DNA of 64,000 nt, taken from positions 1,152,001 to 1,216,000 of the forward strand of contig CAVXJS010000021.1 in the NCBI GenBank assembly GCA_963762145.1. Reading direction: 5' to 3'. The stretch is from an uncultured Candidatus Rokubacteria bacterium. GTDB lineage: Bacteria > Methylomirabilota > Methylomirabilia > Rokubacteriales > CSP1-6. Below the pieces are notes generated by a model that was given only the letters and a program-made list of their open reading frames with translations, searched no databases and had not been told where the DNA came from. Below, in pieces: positions 1 through 64,000 of this stretch; position 1 is the first letter of the stretch, and each line of letters starts with the position of its first letter. The translations under genes and the position numbers were made by a program.

Positions 1-86
1 GTGCGCATGACCTCCAGTGCCGTGCCCACCGGGGCCGCCGCATCGATCGTGATCGGATGCTTGGTCATGACGTCCTTGACCTTCAT
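1..86 (-). CDS. CBS domain protein (5' part; runs off window)
   Basis: Manual translation MKVKDVMTKHPITIDAAAPVGTALEVMR; GGAGG RBS upstream. Confidence 0.8.
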   Translation of the reverse strand, partial: MKVKDVMTKHPITIDAAAPVGTALEVMR

Positions 87-133
87 CACTCCTCCTTGGG
101 TCTGCGATGGTCTGCTCGCCGAACGAATGGAAT

Positions 134-149
134 TGCAACTGGCCTGCCA
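134..149 (-). promoter_or_regulatory. sigma54 -24/-12 promoter
   Basis: TGGCAGGCCAGTTGCA (GG-N10-GC) upstream of CBS gene. Confidence 0.75.
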
Positions 150-232
150 GACGCCGGCCGCCGCGACGGCTTGGCAAACGAGACCTTAGCGCCCGGCCCG
201 GATGAGGCACCCGGACCCGTGGGCCGGGCCCC

Positions 233-268
233 GGGGCACGGATGTCCCAACTGGGGCACGGTGTCCCT
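233..268. promoter_or_regulatory. Tandem putative enhancer (UAS) sites
   Basis: GGGG-CACGGATG-TCCC-AACT-GGGG-CACGGTGT-CCCT. Confidence 0.6.
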
Positions 269-622
269 CGCGATGCCGACGACGCGCGGCCCGCTGGACG
301 TCGTCTCCGTTGGTCGTTACGGGGACTCGAGCACGGGGCTCGTAGCTTGCTCCCGCAACGTGAGCTGCAACGTGCCGGGGGGCGCTGCTCGGGGCGGCGG
401 TACTGCTGGCGCGCTGCGTACGGGGCGAATCGCCTGGGACAAGTTCGGCGTCACACCAGCGGAGAGAGAACCGGGGGGAGCCATAGCCATTGACCGAGTA
501 CTGCGGTCCTTGATGATCCCGCGCTCAAGGAGGCGGCCAGAGCGGCGGATCGCCAGTGGGCCGTCAGATAGATCGCGGACGAGATCTTCGTGGGCCTCCG
601 CGGGTGCGGAGGGTGCCCCGGG

Positions 623-1171
623 TCACCAGGAGCGGACGCGGCCGACGTCGACGTGGATGAAGTTCGAGTTCGGGTAGAAACCGACCCCGCCGGCCCCGAG
701 CGACCTCGCGGCATCGCGCACTGCCACGAGCGGCCGGCCCGGTACCCGGATATCCACCGCCATGCCCGAGACGTGGAGGCTCGTCGAGGCGACCCCGCGG
801 GTGGAAGCGGCGAGCCGGGCATTCGTCTCTGGCGAGCGATAGCCCGAGATGACCTCGAAAGCTTCGCGCGTCTCCAGGCGATCGCGAAGCGTGCCGAGCA
901 CGTCGAGCAGCCGGCGGTCGATCGGGTGTACCGTGTCGCTGCGGTGATCGCGAAGCAGCCGGTCGATCTCGGCCAGCCCGTCGCGCACGTACCGGCCGGC
1001 CGCCCAGTACGTCGCGCGCACGAACTCGCCGGTGTGCAGGCTCCGCAGAGCCAGCACGCGCGCGTCGGCCGCGGCGGCGCGGCGGGCCGGAACCAGCAAG
1101 CCCGCGACGCTCACCAGGCCTAACCGCAAGGCGCGCCGCCGCGCCGCGCCGTGTTCATCCATTCCGGTCAT
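623..1171 (-). CDS. YcbK/DUF882 (peptidase M15A, MepK-like) with Tat-like signal
   Basis: HTGE, ISGYRSP, SLH..G.AVD, FIHVDVG.VRSW motifs; ATG overlaps upstream stop. Confidence 0.9.
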   Translation of the reverse strand: MTGMDEHGAARRRALRLGLVSVAGLLVPARRAAAADARVLALRSLHTGEFVRATYWAAGRYVRDGLAEIDRLLRDHRSDTVHPIDRRLLDVLGTLRDRLETREAFEVISGYRSPETNARLAASTRGVASTSLHVSGMAVDIRVPGRPLVAVRDAARSLGAGGVGFYPNSNFIHVDVGRVRSW

Positions 1172-2876
1172 CCTGATACCTCTTCTCGGGACGTCGGACA
1201 GCCGCCCATCGCGCGGGCCAGATCCCGACCCGGAGCGCTCCGCTCCGCGGCCAGCGCCGCGGCGAGGCGCGCATCGCGCCCATAGACGTCGTCCCGGAAC
1301 TGCGCGAGACCGTCCGCCCCCACGAACGCCGTCCAGTAGAGTATGTACACAGGCAACGGCCTGGCAACCGGGATCCGGGGCGAGCCGCCGCCCGCGATGG
1401 CCTCCGCCAGGCGGTCCGGGGTCCACCGCCCGGTCCCGTCGTCCAGGAGGAGGACGGCGAGCTCGGCGGCCCGCTCCACCCGGATGCAGCCGTGGCTGGC
1501 CGTCCGCACCGAGCGCGCGAACAACCCCCGCGCCGGGGTGTCGTGCAGGTATACGTCGAAGCGATTGGGCACGTCGAACTTGATCCGGCCGAGGGGGTTG
1601 TCCGGTCCAGGCTGCTGCTGCAGCCGGAACGGAAACGCCTCGGCCGAGACCATGGACCAGTCGACCGCGAGACCGAACGGATCGCTCTCGCGCCGATCCA
1701 CGATGACGATGTCGTTCTCGGCCAGGTAGCGACGGTTCTCGCGGAGCCGGGGCAGGATCTCCCGTGCCGCGATCGAGGTCGGCAGGTTCCACTTCGGATT
1801 CAGCACGACCGCGTCGAGACGGGCCTGCACCACCGGCGTCCGATGCTGGAGGTCGCCCACGACGACGCGCGAGGCCAGCACGGTCCGGTCGTCCTCGACG
1901 ACCCGCAGCGTGGCATCGGCCGCATTCACGGTGACGTAACGCGGGCCGAGATCGCGCGGAAGCCAGCGCCAACGCTCCAGGTTCAGCGTGATCTGCCGGA
2001 TCCGATCGGAGACCGGAACGTTCATCGCGCGGACGGTCGCCTCGCCCACGATCCCGTCGGCGGCGAGCCCGTGACGCTCCTGAAACCGTCGCACGGCCTG
2101 CTCGAGCCGCTCATCGAAGTGGGTGGCGGCTCGCAACCCGATCTCGTCCTCGACCGCGAGTCGAGCCCGGACGGCGGCGACGCGGAGGTCGTCGTCTCCC
2201 GGCCTGAGCAGCGCCCCCGGAGGGACGCGCGGCCAGTCACTCCGGGCCGCCACCTCTCGATACCGCCGCAGCACCGCGACGAGGCGTCCGTAGTCCTTCG
2301 CCGGCGGGGGAAGAGACGCCAGCAGCGCGCGAAACATCACCGGCTCGCGGACGCCCCGGGCTAGAGCCGCCACCGCGTCGAACGGTGCCGCGGGAATCCC
2401 CCAGTCCGGATCGCGGCGCGCGGGCGGCACCCGGCCGACCCGGACATCGCGCGCGTAGCCCAGGAACGCGGCGGTCAGCAGCAGGTCGAGCTCATCGGTA
2501 TGCTCGCCGTTCGCGCTCGCCTGGCGGCCTCGGATCGCCTCGAGATGGTAGCGCGTGGGGTCGAGTCCGTGCGGCTCGGCGGTGACCAGTGCCCGGAGGA
2601 GCGCCGCCGCACGATCGGGCCCGCCGTCGCGCGCGTCCCACGCTGGGGCGAAATCCCGTGGCTGGTAGAATCGCGCGAGCACTCGCGGATCGAGCGACTG
2701 CCCGTCGATGCGCAGCCCGCCCGGCCGATCCAGGAGCTCGCGGATGCGCTGGCTCGTGGAGGCGGGGGCCGCCTCCACCACCGGGCCCCCGATCGAGACG
2801 GCACAGAGCACGGCGCTCGCGATCGCCGCCACGCGGCGGCGGAGTCGCCAGCCGGGCATCCACTCCGTGGCGGGTC

Positions 2877-2880
<4 letters not shown>
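1168..2880 (-). CDS. L,D-transpeptidase, YcbB/LdtD family
   Basis: PG-binding domain ([10 protein letters not shown]), VYLHDTP, SHGCIRV catalytic motif. Confidence 0.92.
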
Positions 2881-5272
<2,392 letters not shown>

Positions 5273-5273
<1 letters not shown>

Positions 5274-5686
5274 CAGCCGCCTCCGGTGCGCTTCGGCAGG
5301 GTGATACGGAGCAGGCCACGCTCGTAGCGCGCCTCGACTCGCTCCGCGTCGACCGCCGACGGCAGCACCACCTCGACGTGGAACGGGCCCTGGCGGATCC
5401 CGGCTGCGTGGTAGACGGCGCCTGCGGCGCACGAGGGAAGCCGCCGGTCTCCTTCGATGACCAGCGCGTCTTCGAAGAGCTGGACCTCGAAATCGTCCTC
5501 ATCCAGCCCGGCAAGCTCCACCAGGACCTCGATCGTGTCCGCCGTCTCGTACGTATCCGCGTCGGGCCACCAGCCGACCCGCGGAAGCGGGCGCGGTCGA
5601 TCGCTCGGCCAGACGTCCCCGAGTGGCCACACCGGTGCGGAGCGCACCAGCATCGTGTAGCGGTAGCTCAGGCGTCGGTATCTCAT
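5273..5686 (-). CDS. Hsp20/alpha-crystallin family protein
   Basis: P.ADTYET...VELAGL, A.YERGLLRITLPK. Confidence 0.85.
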
Positions 5687-7050
5687 CGCGTCTCGCGGGC
5701 TCCCGACTCATTCTGCCAGTCCGCCGTCCCTCGCGCCAGGAACGCATCCACGAGTGATCCCAGCGTGGGCTCCCCGGCGTCCTCGAACTCGTAGCGCGCG
5801 CGCACCACCGGCTTCTCGAGCGCGACCAGGGCGGCCAGATCGAGCGGGGTCGCCGCCACCACCACGTCCGCGGCGGCTCGATTGATCGTCTCGCGGAGCG
5901 CCTGGAGCTGACCCGCGTCGTAGCCGACCGCGGGGAGCACCGGCCCGATGTGCGGGTAGCGGGCGAAGATGTCCCGGACGCCGGGCGCGGCGGAGGCGCG
6001 TGGATCCACGATGGCCGCCGCGCCGCCCGCGGTGGCCGCGACGTAGCCCGCCCCGTACGCCATGCCGCCGTGCGTGAGGGTCGGGCCGTCCTCCACCACG
6101 AGGACGCGGCGCCCCCGCACCGCGGTGGGGTCGTCGAGCCGGACCGGAGAGGCCGCGCGCCCGATCGTGGCCCGCGGATTGATCGCGCGCACCTCGGCGA
6201 GGACCGCCTGCACGTTGCCGGCGGGAGCCGCGTCGACCTTGTTGACCACCACGACGTCCGCCATGCGCAGCACCGCTTCCCCCGGGTGGTAGCCGTCGGC
6301 CTGCCCGGGTCGGAGCGCGTCGGCCATGACGACGTGCAGATCCGGCCGCAGGAGCGGGAAATCGTTGTTGCCGCCGTCCCAGACGATCAGGTCCGCCTCG
6401 CGCTCGGCCTGCTCCATGATCGCCGCGTAGTCCACTCCCGCGAACACGACGTGGCCGGCGGCCAGGTGCGGCTCGTACTCTTCGCGCTCCTCGGCGGTGC
6501 ATCCCGCCGCGTCGAGATCCTCGCGCCGCGCGAACCGCTGCACGCGCTGCCGCTCGAGATCGCCATACGGCATCGGGTGCCGCAGCACCGCGACCCGCCG
6601 CCCGCGTTCGCGAAGCCGCCGGCCGAGCCAGCGCGCGGTCTGGGACTTGCCGCACCCGGTCCGGATGGCCGAGATCGCGATCACCGGCACGCGCGCCCGG
6701 AGCATCGTGCTGCGCGGGCCGAGCAGGGTGAAGTCCGCGCCGGCGGCGAGGGCCCGCGAGGCCAGGTGCATCACGGCCGCGTGCGGGACGTCGCTGTACG
6801 CGAACACGACACGATCCACCCCCTCGCGCCGGCAGATCGCTTCCAGGTCGGCCTCGTCCTCGATCGGAATCCCCGCCGGATAGCGCGGCCCGGCGAGCGA
6901 CGCGGGATAGCGGCGGTCACTGAGGCGCGGGATCTGGGCCTGGGTGAACGCCACCACGTGGACGCCCGGATCGGCGCGGTAGACCACGTTGAAGTTGTGG
7001 AAGTCGCGGCCGGCCGCACCCAGGATCAGGATCCGCGTGGGCATGCTCAC
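5683..7050 (-). CDS. Cyclic 2,3-diphosphoglycerate synthetase-like P-loop protein (COG2403-type)
   Basis: GAAGRDFHNFN, RTGCGKS, RHPMPYG, WDGGNND, VEDGPTLTHG. Confidence 0.8.
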   Translation of the reverse strand: MSMPTRILILGAAGRDFHNFNVVYRADPGVHVVAFTQAQIPRLSDRRYPASLAGPRYPAGIPIEDEADLEAICRREGVDRVVFAYSDVPHAAVMHLASRALAAGADFTLLGPRSTMLRARVPVIAISAIRTGCGKSQTARWLGRRLRERGRRVAVLRHPMPYGDLERQRVQRFARREDLDAAGCTAEEREEYEPHLAAGHVVFAGVDYAAIMEQAEREADLIVWDGGNNDFPLLRPDLHVVMADALRPGQADGYHPGEAVLRMADVVVVNKVDAAPAGNVQAVLAEVRAINPRATIGRAASPVRLDDPTAVRGRRVLVVEDGPTLTHGGMAYGAGYVAATAGGAAAIVDPRASAAPGVRDIFARYPHIGPVLPAVGYDAGQLQALRETINRAAADVVVAATPLDLAALVALEKPVVRARYEFEDAGEPTLGSLVDAFLARGTADWQNESGARETR

Positions 7051-7487
7051 CAGAGGAAGAACTCGGCCTCGCTCTCGACGCCGGATCCCTTCGTGAGTCC
7101 GGTGAACACGTCGTGCTCGGTCAGGATGCCCACCAGCCGGCCGTCCGCGACGACCGGAAGGCTGCCGATCCGGCGCTGGAACATCGTCAGGGCCGCCTGG
7201 ACCAGCGGGGTGTCGGCCTGCGTCGTCACGACCGACCAGGTCATCACGTCACGGACTCTCGGCGCCTTGACCCGGTGGGGCGCCAGGCCCGCCTGCCCCG
7301 CCAGGCAGGGCAGGAACGCCGCGTGCCGCAGGTCTCGATCCGTGACGATCCCGAGCACATGGGCGTCCGCGTCGACGACCGGGAGGTGGCGGATGCCCTT
7401 GCTCCGCATCAGGTCCGCCGCCACCCGCACCGGGCTGTCGAGATCGACCACCAGCGGGTCCTTCGTCATCACGTCGCCGACGTTCAT
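7047..7487 (-). CDS. CBS domain protein
   Basis: Tandem CBS: V.DVMT, IRHLPVV, GIVTDRD, GSLPVV..GILTEHD. Confidence 0.9.
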   Translation of the reverse strand: MNVGDVMTKDPLVVDLDSPVRVAADLMRSKGIRHLPVVDADAHVLGIVTDRDLRHAAFLPCLAGQAGLAPHRVKAPRVRDVMTWSVVTTQADTPLVQAALTMFQRRIGSLPVVADGRLVGILTEHDVFTGLTKGSGVESEAEFFLW

Positions 7488-7786
7488 GCGTGAACCTGCT
7501 CGGGCGCCGCTTGCGGGTTCAGGATCGCCCGCAGCTCCTTCCCCATCCTGAAGAACGGCACCTTCCGGAGCGGCACCTCGACCGGGGCGCCGGTCTTCGG
7601 GTTCCGGCCGGCGTGCGCGCCTCGCTGCCTCACCTCGAACGTGCCCAGACCGCGTAACTCCACGCGCTCGCCTCTCACCAGCGCGTCCGTGATCCGCTCG
7701 AATACCGCCGTCACGACCGCTTCGCTCATCCCGCGCGTGAGACCGGCGGCGCGGGCCACTTCGAGAACCAGGTCGCTCTTGTTCAT
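7484..7786 (-). CDS. HU/IHF (IHF-beta-like) DNA-bending protein
   Basis: MNKSDL, RVELRG.G.F, GRNPKTG, VPFF..GKELR. Confidence 0.92.
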   Translation of the reverse strand: MNKSDLVLEVARAAGLTRGMSEAVVTAVFERITDALVRGERVELRGLGTFEVRQRGAHAGRNPKTGAPVEVPLRKVPFFRMGKELRAILNPQAAPEQVHA

Positions 7787-7811
7787 GGCCATTGCTCCCG
7801 TGGAAGGACTT

Positions 7812-7827
7812 TGCAACTCCGCTGCCA
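7812..7827 (-). promoter_or_regulatory. sigma54 promoter of the IHF-CBS-cDPGS-hsp20-lon-ldt-ycbK operon
   Basis: TGGCAGCGGAGTTGCA. Confidence 0.8.
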
Positions 7828-7890
7828 CGAGCCCCCGACTCGGAACACCACGATCCCGATGGGTTGCGCCACAGGAGCACCCCGTTCGAT

Positions 7891-7925
7891 GGGGCGGCAC
7901 CACCCCAGCGAGGCGCGGCGTCCCC
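7891..7925. promoter_or_regulatory. Tandem putative UAS
   Basis: GGGG-CGGCACCA-CCCC-AGC-GAGG-CGCGGCGT-CCCC. Confidence 0.65.
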
Positions 7926-7949
7926 GCCGGTCGGGCGGCCGGTGCCGCG

Positions 7950-8945
7950 TTACCGGAGACGGGTCAGCTCGTCCCGGGACGACCATCGGAAGGCCACCCG
8001 TCGCCCTCCTCGATACGCGGTGACACCCTGGCCCGACGTCACCGCGCCGATGACCGCGGCGGGGATCCGCCGGCGCCTGAAGGCGCCGAGCAGCGCCGGG
8101 GCGCGGCGCCCGTTGATCGTCAGGAGCAATGCGCCGGATGCGATCAATCCCAGCGGGCGAAGGCCGAAGTGAACGCACAGGCGAGTGGTGTGGGGATGCA
8201 CCGCGATCCGGTCGAGATCGACGATCAATCGGCGGCCCGACGCGGTGGCGAGCTCGAAGAGGGCCGCGGCCACGCCGCCCTCGGTGGGATCGTGCATCGC
8301 GCTCGCGCCGCCTCGCGCCGCCAGCAGCGCCTCGCCGACCACGGAGATTCCGGGGCGATGGTTGAAGCGCGCGGCCTCGCGCCGGGCGCGGTCACCCAGG
8401 ACCTTGCGAGCCGCGCCGGCGAATCGCCGCGCGAGAATCGAGGTGCCTTCGATGCCGGCCGCCTTGGTCATGATGACCAGGTCTCCGGCTCGGGCGCCGG
8501 CCGCGGTCACCAGACCGCCTCGGTGGACGAGTCCCTGCATGTCGCCGGCCACGATCGGCTGCTTGACCGCCGCGGAGATCTCGGTGTGGCCGCCGGTGAC
8601 TGCGATACCGAGCCCGCGAGCGGCGCGGTCGACATCCCGGAAGATCCGCGTCACCACCGCGGCGGCGGTACGAGGTGGGACGATGATCGTGGACTGGAAC
8701 CACGCCGGCCGAGCACCCATGACCGCCACGTCGTTGGCGTTGACGTGCACCGCGTACCAGCCAACCTCCTCGGTGGTGAACGTGACGGGATCGCTCTTCA
8801 GGATCAGGTATCGCGGCCCGAGGTCGACGACCGCGGCGTCCAGCCCGAAGGCCGGACCCACGACCACCCGCCGGTCGCGAGCGCCCCGGAACCGCAGCAG
8901 TCGCCGCAGGAGAGCGGGCGGTAGCTTGCCGGGAAGCAGCGTCAT
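7950..8945 (-). CDS. AIR synthase-related (HypE/PurM superfamily) protein
   Basis: GKLP, G.DAAV, SDPVT, NANDVA..GA.P, GGHTE, MHDPTEGG. Confidence 0.85.
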   Translation of the reverse strand: MTLLPGKLPPALLRRLLRFRGARDRRVVVGPAFGLDAAVVDLGPRYLILKSDPVTFTTEEVGWYAVHVNANDVAVMGARPAWFQSTIIVPPRTAAAVVTRIFRDVDRAARGLGIAVTGGHTEISAAVKQPIVAGDMQGLVHRGGLVTAAGARAGDLVIMTKAAGIEGTSILARRFAGAARKVLGDRARREAARFNHRPGISVVGEALLAARGGASAMHDPTEGGVAAALFELATASGRRLIVDLDRIAVHPHTTRLCVHFGLRPLGLIASGALLLTINGRRAPALLGAFRRRRIPAAVIGAVTSGQGVTAYRGGRRVAFRWSSRDELTRLR

Positions 8946-9109
8946 GATCCAGGCGGCGGTGGAGGCGGTACTGGCGCCTGGGGCGGCATGTTCACACTCG
9001 GGTAGTACACACGGGCGCTCACGCAGACGTACCAGTAGGCCGGAGGCGCCGGGGGCGGTGCGTGCAGCAGCCCGGCGATCAGAAAGCCCAGCCGCGCCGG
9101 TCTCTTCAC
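8942..9109 (-). CDS. Short proline-rich protein, possibly a degenerate remnant
   Basis: VKRPARLGFL...PPAYWYVCVSARVYYPSV...PPPPP; stop overlaps next ATG. Confidence 0.35.
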   Translation of the reverse strand: MKRPARLGFLIAGLLHAPPPAPPAYWYVCVSARVYYPSVNMPPQAPVPPPPPPGS

Positions 9110-9111
9110 GC

Positions 9112-9513
9112 TCAGCCCTCGGGGGGCTCCCAGACGTAGATCCGCACCGCCGTCGGCCGCGTACCACCGGCCGTCACGAGCACCGTGACCCAGTCTCCCG
9201 GCTTCACGTGCCACCCGGGGAGCACGCTCTCGACGAAATCTCCGACCCAGCCGCTCGGCGCCGGCCCACTTGCGCGCCTGACGCTCACGAACTCGGTCGA
9301 GGGCGTGACCGCGATGGTGCGGCGATCGACCTGGGTCACCCCGTCCTCGATCCGCCAGGGGCCCACGTCTCCGACTACGACCACGCCCGCGGAGCGATCC
9401 ACCGAGAGGACCGTGCCCGAGTACTTCCTCTCCTGGCCGTCGCTCCGGGTCGGAAGGACCCAAGCTACGACCGCCACGGCGACGAGAATCGCGACTCGTC
9501 TCAGAGTGTTCAC
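9112..9513 (-). CDS. Exported hypothetical protein (beta-rich)
   Basis: GGAGG RBS + GTG; signal peptide; directly behind sigma54 promoter. Confidence 0.7.
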   Translation of the reverse strand: MNTLRRVAILVAVAVVAWVLPTRSDGQERKYSGTVLSVDRSAGVVVVGDVGPWRIEDGVTQVDRRTIAVTPSTEFVSVRRASGPAPSGWVGDFVESVLPGWHVKPGDWVTVLVTAGGTRPTAVRIYVWEPPEG

Positions 9514-9539
9514 GCTCGCTCCTCCGGCTCGGATCACGG

Positions 9540-9555
9540 AGCAAGCGGTGTGCCA
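9540..9555 (-). promoter_or_regulatory. sigma54 promoter (divergent pair, left)
   Basis: TGGCACACCGCTTGCT, near-perfect consensus. Confidence 0.85.
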
Positions 9556-9749
9556 CGGGTTGGCCCCTGGGAAACGCGTGAATCCGTGCACGGCCTGCTT
9601 CATCCGATGCGCGTGATCCAGCCCCGTGGGGCGCCCAGGTCCCACCGGCACGTCCACGATCGCCCCACTCCCGGCCGGGCGAGGTCGCAAGACCCTTTGT
9701 CGGACCCGTCGGGCGGCCGCGGGAACGCGCCTCGCGCCGGCCATCGACC

Positions 9750-9765
9750 CGGCATTGGCCTTGCA
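9750..9765 (+). promoter_or_regulatory. sigma54 promoter (divergent pair, right)
   Basis: CGGCATTGGCCTTGCA; UAS-like sites at 9628-9643 and 9681-9696 lie between the pair. Confidence 0.7.
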
Positions 9766-9786
9766 CTTGACCTGACGCGCACATCG

Positions 9787-10881
9787 ATGACGGACGTGAT
9801 GACCCGCCGGGCTCTACTTCAGGGAGCGCTCGCGCTCGTGGGCCCAGGAGCGGCCAGCGCGCGTGAGGCGGACTCCGCCCATCGTCATCCACCGTCTAAG
9901 GGCGTCTACCTCTCCTACTACGGAGTCGGGGATCGCGTCATCCGGGGTCGAGTGCTCGGGTTGCTGGACCGTACGGAGCTCAACACCGTCGTCATCGACG
10001 TGAAGGGAGACCGAGGGCTCATCCCGTACGAGAGCCAGGTTCCCCTGGCCCGGAGCGCCGGCGCGATGGGGCGCGTCCGTGTGCCCGGCTTCGATGACCT
10101 GCTTGCCGGGCTCAAGGCGAAGGCCGTCCACACCGTGGCGCGCGTCGTGGTGTTCAAGGACGACGTGCTGGCGCGCTACCGGCCGGAATGGGCTGTCGCC
10201 GACACGACGACGGGCTCGCCCTGGCGCGACAACGAGCGCCTCGCGTGGATCGATCCGTTCCACGAGGACGCGTGGGCATATCCAATCGCGCTGGCCCGGG
10301 AGGCGGCACTCAAGGGCTTCGATGAGATCCAGTTCGACTACTTGCGGTTCCCGAGTGACGGCAGGCTCGGGGCGGCGCGCTACTCGAGGGCCAGCACCGT
10401 GCAGAGCCGCGTGCAGGCGATTGCGCGGTTCCTCGCGCAGGCCCGACTGGCCCTGACCCCGGTGGGCGCGGCGCTGGCGATCGATGTCTTCGGCTACACG
10501 GGCTTCAACCCGGACGACACCGGCGTCGGCCAGCGCATCGAGGAGCTGGCGCCGCTCGTGGACGTCCTCTGCCCGATGGCCTACCCCTCCGCGTACCACG
10601 TCGGCATCCCGGGCTTCCGCGATCCGGTCGCGCATCCCTATGAGGTCGTCCTCGAGACGGTGAGGCGCATTCGCGGGCGATCCGCGCAGGCGTCGGTCCA
10701 GGTTCGGCCCTGGATCCAGGACTTCCGCGACTACGCCTTCGACCGCCGTTCGTTCGGGGTGCCGGAGATTCGCGCCCAGATGAGAGGCGCCCTCGATGGG
10801 GGGGCGACCGGCTGGATGCTCTGGAATCCCGCCAATCGCTACACCGCGGAAGCGCTCGAGTCCAGCAACGGCCGGGGCTAG
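9787..10881 (+). CDS. Putative glycoside hydrolase, DUF4015 family, Tat signal
   Basis: TRRALL, NTVVIDVKGDRG, GFDEIQFDYLRFP, PM.YPS, RPWIQDF, WMLWNP. Confidence 0.85.
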   Translation: MTDVMTRRALLQGALALVGPGAASAREADSAHRHPPSKGVYLSYYGVGDRVIRGRVLGLLDRTELNTVVIDVKGDRGLIPYESQVPLARSAGAMGRVRVPGFDDLLAGLKAKAVHTVARVVVFKDDVLARYRPEWAVADTTTGSPWRDNERLAWIDPFHEDAWAYPIALAREAALKGFDEIQFDYLRFPSDGRLGAARYSRASTVQSRVQAIARFLAQARLALTPVGAALAIDVFGYTGFNPDDTGVGQRIEELAPLVDVLCPMAYPSAYHVGIPGFRDPVAHPYEVVLETVRRIRGRSAQASVQVRPWIQDFRDYAFDRRSFGVPEIRAQMRGALDGGATGWMLWNPANRYTAEALESSNGRG

Positions 10882-10900
10882 CCCCGAGGCGGCTGCGCCC

Positions 10901-11351
10901 CTACACACCCAGCTCGGCGCGCACCCGGACGTAGTGGAGAATCTGCTCCCGGCCGATCATGCCGACGAGCTGGCCGCCGGCAAGCACCGGCACCTGCGCC
11001 ACGTTGGCGTCGTCCATCCTCTTGAGCGCGGTGAGCAGATCCGCCGTCGGCTCCACCGTGGTCACCTTCTCCGCCGGCGTCATGACCTCCCCCGCGGTGA
11101 CCGCGGCCCAGCGATCCTGCGGGATGGCCTTGATCTCGTGCAGCGTGAGCAGGCCCGTCAGCCGCCCGCCCTCTGTCACCGCGAAGCAGCGCCGCCCCGC
11201 GCCCAGCACGTCCTCGCGAACGATGCGCTCGAGGCTCGCGCCACGCTCGATGCGCCGGCAGTCCGATGTCATCGCCTGGGCCACTGTCACGTCACGCAGC
11301 AGCTCTCGGAGATTGGCCTCGGCGTGGCTGTGAGCGGCGGCGTGCGATCAT
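10901..11351 (-). pseudogene. CBS-pair protein, probable C-terminal remnant of an M50 protease-CBS (Rip3-like) gene
   Basis: CBS pair 10901-11290; RBS+ATG at 11351 is 1 nt out of frame with AAAHSHAEANLRELLRDVTVAQAM. Confidence 0.6.
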
Positions 11352-11382
11352 GATGGCCTCCTGTGCTCCACACGACGCACGC

Positions 11383-11398
11383 AGCAAGGACGGTGCCA
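11383..11398 (-). promoter_or_regulatory. sigma54 promoter
   Basis: TGGCACCGTCCTTGCT. Confidence 0.85.
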
Positions 11399-11461
11399 CG
11401 CGGGTGGCCGAGGTATCCCGCGCTCGTGATCCGGACTGAGCCTCGCCGGGCATGGGCGAGT

Positions 11462-11496
11462 GAGGCGACGGCTCCCCGATGAGGCGGCGGAGTCCC
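11462..11496. promoter_or_regulatory. Tandem putative UAS
   Basis: GAGG-CGACGGCT-CCCC-GAT-GAGG-CGGCGGAG-TCCC. Confidence 0.65.
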
Positions 11497-11520
11497 GACA
11501 TGGCCGGTGCCCTTGCGCTG

Positions 11521-11536
11521 GGGCACAGGTCCTGCT
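11521..11536 (+). promoter_or_regulatory. Possible sigma54 promoter of tdh-kbl
   Basis: GGGCACAGGTCCTGCT, GG-N10-GC. Confidence 0.5.
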
Positions 11537-11561
11537 ATCCGTCGGGGCCAGGAGAATCCTG

Positions 11562-12585
11562 GTGACACGCAGGCCGGTGGTCCTGGTGACCGGCGCGGGG
11601 GGCGAGGTCGGGCACGGCCTCATCCATCAGCTCGCGGATCTGGCGGTCTATGACGTGCTGGCCCTCGACGTCCGGGCCGTGGACGAGGCGATCGCGCGGC
11701 GCTGCGCGGCGACCCGGATCGGGGACATCCTCGACCGCCACCTGCTGGACCGCCTGCGGAGCGAGTTCGAGATCTCGGTCGTCTTTCATCTGGCCGCGCT
11801 TCTCTCCACGCGGGCGGAGTTCGTGCCGGAAACAGCCCACGAGGTCAACGTGCAGGGCACGCTGAACCTCTTGCGTCTCGCCGTCGACGAGGCCCGCTCG
11901 CTCGACCATCCGGTCCGGTTCCTCTTCCCGAGCTCGATCGCGGTCTACGGGCTGCCGGACCTCCACACCAAGCGCACGGCCGGCAAGGTGGCCGAACCGT
12001 CCTGGCTTTCGCCGACCACGATGTACGGCTGCAACAAGCTCTACTGCGAGCACCTCGGGCGCTACTACGCGCGTCACTACCGGCAGCTGGCCGCGGGCGA
12101 GCCGAGCGGGGTCGATTTCCGGGCGGTCCGCCTCCCCGGGCTGATCTCCGCCTTCACGGAGCCGAGTGGCGGCACGAGCGACTACGCGCCGGAGATGATC
12201 CACACCGCCGCTCAGCGACGCCCCTACGCCTGCTTCGTCCGGGAGGACACGCGCATCCCGTTCATGGCCATGCCCGACGCGGTCACCGCCCTGCTGGCGC
12301 TGCTCGAGGCGCCGGCCGGATCGCTGACCAGCCCGGTCTACAACGTCGCCGCCTTCAGCCCCAGCGCCGGCGAGCTGGCCGATCTCGTGCGCCGCGCGTT
12401 TCCCGGACGCCCGGATCTCCTTCGCGCCGGACCGGCGCCGGCAGGCCATCGTCGACTCGTGGCCCGAGGACGTCGACGACGCGCCGGCCCGGCGCGACTG
12501 GGGCTTCCGGCCGGCCTACGATCTGACGCGCACGTTCGAGGAGTACCTCGTGCCGAACATCACGCGGCGGTACGCCCCGCGCTGA
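11562..12585 (+). CDS. tdh: SDR-type L-threonine 3-dehydrogenase (one frameshift near 12405)
   Basis: GAGGEVG, HLAALLS, FPSSIAVYG, P.TMYG..K, GGTSDYA; C-terminus RQAIVDSWP..D...ARRDWG in shifted frame; adjacent to kbl. Confidence 0.8.
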
Positions 12586-12598
12586 CCGGAGATGGCTC

Positions 12599-13790
<1,192 letters not shown>

Positions 13791-13810
<20 letters not shown>

Positions 13811-14237
13811 GCACCGGGCAGGGCGCGGTCGCGATGGCGCGCGCGGCCACGCTGCCCAGGAAGAAGCGCGGAAACCCAGTGCGGCCGTGGGTGCCGACCA
13901 CGAGGACGTCCGCGCGCTTCGCCCTGGCCGCCCGCACGATGACCTCGTACGGGCTTCCGGCCACGACCAGGCCCGCGGCGCGGACGCCCGCCCGCCTGGC
14001 CTTCGCCACCAGCGCTCCGACCTGCTTCTTCGCCGCCGCGTGCAGGGCCGCCTCGATCCCATCCCAGGTCGGCGGCGGGATGTACGGGCTGCCCAGGGGC
14101 GGAGTGGAGAGCATCACCGCGTGCATGACCAGGAGCCGTGCGCGATTGGCCTTGGCCAGCGCCACCGCGCGCGCGAACGCGGCGTCCGAGACCGACGAGC
14201 AATCGGACGCTATCATCACCGTTCGGATCTTCGCCAT
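13791..14237 (-). CDS. Universal stress protein
   Basis: [13 protein letters not shown]...FLGSVA...APCPVLTVR. Confidence 0.92.
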
Positions 14238-14276
14238 GTTCGGACCTCCTCTGCCCAACCGAGCCCCAGGCCCCGC

Positions 14277-14795
14277 ATGATCCCCCTCGCTCCGCTTCTC
14301 TTCCGGCTGGTCCAGCTCCTCTACTTCATGGCGCCGGCCTATGCCGCCAACATGGCTCCCCCGTTCGTCCGGTACTGGAGCGGGTGGAACCCGCCGATCA
14401 GTCGACGGTGGCTCGGCTCGCACAAGACCGTCGTGGGCTTCGCGGCCGGTGTCCTCGCGGCGACGGCGGCGACGTTCGTCCAGTCCCGCCTCGCCTGGGA
14501 GGGCGCGCTCGCGGCTCCCGAGCCCTGGCTGACGCTCGGGCTCCGCTTTGGCTTGGGCGCCATGGCGGGCGACACCGCGAAGAGCTTTCTCAAGCGTCGC
14601 GCCGGAATCGCCGCGGGCCATCCCTGGATCCCCTGGGACCAGATCGACTTCGTGCTGGGCGCGCTCGCGCTGGTCTGGGGTGCGGCGGCGCTGTCATGGG
14701 TCGACGTGGCGACCATCCTGGTGCTGAGCGTGATCGGACACGTCCTCGTCAACCACCTCGCCTACTGGCTCGGGATCCGCAATGCGAAGTGGTAA
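14277..14795 (+). CDS. CDP-archaeol synthase (CarS/DUF46) family membrane protein
   Basis: PAYAANMAPP, GSHKT..G, GD..KSFLKRR.G, PWDQIDF. Confidence 0.8.
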   Translation: MIPLAPLLFRLVQLLYFMAPAYAANMAPPFVRYWSGWNPPISRRWLGSHKTVVGFAAGVLAATAATFVQSRLAWEGALAAPEPWLTLGLRFGLGAMAGDTAKSFLKRRAGIAAGHPWIPWDQIDFVLGALALVWGAAALSWVDVATILVLSVIGHVLVNHLAYWLGIRNAKW

Positions 14796-14908
14796 CCGCG
14801 CCCGAATCCAATCTCCGGCTTGAAGTGCCTGCAGCGACACCCGGCCGCCCGACATTCGCCCGTTTGGTCGTGTTCCCGGTCGGAATGTCCACAGATGCAC
14901 ATGTCCAT
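14762..14908 (-). CDS. 48-aa Cys/His-rich putative zinc-binding microprotein
   Basis: Manual translation MDMCICGHSDREHDQTGECRAAGCRCRHFKPE...; G-rich RBS upstream. Confidence 0.55.
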   Translation of the reverse strand: MDMCICGHSDREHDQTGECRAAGCRCRHFKPEIGFGRGYHFALRIPSQ

Positions 14909-14943
14909 GCTCGTCCCCCCAGCGCCATGACCGGGTCAACCGG

Positions 14944-14989
14944 ACGTGGGCCGCCTCCGGATGCACCGGCAGACGGCGGCGGCCCACGT
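14944..14989. other. GC-rich inverted repeat (hairpin) downstream of BON gene
   Basis: ACGTGGGCCGCC ... GGCGGCCCACGT 12-bp arms. Confidence 0.5.
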
Positions 14990-15027
14990 GACCCGCAATG
15001 TGGATCTCCTTCGCGCCACCTACTCTC

Positions 15028-15702
15028 TCAGACCGGCTCGGTTCGCAGATGATCCTCGACAGCGCGAACACCGGGCGTGAAACGGGCGGCCGCCAGCACC
15101 GATTTGCGCTCCGCCCATGAATGGACCGGGCCCGTCAGCGTGACGGTGCCGTCCCGGACGTCGACGCCGATGTGCCGGGCCTCGCGCTCGGCGCGCCGCT
15201 CCAGGGCCTGCTCGATCGCCTTGCGGACGTCCCCGACCACCGGTTTCGCAGGCGTGACGGTGATGTTGTTCACGACCATCTTCACCCCCATCAAATTGCG
15301 GACGGCCCGCGCCGCATCCTCGCGCTGACTCGAGCGCTCGACCTGACCTGCCAGCGTGACCCAGCCGTCCGTCACCGTGGATGTGATCTTCTCGTTGGGG
15401 ACAAACACGTCCCATTCGATTGCTCGTCGCACCGCCTGAGCGATCTCGGTGTCGGTCCGGCCGAGAGTGCCCGGCACCTTCACCTGGATGTCGTTCGCCA
15501 CGTCGAGAACGCCCATCACGCGACGGGCCGCCTCCTGAGCCGCCACGCGCTTGGCCCAGCCCGTCACGGTGCCGGTCAGCGTGACGACGCCGCCGGCTAC
15601 TTGAACCCCGACCTCCGTCTCGTCGACGCGAGAATCCCACTTGAGCTCCTCGAGCACGTCATGATGGATCTGCGTGTCACTCTTCCTGATCGTCTGGGAC
15701 AT
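15028..15702 (-). CDS. Triple-BON domain protein (OsmY-like)
   Basis: Three repeats with G.VTL.G.V and GV..V.N. Confidence 0.92.
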   Translation of the reverse strand: MSQTIRKSDTQIHHDVLEELKWDSRVDETEVGVQVAGGVVTLTGTVTGWAKRVAAQEAARRVMGVLDVANDIQVKVPGTLGRTDTEIAQAVRRAIEWDVFVPNEKITSTVTDGWVTLAGQVERSSQREDAARAVRNLMGVKMVVNNITVTPAKPVVGDVRKAIEQALERRAEREARHIGVDVRDGTVTLTGPVHSWAERKSVLAAARFTPGVRAVEDHLRTEPV

Positions 15703-15817
15703 GGCTGTCTCCTTCCCCTTTGTTGGAGCGCAGCGCTCACTGCGCCGCGCCCTCCGCTACAACTGCATGCCTAGCGCAAGGGACCTGCTTGTACTGCAAG
15801 CCTGCTCTCCCTCGGTC

Positions 15818-16258
15818 CTACTCGCCCTTGATCGGGATCGTCGTGCCCTTGGCGGCCGGCGTCTTCGGCAGCGTCACCGTCAACAGCCCATTCTTGAACG
15901 CGGCCGAGACCTTGTTTGCGTCCACCCCGACCGGCAGCCGCGCGCTCCGGGTGAACGCCCCGTAGGACCGCTCGATGCGGTGATACCGCTCATCCTTCTG
16001 TTCCTTCTCCTGCTTCTTCTCGCCCTTGATCGTCAGCAGGTTCTCCTGCAGCGAGACCTCGATGTCCTTCTGGTCCATCCCGGGTACCTCCACCTTCACG
16101 ACCACGCTGTCCTTCGTCTCCGAGATGTCCATGCTCGGAGCCCAGTCTCCGACCACCGGGAACTCGTCCCACTTGAGCTCCTCGAGGCGATCGAACCAGC
16201 GGTCCAGCTCGCTCTTCAGGCCTGCCATCCCCGTCCACGGCATCAGTCCCCGCGTCAT
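15818..16258 (-). CDS. Hsp20/alpha-crystallin family protein
   Basis: WAPSMDISET, YHRIERSYG.F.R, A.FKNGLL.VTLPK; AGGAGG RBS. Confidence 0.95.
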   Translation of the reverse strand: MTRGLMPWTGMAGLKSELDRWFDRLEELKWDEFPVVGDWAPSMDISETKDSVVVKVEVPGMDQKDIEVSLQENLLTIKGEKKQEKEQKDERYHRIERSYGAFTRSARLPVGVDANKVSAAFKNGLLTVTLPKTPAAKGTTIPIKGE

Positions 16259-16315
16259 GACCATCCTCCTTCTGGTGAAAGTGTTTCGATGAACATCGTC
16301 GCCGCCGCTGAGTAG

Positions 16316-16331
16316 TGCATCACCGATGCCA
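16316..16331 (-). promoter_or_regulatory. sigma54 promoter of hsp20
   Basis: TGGCATCGGTGATGCA; IHF-like ATTCAAGACGTTG at 16348-16360. Confidence 0.75.
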
Positions 16332-16383
16332 GTCAGATCATCCAGTGATTCAAGACGTTGCGATCGGCGGGTGGATAACGGCC

Positions 16384-16418
16384 GGGGCGCCCGCGCCCGC
16401 ATGTGGCCGCAACGCCCC
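16384..16418. promoter_or_regulatory. Tandem putative UAS
   Basis: GGGG-CGCCCGCG-CCCG-CAT-GTGG-CCGCAACG-CCCC. Confidence 0.55.
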
Positions 16419-16547
16419 AGGGGCGATTGTCCGCAGCGTCGCGGACGGCCACGTCGGGACCCACGGTGACAACAGCCCAGCGAAGACCGGCAGCGTGCGC
16501 GCCACCTGGCCCGGCTCCTCCCGAAGGCACCTTTCCAGAATCACCAG

Positions 16548-16700
16548 CTGGAGATCATGCTCGGTGAGCATCCCGATGAGCCGCCGCCCGGCGTACTGGT
16601 TGTGTCTCTCAACATCGCCGATACCGGAGAGGGCATACAGCCCGAGGCGCTCAAGAGAATCTGGGAGCCGTTCCCCTCAGCGACGAACCCCGCTGACCTC
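16548..16700 (+). pseudogene. Histidine kinase HATPase_c fragment
   Basis: VSLNIADTGEGIQPEALKRIWEPF = G1/F boxes; no H box or G2 box. Confidence 0.55.
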
Positions 16701-16737
16701 CAAACAACCGCCGAACCGGACGAAACCGCGCGTCATC

Positions 16738-17286
16738 TCACTGCCGGCTCTTGCCCCGGACCTGTCGCAGCAGCTTCTCCAGCCACCCGGCCTCGTCCGA
16801 GGCGACCGTCGACCGGTATGCAGGCGGCGGCGGCTCCGGATCCGGGGTGGCCTGGTGCCCAGTAGTCTGAACGATGTGGATCCGATAGAAGACCGGCACC
16901 AGAGGGCGCGTGCCGCCGCCGAGTATCGTCTTCACGTACGCGGGCTCCCACCACATGCCGCTCTGCTTCAGCAGTGTGTGGGCGAATAGGCGCGCGCTCT
17001 GCCATTGCGGCGTATCGGGCAGCTCCTCGTAGCGACCAAAGGCGATGACGCTCGCCCACTGCTGGGGGCTCACGACCTCGTCCACCTCGATACAGACCAA
17101 GGGGTTGGCGCGCATCCACTCGATTTTCTTGCCGAGCGTGGCAAAGCCATAGAGCGACCGATCCGCGTACGCGAGATAGACGGGCACCACGTAGGGCTGG
17201 CCCCCCTGACTGCACGCCAGCCTGCCCAGCCGCGTGCGGGCCAGCAGGTCCAGGCTCGCCTGGCCGCTCAGCTCCTGGATCAACAT
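16738..17286 (-). CDS. Pyridoxamine 5'-phosphate oxidase-like (NimA-type) flavin-binding protein
   Basis: GRLAC...PYVVP, G.KIEWMRANP.VC.EVD, W.SVI.FG.YEEL. Confidence 0.88.
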   Translation of the reverse strand: MLIQELSGQASLDLLARTRLGRLACSQGGQPYVVPVYLAYADRSLYGFATLGKKIEWMRANPLVCIEVDEVVSPQQWASVIAFGRYEELPDTPQWQSARLFAHTLLKQSGMWWEPAYVKTILGGGTRPLVPVFYRIHIVQTTGHQATPDPEPPPPAYRSTVASDEAGWLEKLLRQVRGKSRQ

Positions 17287-17306
17287 GATGTGGGCAACAC
17301 GGAGCG

Positions 17307-17387
17307 CTACCGGATGCGTATGTCTCGCACGGAGCCGAGGATTCCGAACACCGGCGAGAGCCAGAGGACGACGCCGATCCGGCTCAT
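17307..17387 (-). CDS. 26-aa hydrophobic microORF, possible remnant of a small membrane protein
   Basis: GAGGAG RBS + MSRIGVVLWLSPVFGILGSVRDIRIR. Confidence 0.35.
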   Translation of the reverse strand: MSRIGVVLWLSPVFGILGSVRDIRIR

Positions 17388-17409
17388 GTCCGCTCCTCAC
17401 TCGGGGCGG

Positions 17410-17637
17410 TCACGCCGAGGACCTCCGAGAACCGATGAAGACCATTACCACACCCCCGGCAAGCGCCAGCGCGCCGACGACCGGGGGCAGCGGAATGCTC
17501 TTCTTCTTCTCGACCGAGGCCTGGAGCGGCCCCAGGTCGATGACCTTCTCCCGCGTCGTGTACGTGATGCCCTGATAGGCCAGGGCCAGCACGCCGAGAA
17601 CGATCAGGGCGATACCGACGAGCGTCACCGGCTTCAT
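17410..17637 (-). CDS. Small two-TM membrane protein (DUF3185-like)
   Basis: MKPVTLVGIALIVLG...YTTREKVIDLGPLQ...IPLPP. Confidence 0.8.
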   Translation of the reverse strand: MKPVTLVGIALIVLGVLALAYQGITYTTREKVIDLGPLQASVEKKKSIPLPPVVGALALAGGVVMVFIGSRRSSA

Positions 17638-17927
17638 GCGTCCCTCCTCGCGGGCGCCGGCCGAATCGCCTCCTGCCCGGCCTGGAGCGCGTCGCTCACG
17701 TGCGCCTTCGTGTCCTGTAGGAAGTCCTCGGCTCGACGCAGGGCCTCGCCGCCGCGGTCCAGCACCTGCCCGGCGGTCTCCTCGATCGTCCGGACTCCCT
17801 CCGCGACCGTCGTGCGCACCCCGCGCGTCTTCTCCTCTACGTACGCCTCCATCTCCCGTCCCCACAGCCACACGACGGCGCCCCCCACGATCGCTCCCAG
17901 CAGAAAGACCCGGCTGCTTCGCATCAC
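17634..17927 (-). CDS. YtxH-like protein
   Basis: FLLGAIVGGA TM segment followed by amphipathic helix. Confidence 0.7.
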   Translation of the reverse strand: MMRSSRVFLLGAIVGGAVVWLWGREMEAYVEEKTRGVRTTVAEGVRTIEETAGQVLDRGGEALRRAEDFLQDTKAHVSDALQAGQEAIRPAPARRDA

Positions 17928-17937
17928 ACACCTCCCG

Positions 17938-18248
17938 TCACTTCATCCGCATATCGTTCTTGACGGACTTCACGCCGGCCACCCCACACGCGAGCTTCAT
18001 CGCCTGGTCTATATCCGCCTGAGATCGCACGAAGCCGCTCAGTTGCACCACGCCCTTGAACGTCTCGACGTTGATCTCGTTGACCTTGAGGCTGGCGTCG
18101 TTGAAGATCGCCGACTTCACCTTCGCCGTGATCACGGAGTCATCGACGTACTCTCCGGTCCCCTCTTTCGTCGCGGTGGATCCGCACCCCACGCCGTCGC
18201 CACGACGATGGTGAGAACCACGACCCCGAACCTCCTCAGTGCTCCCAT
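17938..18248 (-). CDS. BON-domain lipoprotein (frameshift near 18195 in signal peptide)
   Basis: AAGGAG RBS, MGALRRFGVVVLTIVVAT / GCGST..EGTGEYVDDSVITAKVK...VETFKGVVQLSGFV. Confidence 0.85.
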
Positions 18249-18320
18249 GGCCAGAATCTCCTTCCGCCTGGCCGATCGTGAGCGTCACTCGGGCCGTTAA
18301 CTCCGCCTGAAGCCGTCCAA

Positions 18321-18336
18321 AGCAAGCGAGGTGCCA
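18321..18336 (-). promoter_or_regulatory. sigma54 promoter of BON-YtxH-DUF3185-PNPOx operon
   Basis: TGGCACCTCGCTTGCT; IHF-like ATTCGATATGTTG 18354-18366; UAS-like GCGG-CGGGGATG-CCCC 18411-18426. Confidence 0.85.
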
Positions 18337-18574
18337 AACTCATACCGCAGAGGATTCGATATGTTGGCGCGCGGAACACGCCGCCACAGGTGGGTCAGGA
18401 TCGCGACGCTGCGGCGGGGATGCCCCACACCGACCGCGCCGCCTCAGACGCTGTTGCTGATCGCCAGCGCCCGTCGGGATTCTTCGGGCCGATCAAGTAA
18501 ACCTTCACGCTGTCCTCCCGCCGCGGTCCATCGCGGCCGTCACATCATGCCGAAATGCCGCAGCGCCTCTTCGA

Positions 18575-19135
18575 TTGCTTCTCGCTTCTCGGGCGGGCAC
18601 GGCTCGACGTCACGATCACGACGGGCCCGGTCTGCTCACCGGTGTGCTGTCGTGGCGCGACGTCGTCGGCTACACCGACGCCTGGAGGGTGCTCGTGTGG
18701 TTCGCCACCCTCGTTACGCTGGCCGACGGGCTCCACCGGGTGGGATTCCTGACCTGGTTCGCCGGTCGGATGGCCGCCGATCTCTCATCGGTGCCGCCCA
18801 CCATCCGGCTGGCACTGTTCGTCGCGGTGTTCTTCATCGCCCACTACATGTTCGCGAGCTTGACCGCCCACGCGACCCCGCTGCTACCGGTCCTCCTGGC
18901 CGCGGGCGCGGCCATGCCCGACCTGCCGGCCCGGCCCCTCGCCCTGCTGCTCGCCTATGCCATCGGCCTCATGGGGGTGCTGACGCCTTATGCCACCGGG
19001 CCAGCGCCGATCTATTTCGCGAGCGGCTATGTCAGCCGGCCGGCGTTCTGGGCCCTCGGCGGAATCTTCGGCGCCTTCTTCCTGCTGACGTTGCTCGCGC
19101 CCGGTGTGCCCTGGCTGCTCTCCGGCATCCCGTAG
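18575..19135 (+). pseudogene. DASS (CitT-like) anion permease, C-terminal fragment
   Basis: AW..LVWFATLV.LA.GL, HY.FAS.TAH, LTPYATGP.PIYF.SGY; N-terminal part missing. Confidence 0.75.
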
Positions 19136-19965
19136 GCGGCCAGACACTCGCTCTCACGACCGCGGACCACACGCCGTCCGGCCAGCCGACCCGACGGCTC
19201 CGTCACCATCGTGCGCTGTCCCTCCGATTGGGTATCGGTGTGGAAGTAGACGACGACCCAGTCGCGCGTTTTTCCGAGCTCGTGCGCCCGGGCGGTATTG
19301 GAGAACAGCACCGTGAACTGCCAGTGATCGCGCTCGGCGTGGAGGACCGGCAGCCAGGCGTGACCCTCCGGGTTGAAGCGGCGCGGCGCGATCCGGGGGA
19401 GGCGGCCCGCCTCGGCCGCGGCGCGGTACTGTCGGTCCACGTCCAGCAGCATCGCCACCGGAGGCTCCTCGGCCGGCTCGCGGAGTCGTAGCCGGGTGCG
19501 CCCCAGCATGGCGCCGAGTGCGGCGCGAAGTCCCGCGGCGCGGCGCGGGCCCATCCCGGGCACCGTGGCCAGGCGCCCGTCGTGGCCAGCGACCTCGAGG
19601 GCCTCCAGCGTGTCCACGTGCAACGTGTCGTGAATCCGTCGCGCGAGCGCGGGCCCCACGCCGGGAATGGCCCGGAAGAGCCGCTCGGCGTCCAGGCTCC
19701 CCCGGAGCCGGTCGAGCTGGCTCCAGCGGCCCGTCCGGAGCATCTCGGCGATCGCGGCGGCGATCCGCGGCCCGATCCCCGGCAGCGCGTCGAGACCCGC
19801 AACGCCGTCGCGCTCGTGGATCAGGGTAAGCTCCTGCCCGAGGCCCGAGACCGTCTGGGCGGCCTCGCGGTAGGCGCGAACCCGAAACGGGTTCGCGGCC
19901 TGCTTCTCGAGAAGATCGGCGGCCTCGCGGAGCCGGTCCGCGATGATCTGATTCGTCGCGCTCAC
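19027..19965 (-). CDS. Helix-hairpin-helix protein with PolX-like N-terminal domain, no polymerase domain
   Basis: N..IA..L.E.A.LLE...ANPFRVRAY..AA, LPGIG, IPGVG, VPGMG; C-terminal APRRFNP...FSNTARAH. Confidence 0.85.
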   Translation of the reverse strand: MSATNQIIADRLREAADLLEKQAANPFRVRAYREAAQTVSGLGQELTLIHERDGVAGLDALPGIGPRIAAAIAEMLRTGRWSQLDRLRGSLDAERLFRAIPGVGPALARRIHDTLHVDTLEALEVAGHDGRLATVPGMGPRRAAGLRAALGAMLGRTRLRLREPAEEPPVAMLLDVDRQYRAAAEAGRLPRIAPRRFNPEGHAWLPVLHAERDHWQFTVLFSNTARAHELGKTRDWVVVYFHTDTQSEGQRTMVTEPSGRLAGRRVVRGRESECLAAYGMPESSQGTPGASNVSRKKAPKIPPRAQNAGRLT

Positions 19966-20615
19966 GGCGCCGCGGGCGCGCCGCGGCCGGCATCCCGCAC
20001 GACGTAGCCCCGGGCCACGAGCGCCGTTACCGCCGGCCCCGGATTGATGGTCGCGAGGCGCAGTGCGACTTCCCGCTCGCCGTTCGGCAGCTCGAGCGTC
20101 ATCACGCTGCAGATCCGGCCGCCGGCCTCCTCGGCCGTGCGCACTATCTCCCCAACCCCGGCCGCCGGGTCGCGCACGATCACGTCCACGCGGCTCGACG
20201 GCTCGAGTACGCCCAAAGCCCGCACGAAGAGCTGGAGCACGTCAGTCTCCGTCACGATGCCGACGAGCCGGTCTCCCTCGGTGACCGGGAGTGCGCTGAT
20301 CCTCCGCGTCGCCATCAGGCGCGCGGCTTCCTCAACGCCGGACATCGGCCCGATCGTGACCACCGTGCGCACCATGATCTGCCCCGCGGTGAGCTCGTCG
20401 AGAAGCCGATCGCGCTCACGCCCATCGGGCGTCGAGGCCGCCGAGGCCATGGACTGCTTGAGATCGCGATCGGAGACGATGCCCACGAGCTTGCCCCCGT
20501 CCAGGACCGGCAGATGACGGAAGCCGCGGCGCTGCAGCAACCGCACCAGGTTCGGAAGGCGCGTCTCGAGGGTGGCGGTCACCGGGTGCTCCTGCATGAC
20601 GTCCTTGACGAGCAT
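19962..20615 (-). CDS. CBS + ACT domain protein (AcuB-like)
   Basis: FRHLPV, GIVSDRD, GIVTETD, C-terminal ACT-like region. Confidence 0.88.
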   Translation of the reverse strand: MLVKDVMQEHPVTATLETRLPNLVRLLQRRGFRHLPVLDGGKLVGIVSDRDLKQSMASAASTPDGRERDRLLDELTAGQIMVRTVVTIGPMSGVEEAARLMATRRISALPVTEGDRLVGIVTETDVLQLFVRALGVLEPSSRVDVIVRDPAAGVGEIVRTAEEAGGRICSVMTLELPNGEREVALRLATINPGPAVTALVARGYVVRDAGRGAPAAP

Positions 20616-20618
20616 GGC

Positions 20619-22244
<1,626 letters not shown>

Positions 22245-22260
22245 GTTTTCTCTCCCTCGC

Positions 22261-22656
22261 CTATTCGGGCCGGGACCGCTTCGGTCGACGCGCGCCCGCG
22301 CCGGCTAGCGCCCGCGCCGCGAAGTACTTCTTGGGGTGCCGCTTGCTGTCGCGGTCTTTCTCGCGGTAGCGCTCGAGCTGGCGCTCGAGCACGGCGAAGG
22401 CCGCGTCGAAGGCGAGCCGGGGAGTCACGTCGCTCCGCTCCACGCGGACGCTCGGGCGGAAGGGCACCCGGACCGTCAGCGCGCAGCGCATGGCTCGGCC
22501 ACCCTTTGGGCCGTTGTCGTCGAAGAACGAGGCCTCTCCCTTGACAGGAGCCACCGCCAGCTTCTGCAGGGCCTCGGTCATGAGTCTGTTGACACGGCTG
22601 CTCAGTGGACTCCGCTGCAGTCCAGCGATCCTGATTGCTTTCACGTTGGTCGTCAT
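22261..22656 (-). CDS. HPF/RaiA-family ribosome-associated protein
   Basis: D.NGPKGG...C.L.V.VP, AFDAAF..LERQL. Confidence 0.7.
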
Positions 22657-22669
22657 GTCAGCTATCAGC

Positions 22670-22685
22670 AGCAACGGCGATGCCA
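22670..22685 (-). promoter_or_regulatory. sigma54 promoter of hpf-groL operon
   Basis: TGGCATCGCCGTTGCT; IHF-like 22703-22715. Confidence 0.8.
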
Positions 22686-22695
22686 ATCGGTGCGG

Positions 22696-25326
22696 TCAAT
22701 CCTTTCGCGACGTTGTCGTCGATGGCGGCCCGGCCTGGGCCGCGGCGGTGGGGTCCCCGAGCCTCATTGTGGTGAAGCGGCCCCAGGCCTTGACGGCCTC
22801 CAGCAGGGCCACGGGCCACAGCACGCCCAGCGCCAGAACGAGCCAGTCGGCGCCGGTGAGGGACTTGGTGCCGAGCAGGCGGGCCAGTGGCGCCCATGTG
22901 ATCGCGAGCCACTGGAGCGCGAAGAGGGCCGCCAGCGACAGCGGGATCCATGGATTGGGCCGAAGCTGCCACCAGTTGAGCCGCTCCGACCGACAGCTCA
23001 TGGCCTGGAACGGATGGATCAGCACCAGCGCCATGAAGGCCATGGTGCTGGCCGACGCCCCTGGACCATCCCGCCAGACCGTCCAGAAATAGATGCTGAG
23101 CACCCCGGCCGCCAGCAGTGCGCCCTCGCCAAGGATGCGCGCGCCTGACTGCCAAGTGACCAGCGCCTCGGCGGGATCGCGAGGGCGGCGCCGCATGGCA
23201 TCGTCGTCCGCCGGATCCCGGATCAGGGCGGTCGCGGGCAGGATGTCGGTGACCAGGTTCACCCAGAGGATCTGCAGGGGCAGGAGCGGCGTGGGATAGC
23301 CGAGCAGGATGGCCACGAAGATGGTGAGGATCTCGGAGAGATTGCATGAGAAGAGGAAGCGGATGACCTTCCGGAGATTGGCGTAGATCACGCGGCCTTC
23401 CCGCACCGCCTCGACGATGGTCGCGAAGTTGTCGTCGAGAAGCACCAGATCGGCCGACTCTCGTGCCACGTCGGTGCCGCGCCGGCCCATCGCCACCCCG
23501 ATATCCGCGCGGACGAGCGCCGGCGCATCGTTGACGCCGTCCCCGGTCATGGCCACGATCTCACCCCGAGCCTGCAGCTCAGCCACCAGCTCGAGCTTGC
23601 CCTCCGGACTGACCCGGCTCCGGATCGCCTCCGGCTCGAGGCCGAGCTGACGCCCCACCGTCAGGGCAGTGAGCTCCTGGTCGCCGGTGAGCATGATTGT
23701 TCGGATGCCGGCCTCTCGACAGGCCGCGATGGCGTCCGCCACCCCCGAACGCACCGGATCCACGAATCCGACGAGGCCGAGGAACGTGAGCTCCTCCACG
23801 GTCGCGTCCTCGATCGACGGGACCGAGCGCCACGCGAACGCAAGCACGCGAAAGCCCTCGCGAGCCAGGTCCCGGTTTTCCTCGAGCAGGCGAACCCGAT
23901 CCTCGTCGGTCAGCGCGACCGGGCCCGCGGCCGTGTGATAACGCGTTACCCGCTCCACGATCACGCCGGGGGCGCCCTTGGCCAGGAGCACCGGCCCGGC
24001 GCCCGGCATCACATGGAAGGTCGCCATCATACGCGTCGCCGGGTCGAACGGGATCTCGCGGTGACGGGGCCAGGCCCGTGCCAGGTCGGCCGGATCGAGC
24101 CCAGCCTTGCCCGCTGCCACCAGCAGGGCCGACTCGGTCGGATCGCCAAGGAGATGAAGCCCGTCGGGCGCGGCCCGGAGGCTCGCGTCGTTGCACAACG
24201 CCGCCGCGGTGAGCAGCAGCGCGAGATGCGGATCGCCGAGCGGGGTGACGACGCGGCCGGCTTCGTCCGCGAAGCTTCCCGCGGTCGAGCGTCCGCCCCC
24301 GCTCACCGTGATTCGACGCCCGCCGAACCGGAGCGCGGTCACCGTCATCTGGTTCTCGGTCATGGTGCCGGTCTTGTCCGCGCAGATCACGGTGGCCGAT
24401 CCCAGCGTCTCCACCGCGGCCAGCCGACGGACGAGTGCGCCGCGGCGCGCGAGGCGCCAGAGGCCGGTGGCGAGCGCGAGCGAGACCACCGCCGGCAGCC
24501 CCTCGGGCACGGCGGCGACGGCCAGGCTTATCGCGGTCTCGAGCATCAACCCCACCGGCTCCCCGTGCAGGATGCCGGCCATGCCCACGACCGCGCAGAT
24601 CCCGACCGCCAGCACGATCAGTCGCCGGCCCAGTGACTCCACCTGACCCTCGAGCGGCGTCGCACGCGAGCCGGCGGACGCCACCAGCCGACCGATCCGC
24701 CCGAGCTCCGTTGCGGGCCCGGTGGCGGTAACGAGGGCGACCGCGCTGCCGGACAGGATCGTGGTGCCGAGGTAGAGCATGTTCGCGCGCTCGGCCAGCG
24801 GGGTATCGGGCCCCGACGGCGCGGCGGCGTCCTTCCAGACGGCCGCGCTCTCGCCGGTCAGAGTGGATTCGTTCACCTGCAAGGCCGCGGCCCGCAGCAG
24901 CCGTGCGTCCGCGGGCACCGCCGTCCCGGCATCCAGGATGAGCACATCCCCGGGCACGAGCTCCGCGGTAGCGATCCGGGTCACGTACCCGTCGCGCCGG
25001 ACCACCGCCTGAGACACCACGAGCGCGCGCAGCCTGGCCAGCGACAGCCGGGCGCGCCACTCGGAGCCGAAGCCGATGGCCGCGTTCAGCACGAGCGCGA
25101 CGAGGATCGCCACGGCCTCGGCCCGTTCGCCCAGCGCCCACGCGATGCCGGAGGCGGCGAGCAGCAGCAGGACCACGAGGCTCCGGAACTGGCCGAGTGC
25201 CAGCTGCCACAGCGGCACCTCGGCCTGTTCGGCGACACGATTGGGGCCGAGCTCGCGAAGACGGCGCCGGGCCTCGAGCGTCGTGAGTCCTGCTTCGGCG
25301 GCGGGGGCCGTCGCGGTGTCGCTCAC
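22696..25326 (-). CDS. P2A-type cation-transporting ATPase (CtpF-like)
   Basis: LTGES, VPEGLP, DKTGT, KGAP, TGDGVNDAPAL, LWVNLVTD. Confidence 0.95.
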   Translation of the reverse strand: MSDTATAPAAEAGLTTLEARRRLRELGPNRVAEQAEVPLWQLALGQFRSLVVLLLLAASGIAWALGERAEAVAILVALVLNAAIGFGSEWRARLSLARLRALVVSQAVVRRDGYVTRIATAELVPGDVLILDAGTAVPADARLLRAAALQVNESTLTGESAAVWKDAAAPSGPDTPLAERANMLYLGTTILSGSAVALVTATGPATELGRIGRLVASAGSRATPLEGQVESLGRRLIVLAVGICAVVGMAGILHGEPVGLMLETAISLAVAAVPEGLPAVVSLALATGLWRLARRGALVRRLAAVETLGSATVICADKTGTMTENQMTVTALRFGGRRITVSGGGRSTAGSFADEAGRVVTPLGDPHLALLLTAAALCNDASLRAAPDGLHLLGDPTESALLVAAGKAGLDPADLARAWPRHREIPFDPATRMMATFHVMPGAGPVLLAKGAPGVIVERVTRYHTAAGPVALTDEDRVRLLEENRDLAREGFRVLAFAWRSVPSIEDATVEELTFLGLVGFVDPVRSGVADAIAACREAGIRTIMLTGDQELTALTVGRQLGLEPEAIRSRVSPEGKLELVAELQARGEIVAMTGDGVNDAPALVRADIGVAMGRRGTDVARESADLVLLDDNFATIVEAVREGRVIYANLRKVIRFLFSCNLSEILTIFVAILLGYPTPLLPLQILWVNLVTDILPATALIRDPADDDAMRRRPRDPAEALVTWQSGARILGEGALLAAGVLSIYFWTVWRDGPGASASTMAFMALVLIHPFQAMSCRSERLNWWQLRPNPWIPLSLAALFALQWLAITWAPLARLLGTKSLTGADWLVLALGVLWPVALLEAVKAWGRFTTMRLGDPTAAAQAGPPSTTTSRKD
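22750..22784. promoter_or_regulatory. Tandem putative UAS inside 3' tail of ATPase gene
   Basis: GGGG-TCCCCGAG-CCTC-ATT-GTGG-TGAAGCGG-CCCC. Confidence 0.55.
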
Positions 25327-25355
25327 CGGCGCGACCCGCTACAATGGGCGCGCCG

Positions 25356-25919
25356 ATGGCGGTTTACCCGAATGAGCTCGAGCGCGAGGTCACCTTGCCG
25401 GACGGATCGCGGCTGCACCTGCGTCCGATCCGCCCCGAGGACCAGAATCGGCTGAGCGCGTTCTATGACGGCCTGAGCCGTCATACCGCCTACCAGCGCT
25501 TCTTCGCGGTGATGAAACGCCTCCCGCCGGACTGGGCACACTTCCTCGCCAACGTGGACTACGACCGCCGGCTCGCCCTGCTCGCCGAGCACGGCCTCCC
25601 GGAGGCCCCCGAGCTGGTCGGGGTAGCCCGCTACGAGCCCACCGACCACGCGGACACCGCCGAAATCGCCTTCGTGATCCAGGACGGCTGGCAGAATCGC
25701 GGCCTCGGCACCCTCATGCTCGACGCGCTGCTCGCCGCGGCCGAGGCGCGCGGGATCCGGCGTTTCCGCGCGTACGTGCTGGCCGGCAACGCGCGCATGA
25801 TCGACCTGCTCGTGCGCTTCACGGACATCCAGGAGCGCGTCACGCAGAGCGGCGTCACCGAGCTGCTGCTGACGCGGCGCCCCGTTCCGGCGCCGCGTCA
25901 GGGCGGCAGAACGCCGTAG
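25356..25919 (+). CDS. GNAT acetyltransferase (Pat/acyl-CoA synthetase-associated type)
   Basis: L.DG..L.LRPIRPED, Y.RFF, AEIAFVI.D.WQ.RGLG, A.VLA.N. Confidence 0.88.
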   Translation: MAVYPNELEREVTLPDGSRLHLRPIRPEDQNRLSAFYDGLSRHTAYQRFFAVMKRLPPDWAHFLANVDYDRRLALLAEHGLPEAPELVGVARYEPTDHADTAEIAFVIQDGWQNRGLGTLMLDALLAAAEARGIRRFRAYVLAGNARMIDLLVRFTDIQERVTQSGVTELLLTRRPVPAPRQGGRTP

Positions 25920-25963
25920 AGATACCGGGCCAGCCGGGCTCAACAAGCCCCGGCCAGACACCG

Positions 25964-26422
25964 TCATGGGTACGAGACGATGACCTCCGCGCACTCCGGG
26001 ACGGTCGTCGCCTCGGGCGTGCCGAGCCGGCGGAGGATGTCGATTTCCGTGAGAATGCCGACCATCCGGCCATTCTCCATGGCTGGCAGGCACCCCACCC
26101 GGTGCTTCCGCATGATGTCCGCGGCCGCGCCGACGGTCGCACCAGCCTCGACCGTCACCACGTCGGTGGACATGATCTCCGCGACACGCACCCCGTCGAG
26201 GAGGACGTCCACCGGCGTCAAGCTCAGCACCTCGAATACTCGTGGGGTGAACAGGTGGTGACGTAGATCACGATCTGTGACGATTCCGACCAGCAGCCCG
26301 TCCCGGTTCACCACCGGAAGGTGCCGGACGCGAGCCCGCTGCATGCGCACGACCGCGTCCAGGCACGATTCCCGCGGCCCTATCGTCACCAGCTCGCGGC
26401 TCATCATCTCTTTGACCTGCAT
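25964..26422 (-). CDS. CBS domain protein
   Basis: VRHLPVV, GIVTDRD, GCLP, GILTE.D. Confidence 0.9.
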   Translation of the reverse strand: MQVKEMMSRELVTIGPRESCLDAVVRMQRARVRHLPVVNRDGLLVGIVTDRDLRHHLFTPRVFEVLSLTPVDVLLDGVRVAEIMSTDVVTVEAGATVGAAADIMRKHRVGCLPAMENGRMVGILTEIDILRRLGTPEATTVPECAEVIVSYP

Positions 26423-26439
26423 GGCAGCCTCCTGCCGGC

Positions 26440-26532
26440 TCAGCGCCGGGTTCTCCACCAGACGAGCAGCGCGCCCAGCAGGACGACGACGCCGAGCGCA
26501 ATGACCCAGGTGTCACGAATTGGCTCGATCAC
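26440..26532 (-). CDS. 30-aa single-TM microprotein
   Basis: MIEPIRDTWVIALGVVVLLGALLVWWRTRR; GTG overlaps TGA of upstream response regulator. Confidence 0.55.
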   Translation of the reverse strand: MIEPIRDTWVIALGVVVLLGALLVWWRTRR

Positions 26533-26909
26533 GGCGCCCGGGTCCCCGCCCCATCGACGATGGAGCGGATCGCCGCCAGCAGCACCGAGGCCGCGAAGGG
26601 CTTGGCGAGAAACGCGGTGGCACCGGCCGCAAGGGCCGCCCGCCGGGTCTCATCGGACGGATAGCCGGTGACCACCAGGACCGGCACCGGATCGCGCGCG
26701 GCGCAGGCGGCCCGAACCACGTCGAGGCCGTCGCCGTCCGGCAGCCGGAGATCCGAGATGACGAGATGGGGTGGCTCGACCGCCAATGCCGCCAGGCCTG
26801 CGTCGCGGGACGTGGCCGTGACCACTTCATAACCCTGGCGCCCGAGCAGCCGCTCGTAGGTGGTCAGAAAATCGGCCTCATCGTCGACCACCAGCACGCG
26901 CCGGCGCAT
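26529..26909 (-). CDS. Single-domain response regulator (REC)
   Basis: VLVVDDE, ISDL.LPDGDG, VTG, FLAKPF. Confidence 0.92.
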   Translation of the reverse strand: MRRRVLVVDDEADFLTTYERLLGRQGYEVVTATSRDAGLAALAVEPPHLVISDLRLPDGDGLDVVRAACAARDPVPVLVVTGYPSDETRRAALAAGATAFLAKPFAASVLLAAIRSIVDGAGTRAP

Positions 26910-26914
26910 GGGGT

Positions 26915-28024
26915 TCACGTCGGGATCGTCCGGCCGGCCAGATGCCGGATCATCGAGAGCACCCGCTCCGCGGCGGCGTGCGTGTCGTACACGTCGGTCC
27001 GGATGGCCAGATCGGGCCGCGTCGCCTCTTCGTAATCGAGGACGATGTCGGGGTTGGCGGAGGCCGGACCCGTCGGCTCGAATGTCAGGCCCCAGCGGAC
27101 GGCGCGCTCCCGCTCGAGGCACACCTCGGTCGGGCACAGGAGCTGGATCTCCGCGAAGCAGGGAATCAGGGCGCGGGCCGCTTCGCGCCAGACCCGCCGC
27201 GGAGCCGTCGCGTCCACGATGACCGACACCCCGGCATCGGTCAGGAGCTTGGCGGTGTAAGCGAGCGCGCGGTAGACAAGATCCTGCTCGGCCTCGTCCC
27301 CCGTCACGGCGCCGAGCAGGACGCGCTGCACCGGGCCCAGCTCCAGCAGGCGGACGCGGGCGCCCCGCTCGCGCAGCGCGTCGGCCACCCGCGCGGCGAG
27401 CGTGCTCTTACCGCTGCCTGGCCGCCCGGTGATCCAGATCGCCCAGCTCGGTTCTCGCTCCGCGGCCCGAGCGGAGGCGCCGCCGCTGGCACGGACGAGC
27501 CGGTCGGCCAGGCGCACGACCTGGGCCACGGACTCTCCGACCGTGTGCACGCTGGTGTCGATCAGGAGTTCGGGAGCCAGGGCGGATTCGTAGGCCACGT
27601 CCACTCCCGGCACGGTCGCGCCGGGGCGTCCGGCTTGCTGGTAGATGTTCCGGGGGGCGTGCCCCGGGGCCCGCTCTCGCTCGCGCTCCTGGCAGATCGC
27701 GAGTGGGCAGACGAGCTGCACCTCCGCGAAGTGTGGCACCGCGTCGCGCACGAGGTCACGCCAGACTCGCCGGTGGGCGGTCGCGTCGACGAGGACCGGC
27801 GTGCCGGTCTCGACGAGGAGCGCGGCCATGTAGCCCAGAGCCCGGTAGACGACCTCGCGCTCGCGATCCGTGTATCGCGGAGCGGGGGTGATGCTCTCGC
27901 GGATCTCATCGAGCTCGAGGCGCACGACCGGCCGCCCGAGCGCGCGAAGCTCCGCCTCCACCCCCCGGGCGATCGCCGACTTCCCGCTGCCCGGAGGACC
28001 CGTGATCCAGATGGCCCAGCTCAT
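26915..28024 (-). CDS. Tandem adenylyl-sulfate-kinase-like P-loop kinase
   Basis: Two repeats of SWAIWITG.PGSGKS ... VDATA.RRVWR ... FAE.QL.CP. Confidence 0.85.
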   Translation of the reverse strand: MSWAIWITGPPGSGKSAIARGVEAELRALGRPVVRLELDEIRESITPAPRYTDREREVVYRALGYMAALLVETGTPVLVDATAHRRVWRDLVRDAVPHFAEVQLVCPLAICQERERERAPGHAPRNIYQQAGRPGATVPGVDVAYESALAPELLIDTSVHTVGESVAQVVRLADRLVRASGGASARAAEREPSWAIWITGRPGSGKSTLAARVADALRERGARVRLLELGPVQRVLLGAVTGDEAEQDLVYRALAYTAKLLTDAGVSVIVDATAPRRVWREAARALIPCFAEIQLLCPTEVCLERERAVRWGLTFEPTGPASANPDIVLDYEEATRPDLAIRTDVYDTHAAAERVLSMIRHLAGRTIPT

Positions 28025-29122
28025 GCGACGCCGCCGAGCAGCTCCGGCACGCAGTCCGGAGTGAGGGCGCCGCCAGCCATCACGGACCGCGCGAATCCGA
28101 ACAGCGCTTCGCGAGTCCCGCGGGCCAGCGCGGGGTACCAGCGCGGATGCCCGATGACCAGCGCGCGGAAGGCGAAAAACGGGGGTATCACCTCGAACAG
28201 CTCCTGGTCGTTCGACACGTCGGCGTACTCGTCGAGGAACGCGCGGAAGAGCGTGACGAACGGCTCGGCCACTCCGCGGCGGGTCTCGAGGGCGGCTCTT
28301 CCGGAGCCCGAAGAAAAGATAGTTGATCGCGAGCGCGCTCACGTCGTCGGCCGGCTCGCCCCACTCCCCCCGGCTCCGGTCCAGCGCCGTGAACTCGGTT
28401 CCCTCGCCGAACAGGAGGTTCCACGGGTGAAAATCGCCATGCACGCAGGCCAGCCGATGGGCCCGGCCGCGCAGACGCCAGCGCCAGGAGACCGCGTCGT
28501 GCTCGAGGGCCTCGCAAACGTCCGGCGGCAGCAGCGCATAGGGATGGGGGTAGCTATCGAGGATCCCCATCAGACACTCGCCGTGCCCCACCAGCTCCCG
28601 AATCCGGCGCTCGTATAGGGTGGGTTCGTCCCGCCGGGTGGCGTGGGCGCGCGCGAGAAAGGTGCCGAGGGTCCGCGCCCGGGCGACGTCGAGGGGCCGC
28701 ACCGGCTCCCTCAGGAGGCGATCGAGATCGAGCCAGTAGAGCGCGCCTTCCGCCTTCTCCACGAGCTGGAAGAACTCGGTGGCGTCGCCGACCGAGACCA
28801 TCGCGCCCGACTTCCTCACGAACCCGACGTCCAGACTGCGGACGTGCGCGGGGAAGGTATTGTAGGCGCGGTGGCCGTAGAGCGCCTGCCACGCGCGATC
28901 CTCCGGGTAGTCATGACCGAAGCCCTGCGCGGCCCGGGTGCGCGCCACTACCAGGCTCCGGACGGCGCCGCTCACCACGCATTCCACCTCGAACGGCACC
29001 CCGTACCCGAAACCCTTCGGATCCCGCCCCTCCGCATCGGGCCCGCCCAGCGGACGCAGGCCAAGGATCTCCACCGGCCCTGCGAAGACGGAGGCCAGAT
29101 ACGCGGAGAGGGCGGCTTCCAC
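28021..29122 (-). CDS. Aminoglycoside phosphotransferase-like kinase (frameshift near 28280)
   Basis: KGFGYG.P, VHGDFHPWN, LDRSRGEWGEPADD; C-terminus in ORF 28021-28272. Confidence 0.82.
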
Positions 29123-29126
29123 GCGG

Positions 29127-29573
29127 CTACTTTCCCCTGACGGTGAGGACCGGACAGGGCGACACGGCCAGGACCCGGCTCGCGACGCTTCCGAGGAAGA
29201 GTTTCGCAAAGCCCGTCCGTCCATGCGTGCCGATGACAACCATGTCGGCCTTCCTGGATCGGGCGGTCTGGGCGATGCGCTCGTGCGGCACGCCTTCGAG
29301 CAGCAGCCCCTTGACGCGGACACCCGCCTGCTTGGCCTTCCCGATCAGCGCGGTGAGGTGCTTCTGTCCGTCGGCGCGTGTGGCGTTCGCCATGTCCTCA
29401 TAGACCTGCGGCGAGAGGTAGCCGTCGGCCATCATGGGGATGGCGGGGGTCAGGACGTGGACGAGCAGCAACTCGGCGCGGTTGCCCTTGGCCATCTCCA
29501 CCGCGCGCTTGTAGGCGGCCGACGAGGCCTTGGAGAAGTCCGTGGGGTGCAGGATGCGTCGGATGCGGCTCAT
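29127..29573 (-). CDS. Universal stress protein
   Basis: [28 protein letters not shown]. Confidence 0.93.
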   Translation of the reverse strand: MSRIRRILHPTDFSKASSAAYKRAVEMAKGNRAELLLVHVLTPAIPMMADGYLSPQVYEDMANATRADGQKHLTALIGKAKQAGVRVKGLLLEGVPHERIAQTARSRKADMVVIGTHGRTGFAKLFLGSVASRVLAVSPCPVLTVRGK

Positions 29574-30079
29574 CGCAGGGCCTCCGTTCGGGTAGTGGGT
29601 TGAGTTTTCTCGGCCGGCCGCGCTTCCCCCTGACCGGCGGGGGCCTCCACGGGCGCGCTCGAAGGCCGGACCAGGAGGATCGGCACCCGGGTCCCTCGCA
29701 GGACGGATTCCGCGACGCTGCCGAAGATGATCCGCCCGAGTCCGCTACGGCCATGCGTGCTCATCACGATCAGGTCGACCTTCTGGACCTTGGCCGCCTC
29801 GACGACCGCCGGGGCCGCCGGCCCGTACCAGACGTGCGTCTCGACTCCCTTCGCGCCCGTCTTCTCGAGCCGTGCCTTCACCGCGGCCAGGTAGTCCTCC
29901 GCCTCGCGCACCGCCTGGATCTGGGCGCCGATCACATCGGCCCCGGGCAGGATTCGCGCATCGGCGGCCCGAATCAGGATGAGGGACGAGCCGGCCTGCG
30001 CCATCTCCCGCGCCGGGGCGATTGCGGCCTCGGCCATCTCCGAACCATCGAGCGGAACCAGGATCTTGTTGGCTTTCAT
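29570..30079 (-). CDS. Universal stress protein
   Basis: ILVPLDGS, MSTHGRSG...GSVAE.VLR. Confidence 0.93.
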   Translation of the reverse strand: MKANKILVPLDGSEMAEAAIAPAREMAQAGSSLILIRAADARILPGADVIGAQIQAVREAEDYLAAVKARLEKTGAKGVETHVWYGPAAPAVVEAAKVQKVDLIVMSTHGRSGLGRIIFGSVAESVLRGTRVPILLVRPSSAPVEAPAGQGEARPAEKTQPTTRTEALR

Positions 30080-30103
30080 CGTGTCCTCCTTGGCACGGGG
30101 AAT

Positions 30104-30119
30104 AGCAACGGCGGTGCCA
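30104..30119 (-). promoter_or_regulatory. sigma54 promoter of usp-usp-aph-kinase-REC-CBS operon
   Basis: TGGCACCGCCGTTGCT; IHF-like AACCAGAGGGTTG 30137-30149. Confidence 0.85.
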
Positions 30120-30172
30120 CCGGAGAAAAACAAGAAAACCAGAGGGTTGCAGCGTCGGGCACACCGATAGTT

Positions 30173-30207
30173 GAGGCAGCGCCTCCCCGCTGGGGCAACG
30201 GCGCCCC
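30173..30207. promoter_or_regulatory. Tandem putative UAS
   Basis: GAGG-CAGCGCCT-CCCC-GCT-GGGG-CAACGGCG-CCCC. Confidence 0.7.
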
Positions 30208-30214
30208 GGTGCGG

Positions 30215-31615
<1,401 letters not shown>

Positions 31616-31713
31616 CTGGCTCCCGGAATCATCGCCGAGAACCCTATTCAGATCAAATCCCCTAGAATGCCGCGCTGATGCGGTCGCGCACATCCGGCAG
31701 CCACGCACTCGGC

Positions 31714-31750
31714 GGGGCGCGGCCGCCCCGAACCGAGGTTGCTATGCCCC
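31714..31750. promoter_or_regulatory. Tandem putative UAS
   Basis: GGGG-CGCGGCCG-CCCC-GAACC-GAGG-TTGCTATG-CCCC. Confidence 0.65.
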
Positions 31751-31800
31751 ACCGGGCTCACAAGTCCTGTCCAATACCCTGATTTTGCTCTCGTGTATTC

Positions 31801-31816
31801 CGGCACGCTCGGTGCA
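31801..31816 (+). promoter_or_regulatory. sigma54 promoter
   Basis: CGGCACGCTCGGTGCA; IHF-like AATCAGGGTATTG on minus strand 31772-31784. Confidence 0.65.
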
Positions 31817-31864
31817 CGGGTCCGGCCCGGCTGCACACAACCACGGCCTTACAGGAGAAACCAC

Positions 31865-32113
31865 ATGAGTATCCCGATCTCGGATCCACCGCGGCACACG
31901 CCGAGGCCTGTTGCGGTATGGATCCTAGGCGTCCTCAGTGCCCTGCACGCGGCGGGAGCGTTCATCTTCGTGACGGCGGCCCGAACTCCAGCCAATGAGC
32001 TCGAAGGATTCGTGATGGGTTTAACCGCGTCGGTGCTCATGGTGGGCGCAATCGTTTCCTACAGCCTGGTCCGTCTCCGGGCTGAAATCCGGAATTCACC
32101 GCCGCGCCGGTGA
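31865..32113 (+). CDS. Small two-TM hypothetical membrane protein
   Basis: AGGAG RBS; two hydrophobic segments; stop overlaps next GTG. Confidence 0.6.
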   Translation: MSIPISDPPRHTPRPVAVWILGVLSALHAAGAFIFVTAARTPANELEGFVMGLTASVLMVGAIVSYSLVRLRAEIRNSPPRR

Positions 32114-33471
32114 GACCCGAGCGCTGGACGAGCCGCGCCGGTTTCATCTTCGCCGCAATGGGCTCGGCGATCGGTCTAGGCAGTATCTGGAAGTTTCCGT
32201 ACGAGGTCGGCACAAACGGCGGCGGCGCTTTCGTCGTTTTCTACTTGCTTGGGCTCGGGCTGATCGTCTTCCCACTGATGCTCATCGAGTTCGCGATCGG
32301 ACGGCGCGGCCGTTCCCACGCGGTCGGCAGCATCACCGCGGTCGCGATCTCGAGCGGGGCCTCACGTTTCTGGGCCATCATCGGCGTCGTGGGGGTGGTC
32401 GGTGCGGTCGTCATCCTGAGCTTCTATTCCGTGATCGGCGGCTGGGCGCTCGCCTACGTGGTCGACACGATCCGAGACGGGCTCCCGGGCGCATCGGCCC
32501 GAGTCGTACAGGCCCGCTTCGACGCGGTGCTCGCGTCCCCTCTGCACATGGCCGTCTACCACACGCTCTTCATGGCAGTCACCGCGGTCATAGTCGCCCG
32601 CGGGATCGCGGGCGGGATCGAGCGCGTGTCTCTCTATCTCATGCCGATCCTGATTGTCCTCGTCGTCGTTCTGGCGAGCTACTCCACCATCCAGGGAGAC
32701 ACGTCGGCCGCGCTGCGCTTCCTTTTCGCGTTCGACGTAGAGCGCCTGTCTCCCCGGGTTGCGCTCGAGGCCTTGGGGCTGGGTTTCTTCTCGATCGGCG
32801 TCGGCCTCTCGGTCATGATCACCTATGCGGCCTACGCGGGTACCGAGTTCGATCTGCGGTCCGTGGCGATCGTCACACTTCTGAGCGACACCGCCATCTC
32901 CTTCCTCGCGGGCATGGCGGTGTTCCCGATCGTCTTCGCCGAGCGGCTGGATCCCGCGAGTGGGCCAGGACTGATGTTCGTGACCCTCCCGCTCGCGTTC
33001 GCCCGCATGCCGCTCGGGGAACCAGCCGGGATCGCGTTCTTCGTGTTGCTGACTCTCGCCGCACTGGCCTCTGCTCTTTCACTTCTCGAAATGCCGGTGT
33101 CCCTCGCCCACCGCTGGCTGGGCTGGTCGCGTCCGAGGGCCACCCTCGCCTCGGCGGTCGGTTGCTGGGCGCTCGGCCTTGCCACCGTGCTGTCCTTCAG
33201 CACGTGGTCTGCCTGGTATCCACTGGCGAGAATCCCTGGTCTCGCCACCGCGACCGCGTTCGAGTCCCTGGACTACGTGTCATCCAACGTGCTCTTGCCG
33301 CTTGGGGGCCTCGGCCTCGCAATTTTCGGGGGCTGGATCGTCCAGTCCGATGCGCTCGCCAGGGAGCTTGGACTCGGCCCAGGCGCCCTCCGCGGGCTCA
33401 CACTTGTCCTGCGCTACGTCGCTCCAATCGGAATCCTCGCGGCCAGCGTCGCCCCCTTCGTCCTGCGTTGA
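32110..33471 (+). CDS. NSS (SLC6/LeuT-like) sodium-dependent transporter
   Basis: GSAIGLGSIWKFPY..G.NGGGAF, FFS, GPGL.FVTLP. Confidence 0.93.
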   Translation: MRPERWTSRAGFIFAAMGSAIGLGSIWKFPYEVGTNGGGAFVVFYLLGLGLIVFPLMLIEFAIGRRGRSHAVGSITAVAISSGASRFWAIIGVVGVVGAVVILSFYSVIGGWALAYVVDTIRDGLPGASARVVQARFDAVLASPLHMAVYHTLFMAVTAVIVARGIAGGIERVSLYLMPILIVLVVVLASYSTIQGDTSAALRFLFAFDVERLSPRVALEALGLGFFSIGVGLSVMITYAAYAGTEFDLRSVAIVTLLSDTAISFLAGMAVFPIVFAERLDPASGPGLMFVTLPLAFARMPLGEPAGIAFFVLLTLAALASALSLLEMPVSLAHRWLGWSRPRATLASAVGCWALGLATVLSFSTWSAWYPLARIPGLATATAFESLDYVSSNVLLPLGGLGLAIFGGWIVQSDALARELGLGPGALRGLTLVLRYVAPIGILAASVAPFVLR

Positions 33472-33912
33472 GGCTACCGTGTCCTATCGAGACACATCCC
33501 GCCAGGCGAAGTGAGGCATGGCATTCGAGACGAACAGCTCACGGGTCCCTCGGGCCGCGAATAAGGCGTGTCTACCTGGCACGACTTGTCTCAACACTCC
33601 AGTCGGCGACTCTGTGTGCGTCTCCTAGTGCCTTGTCGTTCCGCGCCTGGCGCTCGAGCGGCGCGGGGGCCGTGACCCTGTCCAGCTCGTTTTGGAAGCG
33701 GGTCTCGAGGCACGCCTCCGCGTTCCGCAGCTCGCCGTCCTTCTCGATCACGTCGGGGCGGCGCCAGTGGACACTTTGGCTCGGACGGGTTCAGACTAGT
33801 GGGTAACTCAGTCAACGAGGGATTGAGCACTCTATTGGCTTAGCTTGGCTTTTTAGGCTGACCAACCCGGGCGACAATGTGCCTCAGCTATCACCCGACA
33901 TGGAGGACCGCC

Positions 33913-34349
33913 ATGGCCGCTACCACCAGAGAAGCGATCCGTGAGTTGCTGCTACAGACCGCTTCCACGATTGAAACACTGCTTCAGGCGTCTGATGGGG
34001 AGCTCTCGATGCCTTCGTCTCATGGGTGCGCTCAAGGGAAGGACGTGTGGACCCTCCTCACGAACGATATCGATCACGAGAAGATACACACCGGGCGGGT
34101 TCTCGAATGTCGCTACGAGTCGAGGATCACGGCATCTCCGATGGAGCGCCTCGTGGCGGAGTGGCTCGTTGAGCGCGCGCGGTTTGTTGGATCACTGGTC
34201 GGACTAACCGATGAGCAGTTCAACAGCGAGAGCACGCCGGGGAGTGGACGTATCGAGTCATTGCCAAGCACGTTCTGGCCTTGGAGCAAGACTCACTCAA
34301 GACGATGGCTGCGGACCAAGCGGTGAGAGCGACGCCGCCGGTGCGTTAG
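33913..34349 (+). CDS. DinB-like hypothetical protein (frameshift near 34240)
   Basis: GGAGG RBS; DHE..H motif; C-terminus EWTYRVIAKHVL in shifted frame. Confidence 0.55.
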
Positions 34350-34431
34350 GCAACGGGTTCCGCTACACCGGCTAACCCGCGAGGGCTTCCAGACCCTACA
34401 GCGACTCCCAAGCCAGGGCTGGCAAATCCGC

Positions 34432-34463
34432 TTGACCTTGCCCCATGGGACAGGGTTTAGGCT
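34432..34463 (+). promoter_or_regulatory. MerR-type promoter/operator (20-bp spacer)
   Basis: TTGACC-N20-TAGGCT with dyad ACCTTGCCCCATGGGACAGGGT. Confidence 0.75.
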
Positions 34464-34469
34464 GCTCCC

Positions 34470-34976
34470 ATGGCACGAGACGGCCTCCTGATCGGTGAGG
34501 TAGCGGGGAAGAGCGGAGTTAGTCGCAAGGCGCTCCGTCTGTACGAAAAGGCCGGCATTCTGCCGCCCCCTCGGCGCACCGGGTCGGGCTATCGGATGTA
34601 TGGCCCGGAGACGCTGGGCCTACTCGGGTTCGTCACGCAAGCGCGCCGGCTCGGCTTCCGACTCGAGGAAATCAAGCGCATCGTTGTGCTCAAGCGGTCG
34701 GGCCGAACGCCCTGTAAGCACGTCTTAGACCTCGTTCAGCTAAAGCTGAACAACATCGACCAAGCGCTCACGGACCTGGCAGAAGTCCGGGGGCAGCTTC
34801 GCGGGCTGCTCCGGTCCTGGCAGTCCCGCCGACACCGTTTTGCCGCTGTCTGTCCCTGTATCGAGCATCTAACCATCGTGAAGGGAAGGGAGGTGAACCA
34901 GAATGGAAAATCGCAAGGTGTCGCTGTGCCCAACCGGGTGTGGTCAGTGCCCAGACGTGGAGATGGCCGGCGATGA
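34470..34976 (+). CDS. MerR-family metal-responsive regulator
   Basis: IGEVA..SGVS.KALR.YE, GYR.Y, ARRLGF.LEEI, PC..V, C-terminal CPCIE; true end may be earlier. Confidence 0.88.
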   Translation: MARDGLLIGEVAGKSGVSRKALRLYEKAGILPPPRRTGSGYRMYGPETLGLLGFVTQARRLGFRLEEIKRIVVLKRSGRTPCKHVLDLVQLKLNNIDQALTDLAEVRGQLRGLLRSWQSRRHRFAAVCPCIEHLTIVKGREVNQNGKSQGVAVPNRVWSVPRRGDGRR

Positions 34977-35178
34977 GGTGCGGATCGGCGAAGCAGGGAA
35001 CCTCGCCGTCCTCAAGAAGGACGAATGGAACCTGCTCGTTGATCTGATTCAGTCCGGTCAGTTGACGAAGGTCTCGCGGTCCCAAGGAGTGTGGGCCCGC
35101 ACGAGTGGCAGGGGGAGCGATCCTCACCACTCGTGTTGCCTGCCTTTCGGATTCAACCTAAACGACGCTACCTCGTAG
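34903..35178 (+). CDS. Small Cys-motif protein (CPxxCxxCP)
   Basis: GGAGGT RBS; MENRKVSLCPTGCGQCPDV...IGE.GN...L.KDEWN.LV. Confidence 0.65.
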   Translation: MENRKVSLCPTGCGQCPDVEMAGDEVRIGEAGNLAVLKKDEWNLLVDLIQSGQLTKVSRSQGVWARTSGRGSDPHHSCCLPFGFNLNDATS

Positions 35179-35908
35179 CGCACACCTCAGCCGCGGTCAC
35201 GCGAGGGTCCTTGCATCGTGCGTTTCGCGTCGTGCGCAGTATGACAGCCTCACGGAACCCAGCCTCGCGGAACTCGCTCAGGAAGGTCACGCCTTCCTTG
35301 GCTCCGGCTACTCAGGCAAACCACTCTGCTTCGGTGAAATGGTCTGGTTTCGATACAGCTTCTTCTAAGACTAACTCCGCGACGTAGACGTGTCCCCCCG
35401 GCCGTACGACCCGCGCGAGTTCTCGGAAGATGTCCGCGCGAGCGGGATTCAAGTTGAAGATGCCGTTCACGAGCGCCACGTCTACCGAGGCGTCGTCTAA
35501 CGGTAGTCGTTCGGCGTCACCCTGGTAGAAGGTCACTACATCGACGCCAGCCTCAGCGGCAGCGTGTCGGGCACGGGTGAGCATCGCCTCGCTAAAGTCG
35601 ATACTGGTGACTCGGCCGGTGGGACCTACACGTCTCGCCAAGATGAGGCTGTCGAGTCCCGCCCCGCATCCGAGGTCGAGAATTTGAGCATCGGTAGGGA
35701 TCGGTGCGGACAGAGCTAAGGTCGAAACTCCCGCGAACGCCTCGACGGCCACGAGGGGCAGCGCGTCGAGCAGGTCGGCGGGGTAACCCAACCGCTCGGC
35801 CAACACTCGACCTACGGGGAAGGCGTGCTTCTGCGCGGGCCGTTCAGCGGCAGCAGAATAGGCGTTATGGACTGCGTTCCTGAGTTGTACTGAATCGTGG
35901 TTTGGCAT
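35168..35908 (-). CDS. ArsM-like SAM-dependent methyltransferase, predicted selenoprotein (UGA at 35312-35314)
   Basis: LDLGCGAG, GDAE.LP, RV..PGG; reading through UGA gives EWFA-U-VAGA...EAGF and 47 more codons to TAG. Confidence 0.8.
35280..35298 (-). promoter_or_regulatory. Bacterial SECIS-like hairpin
   Basis: AGGAAGG-CGUGA-CCUUCCU perfect 7-bp stem, 13 nt after the UGA. Confidence 0.65.
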
Positions 35909-36203
35909 GGGCCGGCACCCCCACGAGATGGTTAGTCGTATCGGAGGTGACTATAGCTCCAGCCATATCTGATCGCAAATGCCTATAGTCGAGTGCGTGG
36001 CTACGGCTTGTACCGAACCAGGTCAATCCAGAACGTGTCCGGTTGCGTGTAGCATATCCAGCCCCCGCAACCAATAAATGAGCGGTTAGCCAGGATCGGC
36101 TGACTCCTCCTCGTTTCTGTCCGTGTTACTGTCCGCGATCAGAATGAAACAGGAAGAATGGCAGGTCATCGCTAGAGAGGCCTGGCCGGTCCGGACTCGC
36201 CCC

Positions 36204-36647
36204 TCAGCGGGCGGGCGGCCCGGCCGCCGGAGGCATGCGCACACGCCACCACATGTTCAGCACGAAGAGAGCGGTTCCGGCAAGCTGGCCGAGCCCACCC
36301 AGCGCGATGAGCCACCGCAGGCCGAGCGCTCCCGCCAGCGCCACGCTGATCTCGGCCGCGGCGCGCAGTGCCGTCGAGATCGCCATCACCCAGTAGACAG
36401 CCTCCGCCAGCTCGGGCCGGTAGCGCGTGTCGTCGCGCGCGGGGCGCGGGAACATCCAGGTGGCGACGCCCATGACCATCATCAGCATGAAACCGACGAG
36501 CAGCAGGTGGGCGTGAGCCGTGATGAGCAGGCGGGGCGGATACGCGTCGAGGACGAATTGGCCGACCACGATGTAGGCCCCGATGAGGAGCCCTGCGAGT
36601 AGGAAGACGAAGCTGGTCTTGATGTATCGCCGGATCAGCGGGGTCAT
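36204..36647 (-). CDS. Four-TM membrane protein with H-x-H motif (heme-copper oxidase subunit I-like fragment family)
   Basis: AHAHLLLVGF...GVA.WMFPR. Confidence 0.7.
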   Translation of the reverse strand: MTPLIRRYIKTSFVFLLAGLLIGAYIVVGQFVLDAYPPRLLITAHAHLLLVGFMLMMVMGVATWMFPRPARDDTRYRPELAEAVYWVMAISTALRAAAEISVALAGALGLRWLIALGGLGQLAGTALFVLNMWWRVRMPPAAGPPAR

Positions 36648-37351
36648 CCTTCGTCGGCCTCGCCCTCGGCTATCGCGCTGAGCCCTGCCCAGTCCGTAAG
36701 GACGAGCCGGCCGCCGTCATCATCGAGGACGCCGTCCCGGACCCAGCGACTCATGGTCCGAATGGCGGTCTCCACCGTGGTGCCGGTCATGTCGGCCAGG
36801 CTTTGCCGGGTGAGGTGAAACGGCAGCGTCACGCCCTTGTCGCCCCACGCCCCTTCGCGCTTCGCGAGCCGCAGCAGGGCCGCGGCCAGGCGTGCCTCGA
36901 CCGGATCCACCGCGAGGGAGGCGACCGAGTCGTGGGCGGCCCGGAGCCGCCGGCCGATCATGAGCGCCATCTCCTTGATGAAGGCGGGATGCCGCTCGGC
37001 GAGCGCAATCACAGGATCGGCCGGGATCTTCAGCACCACCGTGGCCTCGGTGGCCTGAGCGGAGGCGGGATAGGGGCGCTTCTCGATCACGGCCACGCCG
37101 CCGAAGATCTCGCCCGGCCCCAGAAGCTCGAGGACCACGTCCTTCCCCGTCCTGGAATGCCTCACGATCTTCACGTGGCCCGATCTCACCAGGTAGAGCC
37201 AGCGCGCGGCATCGCCTTCCATGAAGATCTCGCCGCGGGATCGATGCGCCTCCTCCCGTGCGACTCGCGCGAGGGACTCGAGCTCGCGCGCCGGAATACC
37301 GGCGAACACCGGGTTCCCACCCAGGAACGCGACGATCTCCTCGGGGGACAT
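36644..37351 (-). CDS. Crp/Fnr family regulator (Dnr/HcpR-like, no FNR Cys cluster)
   Basis: IF.EGD, G.VKI, GEIFG, YPASA, LTRQ.LADM.GTTVET.IR. Confidence 0.92.
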   Translation of the reverse strand: MSPEEIVAFLGGNPVFAGIPARELESLARVAREEAHRSRGEIFMEGDAARWLYLVRSGHVKIVRHSRTGKDVVLELLGPGEIFGGVAVIEKRPYPASAQATEATVVLKIPADPVIALAERHPAFIKEMALMIGRRLRAAHDSVASLAVDPVEARLAAALLRLAKREGAWGDKGVTLPFHLTRQSLADMTGTTVETAIRTMSRWVRDGVLDDDGGRLVLTDWAGLSAIAEGEADEG

Positions 37352-37467
37352 CGGCGGCAGGATAGCACGAGGCCTGTCGCGAGATTGCCCCTGGAGATGC
37401 GGCGCCGGCGCCTCAGGCGACCGTGCACGGGTGCCTCCAACTGCATGAATTCGCGACGATCCCGTGC

Positions 37468-37483
37468 TGGCACCTCGCGTGCA
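37468..37483 (+). promoter_or_regulatory. sigma54 promoter
   Basis: TGGCACCTCGCGTGCA; IHF-like 37438-37450 (minus); UAS-like GCGG-N8-CCTC 37399-37414. Confidence 0.7.
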
Positions 37484-37510
37484 CAAAGCACAAGCCAGGG
37501 AGGACGAGTG

Positions 37511-37990
37511 ATGCGACGGATCGCGGGGCTGCTGTTCCTGGGACTCATGACTGCAATGCCGGACGGGGCGGGCGCTACCCCACCGATCATCGATGGCCCC
37601 ACGGTTCTGGAGCGGTCGCCCGCCGCGATCCAGGCGTCCCTGGGTGAGCCCGTCCGCACCAAGACCGTGCCCCCGGGAGACTTCCGCCTGCCCGACGGCG
37701 GCATGGCCCGCGTCTACACCGGGCGCGGGACGCAGATCGATGTCGACTTCGTGGGGGAGCGGAGCACCACGGTGGTCATTGCATTTCCCGACGCCACCGT
37801 CGCACCCAGGACCTACGAGGCCGCGCTCGAAGCAGTCAATCTCCGCCCCGGTCCGCCACCCGACGTGGTCACCCGAGACAGCCGGGAATGGCACGGTCTC
37901 GGGGGTTACTACTTCGTGCGGGTGATCGCCGCGTACCCGGCGCTCGACCACATCGACGCGATCATCTTGAGTATCCACCCGCTCCCCTAG
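37511..37990 (+). CDS. Exported hypothetical protein
   Basis: GGAGG RBS, signal peptide MRRIAGLLFLGL. Confidence 0.7.
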   Translation: MRRIAGLLFLGLMTAMPDGAGATPPIIDGPTVLERSPAAIQASLGEPVRTKTVPPGDFRLPDGGMARVYTGRGTQIDVDFVGERSTTVVIAFPDATVAPRTYEAALEAVNLRPGPPPDVVTRDSREWHGLGGYYFVRVIAAYPALDHIDAIILSIHPLP

Positions 37991-38006
37991 ACCGTCGGTC
38001 CGCCGA

Positions 38007-38050
38007 CTATGACCCCTGTCATAGGACGCCCCGTCCGGCCGCGGTAGCGT
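38007..38050 (+). promoter_or_regulatory. Crp/Fnr box with class II promoter
   Basis: CTATGAC-CCCT-GTCATAG palindrome; -10 TAGCGT at 38045 puts the site centre at about -41.5. Confidence 0.7.
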
Positions 38051-38068
38051 GAGGCGAGGAGGAATGAC

Positions 38069-38320
38069 ATGACACACGAATGCAGTTGCCGTCACGAAGT
38101 GCCGATCGCCCCAGGACAGCCCCTCCCGCCCGTCCGCCCCGAGCAGACCGTCGCGGACATCGCGCAGCATCGGGTCGGGGGGCTCGAGACGATGAAAGAG
38201 ATGGGGATCAATCACTGCTGTGGGGCCCACCTCACCCTGCAGGAAGCGGCCGCGGCGGCGGGCGTGCCCCTCGACGCGTTGCTCGCGGCGCTCAACGAGC
38301 GGTCCAAGGCACCCGCATGA
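38069..38320 (+). CDS. DUF542/ScdA_N domain protein
   Basis: TVADIA......E.M...GI.HCCG..LTL.EAA...GV. Confidence 0.8.
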   Translation: MTHECSCRHEVPIAPGQPLPPVRPEQTVADIAQHRVGGLETMKEMGINHCCGAHLTLQEAAAAAGVPLDALLAALNERSKAPA

Positions 38321-38832
38321 TGCCGGGCGACATCCCCGTGTCGCAAGTGCACCTCGACGTGCGGGAGGACATCCGCCGGGGTCACGAGCCGCTCGCGCGC
38401 ATCATGGCCGCAGTCAAGGCGCTCGCCGACGACGAGGCGCTGGTGCTCCGCGCCCCGTTCGAGCCGATCCCGCTCTACGACGTACTCGGCAGGCGCGGCT
38501 TCGCCCACCGCGCGGAGCATCGCGCGCCCGACGACTGGTCAGTCACCTTCTACCGGGGCGCCGCCGCGCTGCGCCCCGAGCCGGCGCCGGTACCCGCGAC
38601 ACCGGCACGCCGTCGCACAGTGCTGGATGTCCGGGGCCTCGAGCCACCGCAGCCGATGCTGCGGGTGCTCCAGGAGATCGACCGACTCGGCCCGTCTGCC
38701 GAGCTGGAGGTGCGTCACGATCGTCGCCCCGTCTTCCTCTATCCCCAGCTCGAGGAGCGTGGTCTCGTCCACGAGACCGACGAGCCTGAGCCGGGACTGG
38801 TGCGCATCCTCATCCGGAGGGACGCGGGGTGA
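38317..38832 (+). CDS. Tandem DUF2249 protein
   Basis: LDVREDIR.G.EP..RIM, PFEP.PLY; LDVRGLEPPQPM, DR.P.FLY..L.ERG. Confidence 0.85.
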   Translation: MMPGDIPVSQVHLDVREDIRRGHEPLARIMAAVKALADDEALVLRAPFEPIPLYDVLGRRGFAHRAEHRAPDDWSVTFYRGAAALRPEPAPVPATPARRRTVLDVRGLEPPQPMLRVLQEIDRLGPSAELEVRHDRRPVFLYPQLEERGLVHETDEPEPGLVRILIRRDAG

Positions 38833-40127
38833 GCCAGCCGCAGCCGCGTCCCGCGAGCGGCGTCTCACCGGTGGTCCCCCTCGCCTATCTGGTCTGTGCC
38901 GCGATCGCATTCCTCGCGGCCGCGCCAGGCGTCGCGTGGCTCGCGCCCGAGCTGGGGGGCCACTACTACCATCCGCGGCTGCTCGCTCTCACCCACACCG
39001 TCACGCTGGGGTGGATCACGCTCGCGATCATGGGCGCCAGCTACCAGATCATCCCGATCGTGCTCGAGCGCGAGATCTGGAGCGAGCGGCTCGCGCGCTG
39101 GCAGCTCGCCATCCTCGCCGTAGCGGTGACGGGCATGGTCGCGCATTTCCAGCTCGGCACCTGGCCCGGGTTGACCGCGGCCGCGGGTCTGCTGGCCATC
39201 GGCATCACGATCCATCTGCTCAATGTCGGCATGAGCCTGCGGGGCTTCACCCGGTGGACGTTCACCGCCCGCCTCGTCGTCCTGGCCTACGGCGGGCTCG
39301 CGCTCACGACTCTCTTCGGTCTGGCGCTGTCGGTCAACCGCGTATGGCCGTTCCTCCCGGGCGAGACGTTTCCGACGTTACACGCCCACGTGCACCTGGC
39401 CCTCCTCGGCTGGGTGGCGCCGATGATCCTCGCGGTGGCCGCGCGCGTGTACCCGATGTTCTTCCTCGCCCCCGCGCCACGGCCCTGGCACTCCTTCGTG
39501 CAGCTCTGGGGGCTGACCGTCGGCGTGCCGGCGGTCGTGGTGGGCTTGCTCGCCGCGCCCGGCCTGCTCATCCCGGGAGCGCTGGCCGTGGCCGCGACGG
39601 CGGCGGCGCACGCGGCCTGGATCGGCGAGATGGCCGGTGCACGGAAGCGGCCCGGCCTCGACTGGGGGCTCCGCTTCGTCCTCACCGCCACCGTGTTCCT
39701 TGCGCCGGCCGCGCTGCTCGGCGTGGCGATGGCGACGGATCGTCTTGCGGGGCCTCGCGTGGCGCTCGCCTACGCCGTCCTCATCCTCGGCGGGTGGGTC
39801 TCACTCACGATCGTCGGCATGATGCTCAAGATCGTCCCGTTCCTCGTCTGGTACCGCGTGTACAGTCCGCGGGCCGGCCGCGAGCCGGTGCCAACCCTCG
39901 CCCAGCTCTCCTGGCCGCGGGCTGAGGGCCTCGCCTATGGGCTCCTGACCGGCGGCGTCGTGTTGCTGGCCGCGACGGTCCTGGTGGGCGAAGTGGTCTG
40001 GATCCGCGCCGCGGGGACGATGCTGGCGCTGGGCGCGCTCGCCTTCGCGGCGGCGCTCGCGCGGGTTCTCGGATATCTGTCCATGCGCGCCCGGACATGG
40101 TCTCCGCATACGCGAAGGGTCGCGTAA
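38829..40127 (+). CDS. Multi-TM membrane protein with conserved His (oxidase subunit I/NnrS-like)
   Basis: LTH..TLGW....MGA.YQ..P, HAHVH...LGW, G...KIVPF..W. Confidence 0.75.
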   Translation: MSQPQPRPASGVSPVVPLAYLVCAAIAFLAAAPGVAWLAPELGGHYYHPRLLALTHTVTLGWITLAIMGASYQIIPIVLEREIWSERLARWQLAILAVAVTGMVAHFQLGTWPGLTAAAGLLAIGITIHLLNVGMSLRGFTRWTFTARLVVLAYGGLALTTLFGLALSVNRVWPFLPGETFPTLHAHVHLALLGWVAPMILAVAARVYPMFFLAPAPRPWHSFVQLWGLTVGVPAVVVGLLAAPGLLIPGALAVAATAAAHAAWIGEMAGARKRPGLDWGLRFVLTATVFLAPAALLGVAMATDRLAGPRVALAYAVLILGGWVSLTIVGMMLKIVPFLVWYRVYSPRAGREPVPTLAQLSWPRAEGLAYGLLTGGVVLLAATVLVGEVVWIRAAGTMLALGALAFAAALARVLGYLSMRARTWSPHTRRVA

Positions 40128-40130
40128 CGC

Positions 40131-40418
40131 ATGACGATCAGCTCCGCCTCGATCACGGAGGCCCTGCGCGCCGTCTTCGACCCCGAGCTCGGCAAGTCCA
40201 TCGTCGAGCTGGGGCTGATCTACGGGATTGAGATCGAAGCCGGCCGGGTCCACATCACCATGACCCTGACTGCTCAGGGGTGTCCCCTCCACGACTCGCT
40301 CGCCGAATGGGTCCGGCGGGCGATCCGCGAGATCCGCGGCGTGGACGATGTGGAGGTCACCGTGACCTTCGATCCACCCTGGACCCCGGATCGCATCGGC
40401 CGCGCCCAGATCCGTTAG
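40131..40418 (+). CDS. DUF59/SufT-like metal-sulfur cluster assembly factor
   Basis: DPELG.SIVELGLIY, MTLT..GCP, FDPPWTP. Confidence 0.9.
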   Translation: MTISSASITEALRAVFDPELGKSIVELGLIYGIEIEAGRVHITMTLTAQGCPLHDSLAEWVRRAIREIRGVDDVEVTVTFDPPWTPDRIGRAQIR

Positions 40419-40427
40419 CCAGTCCGT

Positions 40428-40463
40428 GGGGCGCGGTCGTCCCAGGTGAGGCGTCGTCGCCCT
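40428..40463. promoter_or_regulatory. Tandem putative UAS upstream of nirK
   Basis: GGGG-CGCGGTCG-TCCC-AGGT-GAGG-CGTCGTCG-CCCT. Confidence 0.6.
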
Positions 40464-40479
40464 TCTCGAGGGTAGCCCT

Positions 40480-40497
40480 CTATGACGGGCGTCATAC
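40480..40497. promoter_or_regulatory. Second Crp/Fnr box upstream of nirK
   Basis: CTATGAC-GGGC-GTCATAC. Confidence 0.7.
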
Positions 40498-40559
40498 CGC
40501 GGGGCGAGTAACCAGGCGCATCTTCACGTTATAGGGCGGTCCGGCGGCAGCGTGGTTAC

Positions 40560-40575
40560 GGGCATCAGCGTTGCA
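40560..40575 (+). promoter_or_regulatory. sigma54 promoter of nirK operon
   Basis: GGGCATCAGCGTTGCA. Confidence 0.7.
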
Positions 40576-40618
40576 GACAGGTACAGACGACAGTCGAAGG
40601 TCCAAGGAGAGACGAGCC

Positions 40619-41683
40619 ATGAAACGAGGACTGGTGGTGACGGCGGGCGTGGTAGTGGTCGGGCTGCTGATCGGCGGCGCGCAGCTCTGGCAGAGCCAGG
40701 CGCGGGCGAAGGTGACGGGGACCGCGGAGCTGCCGGAGGTGAAGGCGATCCTCACGTCGGCGCCGACGGTGCCGCCCCCGGTGGACCGGCCGGGCAACGC
40801 GAAGGTGATCGTGAGCCTCGAGACCACCGAGGTGAAAGGCACGCTGGCCGACGGCGTGCAGTACACGTTCTGGACGTTCGGCGGCACGGTGCCGGGGCCG
40901 TTCGTGCGCGTGCGCGTGGGCGACCTCGTGCAGATCCGGCTCAAGAACGCCGCGAAGAGCATGCACCCCCATTCGATCGACCTGCACGCGGTGACCGGCC
41001 CGGGCGGCGGCGCGGCGGTCACCCAGCTCGGACCCGGCCAGGAAGGCGCCTTCGAGTTCAAAGCGCTGAACCCCGGCCTCTACGTCTATCACTGCGCGAC
41101 CCCGAGCGTGCCCGAGCACATCGCCAACGGCATGTACGGGCTGATCCTGGTGGAGCCCGAGAAGGGGCTGCCCCCCGTGGATCGCGAGTACTACGTCATG
41201 CAGGGCGAGTTCTACACGAAGGGGAAGACGCTGGCGCCCGGGCTCCAGGTGATCGACCGGGCCAAGCTGACCGCGGAGCGGCCCGAGTATGTGGTCTTCA
41301 ACGGCAAGATGGGGGCGCTCCTGGACGACGGCGCGGTCAAGGCCAATGTGGGCGAGACGGTACGGCTCTTCGTGGGCAACGGCGGCCCGAACCTGATCTC
41401 CTCCTTCCACGTGATCGGAGAGATCTTCGATACCGTCTACACGGAAGGCGCGGTGGGCGGTGGGACTCCGGCCAAGAACGTGCAGACCACGCTGATCCCG
41501 GCGGGCGGGGCCGCGATCGTCGAGATGACGGTGCAGGTGCCTGGGCGTTTCCTGCTCGTGGATCACAGCATCGTCCGGGCGATGGAGAAGGGCGCGCTCG
41601 GGGTCCTGGAGGTCGCGGGCGCCGAGCAGCCCGGCATCTTCAAGACGCTGGTGCCGGGCACGCACGGGACGGGCGGGCACTAG
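40619..41683 (+). CDS. nirK: Copper-containing nitrite reductase (AniA-like clade)
   Basis: [17 protein letters not shown]...[20 protein letters not shown]. Confidence 0.95.
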
Positions 41684-41699
41684 GCAGGCCACTCTCACC

Positions 41700-41728
41700 A
41701 CCCTCTCCCCCTGAACGGGGGAGAGGGT
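41700..41728. repeat. REP-like palindrome
   Basis: ACCCTCTCCCCC-TGAAC-GGGGGAGAGGGT between nirK and cytochrome c. Confidence 0.6.
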
Positions 41729-41740
41729 TCGCAGGAGGAG

Positions 41741-42151
41741 ATGATGGTGTCACCGCTCCCTCGCCGTGCCGTCATGATGGCCGTCAGCTTGGGATTCGTG
41801 TTGCTGGCGAGCGGCGCCTGGGCCCAGACTCCCTGGACGGCCCCCGATTCGGAGAAGAACAGGAAGAATCCAGTCGCGGCCGGCCCCAAGATGGTCGAGC
41901 AGGGCAAGAAGGTCGCGCAGGTCAACTGCGCCTCGTGCCACGGGAACACGGGCAAGGGCAACGGGCCCGCGGCGATGGCGCTCAGCCCCAAGCCCGCCGA
42001 CTGGACCTCGAAGAAGGTTCAGGACGAAACGGATGGCGAGATCTTCTGGAAGATCACGACCGGCCGGGGCGCCATGCCGTCGTGGAAGCACCTGCCCGAG
42101 AACGACCGCTGGGCGCTGGTGCAGCACATCCGGTCGCTCAAGAAGTATTAA
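41741..42151 (+). CDS. Monoheme cytochrome c
   Basis: Signal peptide, CASCH, G.MP.W. Confidence 0.92.
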   Translation: MMVSPLPRRAVMMAVSLGFVLLASGAWAQTPWTAPDSEKNRKNPVAAGPKMVEQGKKVAQVNCASCHGNTGKGNGPAAMALSPKPADWTSKKVQDETDGEIFWKITTGRGAMPSWKHLPENDRWALVQHIRSLKKY

Positions 42152-42165
42152 GTAGGAGGTACAAC

Positions 42166-43470
42166 ATGATCGCGACGCTCACGAGTTCCCCCGAGACCCT
42201 CATCGTCGACACCTTTCCCGCTCCGGGCGACGGGTGCCTGGGCTACCTCGTCGTCGACGAGGTCAGCCGCACCGCCCTGGCGATCGACCCGCGTCTGGAC
42301 CAGGTCGACCGATTCATCGAGGCGCTGGCCACCCGCGACGTGCGTCTGATCTATCTCCTCGACACCCACACGCACGCCGACCACCTGTCGGGGGTGCGCC
42401 GACTGGCCCAGCGGACCGGCGCCACCGTGTTCACCCACGCGGCGTCGAAGCTCAAAGGGCCGGCGCGGCGGATCAAGGGCGGCGAGACTTTCGAGCTTGG
42501 TGCGAGGACGGTGGCCATCCTCGACGCCCCGGGCCACACGCCGGACTCCCTCGCCATCCTCGTGGATGGCCACTTGTTCACGGGAGATGCGCTCTTCGCG
42601 GGCGGTGCGGGCCGGACGGATTTCATGGGAGGCAGCTCCGGGGATCTGTTCGAAACGCTACGGGCGTTCGAAGGCCTGCCCGACGACACGGTGGTGCATC
42701 CCGGCCACGACTACGTAGGGCGGGCGATAACGACCATCGGCGAGGAGAAGGCCGGCAATCCTCTCCTCCAGGAGCGGGACCGTGTGGCCTTCATCGCCAG
42801 GCTCTCCACGAAGTCCGCGCCTCCCACCAACATGGCGGCCATCGTGCGCCACAATCTCGGGGAGGCCGCCGCCACGACGCTCACCGCCTGGGACCTCCAG
42901 TTCCTTCGCGACCAGGGCCGCGAGCCCCTGCTCCTCGACGTGCGGAGCCCGATCGAGTTCGAGAGCGAACGTATCGATGGTGCCGTGAACCTGCCTCTGG
43001 ATGCGCTCCCGGCACGCCTGGACGAGATCCCCGAGAGCGCAGACCTGGTCGTCATCTGCCGCACGGGAGTGCGGGCGACGATTGCGGCCGACACTCTGGT
43101 CCGGGCCGGCCGCCGGGCCCGCGTGCTCGACGGGGGGATGCACGCGTGGCGCCGCGCCCGCCTGCCACTGCGGGAAGGCCGCAAGCGCCTGCCTGTCGAT
43201 CGTCAGGTTCAGCTGATCGCCGGCCTCATGGTGCTCACGGGTATCGCCCTCGGCATCACGGTGAACCCGTGGTTCCTGGCTCTCGCCGCCTTCTTCGGTG
43301 CGGGATTGACCTTCGCCGGGGCGACCGGCACCTGCGGCCTGGCGCTCCTGCTGATGAGGATGCCGTGGAACGCGGTCCCGGCTCCCTCCATCGAGGGCCC
43401 CGGCGCGGTGTGCGCGGCGGCCGCGCCCGCCGGGCCGACCTGTGCCGCGGGGCCTCGCCCGGAAGAATGA
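42166..43470 (+). CDS. MBL-fold persulfide dioxygenase-like + rhodanese + DUF2892 fusion
   Basis: THTHADH, PGHT, HPGHDY; DVR...CRTGVR; RQVQL.AG...G..FAG.TG.CG; AGGAGG RBS. Confidence 0.88.
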   Translation: MIATLTSSPETLIVDTFPAPGDGCLGYLVVDEVSRTALAIDPRLDQVDRFIEALATRDVRLIYLLDTHTHADHLSGVRRLAQRTGATVFTHAASKLKGPARRIKGGETFELGARTVAILDAPGHTPDSLAILVDGHLFTGDALFAGGAGRTDFMGGSSGDLFETLRAFEGLPDDTVVHPGHDYVGRAITTIGEEKAGNPLLQERDRVAFIARLSTKSAPPTNMAAIVRHNLGEAAATTLTAWDLQFLRDQGREPLLLDVRSPIEFESERIDGAVNLPLDALPARLDEIPESADLVVICRTGVRATIAADTLVRAGRRARVLDGGMHAWRRARLPLREGRKRLPVDRQVQLIAGLMVLTGIALGITVNPWFLALAAFFGAGLTFAGATGTCGLALLLMRMPWNAVPAPSIEGPGAVCAAAAPAGPTCAAGPRPEE

Positions 43471-43583
43471 CATGCCCAGGAAGCCCGTCGGGGGGCTCGA
43501 CTCTGCGACGCCGCTGGACCGATGACCGCTCGGGAGGTAGTGGTGGTGCCACCCTGGCGGCGAGGACGCTGTGCGCCGATGGG

Positions 43584-45162
43584 TCACAGGTCGTTGCCCG
43601 AGTACGACTGGTTGAACGACTTGTTGCAGAGCGGGAAGTCCGGGACGATGTTCTTGAGCAGCGCGTACGACAGCGGCCGCCAGTTCAGAAACGACGGGTC
43701 CATGATCTTGACGCGGTCGAGCCGGCCCGTCGCGTCCGCCATCACCCAGTGCACGATACCGCCCCGCCAGCCCTCGACCATCCCGAACGCCGGCTGGAAG
43801 GCTGGGAGCGGGCCGAGGGGGCCGCGAGCGCGCCCGCGGGCAGCCGCGTCACCGCCTCACGGATGAGTCGCACCGATTCCCTCGCCTCCTCCAGCCGGAC
43901 CATGGTGCGCGCCTTGACGTCGCCCGACTCGAATACGGGCACCCGCACCTCCAGCTCGCCGTAGGCGGCGAAGGGATGATCGCGGCGGACGTCGACGTCG
44001 ATGCCCGAGGCTCGGGCGACGAAGCCGAGGACGCCGTGGTCCCGGGCGGTGCGGGTGGTCAGCCGACCGGTGCCCTCAAGCCGATCCATGACGAGCGTGT
44101 TCTCGAGCGCAAGGCCGACGATCTCGTCGAGGTCGCGGCGCGCGGCCTCGAGCTCCCCGGGCAGATCCAGGTCAGCCGGCAGGTCGTGTCCGACGCCGCC
44201 GGGGACGATCGCGCCGCGCAGCAGCCGGTTGCCGGTGAGGCGCCGGTTCAGTCGCAGCAGGCGCTCGCGAATACGGAAGCAGTGCGAATGCGCCACGGCA
44301 TAGCCGGTGTCGTTGGCGATCATGCCGAGGTCACCCACGTGGTTGTAGAGCCGCTCCATCTCCAGCAGGATCACCCGCAGCCACCGCGCGCGAGCCGGGA
44401 CCTCGGTGCCGGCCGCGGCTTCCAGCGCCTGGCAGAAGGCGAGCGAGTGGCCGACGGTGGTGTCGCCGGAGACCCGCTCGGCCAGCTCGACCCCGCCGCC
44501 GGCCTCTCGGCCCTCGAAAAGCTTCTCGGTGCCCTTGTGCGTGAAGTACAGCCGCGACTTCATGTCGATGATCGTCTCGCCGACCACGCTGAAGCGGAAG
44601 TGTCCCGGCTCGATCACGCCCGCGTGCACCGGGCCCACCGGAATCTCGTAGACGCCCTCGCCACCCACCTCCGTGAAGGGAAACGCGCGACCGTCGTCCT
44701 CGAAATCTCGCGGGGTCGCGTCCTTGCGCAGGGGGAAGTAGTCGGTCGGCCAGAAACCGTGGCGGACGAGCGGGCCGGGGATCGGGGTGGCCCTCGGCCA
44801 CGATGCCGAACAGATCGTAGATCTCCCGCTCGAAGCGCGAGGCCGGATAGTGCAGGGTGGCCAGCGATACGATCGCAGGCGCATCGGCGGGTACCGGGAC
44901 GGTGACGTGGACGAACCAGTGCTCTCTCTCGGGCGCGAACAGGTAGTGGACCTCGAACGTCCCACGGTCGGTCCGGCGATCGGCGGCGGACCATGAACAC
45001 CAGCTCGGCGCCGAACTCGCCGCGAAGCAGCCGCGCCAGCGCGGGCATCGCGGCCGGGCGCACCGAGCAGTGCAGCTCGTGTCCCCGGACGCGCCGCACG
45101 TCGGCGACCCCATCGGCGCACCCCTCGGCGAGCCGCCGCGTGAGCTGGTCCAGGCGACTCAT
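43584..45162 (-). CDS. Ehr/HyfG-like large subunit (NuoC+D) lacking Ni-binding Cys; three frameshifts
   Basis: EREIYDLFG, GPVHAG.IEPGHFRF, ERVSGD (no CxxC), VEGWRG, NKSFN.SYSG.DL; shifts near 44990, 44775, 43820. Confidence 0.85.
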
Positions 45163-46616
45163 CGCTCGACGATCTCCACGATCTGGCGGAGCAGGGTCTC
45201 GAGCGGCGCCGGGAGCGTGAGCCCGAGGACGACGAGGGCAGTCGCGCAGAGGCCGAGCGGGATCAGGGGCCAGAGGCGCTCCTCTCCGATCCGCACCCCC
45301 TCGGTGGGAGCCCCGTAGAGCATCCGGTTCAGGTGGCCGATCATCGAGACGAACGCCACCGCGAGAAGGGCCAGGATCAGGCCGACGAGCCACGGCCGGC
45401 CCACGGAGAAACCCGCCCGGAAGAGCGCGAACTCCGAGACGAAGAGGCCGAACGGCGGCAGTCCGACGACGGCGAGAATTCCGGCGGCGAACAGGCCGCC
45501 CGTCCACGGCATGACCTTGAGCAGGCCCGAGACCCGGGCAATCTCGGTGGTGCCGTAGCGCTGGAGCACACGGCCGGCGAGGAAGAACATCATCGACTTC
45601 GCCAGCGTGTGGTTCAGCAGGTGCAGCATCGCGGCGAAGGTGCCGAGCGGGCCGAGCGCCAGCCCGACGCAGATCAGGCCGGTGTGCTCGATGCTCGAGT
45701 ACGCGAGCATGCGCTTGTAGTTTCGCTGGATCACGAGGCTGAACGCGGCGATCGCGACGGACAGCACCCCGAGCGTGATGTAGAGGCCGTCGGTGAATCC
45801 CGTTCCCACCGTCGCGTTCACCACCGCCTCCCACCGCACCACGGCGTAGAGCGCGACCGCCAGCAGGACGCCCGACATCATGGCGGACAGGGGCGCCGGC
45901 GCTTCCGAGTGGGCGTCCGGCAGCCACGTGTGCATGGGGGCGAGGCCAGCCTTCGTGCCGTAGCCGATGAGGATGAAGACGAAGGCGAGCTTCATCACTT
46001 CCGGGTGCAGGTGGGCCGCCGAGGCCCGCAGCACCGTCCAGTGCAGGGCGGCATCCTGACGGCCCGCCATGTTGACGAAGTCGAAATAGCCGAGCACGGT
46101 GCCACCGAAGGCCAGCGCGATCCCGATCGACCCGATCAGGATGTACTTCCACGAGGCCTCCACGGAGGCCTTGGTCACGTGCAGAGGTATGAGCATGGCC
46201 GAGGTAATCGTGGTCGCCTCGATCGCGATCCACATGAATCCGACGTTGTTGGCGGTCACCGCGAACAGCATGGTGAACGTGAAAAGGCTGCTGAAGATCC
46301 GGAATCGCCGGGCCTGGGCGGGGTCGTAGCCGTCGTCCCCGCCCAGCCCGGGCCCGAGCCATGCGGCCAGTGCCCCCACCACGCTCACGCACAGCGCGAG
46401 CAGCGTCGAGAGCGCGTCGGCCCGCAGGAATTCCCCGGGCCCCGAGGTCGGCACGTCGCCGGCCAGGAGGCAGCTCCAGAGGACGAGTGCCGCCCCGAGG
46501 GAGGACAGCGACAGCAGCGCGCCCGCCCAGCCGACCAGAGGCCGGTAGGGCACCACCACCGTCGCCAGCACCGCGGCGAGGAGGGGTGGGCCGAGCAGCA
46601 GCGCGAATAGGCTCAC
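45159..46616 (-). CDS. hyfF: Hydrogenase-4 subunit F-like antiporter subunit
   Basis: EA.WKY, GYGTKAGLAPMHTWLPDAHSEAP, KRMLAYSS.EH. Confidence 0.9.
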   Translation of the reverse strand: MSLFALLLGPPLLAAVLATVVVPYRPLVGWAGALLSLSSLGAALVLWSCLLAGDVPTSGPGEFLRADALSTLLALCVSVVGALAAWLGPGLGGDDGYDPAQARRFRIFSSLFTFTMLFAVTANNVGFMWIAIEATTITSAMLIPLHVTKASVEASWKYILIGSIGIALAFGGTVLGYFDFVNMAGRQDAALHWTVLRASAAHLHPEVMKLAFVFILIGYGTKAGLAPMHTWLPDAHSEAPAPLSAMMSGVLLAVALYAVVRWEAVVNATVGTGFTDGLYITLGVLSVAIAAFSLVIQRNYKRMLAYSSIEHTGLICVGLALGPLGTFAAMLHLLNHTLAKSMMFFLAGRVLQRYGTTEIARVSGLLKVMPWTGGLFAAGILAVVGLPPFGLFVSEFALFRAGFSVGRPWLVGLILALLAVAFVSMIGHLNRMLYGAPTEGVRIGEERLWPLIPLGLCATALVVLGLTLPAPLETLLRQIVEIVER

Positions 46617-46622
46617 GATTCC

Positions 46623-47279
46623 TCAGTAGCGCAGGCGGTTGAGCTGCTCGACGTCGATGCTCTCGAACGTCTCGTGGATCCGGTAGACGAAGATCTGCAT
46701 GACGAGGAATCCCATCAGGACGTCGAGGGCGACCCCGAGCTCGACGATTAGCGGGATCCCGTAGGTTCCGAGCACCGCCAGCAGGGCGAGCCCGTTCTCC
46801 AGCATGAGGAAGCCGATGACCTGGGTCAGCGCCTTCTTGCGGCTGATCACCACGAACAGGCTCACGAGGACCAGGCCCATCGCCAGCGGCATGCCCGCCC
46901 GGGTCGGCAACTGGCTGAGCGCCACGAGCGGCCGCGTGACCATGTAACCGAACAGCACCAGGAGACCGGACACCACCAACGACGACGCGGTGTTCACGTA
47001 CGGCTCCAGCTCCCGCTCGACCGCGAAACGGCGTTCCATCCGCCGCAGGAGCCGCGGGATCACCAGCCCCTTCAGCAGGAAGAGTGCGCCCGCGACCCAG
47101 TACAGCTCGGGGTCGTTCCCGAAGTAGGCCACAATTACCATCACCGCCGAGAGCGCCATGGACTGGGCAGCGAAGGCGCCGATGTAGGCGGAGATGCCGC
47201 GGCGCCAGAGCAGGATAAGCCCGAAGAGCAGCACCAGGCTCGAGCCGAGTACGGACAGCTGGGAGAAGAGGCTGTCCAT
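46623..47279 (-). CDS. hyfE: Hydrogenase-4 subunit E-like membrane protein
   Basis: K...IP.LL, Q.IG...LENG, ELG..LD. Confidence 0.88.
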   Translation of the reverse strand: MDSLFSQLSVLGSSLVLLFGLILLWRRGISAYIGAFAAQSMALSAVMVIVAYFGNDPELYWVAGALFLLKGLVIPRLLRRMERRFAVERELEPYVNTASSLVVSGLLVLFGYMVTRPLVALSQLPTRAGMPLAMGLVLVSLFVVISRKKALTQVIGFLMLENGLALLAVLGTYGIPLIVELGVALDVLMGFLVMQIFVYRIHETFESIDVEQLNRLRY

Positions 47280-47282
47280 GGG

Positions 47283-48224
47283 CTATTTCAGGAGGAACGA
47301 CGAGGTGACCGCGAGCAACGCGAGGACAAAGGACACGCTGAGCAGCTCGGGCACCCGGAAGAGGCGCAGCTTCGCGATCCGCGTCTCGAGCACCGCGACC
47401 ACCGCGGCCAGGACCACGAGCTTGACGAGCAGACTCGCCACCGCGACCGCGAGGGTGGTCGGCGTCAGGACCGCAGACACCCCCCACGGAATGAAGAGGT
47501 TGCCGAGCAACGCGAAGAAGATGAAGAGCTTGAGCGCCGCCGCCCACTCGATGAGGGCCAGGTAACGCCCGGAGTACTCGAGCACCATCGCCTCGTGGAT
47601 CATGGTGAGCTCGAGGTGCGTGGCCGGGTTGTCGATCGGCAGGCGCCCGGTCTCGGCGAGGGTGACGATGAAGAGAGCCCCGAACGCGAGGAGGTGGCCG
47701 GGGCTGAGGAAGGCGCCGGGGTCCGACATGGTGCGCGCGACGATCTGGCCCAGATTGGTGGAGCCGGCGGCCAGGGCCAGGGCGAAGATCGCGAGCGCCA
47801 CCGTCGGCTCCGCGAGCGCGGCCACCGTCATCTCACGACTGGCTCCCATGCCGCCGAACGGCGAGCCGGGGTCGAGGCCGGCCAGCGAGAGGAAGAACGT
47901 GCCCAGTAGAAGGAGGTAGACGACCACCAGCAGGTCCCCCACCCCGTCGAAGGGCAGCGGCACCGCGAGGATCGGCACAAGAAACGTAACCGCCATCGTG
48001 CTCCCGAACACGATGAACGGCGCCGCGCGGAACAGCCAGGACGCGTTGCTCGAGACCACGACCTCCTTCTGGAAGAGCTTGGCCAGTTCCCAGTAGGGCT
48101 GCCACACCGGGGCGCCCCGGCGGTTCTGCAGGCGCGCCTTCAGCCACCGGATCAGCCCGGCCAGGCCGGGCGCCAGCGCGAGCGCCAGGGTCGCCTGGGC
48201 CGCCTCGAGCACGTAGCCCATCAT
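47283..48224 (-). CDS. hyfC: Complex I subunit 1-like (HyfC/HycD)
   Basis: KARLQ.RRG, FGGMGASRE, ETGR.P.DNP.THLELTMIHEAM.LEYSG. Confidence 0.92.
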   Translation of the reverse strand: MMGYVLEAAQATLALALAPGLAGLIRWLKARLQNRRGAPVWQPYWELAKLFQKEVVVSSNASWLFRAAPFIVFGSTMAVTFLVPILAVPLPFDGVGDLLVVVYLLLLGTFFLSLAGLDPGSPFGGMGASREMTVAALAEPTVALAIFALALAAGSTNLGQIVARTMSDPGAFLSPGHLLAFGALFIVTLAETGRLPIDNPATHLELTMIHEAMVLEYSGRYLALIEWAAALKLFIFFALLGNLFIPWGVSAVLTPTTLAVAVASLLVKLVVLAAVVAVLETRIAKLRLFRVPELLSVSFVLALLAVTSSFLLK

Positions 48225-50252
48225 CCGGGTCGCACCATGAGCAGGGTCAGCAAGCCCAGGAGCGCAATCACCAGGTACGTGAGGTAGGCGTGGGCCGAGC
48301 CCGACTGCAGCGCGCGGGCCCAGATAGCCCACCGCCGCACCCGCGTGACGAGCGGCGCGTACAAGTAGCGCTCGAACCACGGCACGATATCGCTGCGGTA
48401 CTCGATGGACTGAACGAAGTACCTCGACTCCGGGTGGAAGTCGATCGAGAGGTCCTCGGTGGGCCGGTATAGCTCGGCGAACACGCGGCGTAGCGGCTCG
48501 GCGAACGCGGTCGACGTGTACTCCATGCGCGGCGTCTGTACCACGCGTCCGCAGCCCCACGTGGCGCTCACCCGGACCGGCCAGCGAGACGCGAAGAGCC
48601 GAACCGTCAGCCACGCACCGCCGGTGGTCAGGATCAGGCCGAGGGCCACCAGCGTCGGCGATATCTGGGCGAACCCGCCCGGCATCGAGAGAGAGCCCGG
48701 AGCCGAACCCCGCGACCGGGACCGGCAGGCGCGCCGAGCCGGCGAGCGCGGCCATCAGCGCCGGCATGACGACGACCGAGGCCAACCCGAAGGCCGCGCA
48801 GGCGACGGCGAGCATCCCCATGCCGACGCGCATCGACACGGGCGCCTCGTGCGCGCACTCGGCCGCCGGCGAGCGCGGGATCGCGAGGAACGTGATCCCG
48901 AAGGCCTTGACGAATCCCGCGGCGGCCAGCCCGGCGGTCAGCGCGAGCACGCTGACGGCCAGCGTCATGAGCGGGGCGACCATGGGCGCCCGGCTCCCGA
49001 TGCCGGGGAGCAGCGACTGGAAAAGGAGCCACTCGCTGACGAAGCCGTTCAGAGGAGGCAGCCCGGCGATGGCCAGGGCTCCCACCAGGAAGAAGGCCGC
49101 CGTCCAGGGCAGGCCGCGGATGAGGCCGCCGAGCCGGTTCATGTCGCGGGTGCGCGTGGCGTGGAGGACGGACCCCGCACCGAGGAACAGCAGCGCCTTG
49201 AAGGCGGCGTGGTTCAGGACATGATAGAGCGCAGCCGCGAAGGCGACGAGGGCCGCCGCGGTGGCGTCGAGGCCCAGGAAGAGGAAGCCGGCGCCGAGGC
49301 CAATGAAGACGAGCCCGATGTTCTCCACGCTCGAGTAGGCGAGCAGGCGCTTGAGATCGTTCTCCATGAGCGCGTAGAGCACGCCGATCACCGCCGAGAG
49401 GGCGCCCAGGCCGATCAGGAGCGCCCCCCACCAGGCGGGCCCCCCGCCCAGCAGGTCCAGGCCGATGCGCAGGAGCCCGTACACGCCGAGCTTGATCATC
49501 ACGCCCGACATCAGCGCCGAGACGTGGCTCGGCGCCGCCGGATGCGCGCGCGGCAGCCAGACGTGGAGCGGCACGATACCTGCCTTGGAGCCGAAACCGA
49601 GGAGGGCCAGCAGGAACACCGTGTTCCGCATGGCCGGGGTGAGGCTCGCCGCGGCCATGCGCAGGTCACCGAAGGCCGTGGTCGCCGCGCCCACCGCCAG
49701 GATGAGGAACCCAGCGAGCGCGAACGCCAGCCCGACGTGCGTCATGGCCAGGTACCAGCCGGCGGCCGCGATGGTGTCCGGCTCATCGGCCTCCGTCAGG
49801 ACGAGGAAGTAGGAAGTCAGCGACATGCCCTCCCACATGAGGAGGAAGGTGACGATGTTGTCGGCGCACGGGACCAGGCTCATCGTCAGGAGAAACATGT
49901 TCAGCATGGCGCCGAGAAGCCGTTGCGAGTATCGGCCTTCGTACGCCCCGGTGTACGCGAACCCGTAGACGCCGCAGGGAACGGCGAGCAGGCCGACGAG
50001 GCCGAGGAAGAAGGCCCCCAGCGCGTCGAGGCGGAACGCGAGGCCATCGGCGATCGACAGGAGCGTCGGCACCTCGAGCGCGAAGGCCGGTCCCCCGAGC
50101 AGGACCTGGAGGGCGAAAGCGAGCCCGGCGGCGCCGCCCGCGACCATCCCGAACGCGGCGATGCCGCGCACTGCGCGGCCGCCCGGCATCAGGAGGGCGC
50201 CGACAGCCCCCACCCCGTAGCCGCCCAGCATGAGGCCGAACTCGAGCGTCAC
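48221..50252 (-). CDS. hyfB: Hydrogenase-4 subunit B-like (frameshift near 48690)
   Basis: KAG.VPLHVWLP.AHPAAPSHVSALMSG, KRLLAYSS.EN, PPLNGF.SEW; tail WGCG...MEYT in ORF 48221-48685. Confidence 0.9.
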
Positions 50253-50758
50253 CGGCGGCGCCCGATGACCGCGAGGATGCCCTGGAGGATGGCCGTCGGA
50301 TCGGGCGGACATCCGTCCACGAATGCATCCACCGGAATGATCTGATCGACGCTGCCCGCCACGGCGTAGCTGCCCTTGAAGACCCCGCAGGTCCGCGCGC
50401 AGTCACCTACCGCCACCACGAGCTTCGGCGCGGGGGTCGCCTCGTAGGTCTTCACCAGGGGCACCGCCATGTTGCGCGTCACCGGCCCGGTCACGAGCAG
50501 CAGATCCGCGTGGCGGGGGGACGCGACGAAATGCACGCCGAAGCGCTCGCTGTCGTACACCGGGCCCATGAGCCCGCTGATCTCGAGCTCGCAGCCGTTG
50601 CACGAGCCCGCGTCCACCTCGCGAATCGCGAGGGCCCGGCCGAACAGTCGACGCGCTCGCGCGTCAACCTCGTGCAGCAGGCGCAGGACGTCGTCCCCGC
50701 CGGGCGCCAGCGGCTCCGTGGCGAGGCCGACCTGCAGGATCTTGGAAAGGAGGCGCAC
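50249..50758 (-). CDS. NuoB/HyfI-like Fe-S small subunit
   Basis: GSCNGCELE, SPRHAD.L.VTG, GDCA, GCPP. Confidence 0.92.
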   Translation of the reverse strand: MRLLSKILQVGLATEPLAPGGDDVLRLLHEVDARARRLFGRALAIREVDAGSCNGCELEISGLMGPVYDSERFGVHFVASPRHADLLLVTGPVTRNMAVPLVKTYEATPAPKLVVAVGDCARTCGVFKGSYAVAGSVDQIIPVDAFVDGCPPDPTAILQGILAVIGRRR

Positions 50759-50759
50759 G

Positions 50760-51113
50760 TCAGCGGCGTCGGGACTCACGGCGCAGCTGCTGGAGCATCG
50801 TCTGCGTGCCGATGAGGTGGTTGTCGAAGATGCGACGAGCCACGTCCAGCAGATCCCGCAGGGTGGTGTCGCGCACGGCGTAGCGCACCGCGGTGCCCTC
50901 CTTGCGGGCCTCGACGACATTCTTGGCCCGCAGGACCGCGAGCTGCTGGGAGACGGTGGGCTGGTCGACGCCGAGCGCCTCCTGGAGCTCGTTCACGCTC
51001 CGCTCGCCCCGCACGAGGATCTCCAGGATGCGGATGCGGACCGGGTGGGCGAGGGCCTTGAAGAACTCCGCCTTGAAAACCTGGAGCTGCCCGGCCTGTG
51101 TCGTCCGACTCAC
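50760..51113 (-). CDS. ArsR/SmtB regulator, Rv0081-like
   Basis: KAEFFKALAHP.RIRILE.L, VSQQLAVLR; AT-rich operator-like tract at 51117-51145. Confidence 0.9.
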   Translation of the reverse strand: MSRTTQAGQLQVFKAEFFKALAHPVRIRILEILVRGERSVNELQEALGVDQPTVSQQLAVLRAKNVVEARKEGTAVRYAVRDTTLRDLLDVARRIFDNHLIGTQTMLQQLRRESRRR

Positions 51114-51220
51114 TCAAACATATATATAGCAATATATAAGAAATGTCGATCTGGCATTCAAGGCGAGATCCTGAGGGCGAATGAGCGTGCCCCAGCCGCT
51201 GCCTTGTCGCCGGTGGGGAC

Positions 51221-51773
51221 CTAGAAGAGCTTAAGCAGCAACAACTGCGTCCTCCACTGATCGAACTTCCGGCCGACCTCCGTCAGCCGCGCCGCTTCGA
51301 CGTAGCCGAACCGTTCGAACAGCGCGATGCTCGGCGTGTTCTCGCTGTCGATGCTTGCGACGACCGCGTGCACCCCGCGCGCCCGCGCCGCGTCGTCGAG
51401 AACCGCCAGGTGACGTCCGATGCCGCGGCGATGCGCCGCGCGCACGACGTACACGCTCGCTTCCAGCGTGAACCGGTAGCCGCTCGCCGACCGGTACGGA
51501 GACAGTGACGCCCAGGCAAGGACCTCGGTCGAGTCGCCCGGATCGGGTCGCGACCACCACGGGCAAGCCGGCCGACCGGTGCATTTGCAGCCACGAGCGG
51601 CGGTCATCGAGCGAGAGCGGGGTCTCGGCGTAAACGAACGGCGACTCCGCAATCTCCAGGTTGAAGATCCCGGCGATGGTGGGCAAATCACGCTCGTCGG
51701 CGTCGCGAATGACGATGGACGCCGAGCCTGCCTCCTCGCCTCTCGGAGTCCTTCCGGTCGGATCGTGACCCAT
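51221..51773 (-). CDS. GNAT acetyltransferase, YncA/Pat-like (frameshift near 51545)
   Basis: IRDA...DL..I..I.N, Y..T.E.SVYV, N..SI.L.E.FG, EVG.KF..W. Confidence 0.8.
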
Positions 51774-51869
51774 CTGTGAGCGATTCGAGAGTGTGCCGGG
51801 TCGGGGCCAAGTGTCAAGGACACAGACCTTGGGCCCCGCTCAACGTTTCCAGAGATGTAAAAGTAATAT

Positions 51870-51903
51870 TTGACAGCCGATCCATACTTTGATAAGTATC
51901 GAA
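51870..51903 (+). promoter_or_regulatory. sigma70-like promoter with ArsR-type operator
   Basis: TTGACA at 51870; dyad TTTGAT-AAGT-ATCGAA. Confidence 0.55.
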
Positions 51904-51938
51904 CCATAATGGAACCAAAAGGCGAGGAGAATAGGTTG

Positions 51939-53324
51939 ATGAGCCAGAACGCTGGGGAGCTTCCGATCGTGGTCATCGGCGCCGGACCGACTGGGTTGAC
52001 GGCGGCGGCACATCTTGCCGCCAAGGGCCAGCGCTTCGTCGTCCTGGAAGCCGGCTCGGGGGTGGGCGCCCACGTCGATCAGTGGGGTCACGTCCAGGTC
52101 TTCTCGCCCTGGCGCTTCAATGTGGACCCGGTGGCGCGGGGGCTGCTGCTTCGCGCCGGATGGACCGAGCCCGATGGCGACACGCTGCCGACCGGCGCCG
52201 AGATCGTGGCCGGCTACCTCCAGCCGCTGGCCAAGCTTCCGGAGCTCGAGCCTGCCCTGCGCTTCGGATCCCGGGTGGTCGCGATCGCCCGGTCCGGACA
52301 CGACAAGATGAAGACGACCGGGCGTGAGCAGGCTCCGTTCGAGGTGCGGGTCCGGACTGCGGCCGGCGAAGAGAGCCTCCTGGCTCGGGCGGTCATCGAT
52401 GCGTCGGGCACGTACGGGGTGCCGAATCCCCTGGGCGCGAACGGCCTCCCGGCGATCGGCGAAGGTGACTGCCGCGACCGGGTCTTCTACGGCATCCCGG
52501 ATGTGCTAGGTGCCCATCGCGATCGCTACGCTGGCCGATCCGTGGTGGTAGTCGGGAGCGGGCACTCGGCCTTCAATGCGCTGCTGGACCTGGCCCAGCT
52601 GGCGGCAACGGAGCCGGGCACGACCGTCACATGGGCGGTGAGACGAGTTGAAGTCGCCGCCGCGTACGGCGGTGGGGCATCCGATGCGTTGCCGGCTCGG
52701 GGCAATCTGGGCGACCGCCTACGGGCGCTGGTCGACGGCCGACGCATCAGGCTGGAGACCGGCTTCCGGACCCACGCGCTGGACCAGAACGGTTCCAAGA
52801 TCATGCTTCGTGCCGCGGATGAGCGAGAGATCGGGCCCTTCGACGAGGTCATCGCGGTCACCGGCTTCCGGCCGGACCTGACCATGCTCGGGGAGCTTCG
52901 GCTGGACCTCGACCCGGCCGTCGAGAGCCCTCGGGCCCTGGCGCCGCTGATCGATCCGAACATCCATAGCTGCGGGACCGTGCCTCCCCACGGCGCCGAG
53001 GAGCTGCGTCAGCCGGAGCCGGGGTTCTACATCGTGGGGATGAAGAGCTATGGGCGGGCGCCGACGTTCCTGATGCTCACCGGCTACGAGCAGGTCCGAT
53101 CGGTGGTCGCGGAGCTGACGGGCGATCGGGAAGGGGCCCGGCGTGTTGAGTTGACGCTGCCGGCCACCGGCGTGTGCTCGGCCACGCCCGGTGCGGGCGA
53201 AAGCGCGTGCGGCGCAGACGAGGCAGCGGCGAGTTGCGGGACCGCGGCAGTGGAGACTCAAGCCGGGTGTTGTGGCGCCACGACGACGCCCGTCCTGCTC
53301 GGCGGGCTGGGTCGGAAAGCGTGA
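51939..53324 (+). CDS. ars-associated FAD-dependent oxidoreductase
   Basis: GAGPTG, FSPW, DASGT, GSGHSA, HSCGTV, GMKSYGRAPTFL..TGYEQVRS; Cys-rich tail. Confidence 0.85.
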   Translation: MSQNAGELPIVVIGAGPTGLTAAAHLAAKGQRFVVLEAGSGVGAHVDQWGHVQVFSPWRFNVDPVARGLLLRAGWTEPDGDTLPTGAEIVAGYLQPLAKLPELEPALRFGSRVVAIARSGHDKMKTTGREQAPFEVRVRTAAGEESLLARAVIDASGTYGVPNPLGANGLPAIGEGDCRDRVFYGIPDVLGAHRDRYAGRSVVVVGSGHSAFNALLDLAQLAATEPGTTVTWAVRRVEVAAAYGGGASDALPARGNLGDRLRALVDGRRIRLETGFRTHALDQNGSKIMLRAADEREIGPFDEVIAVTGFRPDLTMLGELRLDLDPAVESPRALAPLIDPNIHSCGTVPPHGAEELRQPEPGFYIVGMKSYGRAPTFLMLTGYEQVRSVVAELTGDREGARRVELTLPATGVCSATPGAGESACGADEAAASCGTAAVETQAGCCGATTTPVLLGGLGRKA

Positions 53325-53331
53325 GACGCCG

Positions 53332-53640
53332 ATGAAAACAATAGCGAGACTTCCCCTGACCCAGCTCCGGGCGAGCGAGGAACACGTCGAAGCGTTCAAG
53401 GCCCTCGCTCACCTGACGCGGCTCCAGGTGTTCTTCTGCCTCGTGCACGCGGGCAAGGAGCTGTCGGTCGGGGAGATCCAGGCCGAGGTCGAAATACCTG
53501 GGCCGACCCTCTCACACCATCTGGACCTGCTCCGGCGGGCCGGGCTCGTCGAGAGCCGTAAGGAAGAGCGGTACATCTACTATTCCGTGAAGCGGGAGGC
53601 GGTGACGACACTCGTTCGTCTGCTCACCGCTTGCTGCTAG
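53332..53640 (+). CDS. arsR: ArsR regulator with C-terminal CC
   Basis: FKALAH.TRL, TLSHHL..L..AGL, ends TACC. Confidence 0.88.
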   Translation: MKTIARLPLTQLRASEEHVEAFKALAHLTRLQVFFCLVHAGKELSVGEIQAEVEIPGPTLSHHLDLLRRAGLVESRKEERYIYYSVKREAVTTLVRLLTACC

Positions 53641-53652
53641 GGAGGTCATCTC

Positions 53653-54096
53653 ATGGGCGCGAAGGTTCATCTCCATCTACACGTGTCGGACCTGGCGAAG
53701 AGCCGGGCGTTCTACGAGCAGTTTCTCGGGGCGGAGCCGGTCAAGGTGAAGGACGGTTACGTGAAATTCCTCCCCGACTGGGCCCCGGTGAATCTGGCGC
53801 TCTCGAGCGGCGGGGCGACGGCCGTGGGCACGATCGACCACGTCGGCGTTCAGGTCGACGCGGTGAGCACCGTGATGGCCGAGCTGGCGCGCGTCAAGGC
53901 GGCGGGTCTGCCGGTTCAGGAGGAGATGGGCGTGGACTGCTGTCACGCCAACCAGGACAAGTTCTGGGTCAAGGATCCCGACGGCGTCGAGTGGGAGGTC
54001 TACCATCTCAACTACGACCTGGAGGGAACCGAGGCGCGGACGGTGAAGAGCACGGGGCTTCCGATGGCCAAGAGCGGGTCTTGCTGCTCGTCCTGA
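53653..54096 (+). CDS. ArsI/CadI-family VOC enzyme (C-As lyase-like)
   Basis: H.HL.V.DL, GY.KF, DH.G, CCHA.QDK.WV.DPDG..WE. Confidence 0.85.
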   Translation: MGAKVHLHLHVSDLAKSRAFYEQFLGAEPVKVKDGYVKFLPDWAPVNLALSSGGATAVGTIDHVGVQVDAVSTVMAELARVKAAGLPVQEEMGVDCCHANQDKFWVKDPDGVEWEVYHLNYDLEGTEARTVKSTGLPMAKSGSCCSS

Positions 54097-54208
54097 GCGA
54101 ACTGACCCGGCAGTGACGCGGTAGGCGCCGCCGCTCGTATGTTGCGCTGACGTTACGAGCGGCGGCGCTGTCTTGACTTGCCGACATCCAACGGTGGATA
54201 GTCTCGGA

Positions 54209-54532
54209 GTGGCTCTCGGGACCGGTAGGAATGTGGAGCAAACGCTCGGGCTCTTCCGCGCCCTTGCCGATGAGACCCGCCTGAAGGTGATCGAGCGCCT
54301 GCGCGAAGGCGAGCAGTGCGTGTGCGACCTCACCGACGTGCTCGGGGCAAGCCAGTCCCGGATGTCGTTTCACCTCAAGGTCCTGAAGGACGCCGGCCTC
54401 GTCACCGATCGGAAGGACGGACGCTGGGTGTACTACGCGCTGAACACCGAGGCGCTCGCGCTCGTGGGGCGCGCGCTCGAGGATCTGAAGCCGGCGCCGA
54501 ACTCGTTCCGCGTGATCCGACGCTGTGATTGA
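54209..54532 (+). CDS. arsR: ArsR regulator with ELCVCD-type site
   Basis: F.AL.D.TRL, EQCVCDL, S.HL..LK.AGLV; upstream TTGACT and dyad ATCCA-ACGG-TGGAT. Confidence 0.9.
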   Translation: MALGTGRNVEQTLGLFRALADETRLKVIERLREGEQCVCDLTDVLGASQSRMSFHLKVLKDAGLVTDRKDGRWVYYALNTEALALVGRALEDLKPAPNSFRVIRRCD

Positions 54533-54549
54533 TTTTTTTTGCCCGAAGG

Positions 54550-54567
54550 CATCAACCGCGATTGATG
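54550..54567. promoter_or_regulatory. ArsR operator-like dyad
   Basis: CATCAA-CCGCGA-TTGATG. Confidence 0.6.
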
Positions 54568-54580
54568 GAAGGAGGTTCGA

Positions 54581-55285
54581 GTGAGCACGCGACCGAGTCT
54601 CGGCCGCCGGCTGGCTGCGGAGTGTGTAGGCACCGCGATGCTCCTGGCGACGGTGGTTGGCTCAGGCATCATGGCGGAGCGGTTGGCCGGCGGGAACGTC
54701 GCGGTCGCTCTTCTCGCTAATACAATCGCGACAGGTGCCGCCCTGGTCGCGCTCATCCTGACCTTCGGGCCGATCTCGGGCGCCCACTTCAATCCCGCCG
54801 TCACGCTGGCCGATGCCTGGCAAGGCGGCATCGAGTGGTCCGACGTGTCCGGATACATCGGGGTACAGGTCCTCGGGGCCTACGCCGGGGTGGCCGCGGC
54901 CCACGTGATGTTCGAGCTGCCGCTGTTCTTCGCCTCTCAGCACGTACGCTCCGGCCCGGCCCAGATGTTCAGCGAGTTCGTCGCGACATTCGGCCTGCTC
55001 GCGGTGATCTGGGGATGCGTCCGGTCCCACTCCGCGGCGGTGCCGTTCGCGGTCGCCGCGTACATCACCGCCGCCTACTGGTTCACGGCGTCCACGTCGT
55101 TCGCCAACCCGGCGGTGACCCTGGCGCGCGCCGCCTCGGATACCTTCGCGGGCATCCGCCCCGCCGATGCGCCCGGGTTCATCGTGGCGCAGCTCCTCGG
55201 AGCAGCCGCGGCGACGGGACTGTTTCGATGGCTCGTCCCGGCCTTGCCCGCCTCCGCACCGGACGTGGTGGTGCCATCACGGTGA
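54581..55285 (+). CDS. MIP/aquaglyceroporin (AqpS-type arsenic channel)
   Basis: SGAHFNPAVT, AYWFT.STSFANPAVT. Confidence 0.92.
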   Translation: MSTRPSLGRRLAAECVGTAMLLATVVGSGIMAERLAGGNVAVALLANTIATGAALVALILTFGPISGAHFNPAVTLADAWQGGIEWSDVSGYIGVQVLGAYAGVAAAHVMFELPLFFASQHVRSGPAQMFSEFVATFGLLAVIWGCVRSHSAAVPFAVAAYITAAYWFTASTSFANPAVTLARAASDTFAGIRPADAPGFIVAQLLGAAAATGLFRWLVPALPASAPDVVVPSR

Positions 55286-56559
55286 GTGTTTTCGAGCCGG
55301 GCGGGCGCAGCTGGCTGCTCGCCATCTGTGTCTCCCGGGTCGGCGCCTACATGATCTACATCGCCTTTGCGGCCACCCTCCCCGTCCTGCAGCGTGAGTG
55401 GCATCTCACGGGGACCGCGGCCGGGAGCATCGCCTCCGCCTTCCAGGTAGCCTACGCAGTCTCGCTCATGGGCTGCTCGGCGCTAGCCGACCGCGGCGGG
55501 GCGCGCCGAGTCTTCCTCATCGGCACCGTCGCCTCGGCGGTGGTCTCGGTCGTTTTCGCCATGTTCGCTCGCGACTACTGGTCCGCTTTGGTGCTCTACA
55601 CACTACTCGCGCTGGCCTTGGGCGGCACGTACACGACGGGAATCCTGCTCGTCGCAGAGAACGTGCCGGTGGAGCGACGCGGCCGGGCAATGGGGAGCTA
55701 TATCGCCGGTCATTCACTCGGACTGGCCGTGGCACTCATGCTCGCGGGCATCGCAATTCCGCGAGGTGGGTACGAGCTCGCATTCTGGCTTCTCGCCTCG
55801 GGCCCTGTCGTCGGAGGTCTGCTTGCCTGGATGGCCGTGCGATCGACCGCCAACGTGGTGACACCTCGCGCGGGCGGTCAACGTTTCGGCGGCGAAGTCC
55901 TCAAGAACCGACCGGCGATGCTGGTCATCGCTGGCTACACGTTTCATTCCTGGGAACTACTCGGCATGTGGGCTTGGACACCCGCATTTCTCGCCGCGTG
56001 CTTCGTGGCGGCCGGCTCCGAATTGACGCGCGGCGCTGGTCTCGGCGCCTACATGACGTCGCTGTTTCACGTGACCGGCATGATCGCTTCGCTCCTGGCC
56101 GGGGTTTTCGCCGACCGCTTCGGCCGGACGCCGGTGATCCTGGTGATGGCGACGGTCAGCGCCGCGTGTTCGCTCATCTTCGGCTGGCTGATCGGGATGT
56201 CCCTGGCCCTGGTCGTCGTGGTGGGACTGCTATACGGGTTCGCTGCGCTGGGTGACTCCCCCATCTATTCCACCGCCATCACCGAGGTAGTGGCCCCGGC
56301 CTACCGCGGATCGGCCCTCGCCCTCCGCTCGCTCCTCGGATACGGAGCGGGCGCGGTCGCGCCGCTGCTCTTCGGCGCGATCCTGGACTGGTATGGGATC
56401 ACGAATCCCGGCGCGTGGGGCTGGGCGTTCGTGAGCCTCGGCATCGCAGGCCTCGGGGCCGTGATCTCGGTGGTGCTATTGCACCGAACTCCTGAGGCGT
56501 CGGCCCTGCACCGGGGCAGCTCCCCACAGGCTTCAGCTATCTCGGAGGCGGCGCGATGA
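55282..56559 (+). CDS. MFS transporter
   Basis: About 12 TM, L.DR.G.RR, H.WEL..MW.W, DS. Confidence 0.88.
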   Translation: MSVFEPGGRSWLLAICVSRVGAYMIYIAFAATLPVLQREWHLTGTAAGSIASAFQVAYAVSLMGCSALADRGGARRVFLIGTVASAVVSVVFAMFARDYWSALVLYTLLALALGGTYTTGILLVAENVPVERRGRAMGSYIAGHSLGLAVALMLAGIAIPRGGYELAFWLLASGPVVGGLLAWMAVRSTANVVTPRAGGQRFGGEVLKNRPAMLVIAGYTFHSWELLGMWAWTPAFLAACFVAAGSELTRGAGLGAYMTSLFHVTGMIASLLAGVFADRFGRTPVILVMATVSAACSLIFGWLIGMSLALVVVVGLLYGFAALGDSPIYSTAITEVVAPAYRGSALALRSLLGYGAGAVAPLLFGAILDWYGITNPGAWGWAFVSLGIAGLGAVISVVLLHRTPEASALHRGSSPQASAISEAAR

Positions 56560-57059
56560 CCAACGGAGCGCTCAAGACGCGACTGGCGACGACAGCCGAC
56601 GCGGCGGCGATCGCGGCGATCTACAACGAGGGTATCGCCGACCGTATCGCGACCTTCGAGACCGAGCCCCGGACCCCGCAGCAGCTCACCACCCAGCTCA
56701 CGGACAAGGGGGACCGCTTCCCCACCGTCGTGGTGGAGCGCGATGGACAGGTCGTGGCCTGGGCCAGCGCCGGCCCCTACCGGAGTCGCCCGGCCTATGC
56801 GGGCGTCGCGGAGCATTCGGTGTACGTGGCCCGCGCGGCCCGCGGGACCGGCGCGGGACGGGTGGCGCTGGAAGCGCTCTGCCGCGTCTATGCCGAGCGG
56901 GGTTTCTGGAAGATCCTGTCGCGGATCTTCCCGGAGAATACGGCGAGCCTGGCCCTTCACGAACGATGCGGGTTCCGGGTGGTGGGTGTCTATCACCGCC
57001 ACGGTAAGCTCGAAGGAGAGTGGCGAGATTGCGTGATCGTGGAGCGTCTCCTCCAGTGA
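56556..57059 (+). CDS. arsN: ArsN-family N-acetyltransferase (arsinothricin-resistance type)
   Basis: IYN.GI.DR.ATFET, E.SVYV, WK..SR.F.EN..S, W.D.VIVE; ars context. Confidence 0.75.
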   Translation: MTNGALKTRLATTADAAAIAAIYNEGIADRIATFETEPRTPQQLTTQLTDKGDRFPTVVVERDGQVVAWASAGPYRSRPAYAGVAEHSVYVARAARGTGAGRVALEALCRVYAERGFWKILSRIFPENTASLALHERCGFRVVGVYHRHGKLEGEWRDCVIVERLLQ

Positions 57060-57478
57060 CCAAACCGAGGGTTCTCTTTCTGTGCACCCACAACTCGGCG
57101 CGAAGCCAGATGGCCGAGGGGTTTCTCCGTGCCATGGCCGGCGACCGCTTCGAGGCGGGGAGCGCCGGTACGGAGAAGACCGCGGTGAACCCGCTGGCGA
57201 TCCGAGCGATGGCCGAGAAGAACATCGACATCAGCCATCACACGTCGAAGCGGTACGAGGATATCGCTCAGCCGCCGTGGGACTATCTCGTCACGGTTTG
57301 CGACGACGCCAAGGAGCATTGCCCGTTCGTGCCCGGCACCGTGAAGCGCCTGCACTGGTCCTTCGAGGATCCCTCGCGAGCGACCGGTGACGAGGCCCAG
57401 CGGCTCGCGGTCTTCCGTCGGGTGCGGGACCAGATCCACGAACGCCTGGCCGCCTGGCTGAAAGCGCCCACCCCCTGA
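57056..57478 (+). CDS. arsC: Thioredoxin-type (LMW-PTPase) arsenate reductase
   Basis: FLCTHNSARSQMAE, TVCD.A.E.CP, HW.F.DP, FR.VRD. Confidence 0.92.
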   Translation: MTKPRVLFLCTHNSARSQMAEGFLRAMAGDRFEAGSAGTEKTAVNPLAIRAMAEKNIDISHHTSKRYEDIAQPPWDYLVTVCDDAKEHCPFVPGTVKRLHWSFEDPSRATGDEAQRLAVFRRVRDQIHERLAAWLKAPTP

Positions 57479-57501
57479 CTCCGGCTCGCCTCGTCGCCTG
57501 C

Positions 57502-58698
57502 GTGTGCGCGGCGCAGGTGTGCGCGCAGATCGGATCGTACACCTGGCCCGCCTTGCTTCCGGTCTTCATGAGCGAGTGGCACCTCACGAACCGAGAGGCC
57601 GGCTGGATCACCGGGGTGCTGTACGCCGCCTATGCCGTGTCCGTGCCGATCCTGGTCACCCTGACGGATCGGGTCGACGCGCGCCGCGTCTACCTGTCGG
57701 GCGTGGCGCTCACGGTCGCGAGCCATCTGGGATTCGCAGTCTTTGCGGAGGGGTTCTGGAGCGCCCTGGCGATGCGGGCGCTGGCCGGCGTAGGCTGGGC
57801 GGGCACCTACATGACCGGCTTGAAGCTGCTGGCCGACCGGGTCGATCCGGTGCTGATGTCACGCGCGGTCGCCGGTCACGCCGCGAGCATCGGGATCGCC
57901 GGCTCGCTCTCGTTCGTGTTTGCCGGCGCCCTGAGCCACTGGTACGGCTGGCGTGAAGCCTTCCTGGGAGGCGCGCTGGTGACGCTGGTGGCCTGGCTCC
58001 TGGTCTTCTGGTGGGTGCCCGCTCGAGAGCGCCACGCCCATCCCGCGCCTTCCGGCGCGCTGTTCGACTTCCGACCCGTATTCCGAAACCGCTCCGCCAT
58101 GGCCTACGCGCTGGGCTACTGGGCCCACACATGGGAGATGAACGCGCTGCGCGGCTGGGTCGTCGCCTTCCTCACGTACGTGGCCGCGACAACCGGGGAG
58201 ACGCCCTGGCTTGCCCCAACCACCGTGGCGATGCTGATGGGTCTCGTCGGAACGTGGGTGAGTGTGGCGGGCAACGAGGCATCGATCCGCCTTGGCCGAC
58301 AGCGGTTGGTGCACCTGGCCATGACCGGCTCCGCGCTCTGCGGTGCCGTGATCGGCTTCCTGGGCCCGCGATCGTATCTGCTCGCCGCTCTCCTGGTGCT
58401 CGTCTACGGGTTGCTGATCTGGCTAGATTCCTCGTCTCTCACTGCCGGGGCGGCCGGGAGCGCCGATCCCAAGCGTCGCGGGGCGACCCTGGCGATCCAT
58501 TCGATGTCCGGGTATGTCGGCGGGTTCATCGGCCCGATCGTGATCGGCTGGATCCTGGACCTCTCGGGAGGCATGTCGGTCCGGGGCTGGGGGCTTGCCT
58601 TCCTGCACGTTGCCATCATCATGGGAGTCGGCCAGGTCGCCTTTCGCCTCCTGGCGCCCCGCGACCTGGCCGGTGACCGGAGCCCGAGCCGGCGCTGA
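57502..58698 (+). CDS. MFS transporter
   Basis: LTDR.D.RR, GTYM.GLK, H.WE..A.R.W, DSS.LTAG; start may be the CTG at 57475. Confidence 0.88.
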   Translation: MCAAQVCAQIGSYTWPALLPVFMSEWHLTNREAGWITGVLYAAYAVSVPILVTLTDRVDARRVYLSGVALTVASHLGFAVFAEGFWSALAMRALAGVGWAGTYMTGLKLLADRVDPVLMSRAVAGHAASIGIAGSLSFVFAGALSHWYGWREAFLGGALVTLVAWLLVFWWVPARERHAHPAPSGALFDFRPVFRNRSAMAYALGYWAHTWEMNALRGWVVAFLTYVAATTGETPWLAPTTVAMLMGLVGTWVSVAGNEASIRLGRQRLVHLAMTGSALCGAVIGFLGPRSYLLAALLVLVYGLLIWLDSSSLTAGAAGSADPKRRGATLAIHSMSGYVGGFIGPIVIGWILDLSGGMSVRGWGLAFLHVAIIMGVGQVAFRLLAPRDLAGDRSPSRR

Positions 58699-58874
58699 GT
58701 TACGAGAACGCTTCAATTCCCCTGTTTGCGAATCAGTTGCTACCACTGGCACGGCCACCCGCTTATACCAGCCGCACGCGTGCTATAAGCCAAGTTCCAG
58801 CTAAGTTGAGGAGCGGGGTAGGGCGCTGCCCCACATGCCGGGCGGGCAAACTAGTCGAAATAAACCGAATCAAA

Positions 58875-58919
58875 TGGTGGGCTGGGACGGGATTGAACCG
58901 CCGACACCAGGATTTTCAG
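58875..58919 (-). mobile_element. 3' fragment of tRNA-Phe(GAA), putative att scar
   Basis: Minus strand CTGAAAATCCTGGTGTCGGCGGTTCAATCCCGTCCCAGCCCACCA; 5' half absent. Confidence 0.8.
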
Positions 58920-59176
58920 ACCCGCCGCCACCGCCTACCTCAGGCACGTGATCCGGGGGCATTCGTTGTGATCCGGGGTTTTCTGGGCGCGGGCCTGACG
59001 TGCTGCTCACGCACCTGGCCCGACGGCAACCAATGAGTCAGTCCGAGTAGGGTTCGAGTCGCTATTGTTCGTAGCTCGGGTGCTCGCTTCGCCGCTTGGT
59101 CCCCTGCGACCGCATGTGCGGCTCGTCCTGTGGCCACGTTCCAGTGTCGCCAACGCGCTGCCCTCACATCGGGTGC

Positions 59177-59241
59177 GCCGAACGGCGCGCGAACCGGCGC
59201 GCGGCGCCGTTTCGCGCGTCTGGTTCAGCGCAGAGTTAGGT
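59177..59241 (-). mobile_element. Integron attC site
   Basis: ACCTAAC-N5-GCTGAACC...GGTTCGC-N5-GTTCGGC. Confidence 0.75.
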
Positions 59242-59309
59242 GGCGACGAATTCGATTGAAGGGAGTGACCGCATTCCGGCAAAGCCGTGAGCGATCTGTA
59301 ACGGCTCGA

Positions 59310-60293
59310 TCACTGGATCACCTCGTCCGCACGCTGTAGCAGCGATTGCGGAATAGCAATACCGAGTGCCTTTGCGGTCTTGAGGTTGATGACCAGCTCA
59401 AACTTCGTTGGTTGCTCCACCGGAATATCGGCGGGTTTTGCGCCCTTAAGAATCTTGTCTACGAAGCTAGCTGCGCTGCGCCAATGCCATGCGTTGGATG
59501 AAAGATAGGACATCAAGCCGCCAGCAGCGACGTACTCACGGCCGCCGAAGCTGGATGGCACCTCGAATCGAAGCGTCAGCCCGATGATGTGGATACGGTG
59601 TGAAAAAAAAATCGGGTCGGGCACGACTACGAGCGCCCCGCCTTTGGCGCGCGCAATGGCTTCGTTCAGTTCGCCTTCTACCGCGACGTCGATACGGTCA
59701 AGGCGAAGGCCCAGTGTCTTCGCGCGCAACGACATCGCGTCAAAGAAGAATCCGTTGGCAGGATTGGCGCCGTTCATCAGCACGCTGATCCTCTTGAGTT
59801 GCGGCACGGCAGCCGACAGCAATTCCACTTGTTTGGAAAGAACCTCTTCGCCCGCCGCCGAAGTGCCAGTGAGGTCGCCGCCCGGCCGGGCCAGGCTGGC
59901 GACGAATTTCGCCCCCATAGGGTCCCCGGCGTTGATCATGACAACAGGCAGTCTAGGAGCACCATCACGCGTCGCGCGGATCGCAGCCGTGCCGACCGCA
60001 AGGATCAGCGCCACCGGAAGCGCCTTGAGTTCGGCGGCGAGTTCGCGCTGGCGCCGCGGATTCACGCCCGCCCAACGAATCTCGATTGCGAGGTTCTTTC
60101 CTTCGACCCAGCCCAGGTCGCGCAAACCCATGCGCAGTTCTTTCAGGTCGATCCGCCCCCCGGGTGTGGGTTCGGTATACGGAGCAAGCAATCCAATCCT
60201 GAAAACCTTGCCTGTCGGCTGTGCGCGAATCGGAGCTGCCTCGATCAGGCATGATCCGGCGACGAAGGTAACGAATGTCCGCCGGTCGATCAC
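59310..60293 (-). CDS. ABC substrate-binding protein (ABC_sub_bind type), gene cassette
   Basis: DRRTF signal, LG.VEG.N, SLARPGG..TG, GGLMSY, KILKGAKP.D.PVEQPTKFEL.INLKTA. Confidence 0.92.
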   Translation of the reverse strand: MIDRRTFVTFVAGSCLIEAAPIRAQPTGKVFRIGLLAPYTEPTPGGRIDLKELRMGLRDLGWVEGKNLAIEIRWAGVNPRRQRELAAELKALPVALILAVGTAAIRATRDGAPRLPVVMINAGDPMGAKFVASLARPGGDLTGTSAAGEEVLSKQVELLSAAVPQLKRISVLMNGANPANGFFFDAMSLRAKTLGLRLDRIDVAVEGELNEAIARAKGGALVVVPDPIFFSHRIHIIGLTLRFEVPSSFGGREYVAAGGLMSYLSSNAWHWRSAASFVDKILKGAKPADIPVEQPTKFELVINLKTAKALGIAIPQSLLQRADEVIQ

Positions 60294-60405
60294 TGAAACA
60301 CCTCGTCGACTAGAGGAAGCCCAGCTATCGTACGCCTACAGCGGGAATTGAGCGCCACCAACGAGAACCTGCCCTGGGCGGAATTCCGACGCCCGATGGG
60401 TTGCC

Positions 60406-60463
60406 GCCCAACGGTCCGTATCAGCCGCGGCCGAAGGCCGTCGGCTGGATACGGTAGTTCGGG
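60406..60463 (-). mobile_element. Integron attC site
   Basis: CCCGAAC...GTATCCAGCC...GGCTGATAC...GTTGGGC. Confidence 0.75.
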
Positions 60464-60495
60464 TTCGCGCCGGCTCGGCCATGGAATGCCAGCCC

Positions 60496-61470
60496 CTATT
60501 CGATGACATGATCCGCCCGTAGCAACAATGGCCGCGGGATCGTAAGGCTCAGCGTTTTGGCGGTCTTCAAGTTGAAGACGAGTTGGAAATGTGTGGGCTG
60601 CTCCACGGGTAAATCGCCGGGTGCGGCGCCTTTGAGGATCTTGTCGACGTAGATGGCCGCACGCTTTGGCAGATCGCTGAACTCCGACGCATAGGCGACC
60701 AGCCCGCCCGCTTCCGCGAAACGCCGGAGGCCGGACACTGCAGGTAACCGGTGTTTTAGCGTGAGTCGCACGAGCGTCGATCGGACCTCCGGATCGACCG
60801 TGAAGATGGGCTGGACGACAATGCCTCCAACCCGATCTCGCGCGATCGAGCCGAGCGCGGTCTCGAGTTCTCCAATGCTTCCCAGGATGACGGGCCGACA
60901 TTGGAGGCCGAGTCGCCGGGCCGACGATTCGGCCTCGCCGAGAAACTCGCGATGTAGCGGATCGTCGCTGTGCACCACGCACGCGAACCGCGTGGCGCGA
61001 GGCAAGGCTTCGTGGAGTAGTTCGACGGTCTTGCCGGCCAATTCGATCAACGCCAGCGACAGGCCCGTGACGTTGCCCCCTGGCCGTGCCAAGTTGGTGA
61101 CGAGCCCTGTCCGGAGCGCGTCACCGGCCGCGGCCATAATGATCGGAATGTGGCGCGTCGCCTCCATGGCCGCCTGAACGCTCGGCGTAGCAGAGGCGAC
61201 GATGAGGTCCATGTTCGCGCGGACTAGTGCTTCGGCCAGCATGGGGAGACGATTGGTCTGGCCGTCTGCCCAGCGGTGCTCGATGACGACGTTGCGCCCT
61301 TCGACGTAGCCGAGGTCGACAAGGGCTCGCCGGAACCCCTCCCGGAACGGTTCCGGGGCGCCAAAGGACAGTACACCGATGCGGGCGACTTTGTCCGCTT
61401 GCTGCGCCGCGAGGACGACTGGTGCGACAAGAACGGTCAGGGTGCCGGCGAGAAAGACCCGACGCTCCAT
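60496..61470 (-). CDS. ABC substrate-binding protein (ABC_sub_bind type), gene cassette
   Basis: MERRVFL, LGYVEGRN, LARPGGNVTG, KILKGA.P.DLPVEQPT. Confidence 0.92.
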   Translation of the reverse strand: MERRVFLAGTLTVLVAPVVLAAQQADKVARIGVLSFGAPEPFREGFRRALVDLGYVEGRNVVIEHRWADGQTNRLPMLAEALVRANMDLIVASATPSVQAAMEATRHIPIIMAAAGDALRTGLVTNLARPGGNVTGLSLALIELAGKTVELLHEALPRATRFACVVHSDDPLHREFLGEAESSARRLGLQCRPVILGSIGELETALGSIARDRVGGIVVQPIFTVDPEVRSTLVRLTLKHRLPAVSGLRRFAEAGGLVAYASEFSDLPKRAAIYVDKILKGAAPGDLPVEQPTHFQLVFNLKTAKTLSLTIPRPLLLRADHVIE

Positions 61471-61542
61471 CACCCACCTGGGCTGAGTCGTTCGACCGTT
61501 ATCACTGCGCACTGTGCCAGTCGTGCTGCCGGTGCCCGCGAA

Positions 61543-61600
61543 GCCTAACGCTTGAGCTCAGCCGCGCGCGGAGGCCGCAGGCTGCAGCGATGGGTTGGGC
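61543..61600 (-). mobile_element. Integron attC site
   Basis: GCCCAAC-CCATC-GCTGCAGCC...GGCTGAGC-TCAAGC-GTTAGGC. Confidence 0.85.
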
Positions 61601-61646
61601 CGCGCTCGTTGGGACCAAAGCATTGCCGTTGGCAAAGCAGCCTGAC

Positions 61647-62078
61647 CTATTTCCTGATTACAGATTCTGCCGGGCGCGGCGTCGTAATTGGATCAGCGTG
61701 GCGATGAACGAGCCTCCACTCGCCTTGCTCGCTCCGAAACACGCTCGTGACGCGGGCAGCTATGGGTACCAATTCCGCGCCGCCACCGACCTTTGCTCTT
61801 CCGCGCTCTACCTCGACGACACATGCTAAATCGGCACTAGCGTAGATCGCGATTAGATCTGCCGCAGTCACCTGCCCGTCGCGGTAGTGCGACGCCGCAC
61901 CATCAAGTGTTGCCTCGACCTTCTTCCGGCCGTGCGCATACGGTCCGAAGGGATTGCCTAGCGTGATGTCCTCGCGCTGAGAGAACAAAGCCTTGTACCC
62001 ACTGGAGTCTCCTTTGAGGATCAACGCTAGCGCCTCGTGACTTCGCTCGATTGCGCGTTCAAGGTCGGTCGTTGCCAT
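61647..62078 (-). CDS. NTF2/SnoaL-like (DUF4440/YybH) protein, gene cassette
   Basis: T..NPFG, R.T.VFR.E.G.W.LVHRHADP. Confidence 0.85.
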   Translation of the reverse strand: MATTDLERAIERSHEALALILKGDSSGYKALFSQREDITLGNPFGPYAHGRKKVEATLDGAASHYRDGQVTAADLIAIYASADLACVVEVERGRAKVGGGAELVPIAARVTSVFRSEQGEWRLVHRHADPITTPRPAESVIRK

Positions 62079-62153
62079 ATGCCCTTCTCCGTTTGCTTGA
62101 TTGCGCGGTCTTCGCGGGCGCATCTCGATGCCCGGGCGGCGTGTGAGCGCGCG

Positions 62154-62224
62154 GCCCAACGCCACGTTGACCGGCCGTGGCGAGCGAATGCGAGCCAGCG
62201 GTCCGTTCGAACGTGAAGTTGGGC
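62154..62224 (-). mobile_element. Integron attC site
   Basis: GCCCAAC-TTCACGTTCGAAC...GGTCAACGTGGC-GTTGGGC. Confidence 0.8.
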
Positions 62225-62262
62225 GTCACGCCGCGGGCAGGCAGTTCCGAGGAATCCCTCGA

Positions 62263-62682
62263 TCACTTGCGATCCACTCCGTGCGCAACCTGACGTTGGT
62301 ACTCCACAGCATCGAAGTTGCCGAGCGATTCGGCGCCCAAGCCACCACTACCAATCCGCCACTCTTCGGATCCGCTGATACGAACCCGCTTGCCAGTACC
62401 ACCAGGTCCGCTGTTGGTGCCTTCTAAGGTCCACTTGTAGATCACCTTGCCCCGTTGCTCGAGCAGATCATCCATATATACCTTGAGATCAGGAAAGGCA
62501 CTCATGAACCCCTGCGCAGCTTCGGTGATCGCGCTTCGTCCCACCGACGGGGTGCCTCCATTGATGGTCAGCGAGCCGCCTGGAGCAAAGAACGCAGCAA
62601 CGCTGGCCGCATCCTGGCTGCACCAGGCAGCCGTATATCGGGTGGCAAACTCACGGAGCTCAGTCATTCTGTCTTGTGCCAT
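62263..62682 (-). CDS. SnoaL-like ester cyclase, first gene cassette
   Basis: Y.AAW...D, AFPD, W.L.GT..G..GTGK.VRI.G.E.W. Confidence 0.85.
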   Translation of the reverse strand: MAQDRMTELREFATRYTAAWCSQDAASVAAFFAPGGSLTINGGTPSVGRSAITEAAQGFMSAFPDLKVYMDDLLEQRGKVIYKWTLEGTNSGPGGTGKRVRISGSEEWRIGSGGLGAESLGNFDAVEYQRQVAHGVDRK

Positions 62683-62733
62683 GGGCTCCTCCGGTGGATG
62701 GGTGCGTATCCGCGGAATCACTGTATTCGTGAC

Positions 62734-62764
62734 GTCCAACTAGAATTATCTAGACCTGGATAAC
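62734..62764 (-). mobile_element. attI-like site
   Basis: GTTATCCAGGTC-TAGATAA-TTCTA-GTTGGAC at the head of the cassette array; not part of an attC hairpin. Confidence 0.55.
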
Positions 62765-63737
62765 GGCGTACACTGCAGTCCCGGTCAGGCTAATCCGCCC
62801 GAGCGACCGGTTCATCCTGAGCAGAAAGCCTTCGCTGATCCGCCTTTGCCCCATCGTCCTGTCTTGGCCCCGCAGTGTTACACAGACCCGCGTAATCCGG
62901 TAGATCAGGGCAACGGGCCTGCTCCTCTTACGCGCCGCGCCGAGTCTGCGCGGCGCCAGTGGATCCTGACCTGCAGGAAAAGGGCGATGAATCCCTTGGA
63001 TCCGGGGACGGGTATCGGGGGGCTGGAGCCGTCCAGACCGATGCCGCCGCCACGGATTCCGTGACGGCCCGCGAGCTGCGCATCGGGAACCGTGCGGTGG
63101 GGCAATCCGCCGGACGATTCCGCCTGCGTCAGCCGCAGGCCCTCAGAGAACTCGGCCTTAACCTTAAGGCTGGCGCCTCCGTTCCCCGAGCCACGGCCTC
63201 GGTGTCCAGGTCCGCCAGTTCGCAAGCGTCGTCCAAGATCAATCCGTGAATAGTGCTTCCGGGCCGCGCCGAGGACTTCCAATCCCGAGCGCGCGGATCC
63301 GAAGACGTTGCCTCAAGTCAGTTCGCGAATAACATCGTGGGGTGATCCCCGCTACTCGTGGAGTGCACTTTCAGGTTGTTGCCAGGGCCCGCAAGCACTT
63401 GCAGGCAAACAGGTCACTCGCATTCCGGTTCGATGTCATGCTCTGAAGCTCGCGCGGAGGGCTTTATCTGCGCTGTGTCTCCGGCGGGGCGGCTGGCGTC
63501 TGAGTCTCGCATTATGTCACGGGGACGGGGCCCACGGACGGGGCGACCGCGCCGCCGGAGGGGGCCAATGCTGCCTACGCTCGGCCCCGCTGCTCGCCCT
63601 CACGCACAGTGGGCCCGCTCGCCACCTTGCTCGTATCCATGTGCAGGGTCGCGTGGCGGCCCTCCAGGTTCCGGTGCCTTCCCGCCGCCACGCTGTCCCT
63701 TGCCGGACGTTTCGTCGACGAGGCTGAAGGTCCGCTG

Positions 63738-64000
63738 CTAGCTCGGGTCGGCGGCGCGCAACCGCTTCGCCAGCGCCTGCAGGAGCTTCCATCCGATGGC
63801 GCCGTTCCTTTCGACCAGCGGGCGGAACTCCCAGAACGTGAGCCCGTAGCAAACCAGGTCGGTCGCAGCGGTCACCGTGGCCGAGCGGGGGCCGCCGTCG
63901 ATCAGGGCGATCTCGCCGAAGTAGTCGCCCGGGCCGAGGGTGGCGAGGTCGACGCCTTTGCTCGAGACCGTGGCCTCCCCGGAGTCGATGAGGAAGAAGG
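63738..64000 (-). CDS. Cyclic nucleotide-binding domain protein (3' part)
   Basis: FFLI.SG.A.V...LGPGDYFGEIAL...PRSATV.A. Confidence 0.85.
   Translation of the reverse strand, partial: FFLIDSGEATVSSKGVDLATLGPGDYFGEIALIDGGPRSATVTAATDLVCYGLTFWEFRPLVERNGAIGWKLLQALAKRLRAADPS

Follow-up and report, generated by a model that had tools for sequence, protein, structure and literature searches.

Does an ArsM-like methyltransferase gene of an uncultured Candidatus Rokubacteria bacterium end at a TGA codon, or is that codon read as selenocysteine (Sec) within a longer protein? The gene lies on the minus strand of the window, by which we mean the whole stretch of 64,000 nucleotides that was analyzed. 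Under translation table 11 the ORF has 198 aa (35908..35312, minus strand) and a C-terminus reading ...EWFA-TGA; when the TGA is read through, 47 more sense codons (VAGAKEGVTFLSEFREAGF...) lead to a TAG and the product has 246 residues, with Sec (U) at position 199. A first-pass annotation made from the sequence letters had described both an ORF stopping at EWFA-UGA and a frame that stays open for 47 codons to a TAG, and both are present as described. Its proposal of a Sec-dependent methyltransferase is supported by a column shared between Cys and TGA codons, by homology past the TGA, by the Sec machinery of the genome, and by matching contigs from other studies. We conclude that the UGA of this gene is almost certainly read as selenocysteine. 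The features of the locus are:

35168..35908, minus strand: coding sequence of the predicted selenoprotein, 246 residues, with ATG at 35908-35906 and the TAG stop at 35170-35168.
35312..35314, minus strand: in-frame TGA (Sec199), at the column of the conserved Cys of W-x-x-C-x-x-G-A, equivalent to Cys224 of CmArsM.
35280..35298, minus strand: SECIS-like hairpin AGGAAGG-CGUGA-CCUUCCU, with a 7-bp stem, a 5-nt loop, a 13-nt spacer, a UGA-to-loop distance of 20 nt and an energy of -9.0 kcal/mol.
35171..35311, minus strand: post-Sec region of 47 codons (residues 200-246), backed by homology, selection and a structure model.
35950..35978, minus strand: promoter-like TTGCGA-17-TATAGT, 42 nt upstream of the ATG; a consensus match only (1 found vs. 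0.3 expected).
35165..35181, minus strand: terminator-like hairpin with a T-rich tail, overlapping the TAG; a consensus match only (1 found vs. 0.8 expected).

The terminator-like hairpin thus sits where the long frame ends rather than just behind the TGA.

Homologs carry either a TGA or a cysteine codon at one and the same column. Searching 61 genomes in six frames (60 relatives plus the one that holds the window) gave 64 matches at E <= 1e-20, with a match in 46/61 genomes (G029 counted), and 13/64 matches contain one in-frame TGA. TGA-bearing orthologs at 95% (G011), 84% (G008), and 68% (G024) identity each align to query residue 246. Among 21 loci of this search that were aligned (five further TGA-bearing matches fall outside the alignment), the TGA of 8/8 TGA forms occupies the column of the Cys in 13/13 other forms, and the motif around that Cys in homologs is W-x-x-C-(V/I/L)-(A/G/S)-G-A. 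Of 80 loci from named genomes, 19 have TGA at this column, 56 have Cys, 1 has Thr, and 4 are unaligned there. When both sets of loci are pooled, the column is TGA in 27 and Cys in 69, and the TGA forms span several phyla. The Cys/UGA pairing that the annotation had named as a check on its reading is therefore found. Homologs that end at the TGA, which it had named as evidence to the contrary, are not what we observe: homology extends to residue 246 both in the orthologs and in nine other-phyla loci (L063-L070 and L103), which are full-length relatives at 52-63% identity with TGA in 9/9 cases. These come from Anaerolineae, Planctomycetota, Rokuibacteriota, Terriglobales, Bryobacteraceae, Dehalococcoidia, Anaerolineales, and two uncultured "proteobacterium" MAGs. 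A metagenome ortholog of 246 aa (P0113) has Cys at position 199 and aligns over its full length, including the same C-terminal tail, at 57% identity.

Two irregularities among these loci deserve mention. In L103 (Anaerolineales MAG, 4001-4519) the TGA is present and the methyltransferase domain is partly unaligned around position 149, a gap that may be a deletion or a frameshift. Separately, ArsM-like genes with one in-frame TGA each occur in tandem as L037/L056 (G001:C336:3954-5391) and L038/L057 (G005:C24:19036-20416); both pairs are in same-genus relatives, and one gene per pair is in the alignment.

The codons after the TGA evolve as coding sequence. In comparisons with three relatives, the region downstream of the TGA shows 10 synonymous vs. 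1 non-synonymous changes (L034, dN/dS 0.03), 26.8 vs. 6.2 (L035, dN/dS 0.03), and 23.5 vs. 15.5 (L036, dN/dS 0.12). Before the TGA the same comparisons give dN/dS of 0.10-0.17, such that the downstream part is at least as constrained. Because synonymous changes far exceed non-synonymous ones after the TGA, we infer that the extension is translated and under purifying selection in the methyltransferase frame. Across residues 200-246, 30/47 positions are invariant in a five-sequence alignment. An antisense ORF of 98 aa (window 35091-35387, plus strand) overlaps the Sec site; the low dN/dS of the methyltransferase frame marks it as a likely shadow ORF.

Independent assemblies agree on the codon itself. 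Over 35100-35501, TGA included, contigs from two other studies (runs X6 and X13) match the window without a single differing letter, and a contig of X9 has 1 other letter relative to the window. The TGA is not an assembly error, and the TGC or TGG that the annotation had suggested reads might reveal is not seen. The matching contigs all come from soil or rhizosphere metagenomes. The one cDNA-labeled run aligned here, X16, is flagged "probably DNA" and covers 35677-35900, with the TGA outside that interval.

A perfect 7-bp hairpin with a G-containing loop 13 nt past the UGA, as reported in the first-pass annotation, is present at 35298..35280. The bacterial SECIS (bSECIS) model, in the form given in section 5 of PMC13188914, specifies a loop of 3-9 nt, a stem of 4-16 bp, a G in the first two loop positions, a distance of 16-37 nt from UGA to loop, and MFE <= -7.5 kcal/mol. 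The window hairpin lies within all of these published constraints. Taken alone, it is weak evidence: a qualifying hairpin follows 90/1199 (7.5%) of the TGA trinucleotides sampled from the window, and one as good as the window's follows 44/1199 (3.7%). What takes the hairpin beyond chance is its conservation. When the best perfect-stem hairpin within 60 nt 3′ of the codon is taken for each locus, the bSECIS constraints hold in 20/27 TGA forms vs. 1/69 Cys forms, and the remaining 7/27 TGA forms fall outside the perfect-stem criteria. Mean stem energy is -9.1 kcal/mol in TGA forms vs. -2.8 kcal/mol in Cys forms, a difference for which a Mann-Whitney p-value is too favorable because the forms are related and unequal in G+C.

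Stem sequences also vary among TGA forms. A second clade (L037-L039, L071, L072) has a different stem at the same place, GCUCU(C/G)CU-GGA-...AGAGU (GCUCUCCU-GGA-GGGAGAGU), in L070 two base pairs have changed in a compensatory way compared with the AGGAAGGC/GCCUUCCU stem, and L063, L064, and L066 have G-U changes in the stem. We rely on this comparative test because the folding energy of the whole 71-nt stretch is no better than that of shuffled sequences (z -0.54). An Rfam scan of the hairpin region assigned no family, its sole match being a chance-level miRNA model (E 0.79). The stem overlaps the conserved codons K-E-G-x-x-F-L, and conservation of the hairpin within the subfamily may come in part from protein constraint.

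A genome without Sec machinery would have spoken against the annotation, and the machinery is in place. On contig C9 of the genome, selA (577 bits) and selB (363 bits) lie together with a tRNA-Sec whose anticodon is TCA (69 bits), and selA, selB, selC, and selD all score above curated cut-offs. The selB, selA, and tRNA-Sec genes (L001, L009, L016) lie within ~5 kb of one another (G000:C9:751777-756726). The selD gene (L010, G000:C11:419505-420437) itself contains an in-frame TGA (...ACAGU-ASK); a palindromic hairpin of 8 bp with a GAUC loop comes 13 nt further on, and the 13-nt spacing is common to the Sec sites of selD and of the methyltransferase. Among five relatives carrying the TGA form, selA is found in four; it was not found in G005 (92% complete).

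Two accounts of the codon do without selenocysteine. One holds that the TGA is a real stop, the gene being a pseudogene, the source of a truncated 198-residue methyltransferase, or the product of a sequencing error. Gene callers using table 11 do end there, among the best 120 database relatives 119 cover <=80% of the query (P0113 being the one full-length protein), and 4/4 truncated relatives examined end at ...EWFA. Set against this, the TGA recurs at one column in 27 loci of several phyla, dN/dS after it is 0.03-0.12, the Cys ortholog is full length, and the contigs of two other studies are identical at the TGA. Residues 200-246 form one helix and two strands in an AF2 model, and a 198-residue product would miss that helix and the last two strands. 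We consider a real stop extremely improbable. The other account has a near-cognate or specialized tRNA recoding UGA to cysteine or tryptophan. [quoted passage not shown] Such recoding is very unlikely.

What kind of enzyme carries this residue? The protein scores above the Pfam gathering scores of Methyltransf_31 (99.5 bits), Methyltransf_25 (85.9), and Methyltransf_11 (83.7), and it is a class I SAM-dependent methyltransferase with a Rossmann-type domain. Its AF2 model has a pLDDT of 90.8 (about 70 over residues 181-200). The ten best matches of the model in the PDB are all ArsM chains (CrArsM, CmArsM), with human AS3MT at rank 12 (TMq 0.62-0.73). At the family level, the arsenite methyltransferase model NF008823 (PRK11873) gives 150.1 bits, under its 263-bit cut-off, which two controls pass: a classical all-Cys ArsM in the same genome (L025, G000:C11:576350-576916, 366.8 bits) and L106 of Clostridium senegalense (300.8 bits). 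Scores for NF041537 (170.5 bits, cut-off 510), NF047649 (159.4, cut-off 460), and NF041536 (145.2, cut-off 575) are likewise below threshold. The 246-residue protein has no second domain and no second Sec, and it is not a double selenoprotein.

The protein retains one of the cysteine positions of ArsM, in the form of Sec. Cys72, Cys174, and Cys224 of CmArsM are the arsenic-binding residues; structure titles name C72A and C224A mutants. In an alignment to CmArsM, U199 falls on C224 within W/Y-x-x-C-x-x-G-A, G149 on C174, and V60 on the residue-72 column; the chain aligned is the C72A mutant (Ala at 72), and V61, which is invariant, aligns one column further on with an insert Gly. Equivalents of Cys72 and Cys174 are missing, and the N-terminal region contains no Cys. 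The replacements that the first-pass annotation had picked out (NGIFNL for NCVINL and FAGVS for GCG) appear both in the translated sequence and in the alignments. The N-terminal Cys pair is absent from 8/8 aligned TGA forms, as are the cysteines of GCGNP and SNCVINL. Positions invariant in a 23-sequence alignment of the Cys174-less group include N148, G149, W196, position 199, and G202. Cys232 was considered as a resolving cysteine or family feature and rejected, as it is conserved only in the window's own lineage, with Thr or Arg elsewhere.

Sec is concentrated where the Cys174 equivalent is absent. At positions 199/149, the 80 named-genome loci include 17 TGA/Gly, 10 Cys/Gly, 46 Cys/Cys, 1 TGA/Cys (L106, a classical Sec-ArsM), and 1 TGA/unaligned (L103), counts that are biased by enrichment for the Gly form because ALVNGIFN was one of the two search patterns. 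Among loci of this set with Cys at position 149, 1/47 has Sec. A quick IQ-TREE tree of 90 rows (11/101 were dropped for a short alignment or for having no Cys or Sec at 199) contains a main clade without the Cys174 equivalent (29 rows, support 98), with 21 Sec and 8 Cys rows, the latter from Campylobacterota (7) and Thermoplasmatales (1). The window's subfamily forms a group of 13 rows, all with Sec (support 100), and 13/13 lack an equivalent of Cys72, an equivalent of Cys174, and the N-terminal Cys pair. The Sec label requires 5 changes on this tree. The Campylobacterota Cys forms without the Cys174 equivalent (L084, L089, L094, L095, L099, L100, L104) carry a Cys at two positions ahead of the conserved Val (CAAVGNP) and also show the motif WANCV(A/E)GT.

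The product is, very probably, a SAM-dependent methyltransferase of 246 residues that belongs to the ArsM/AS3MT lineage, with UGA199 decoded as Sec through SelB, tRNA-Sec, and the hairpin, and with a single selenolate that would most likely capture a soft substrate. SelB and tRNA-Sec would insert selenocysteine at codon 199 under the direction of the hairpin 13 nt downstream, and Sec199 would occupy the metalloid-binding Cys224 position next to an intact SAM-binding Rossmann domain. The selenolate would most likely hold the substrate by one Se-X bond and present it to the methyl group of SAM for a predicted methyl transfer; the substrate could be a thiol, a chalcogen species, or a metalloid that is partly thiolated or already carries methyl groups. 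Judging from the alignments, capture of As(III) by three protein thiolates, as in classical ArsM, cannot operate here because the protein has neither the N-terminal Cys pair nor equivalents of Cys72 and Cys174. The annotation's suggestion of a substrate other than arsenite is reasonable, since no member of the clade has the other ArsM cysteines.

How far the chemistry departs from that of ArsM can be read in two further ways. The protein could be a true arsenite methyltransferase in which Sec199 binds As(III) and the other ligands come from glutathione, another thiol, or a partner subunit, with arsenic methylation still its role in the cell. Among solved structures, ArsM and AS3MT come closest in both fold and sequence; in NCBIfam, ArsM-type models match it best; the Sec aligns with the As-binding Cys224; and the JGI label for truncated relatives is "arsenite methyltransferase." The NF008823 score of 150.1 against a cut-off of 263 (366.8 for L025 and 300.8 for L106) weighs on the other side, as do the loss of the remaining cysteines in 13/13 subfamily rows, the presence of a canonical ArsM in the same genome, and a lack of ars genes among 10 flanking ORFs in the window and 10 ORFs of five other loci; on balance this reading is unlikely. 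More speculatively, the single-Sec ArsM-like branch might be a distinct enzyme class for one-ligand substrates, with selenium selected as one selenolate replaces three thiolates. Its substrates could then include dimethylated or thiol-complexed As or Sb, organomercury, selenide, tellurium species, and thiols. That idea would explain why Sec is dominant in the Cys174-less clade (21/29) and rare in the classical branch (1/47) and why a classical ArsM is retained, and we think it distinctly improbable as it stands. The preferred reading remains a Sec199 methyltransferase that would capture a soft substrate through one selenolate.

Selenocysteine at this position is not in itself new. In PMC13188914, Table 1 has the entry "Arsenite methyltransferase, NF008823, UxxG, 1 Sec" under experimentally verified, with Fomenko et al. 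2007 as the reference. The table also contains three fused ArsM-type UxxG selenoprotein families, citing Haft and Tolstoy 2025. A Sec-containing arsenite methyltransferase family also appears in a table of PMC9312934, and the GOS paper (PMC2398784) counts arsenite S-adenosylmethyltransferase (arsM) among the selenoprotein families of prokaryotes and eukaryotes. Sec at the Cys224 equivalent of ArsM-type methyltransferases (UxxG) is already cataloged, since Fomenko et al. 2007 according to PMC13188914. The main text of the BSepDB paper (PMC13326102) contains neither "methyltransferase" nor "arsenite," and its supplements may list the subfamily.

The stand-alone 246-aa branch differs from these families in that it is without the other ArsM cysteines, fails the cut-offs of the NCBIfam models that it matches, and is cut short in public gene calls. 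With the Sec-containing arsenite methyltransferase it shares fold family, Sec position, and motif (U-V-A-G in the window), and the TGA of L106 falls at the same column. L106, however, keeps GCGNP and SNCVINL and passes NF008823, whereas in the window protein V and G replace those cysteines and the N-terminal Cys pair is missing. The SAM domain and the Cys224 loop align with those of CmArsM, CrArsM, and human AS3MT (4fr0, 4fsd, 6cx6, 5evj, 8xt7); these solved proteins have 300-390 residues, a further C-terminal domain, and four conserved cysteines, whereas the window protein keeps only position 224, as Sec, and ends at residue 246. It resembles the fused families NF041537 (ArsM/AhpD), NF041536 (ArsM/DUF2284), and NF047649 (methyltransferase/UXPK-star), to which residues 3-227 align, including U199 and UxxG, but has neither their second domain nor a second Sec and remains below their cut-offs. 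One locus, L074, reaches 369.7 bits with NF041537 with its methyltransferase domain alone and, like the window protein, has Gly at the Cys174 position. P0113 lacks the same cysteines as the window protein, from which it differs by Cys in place of Sec and by Thr where the window's lineage has Cys232.

For annotation, the true product has 246 residues, not 198, and its branch is cut short almost everywhere in public gene calls and escapes the arsenite methyltransferase and selenoprotein models of NCBIfam that it matches. A database protein of 426 aa (P0006) has a long, probably spurious N-terminal extension and still ends ...EWFA before the UGA. The branch hints at a chemistry unlike classical arsenite methylation in soil bacteria of several phyla. 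Sec at the remaining metalloid-binding position, in 21/29 Cys174-less rows, offers a defined target for assays of metalloid and chalcogen methylation.

The methyltransferase gene stands alone, and there is no operon clue to its substrate. Downstream and convergent lies a regulator of the heavy-metal MerR type (34470-34976, plus strand) that is below the cut-offs of the CueR, MerR, and ZntR models. Its 3′ end is overlapped by a Cys-rich ORF of 91 aa (CPTGCGQCP) with no family match, the two spanning 34470-35178 on the plus strand. Genes for a small membrane protein and for a Crp/Fnr regulator lie upstream. Only the 95% relative (G011) retains the MerR-type regulator, the 91-aa ORF, and orf149 together, and G008 retains only orf149; in the loci compared, no neighbor conserved across phyla was found. 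Pfam assignments for 10 flanking ORFs at five other loci (CcmF, AAA ATPase, LysR, methyltransferase, B12/radical SAM, VTT, response regulator) are unrelated. The wider upstream region of the window (36204-40127) encodes a COX1-like small membrane protein, Crp/Fnr, ScdA_N (DUF542), DUF2249/TusA, and a 432-aa COX1-like protein, a cluster that may be a nitrosative or oxidative-stress unit.
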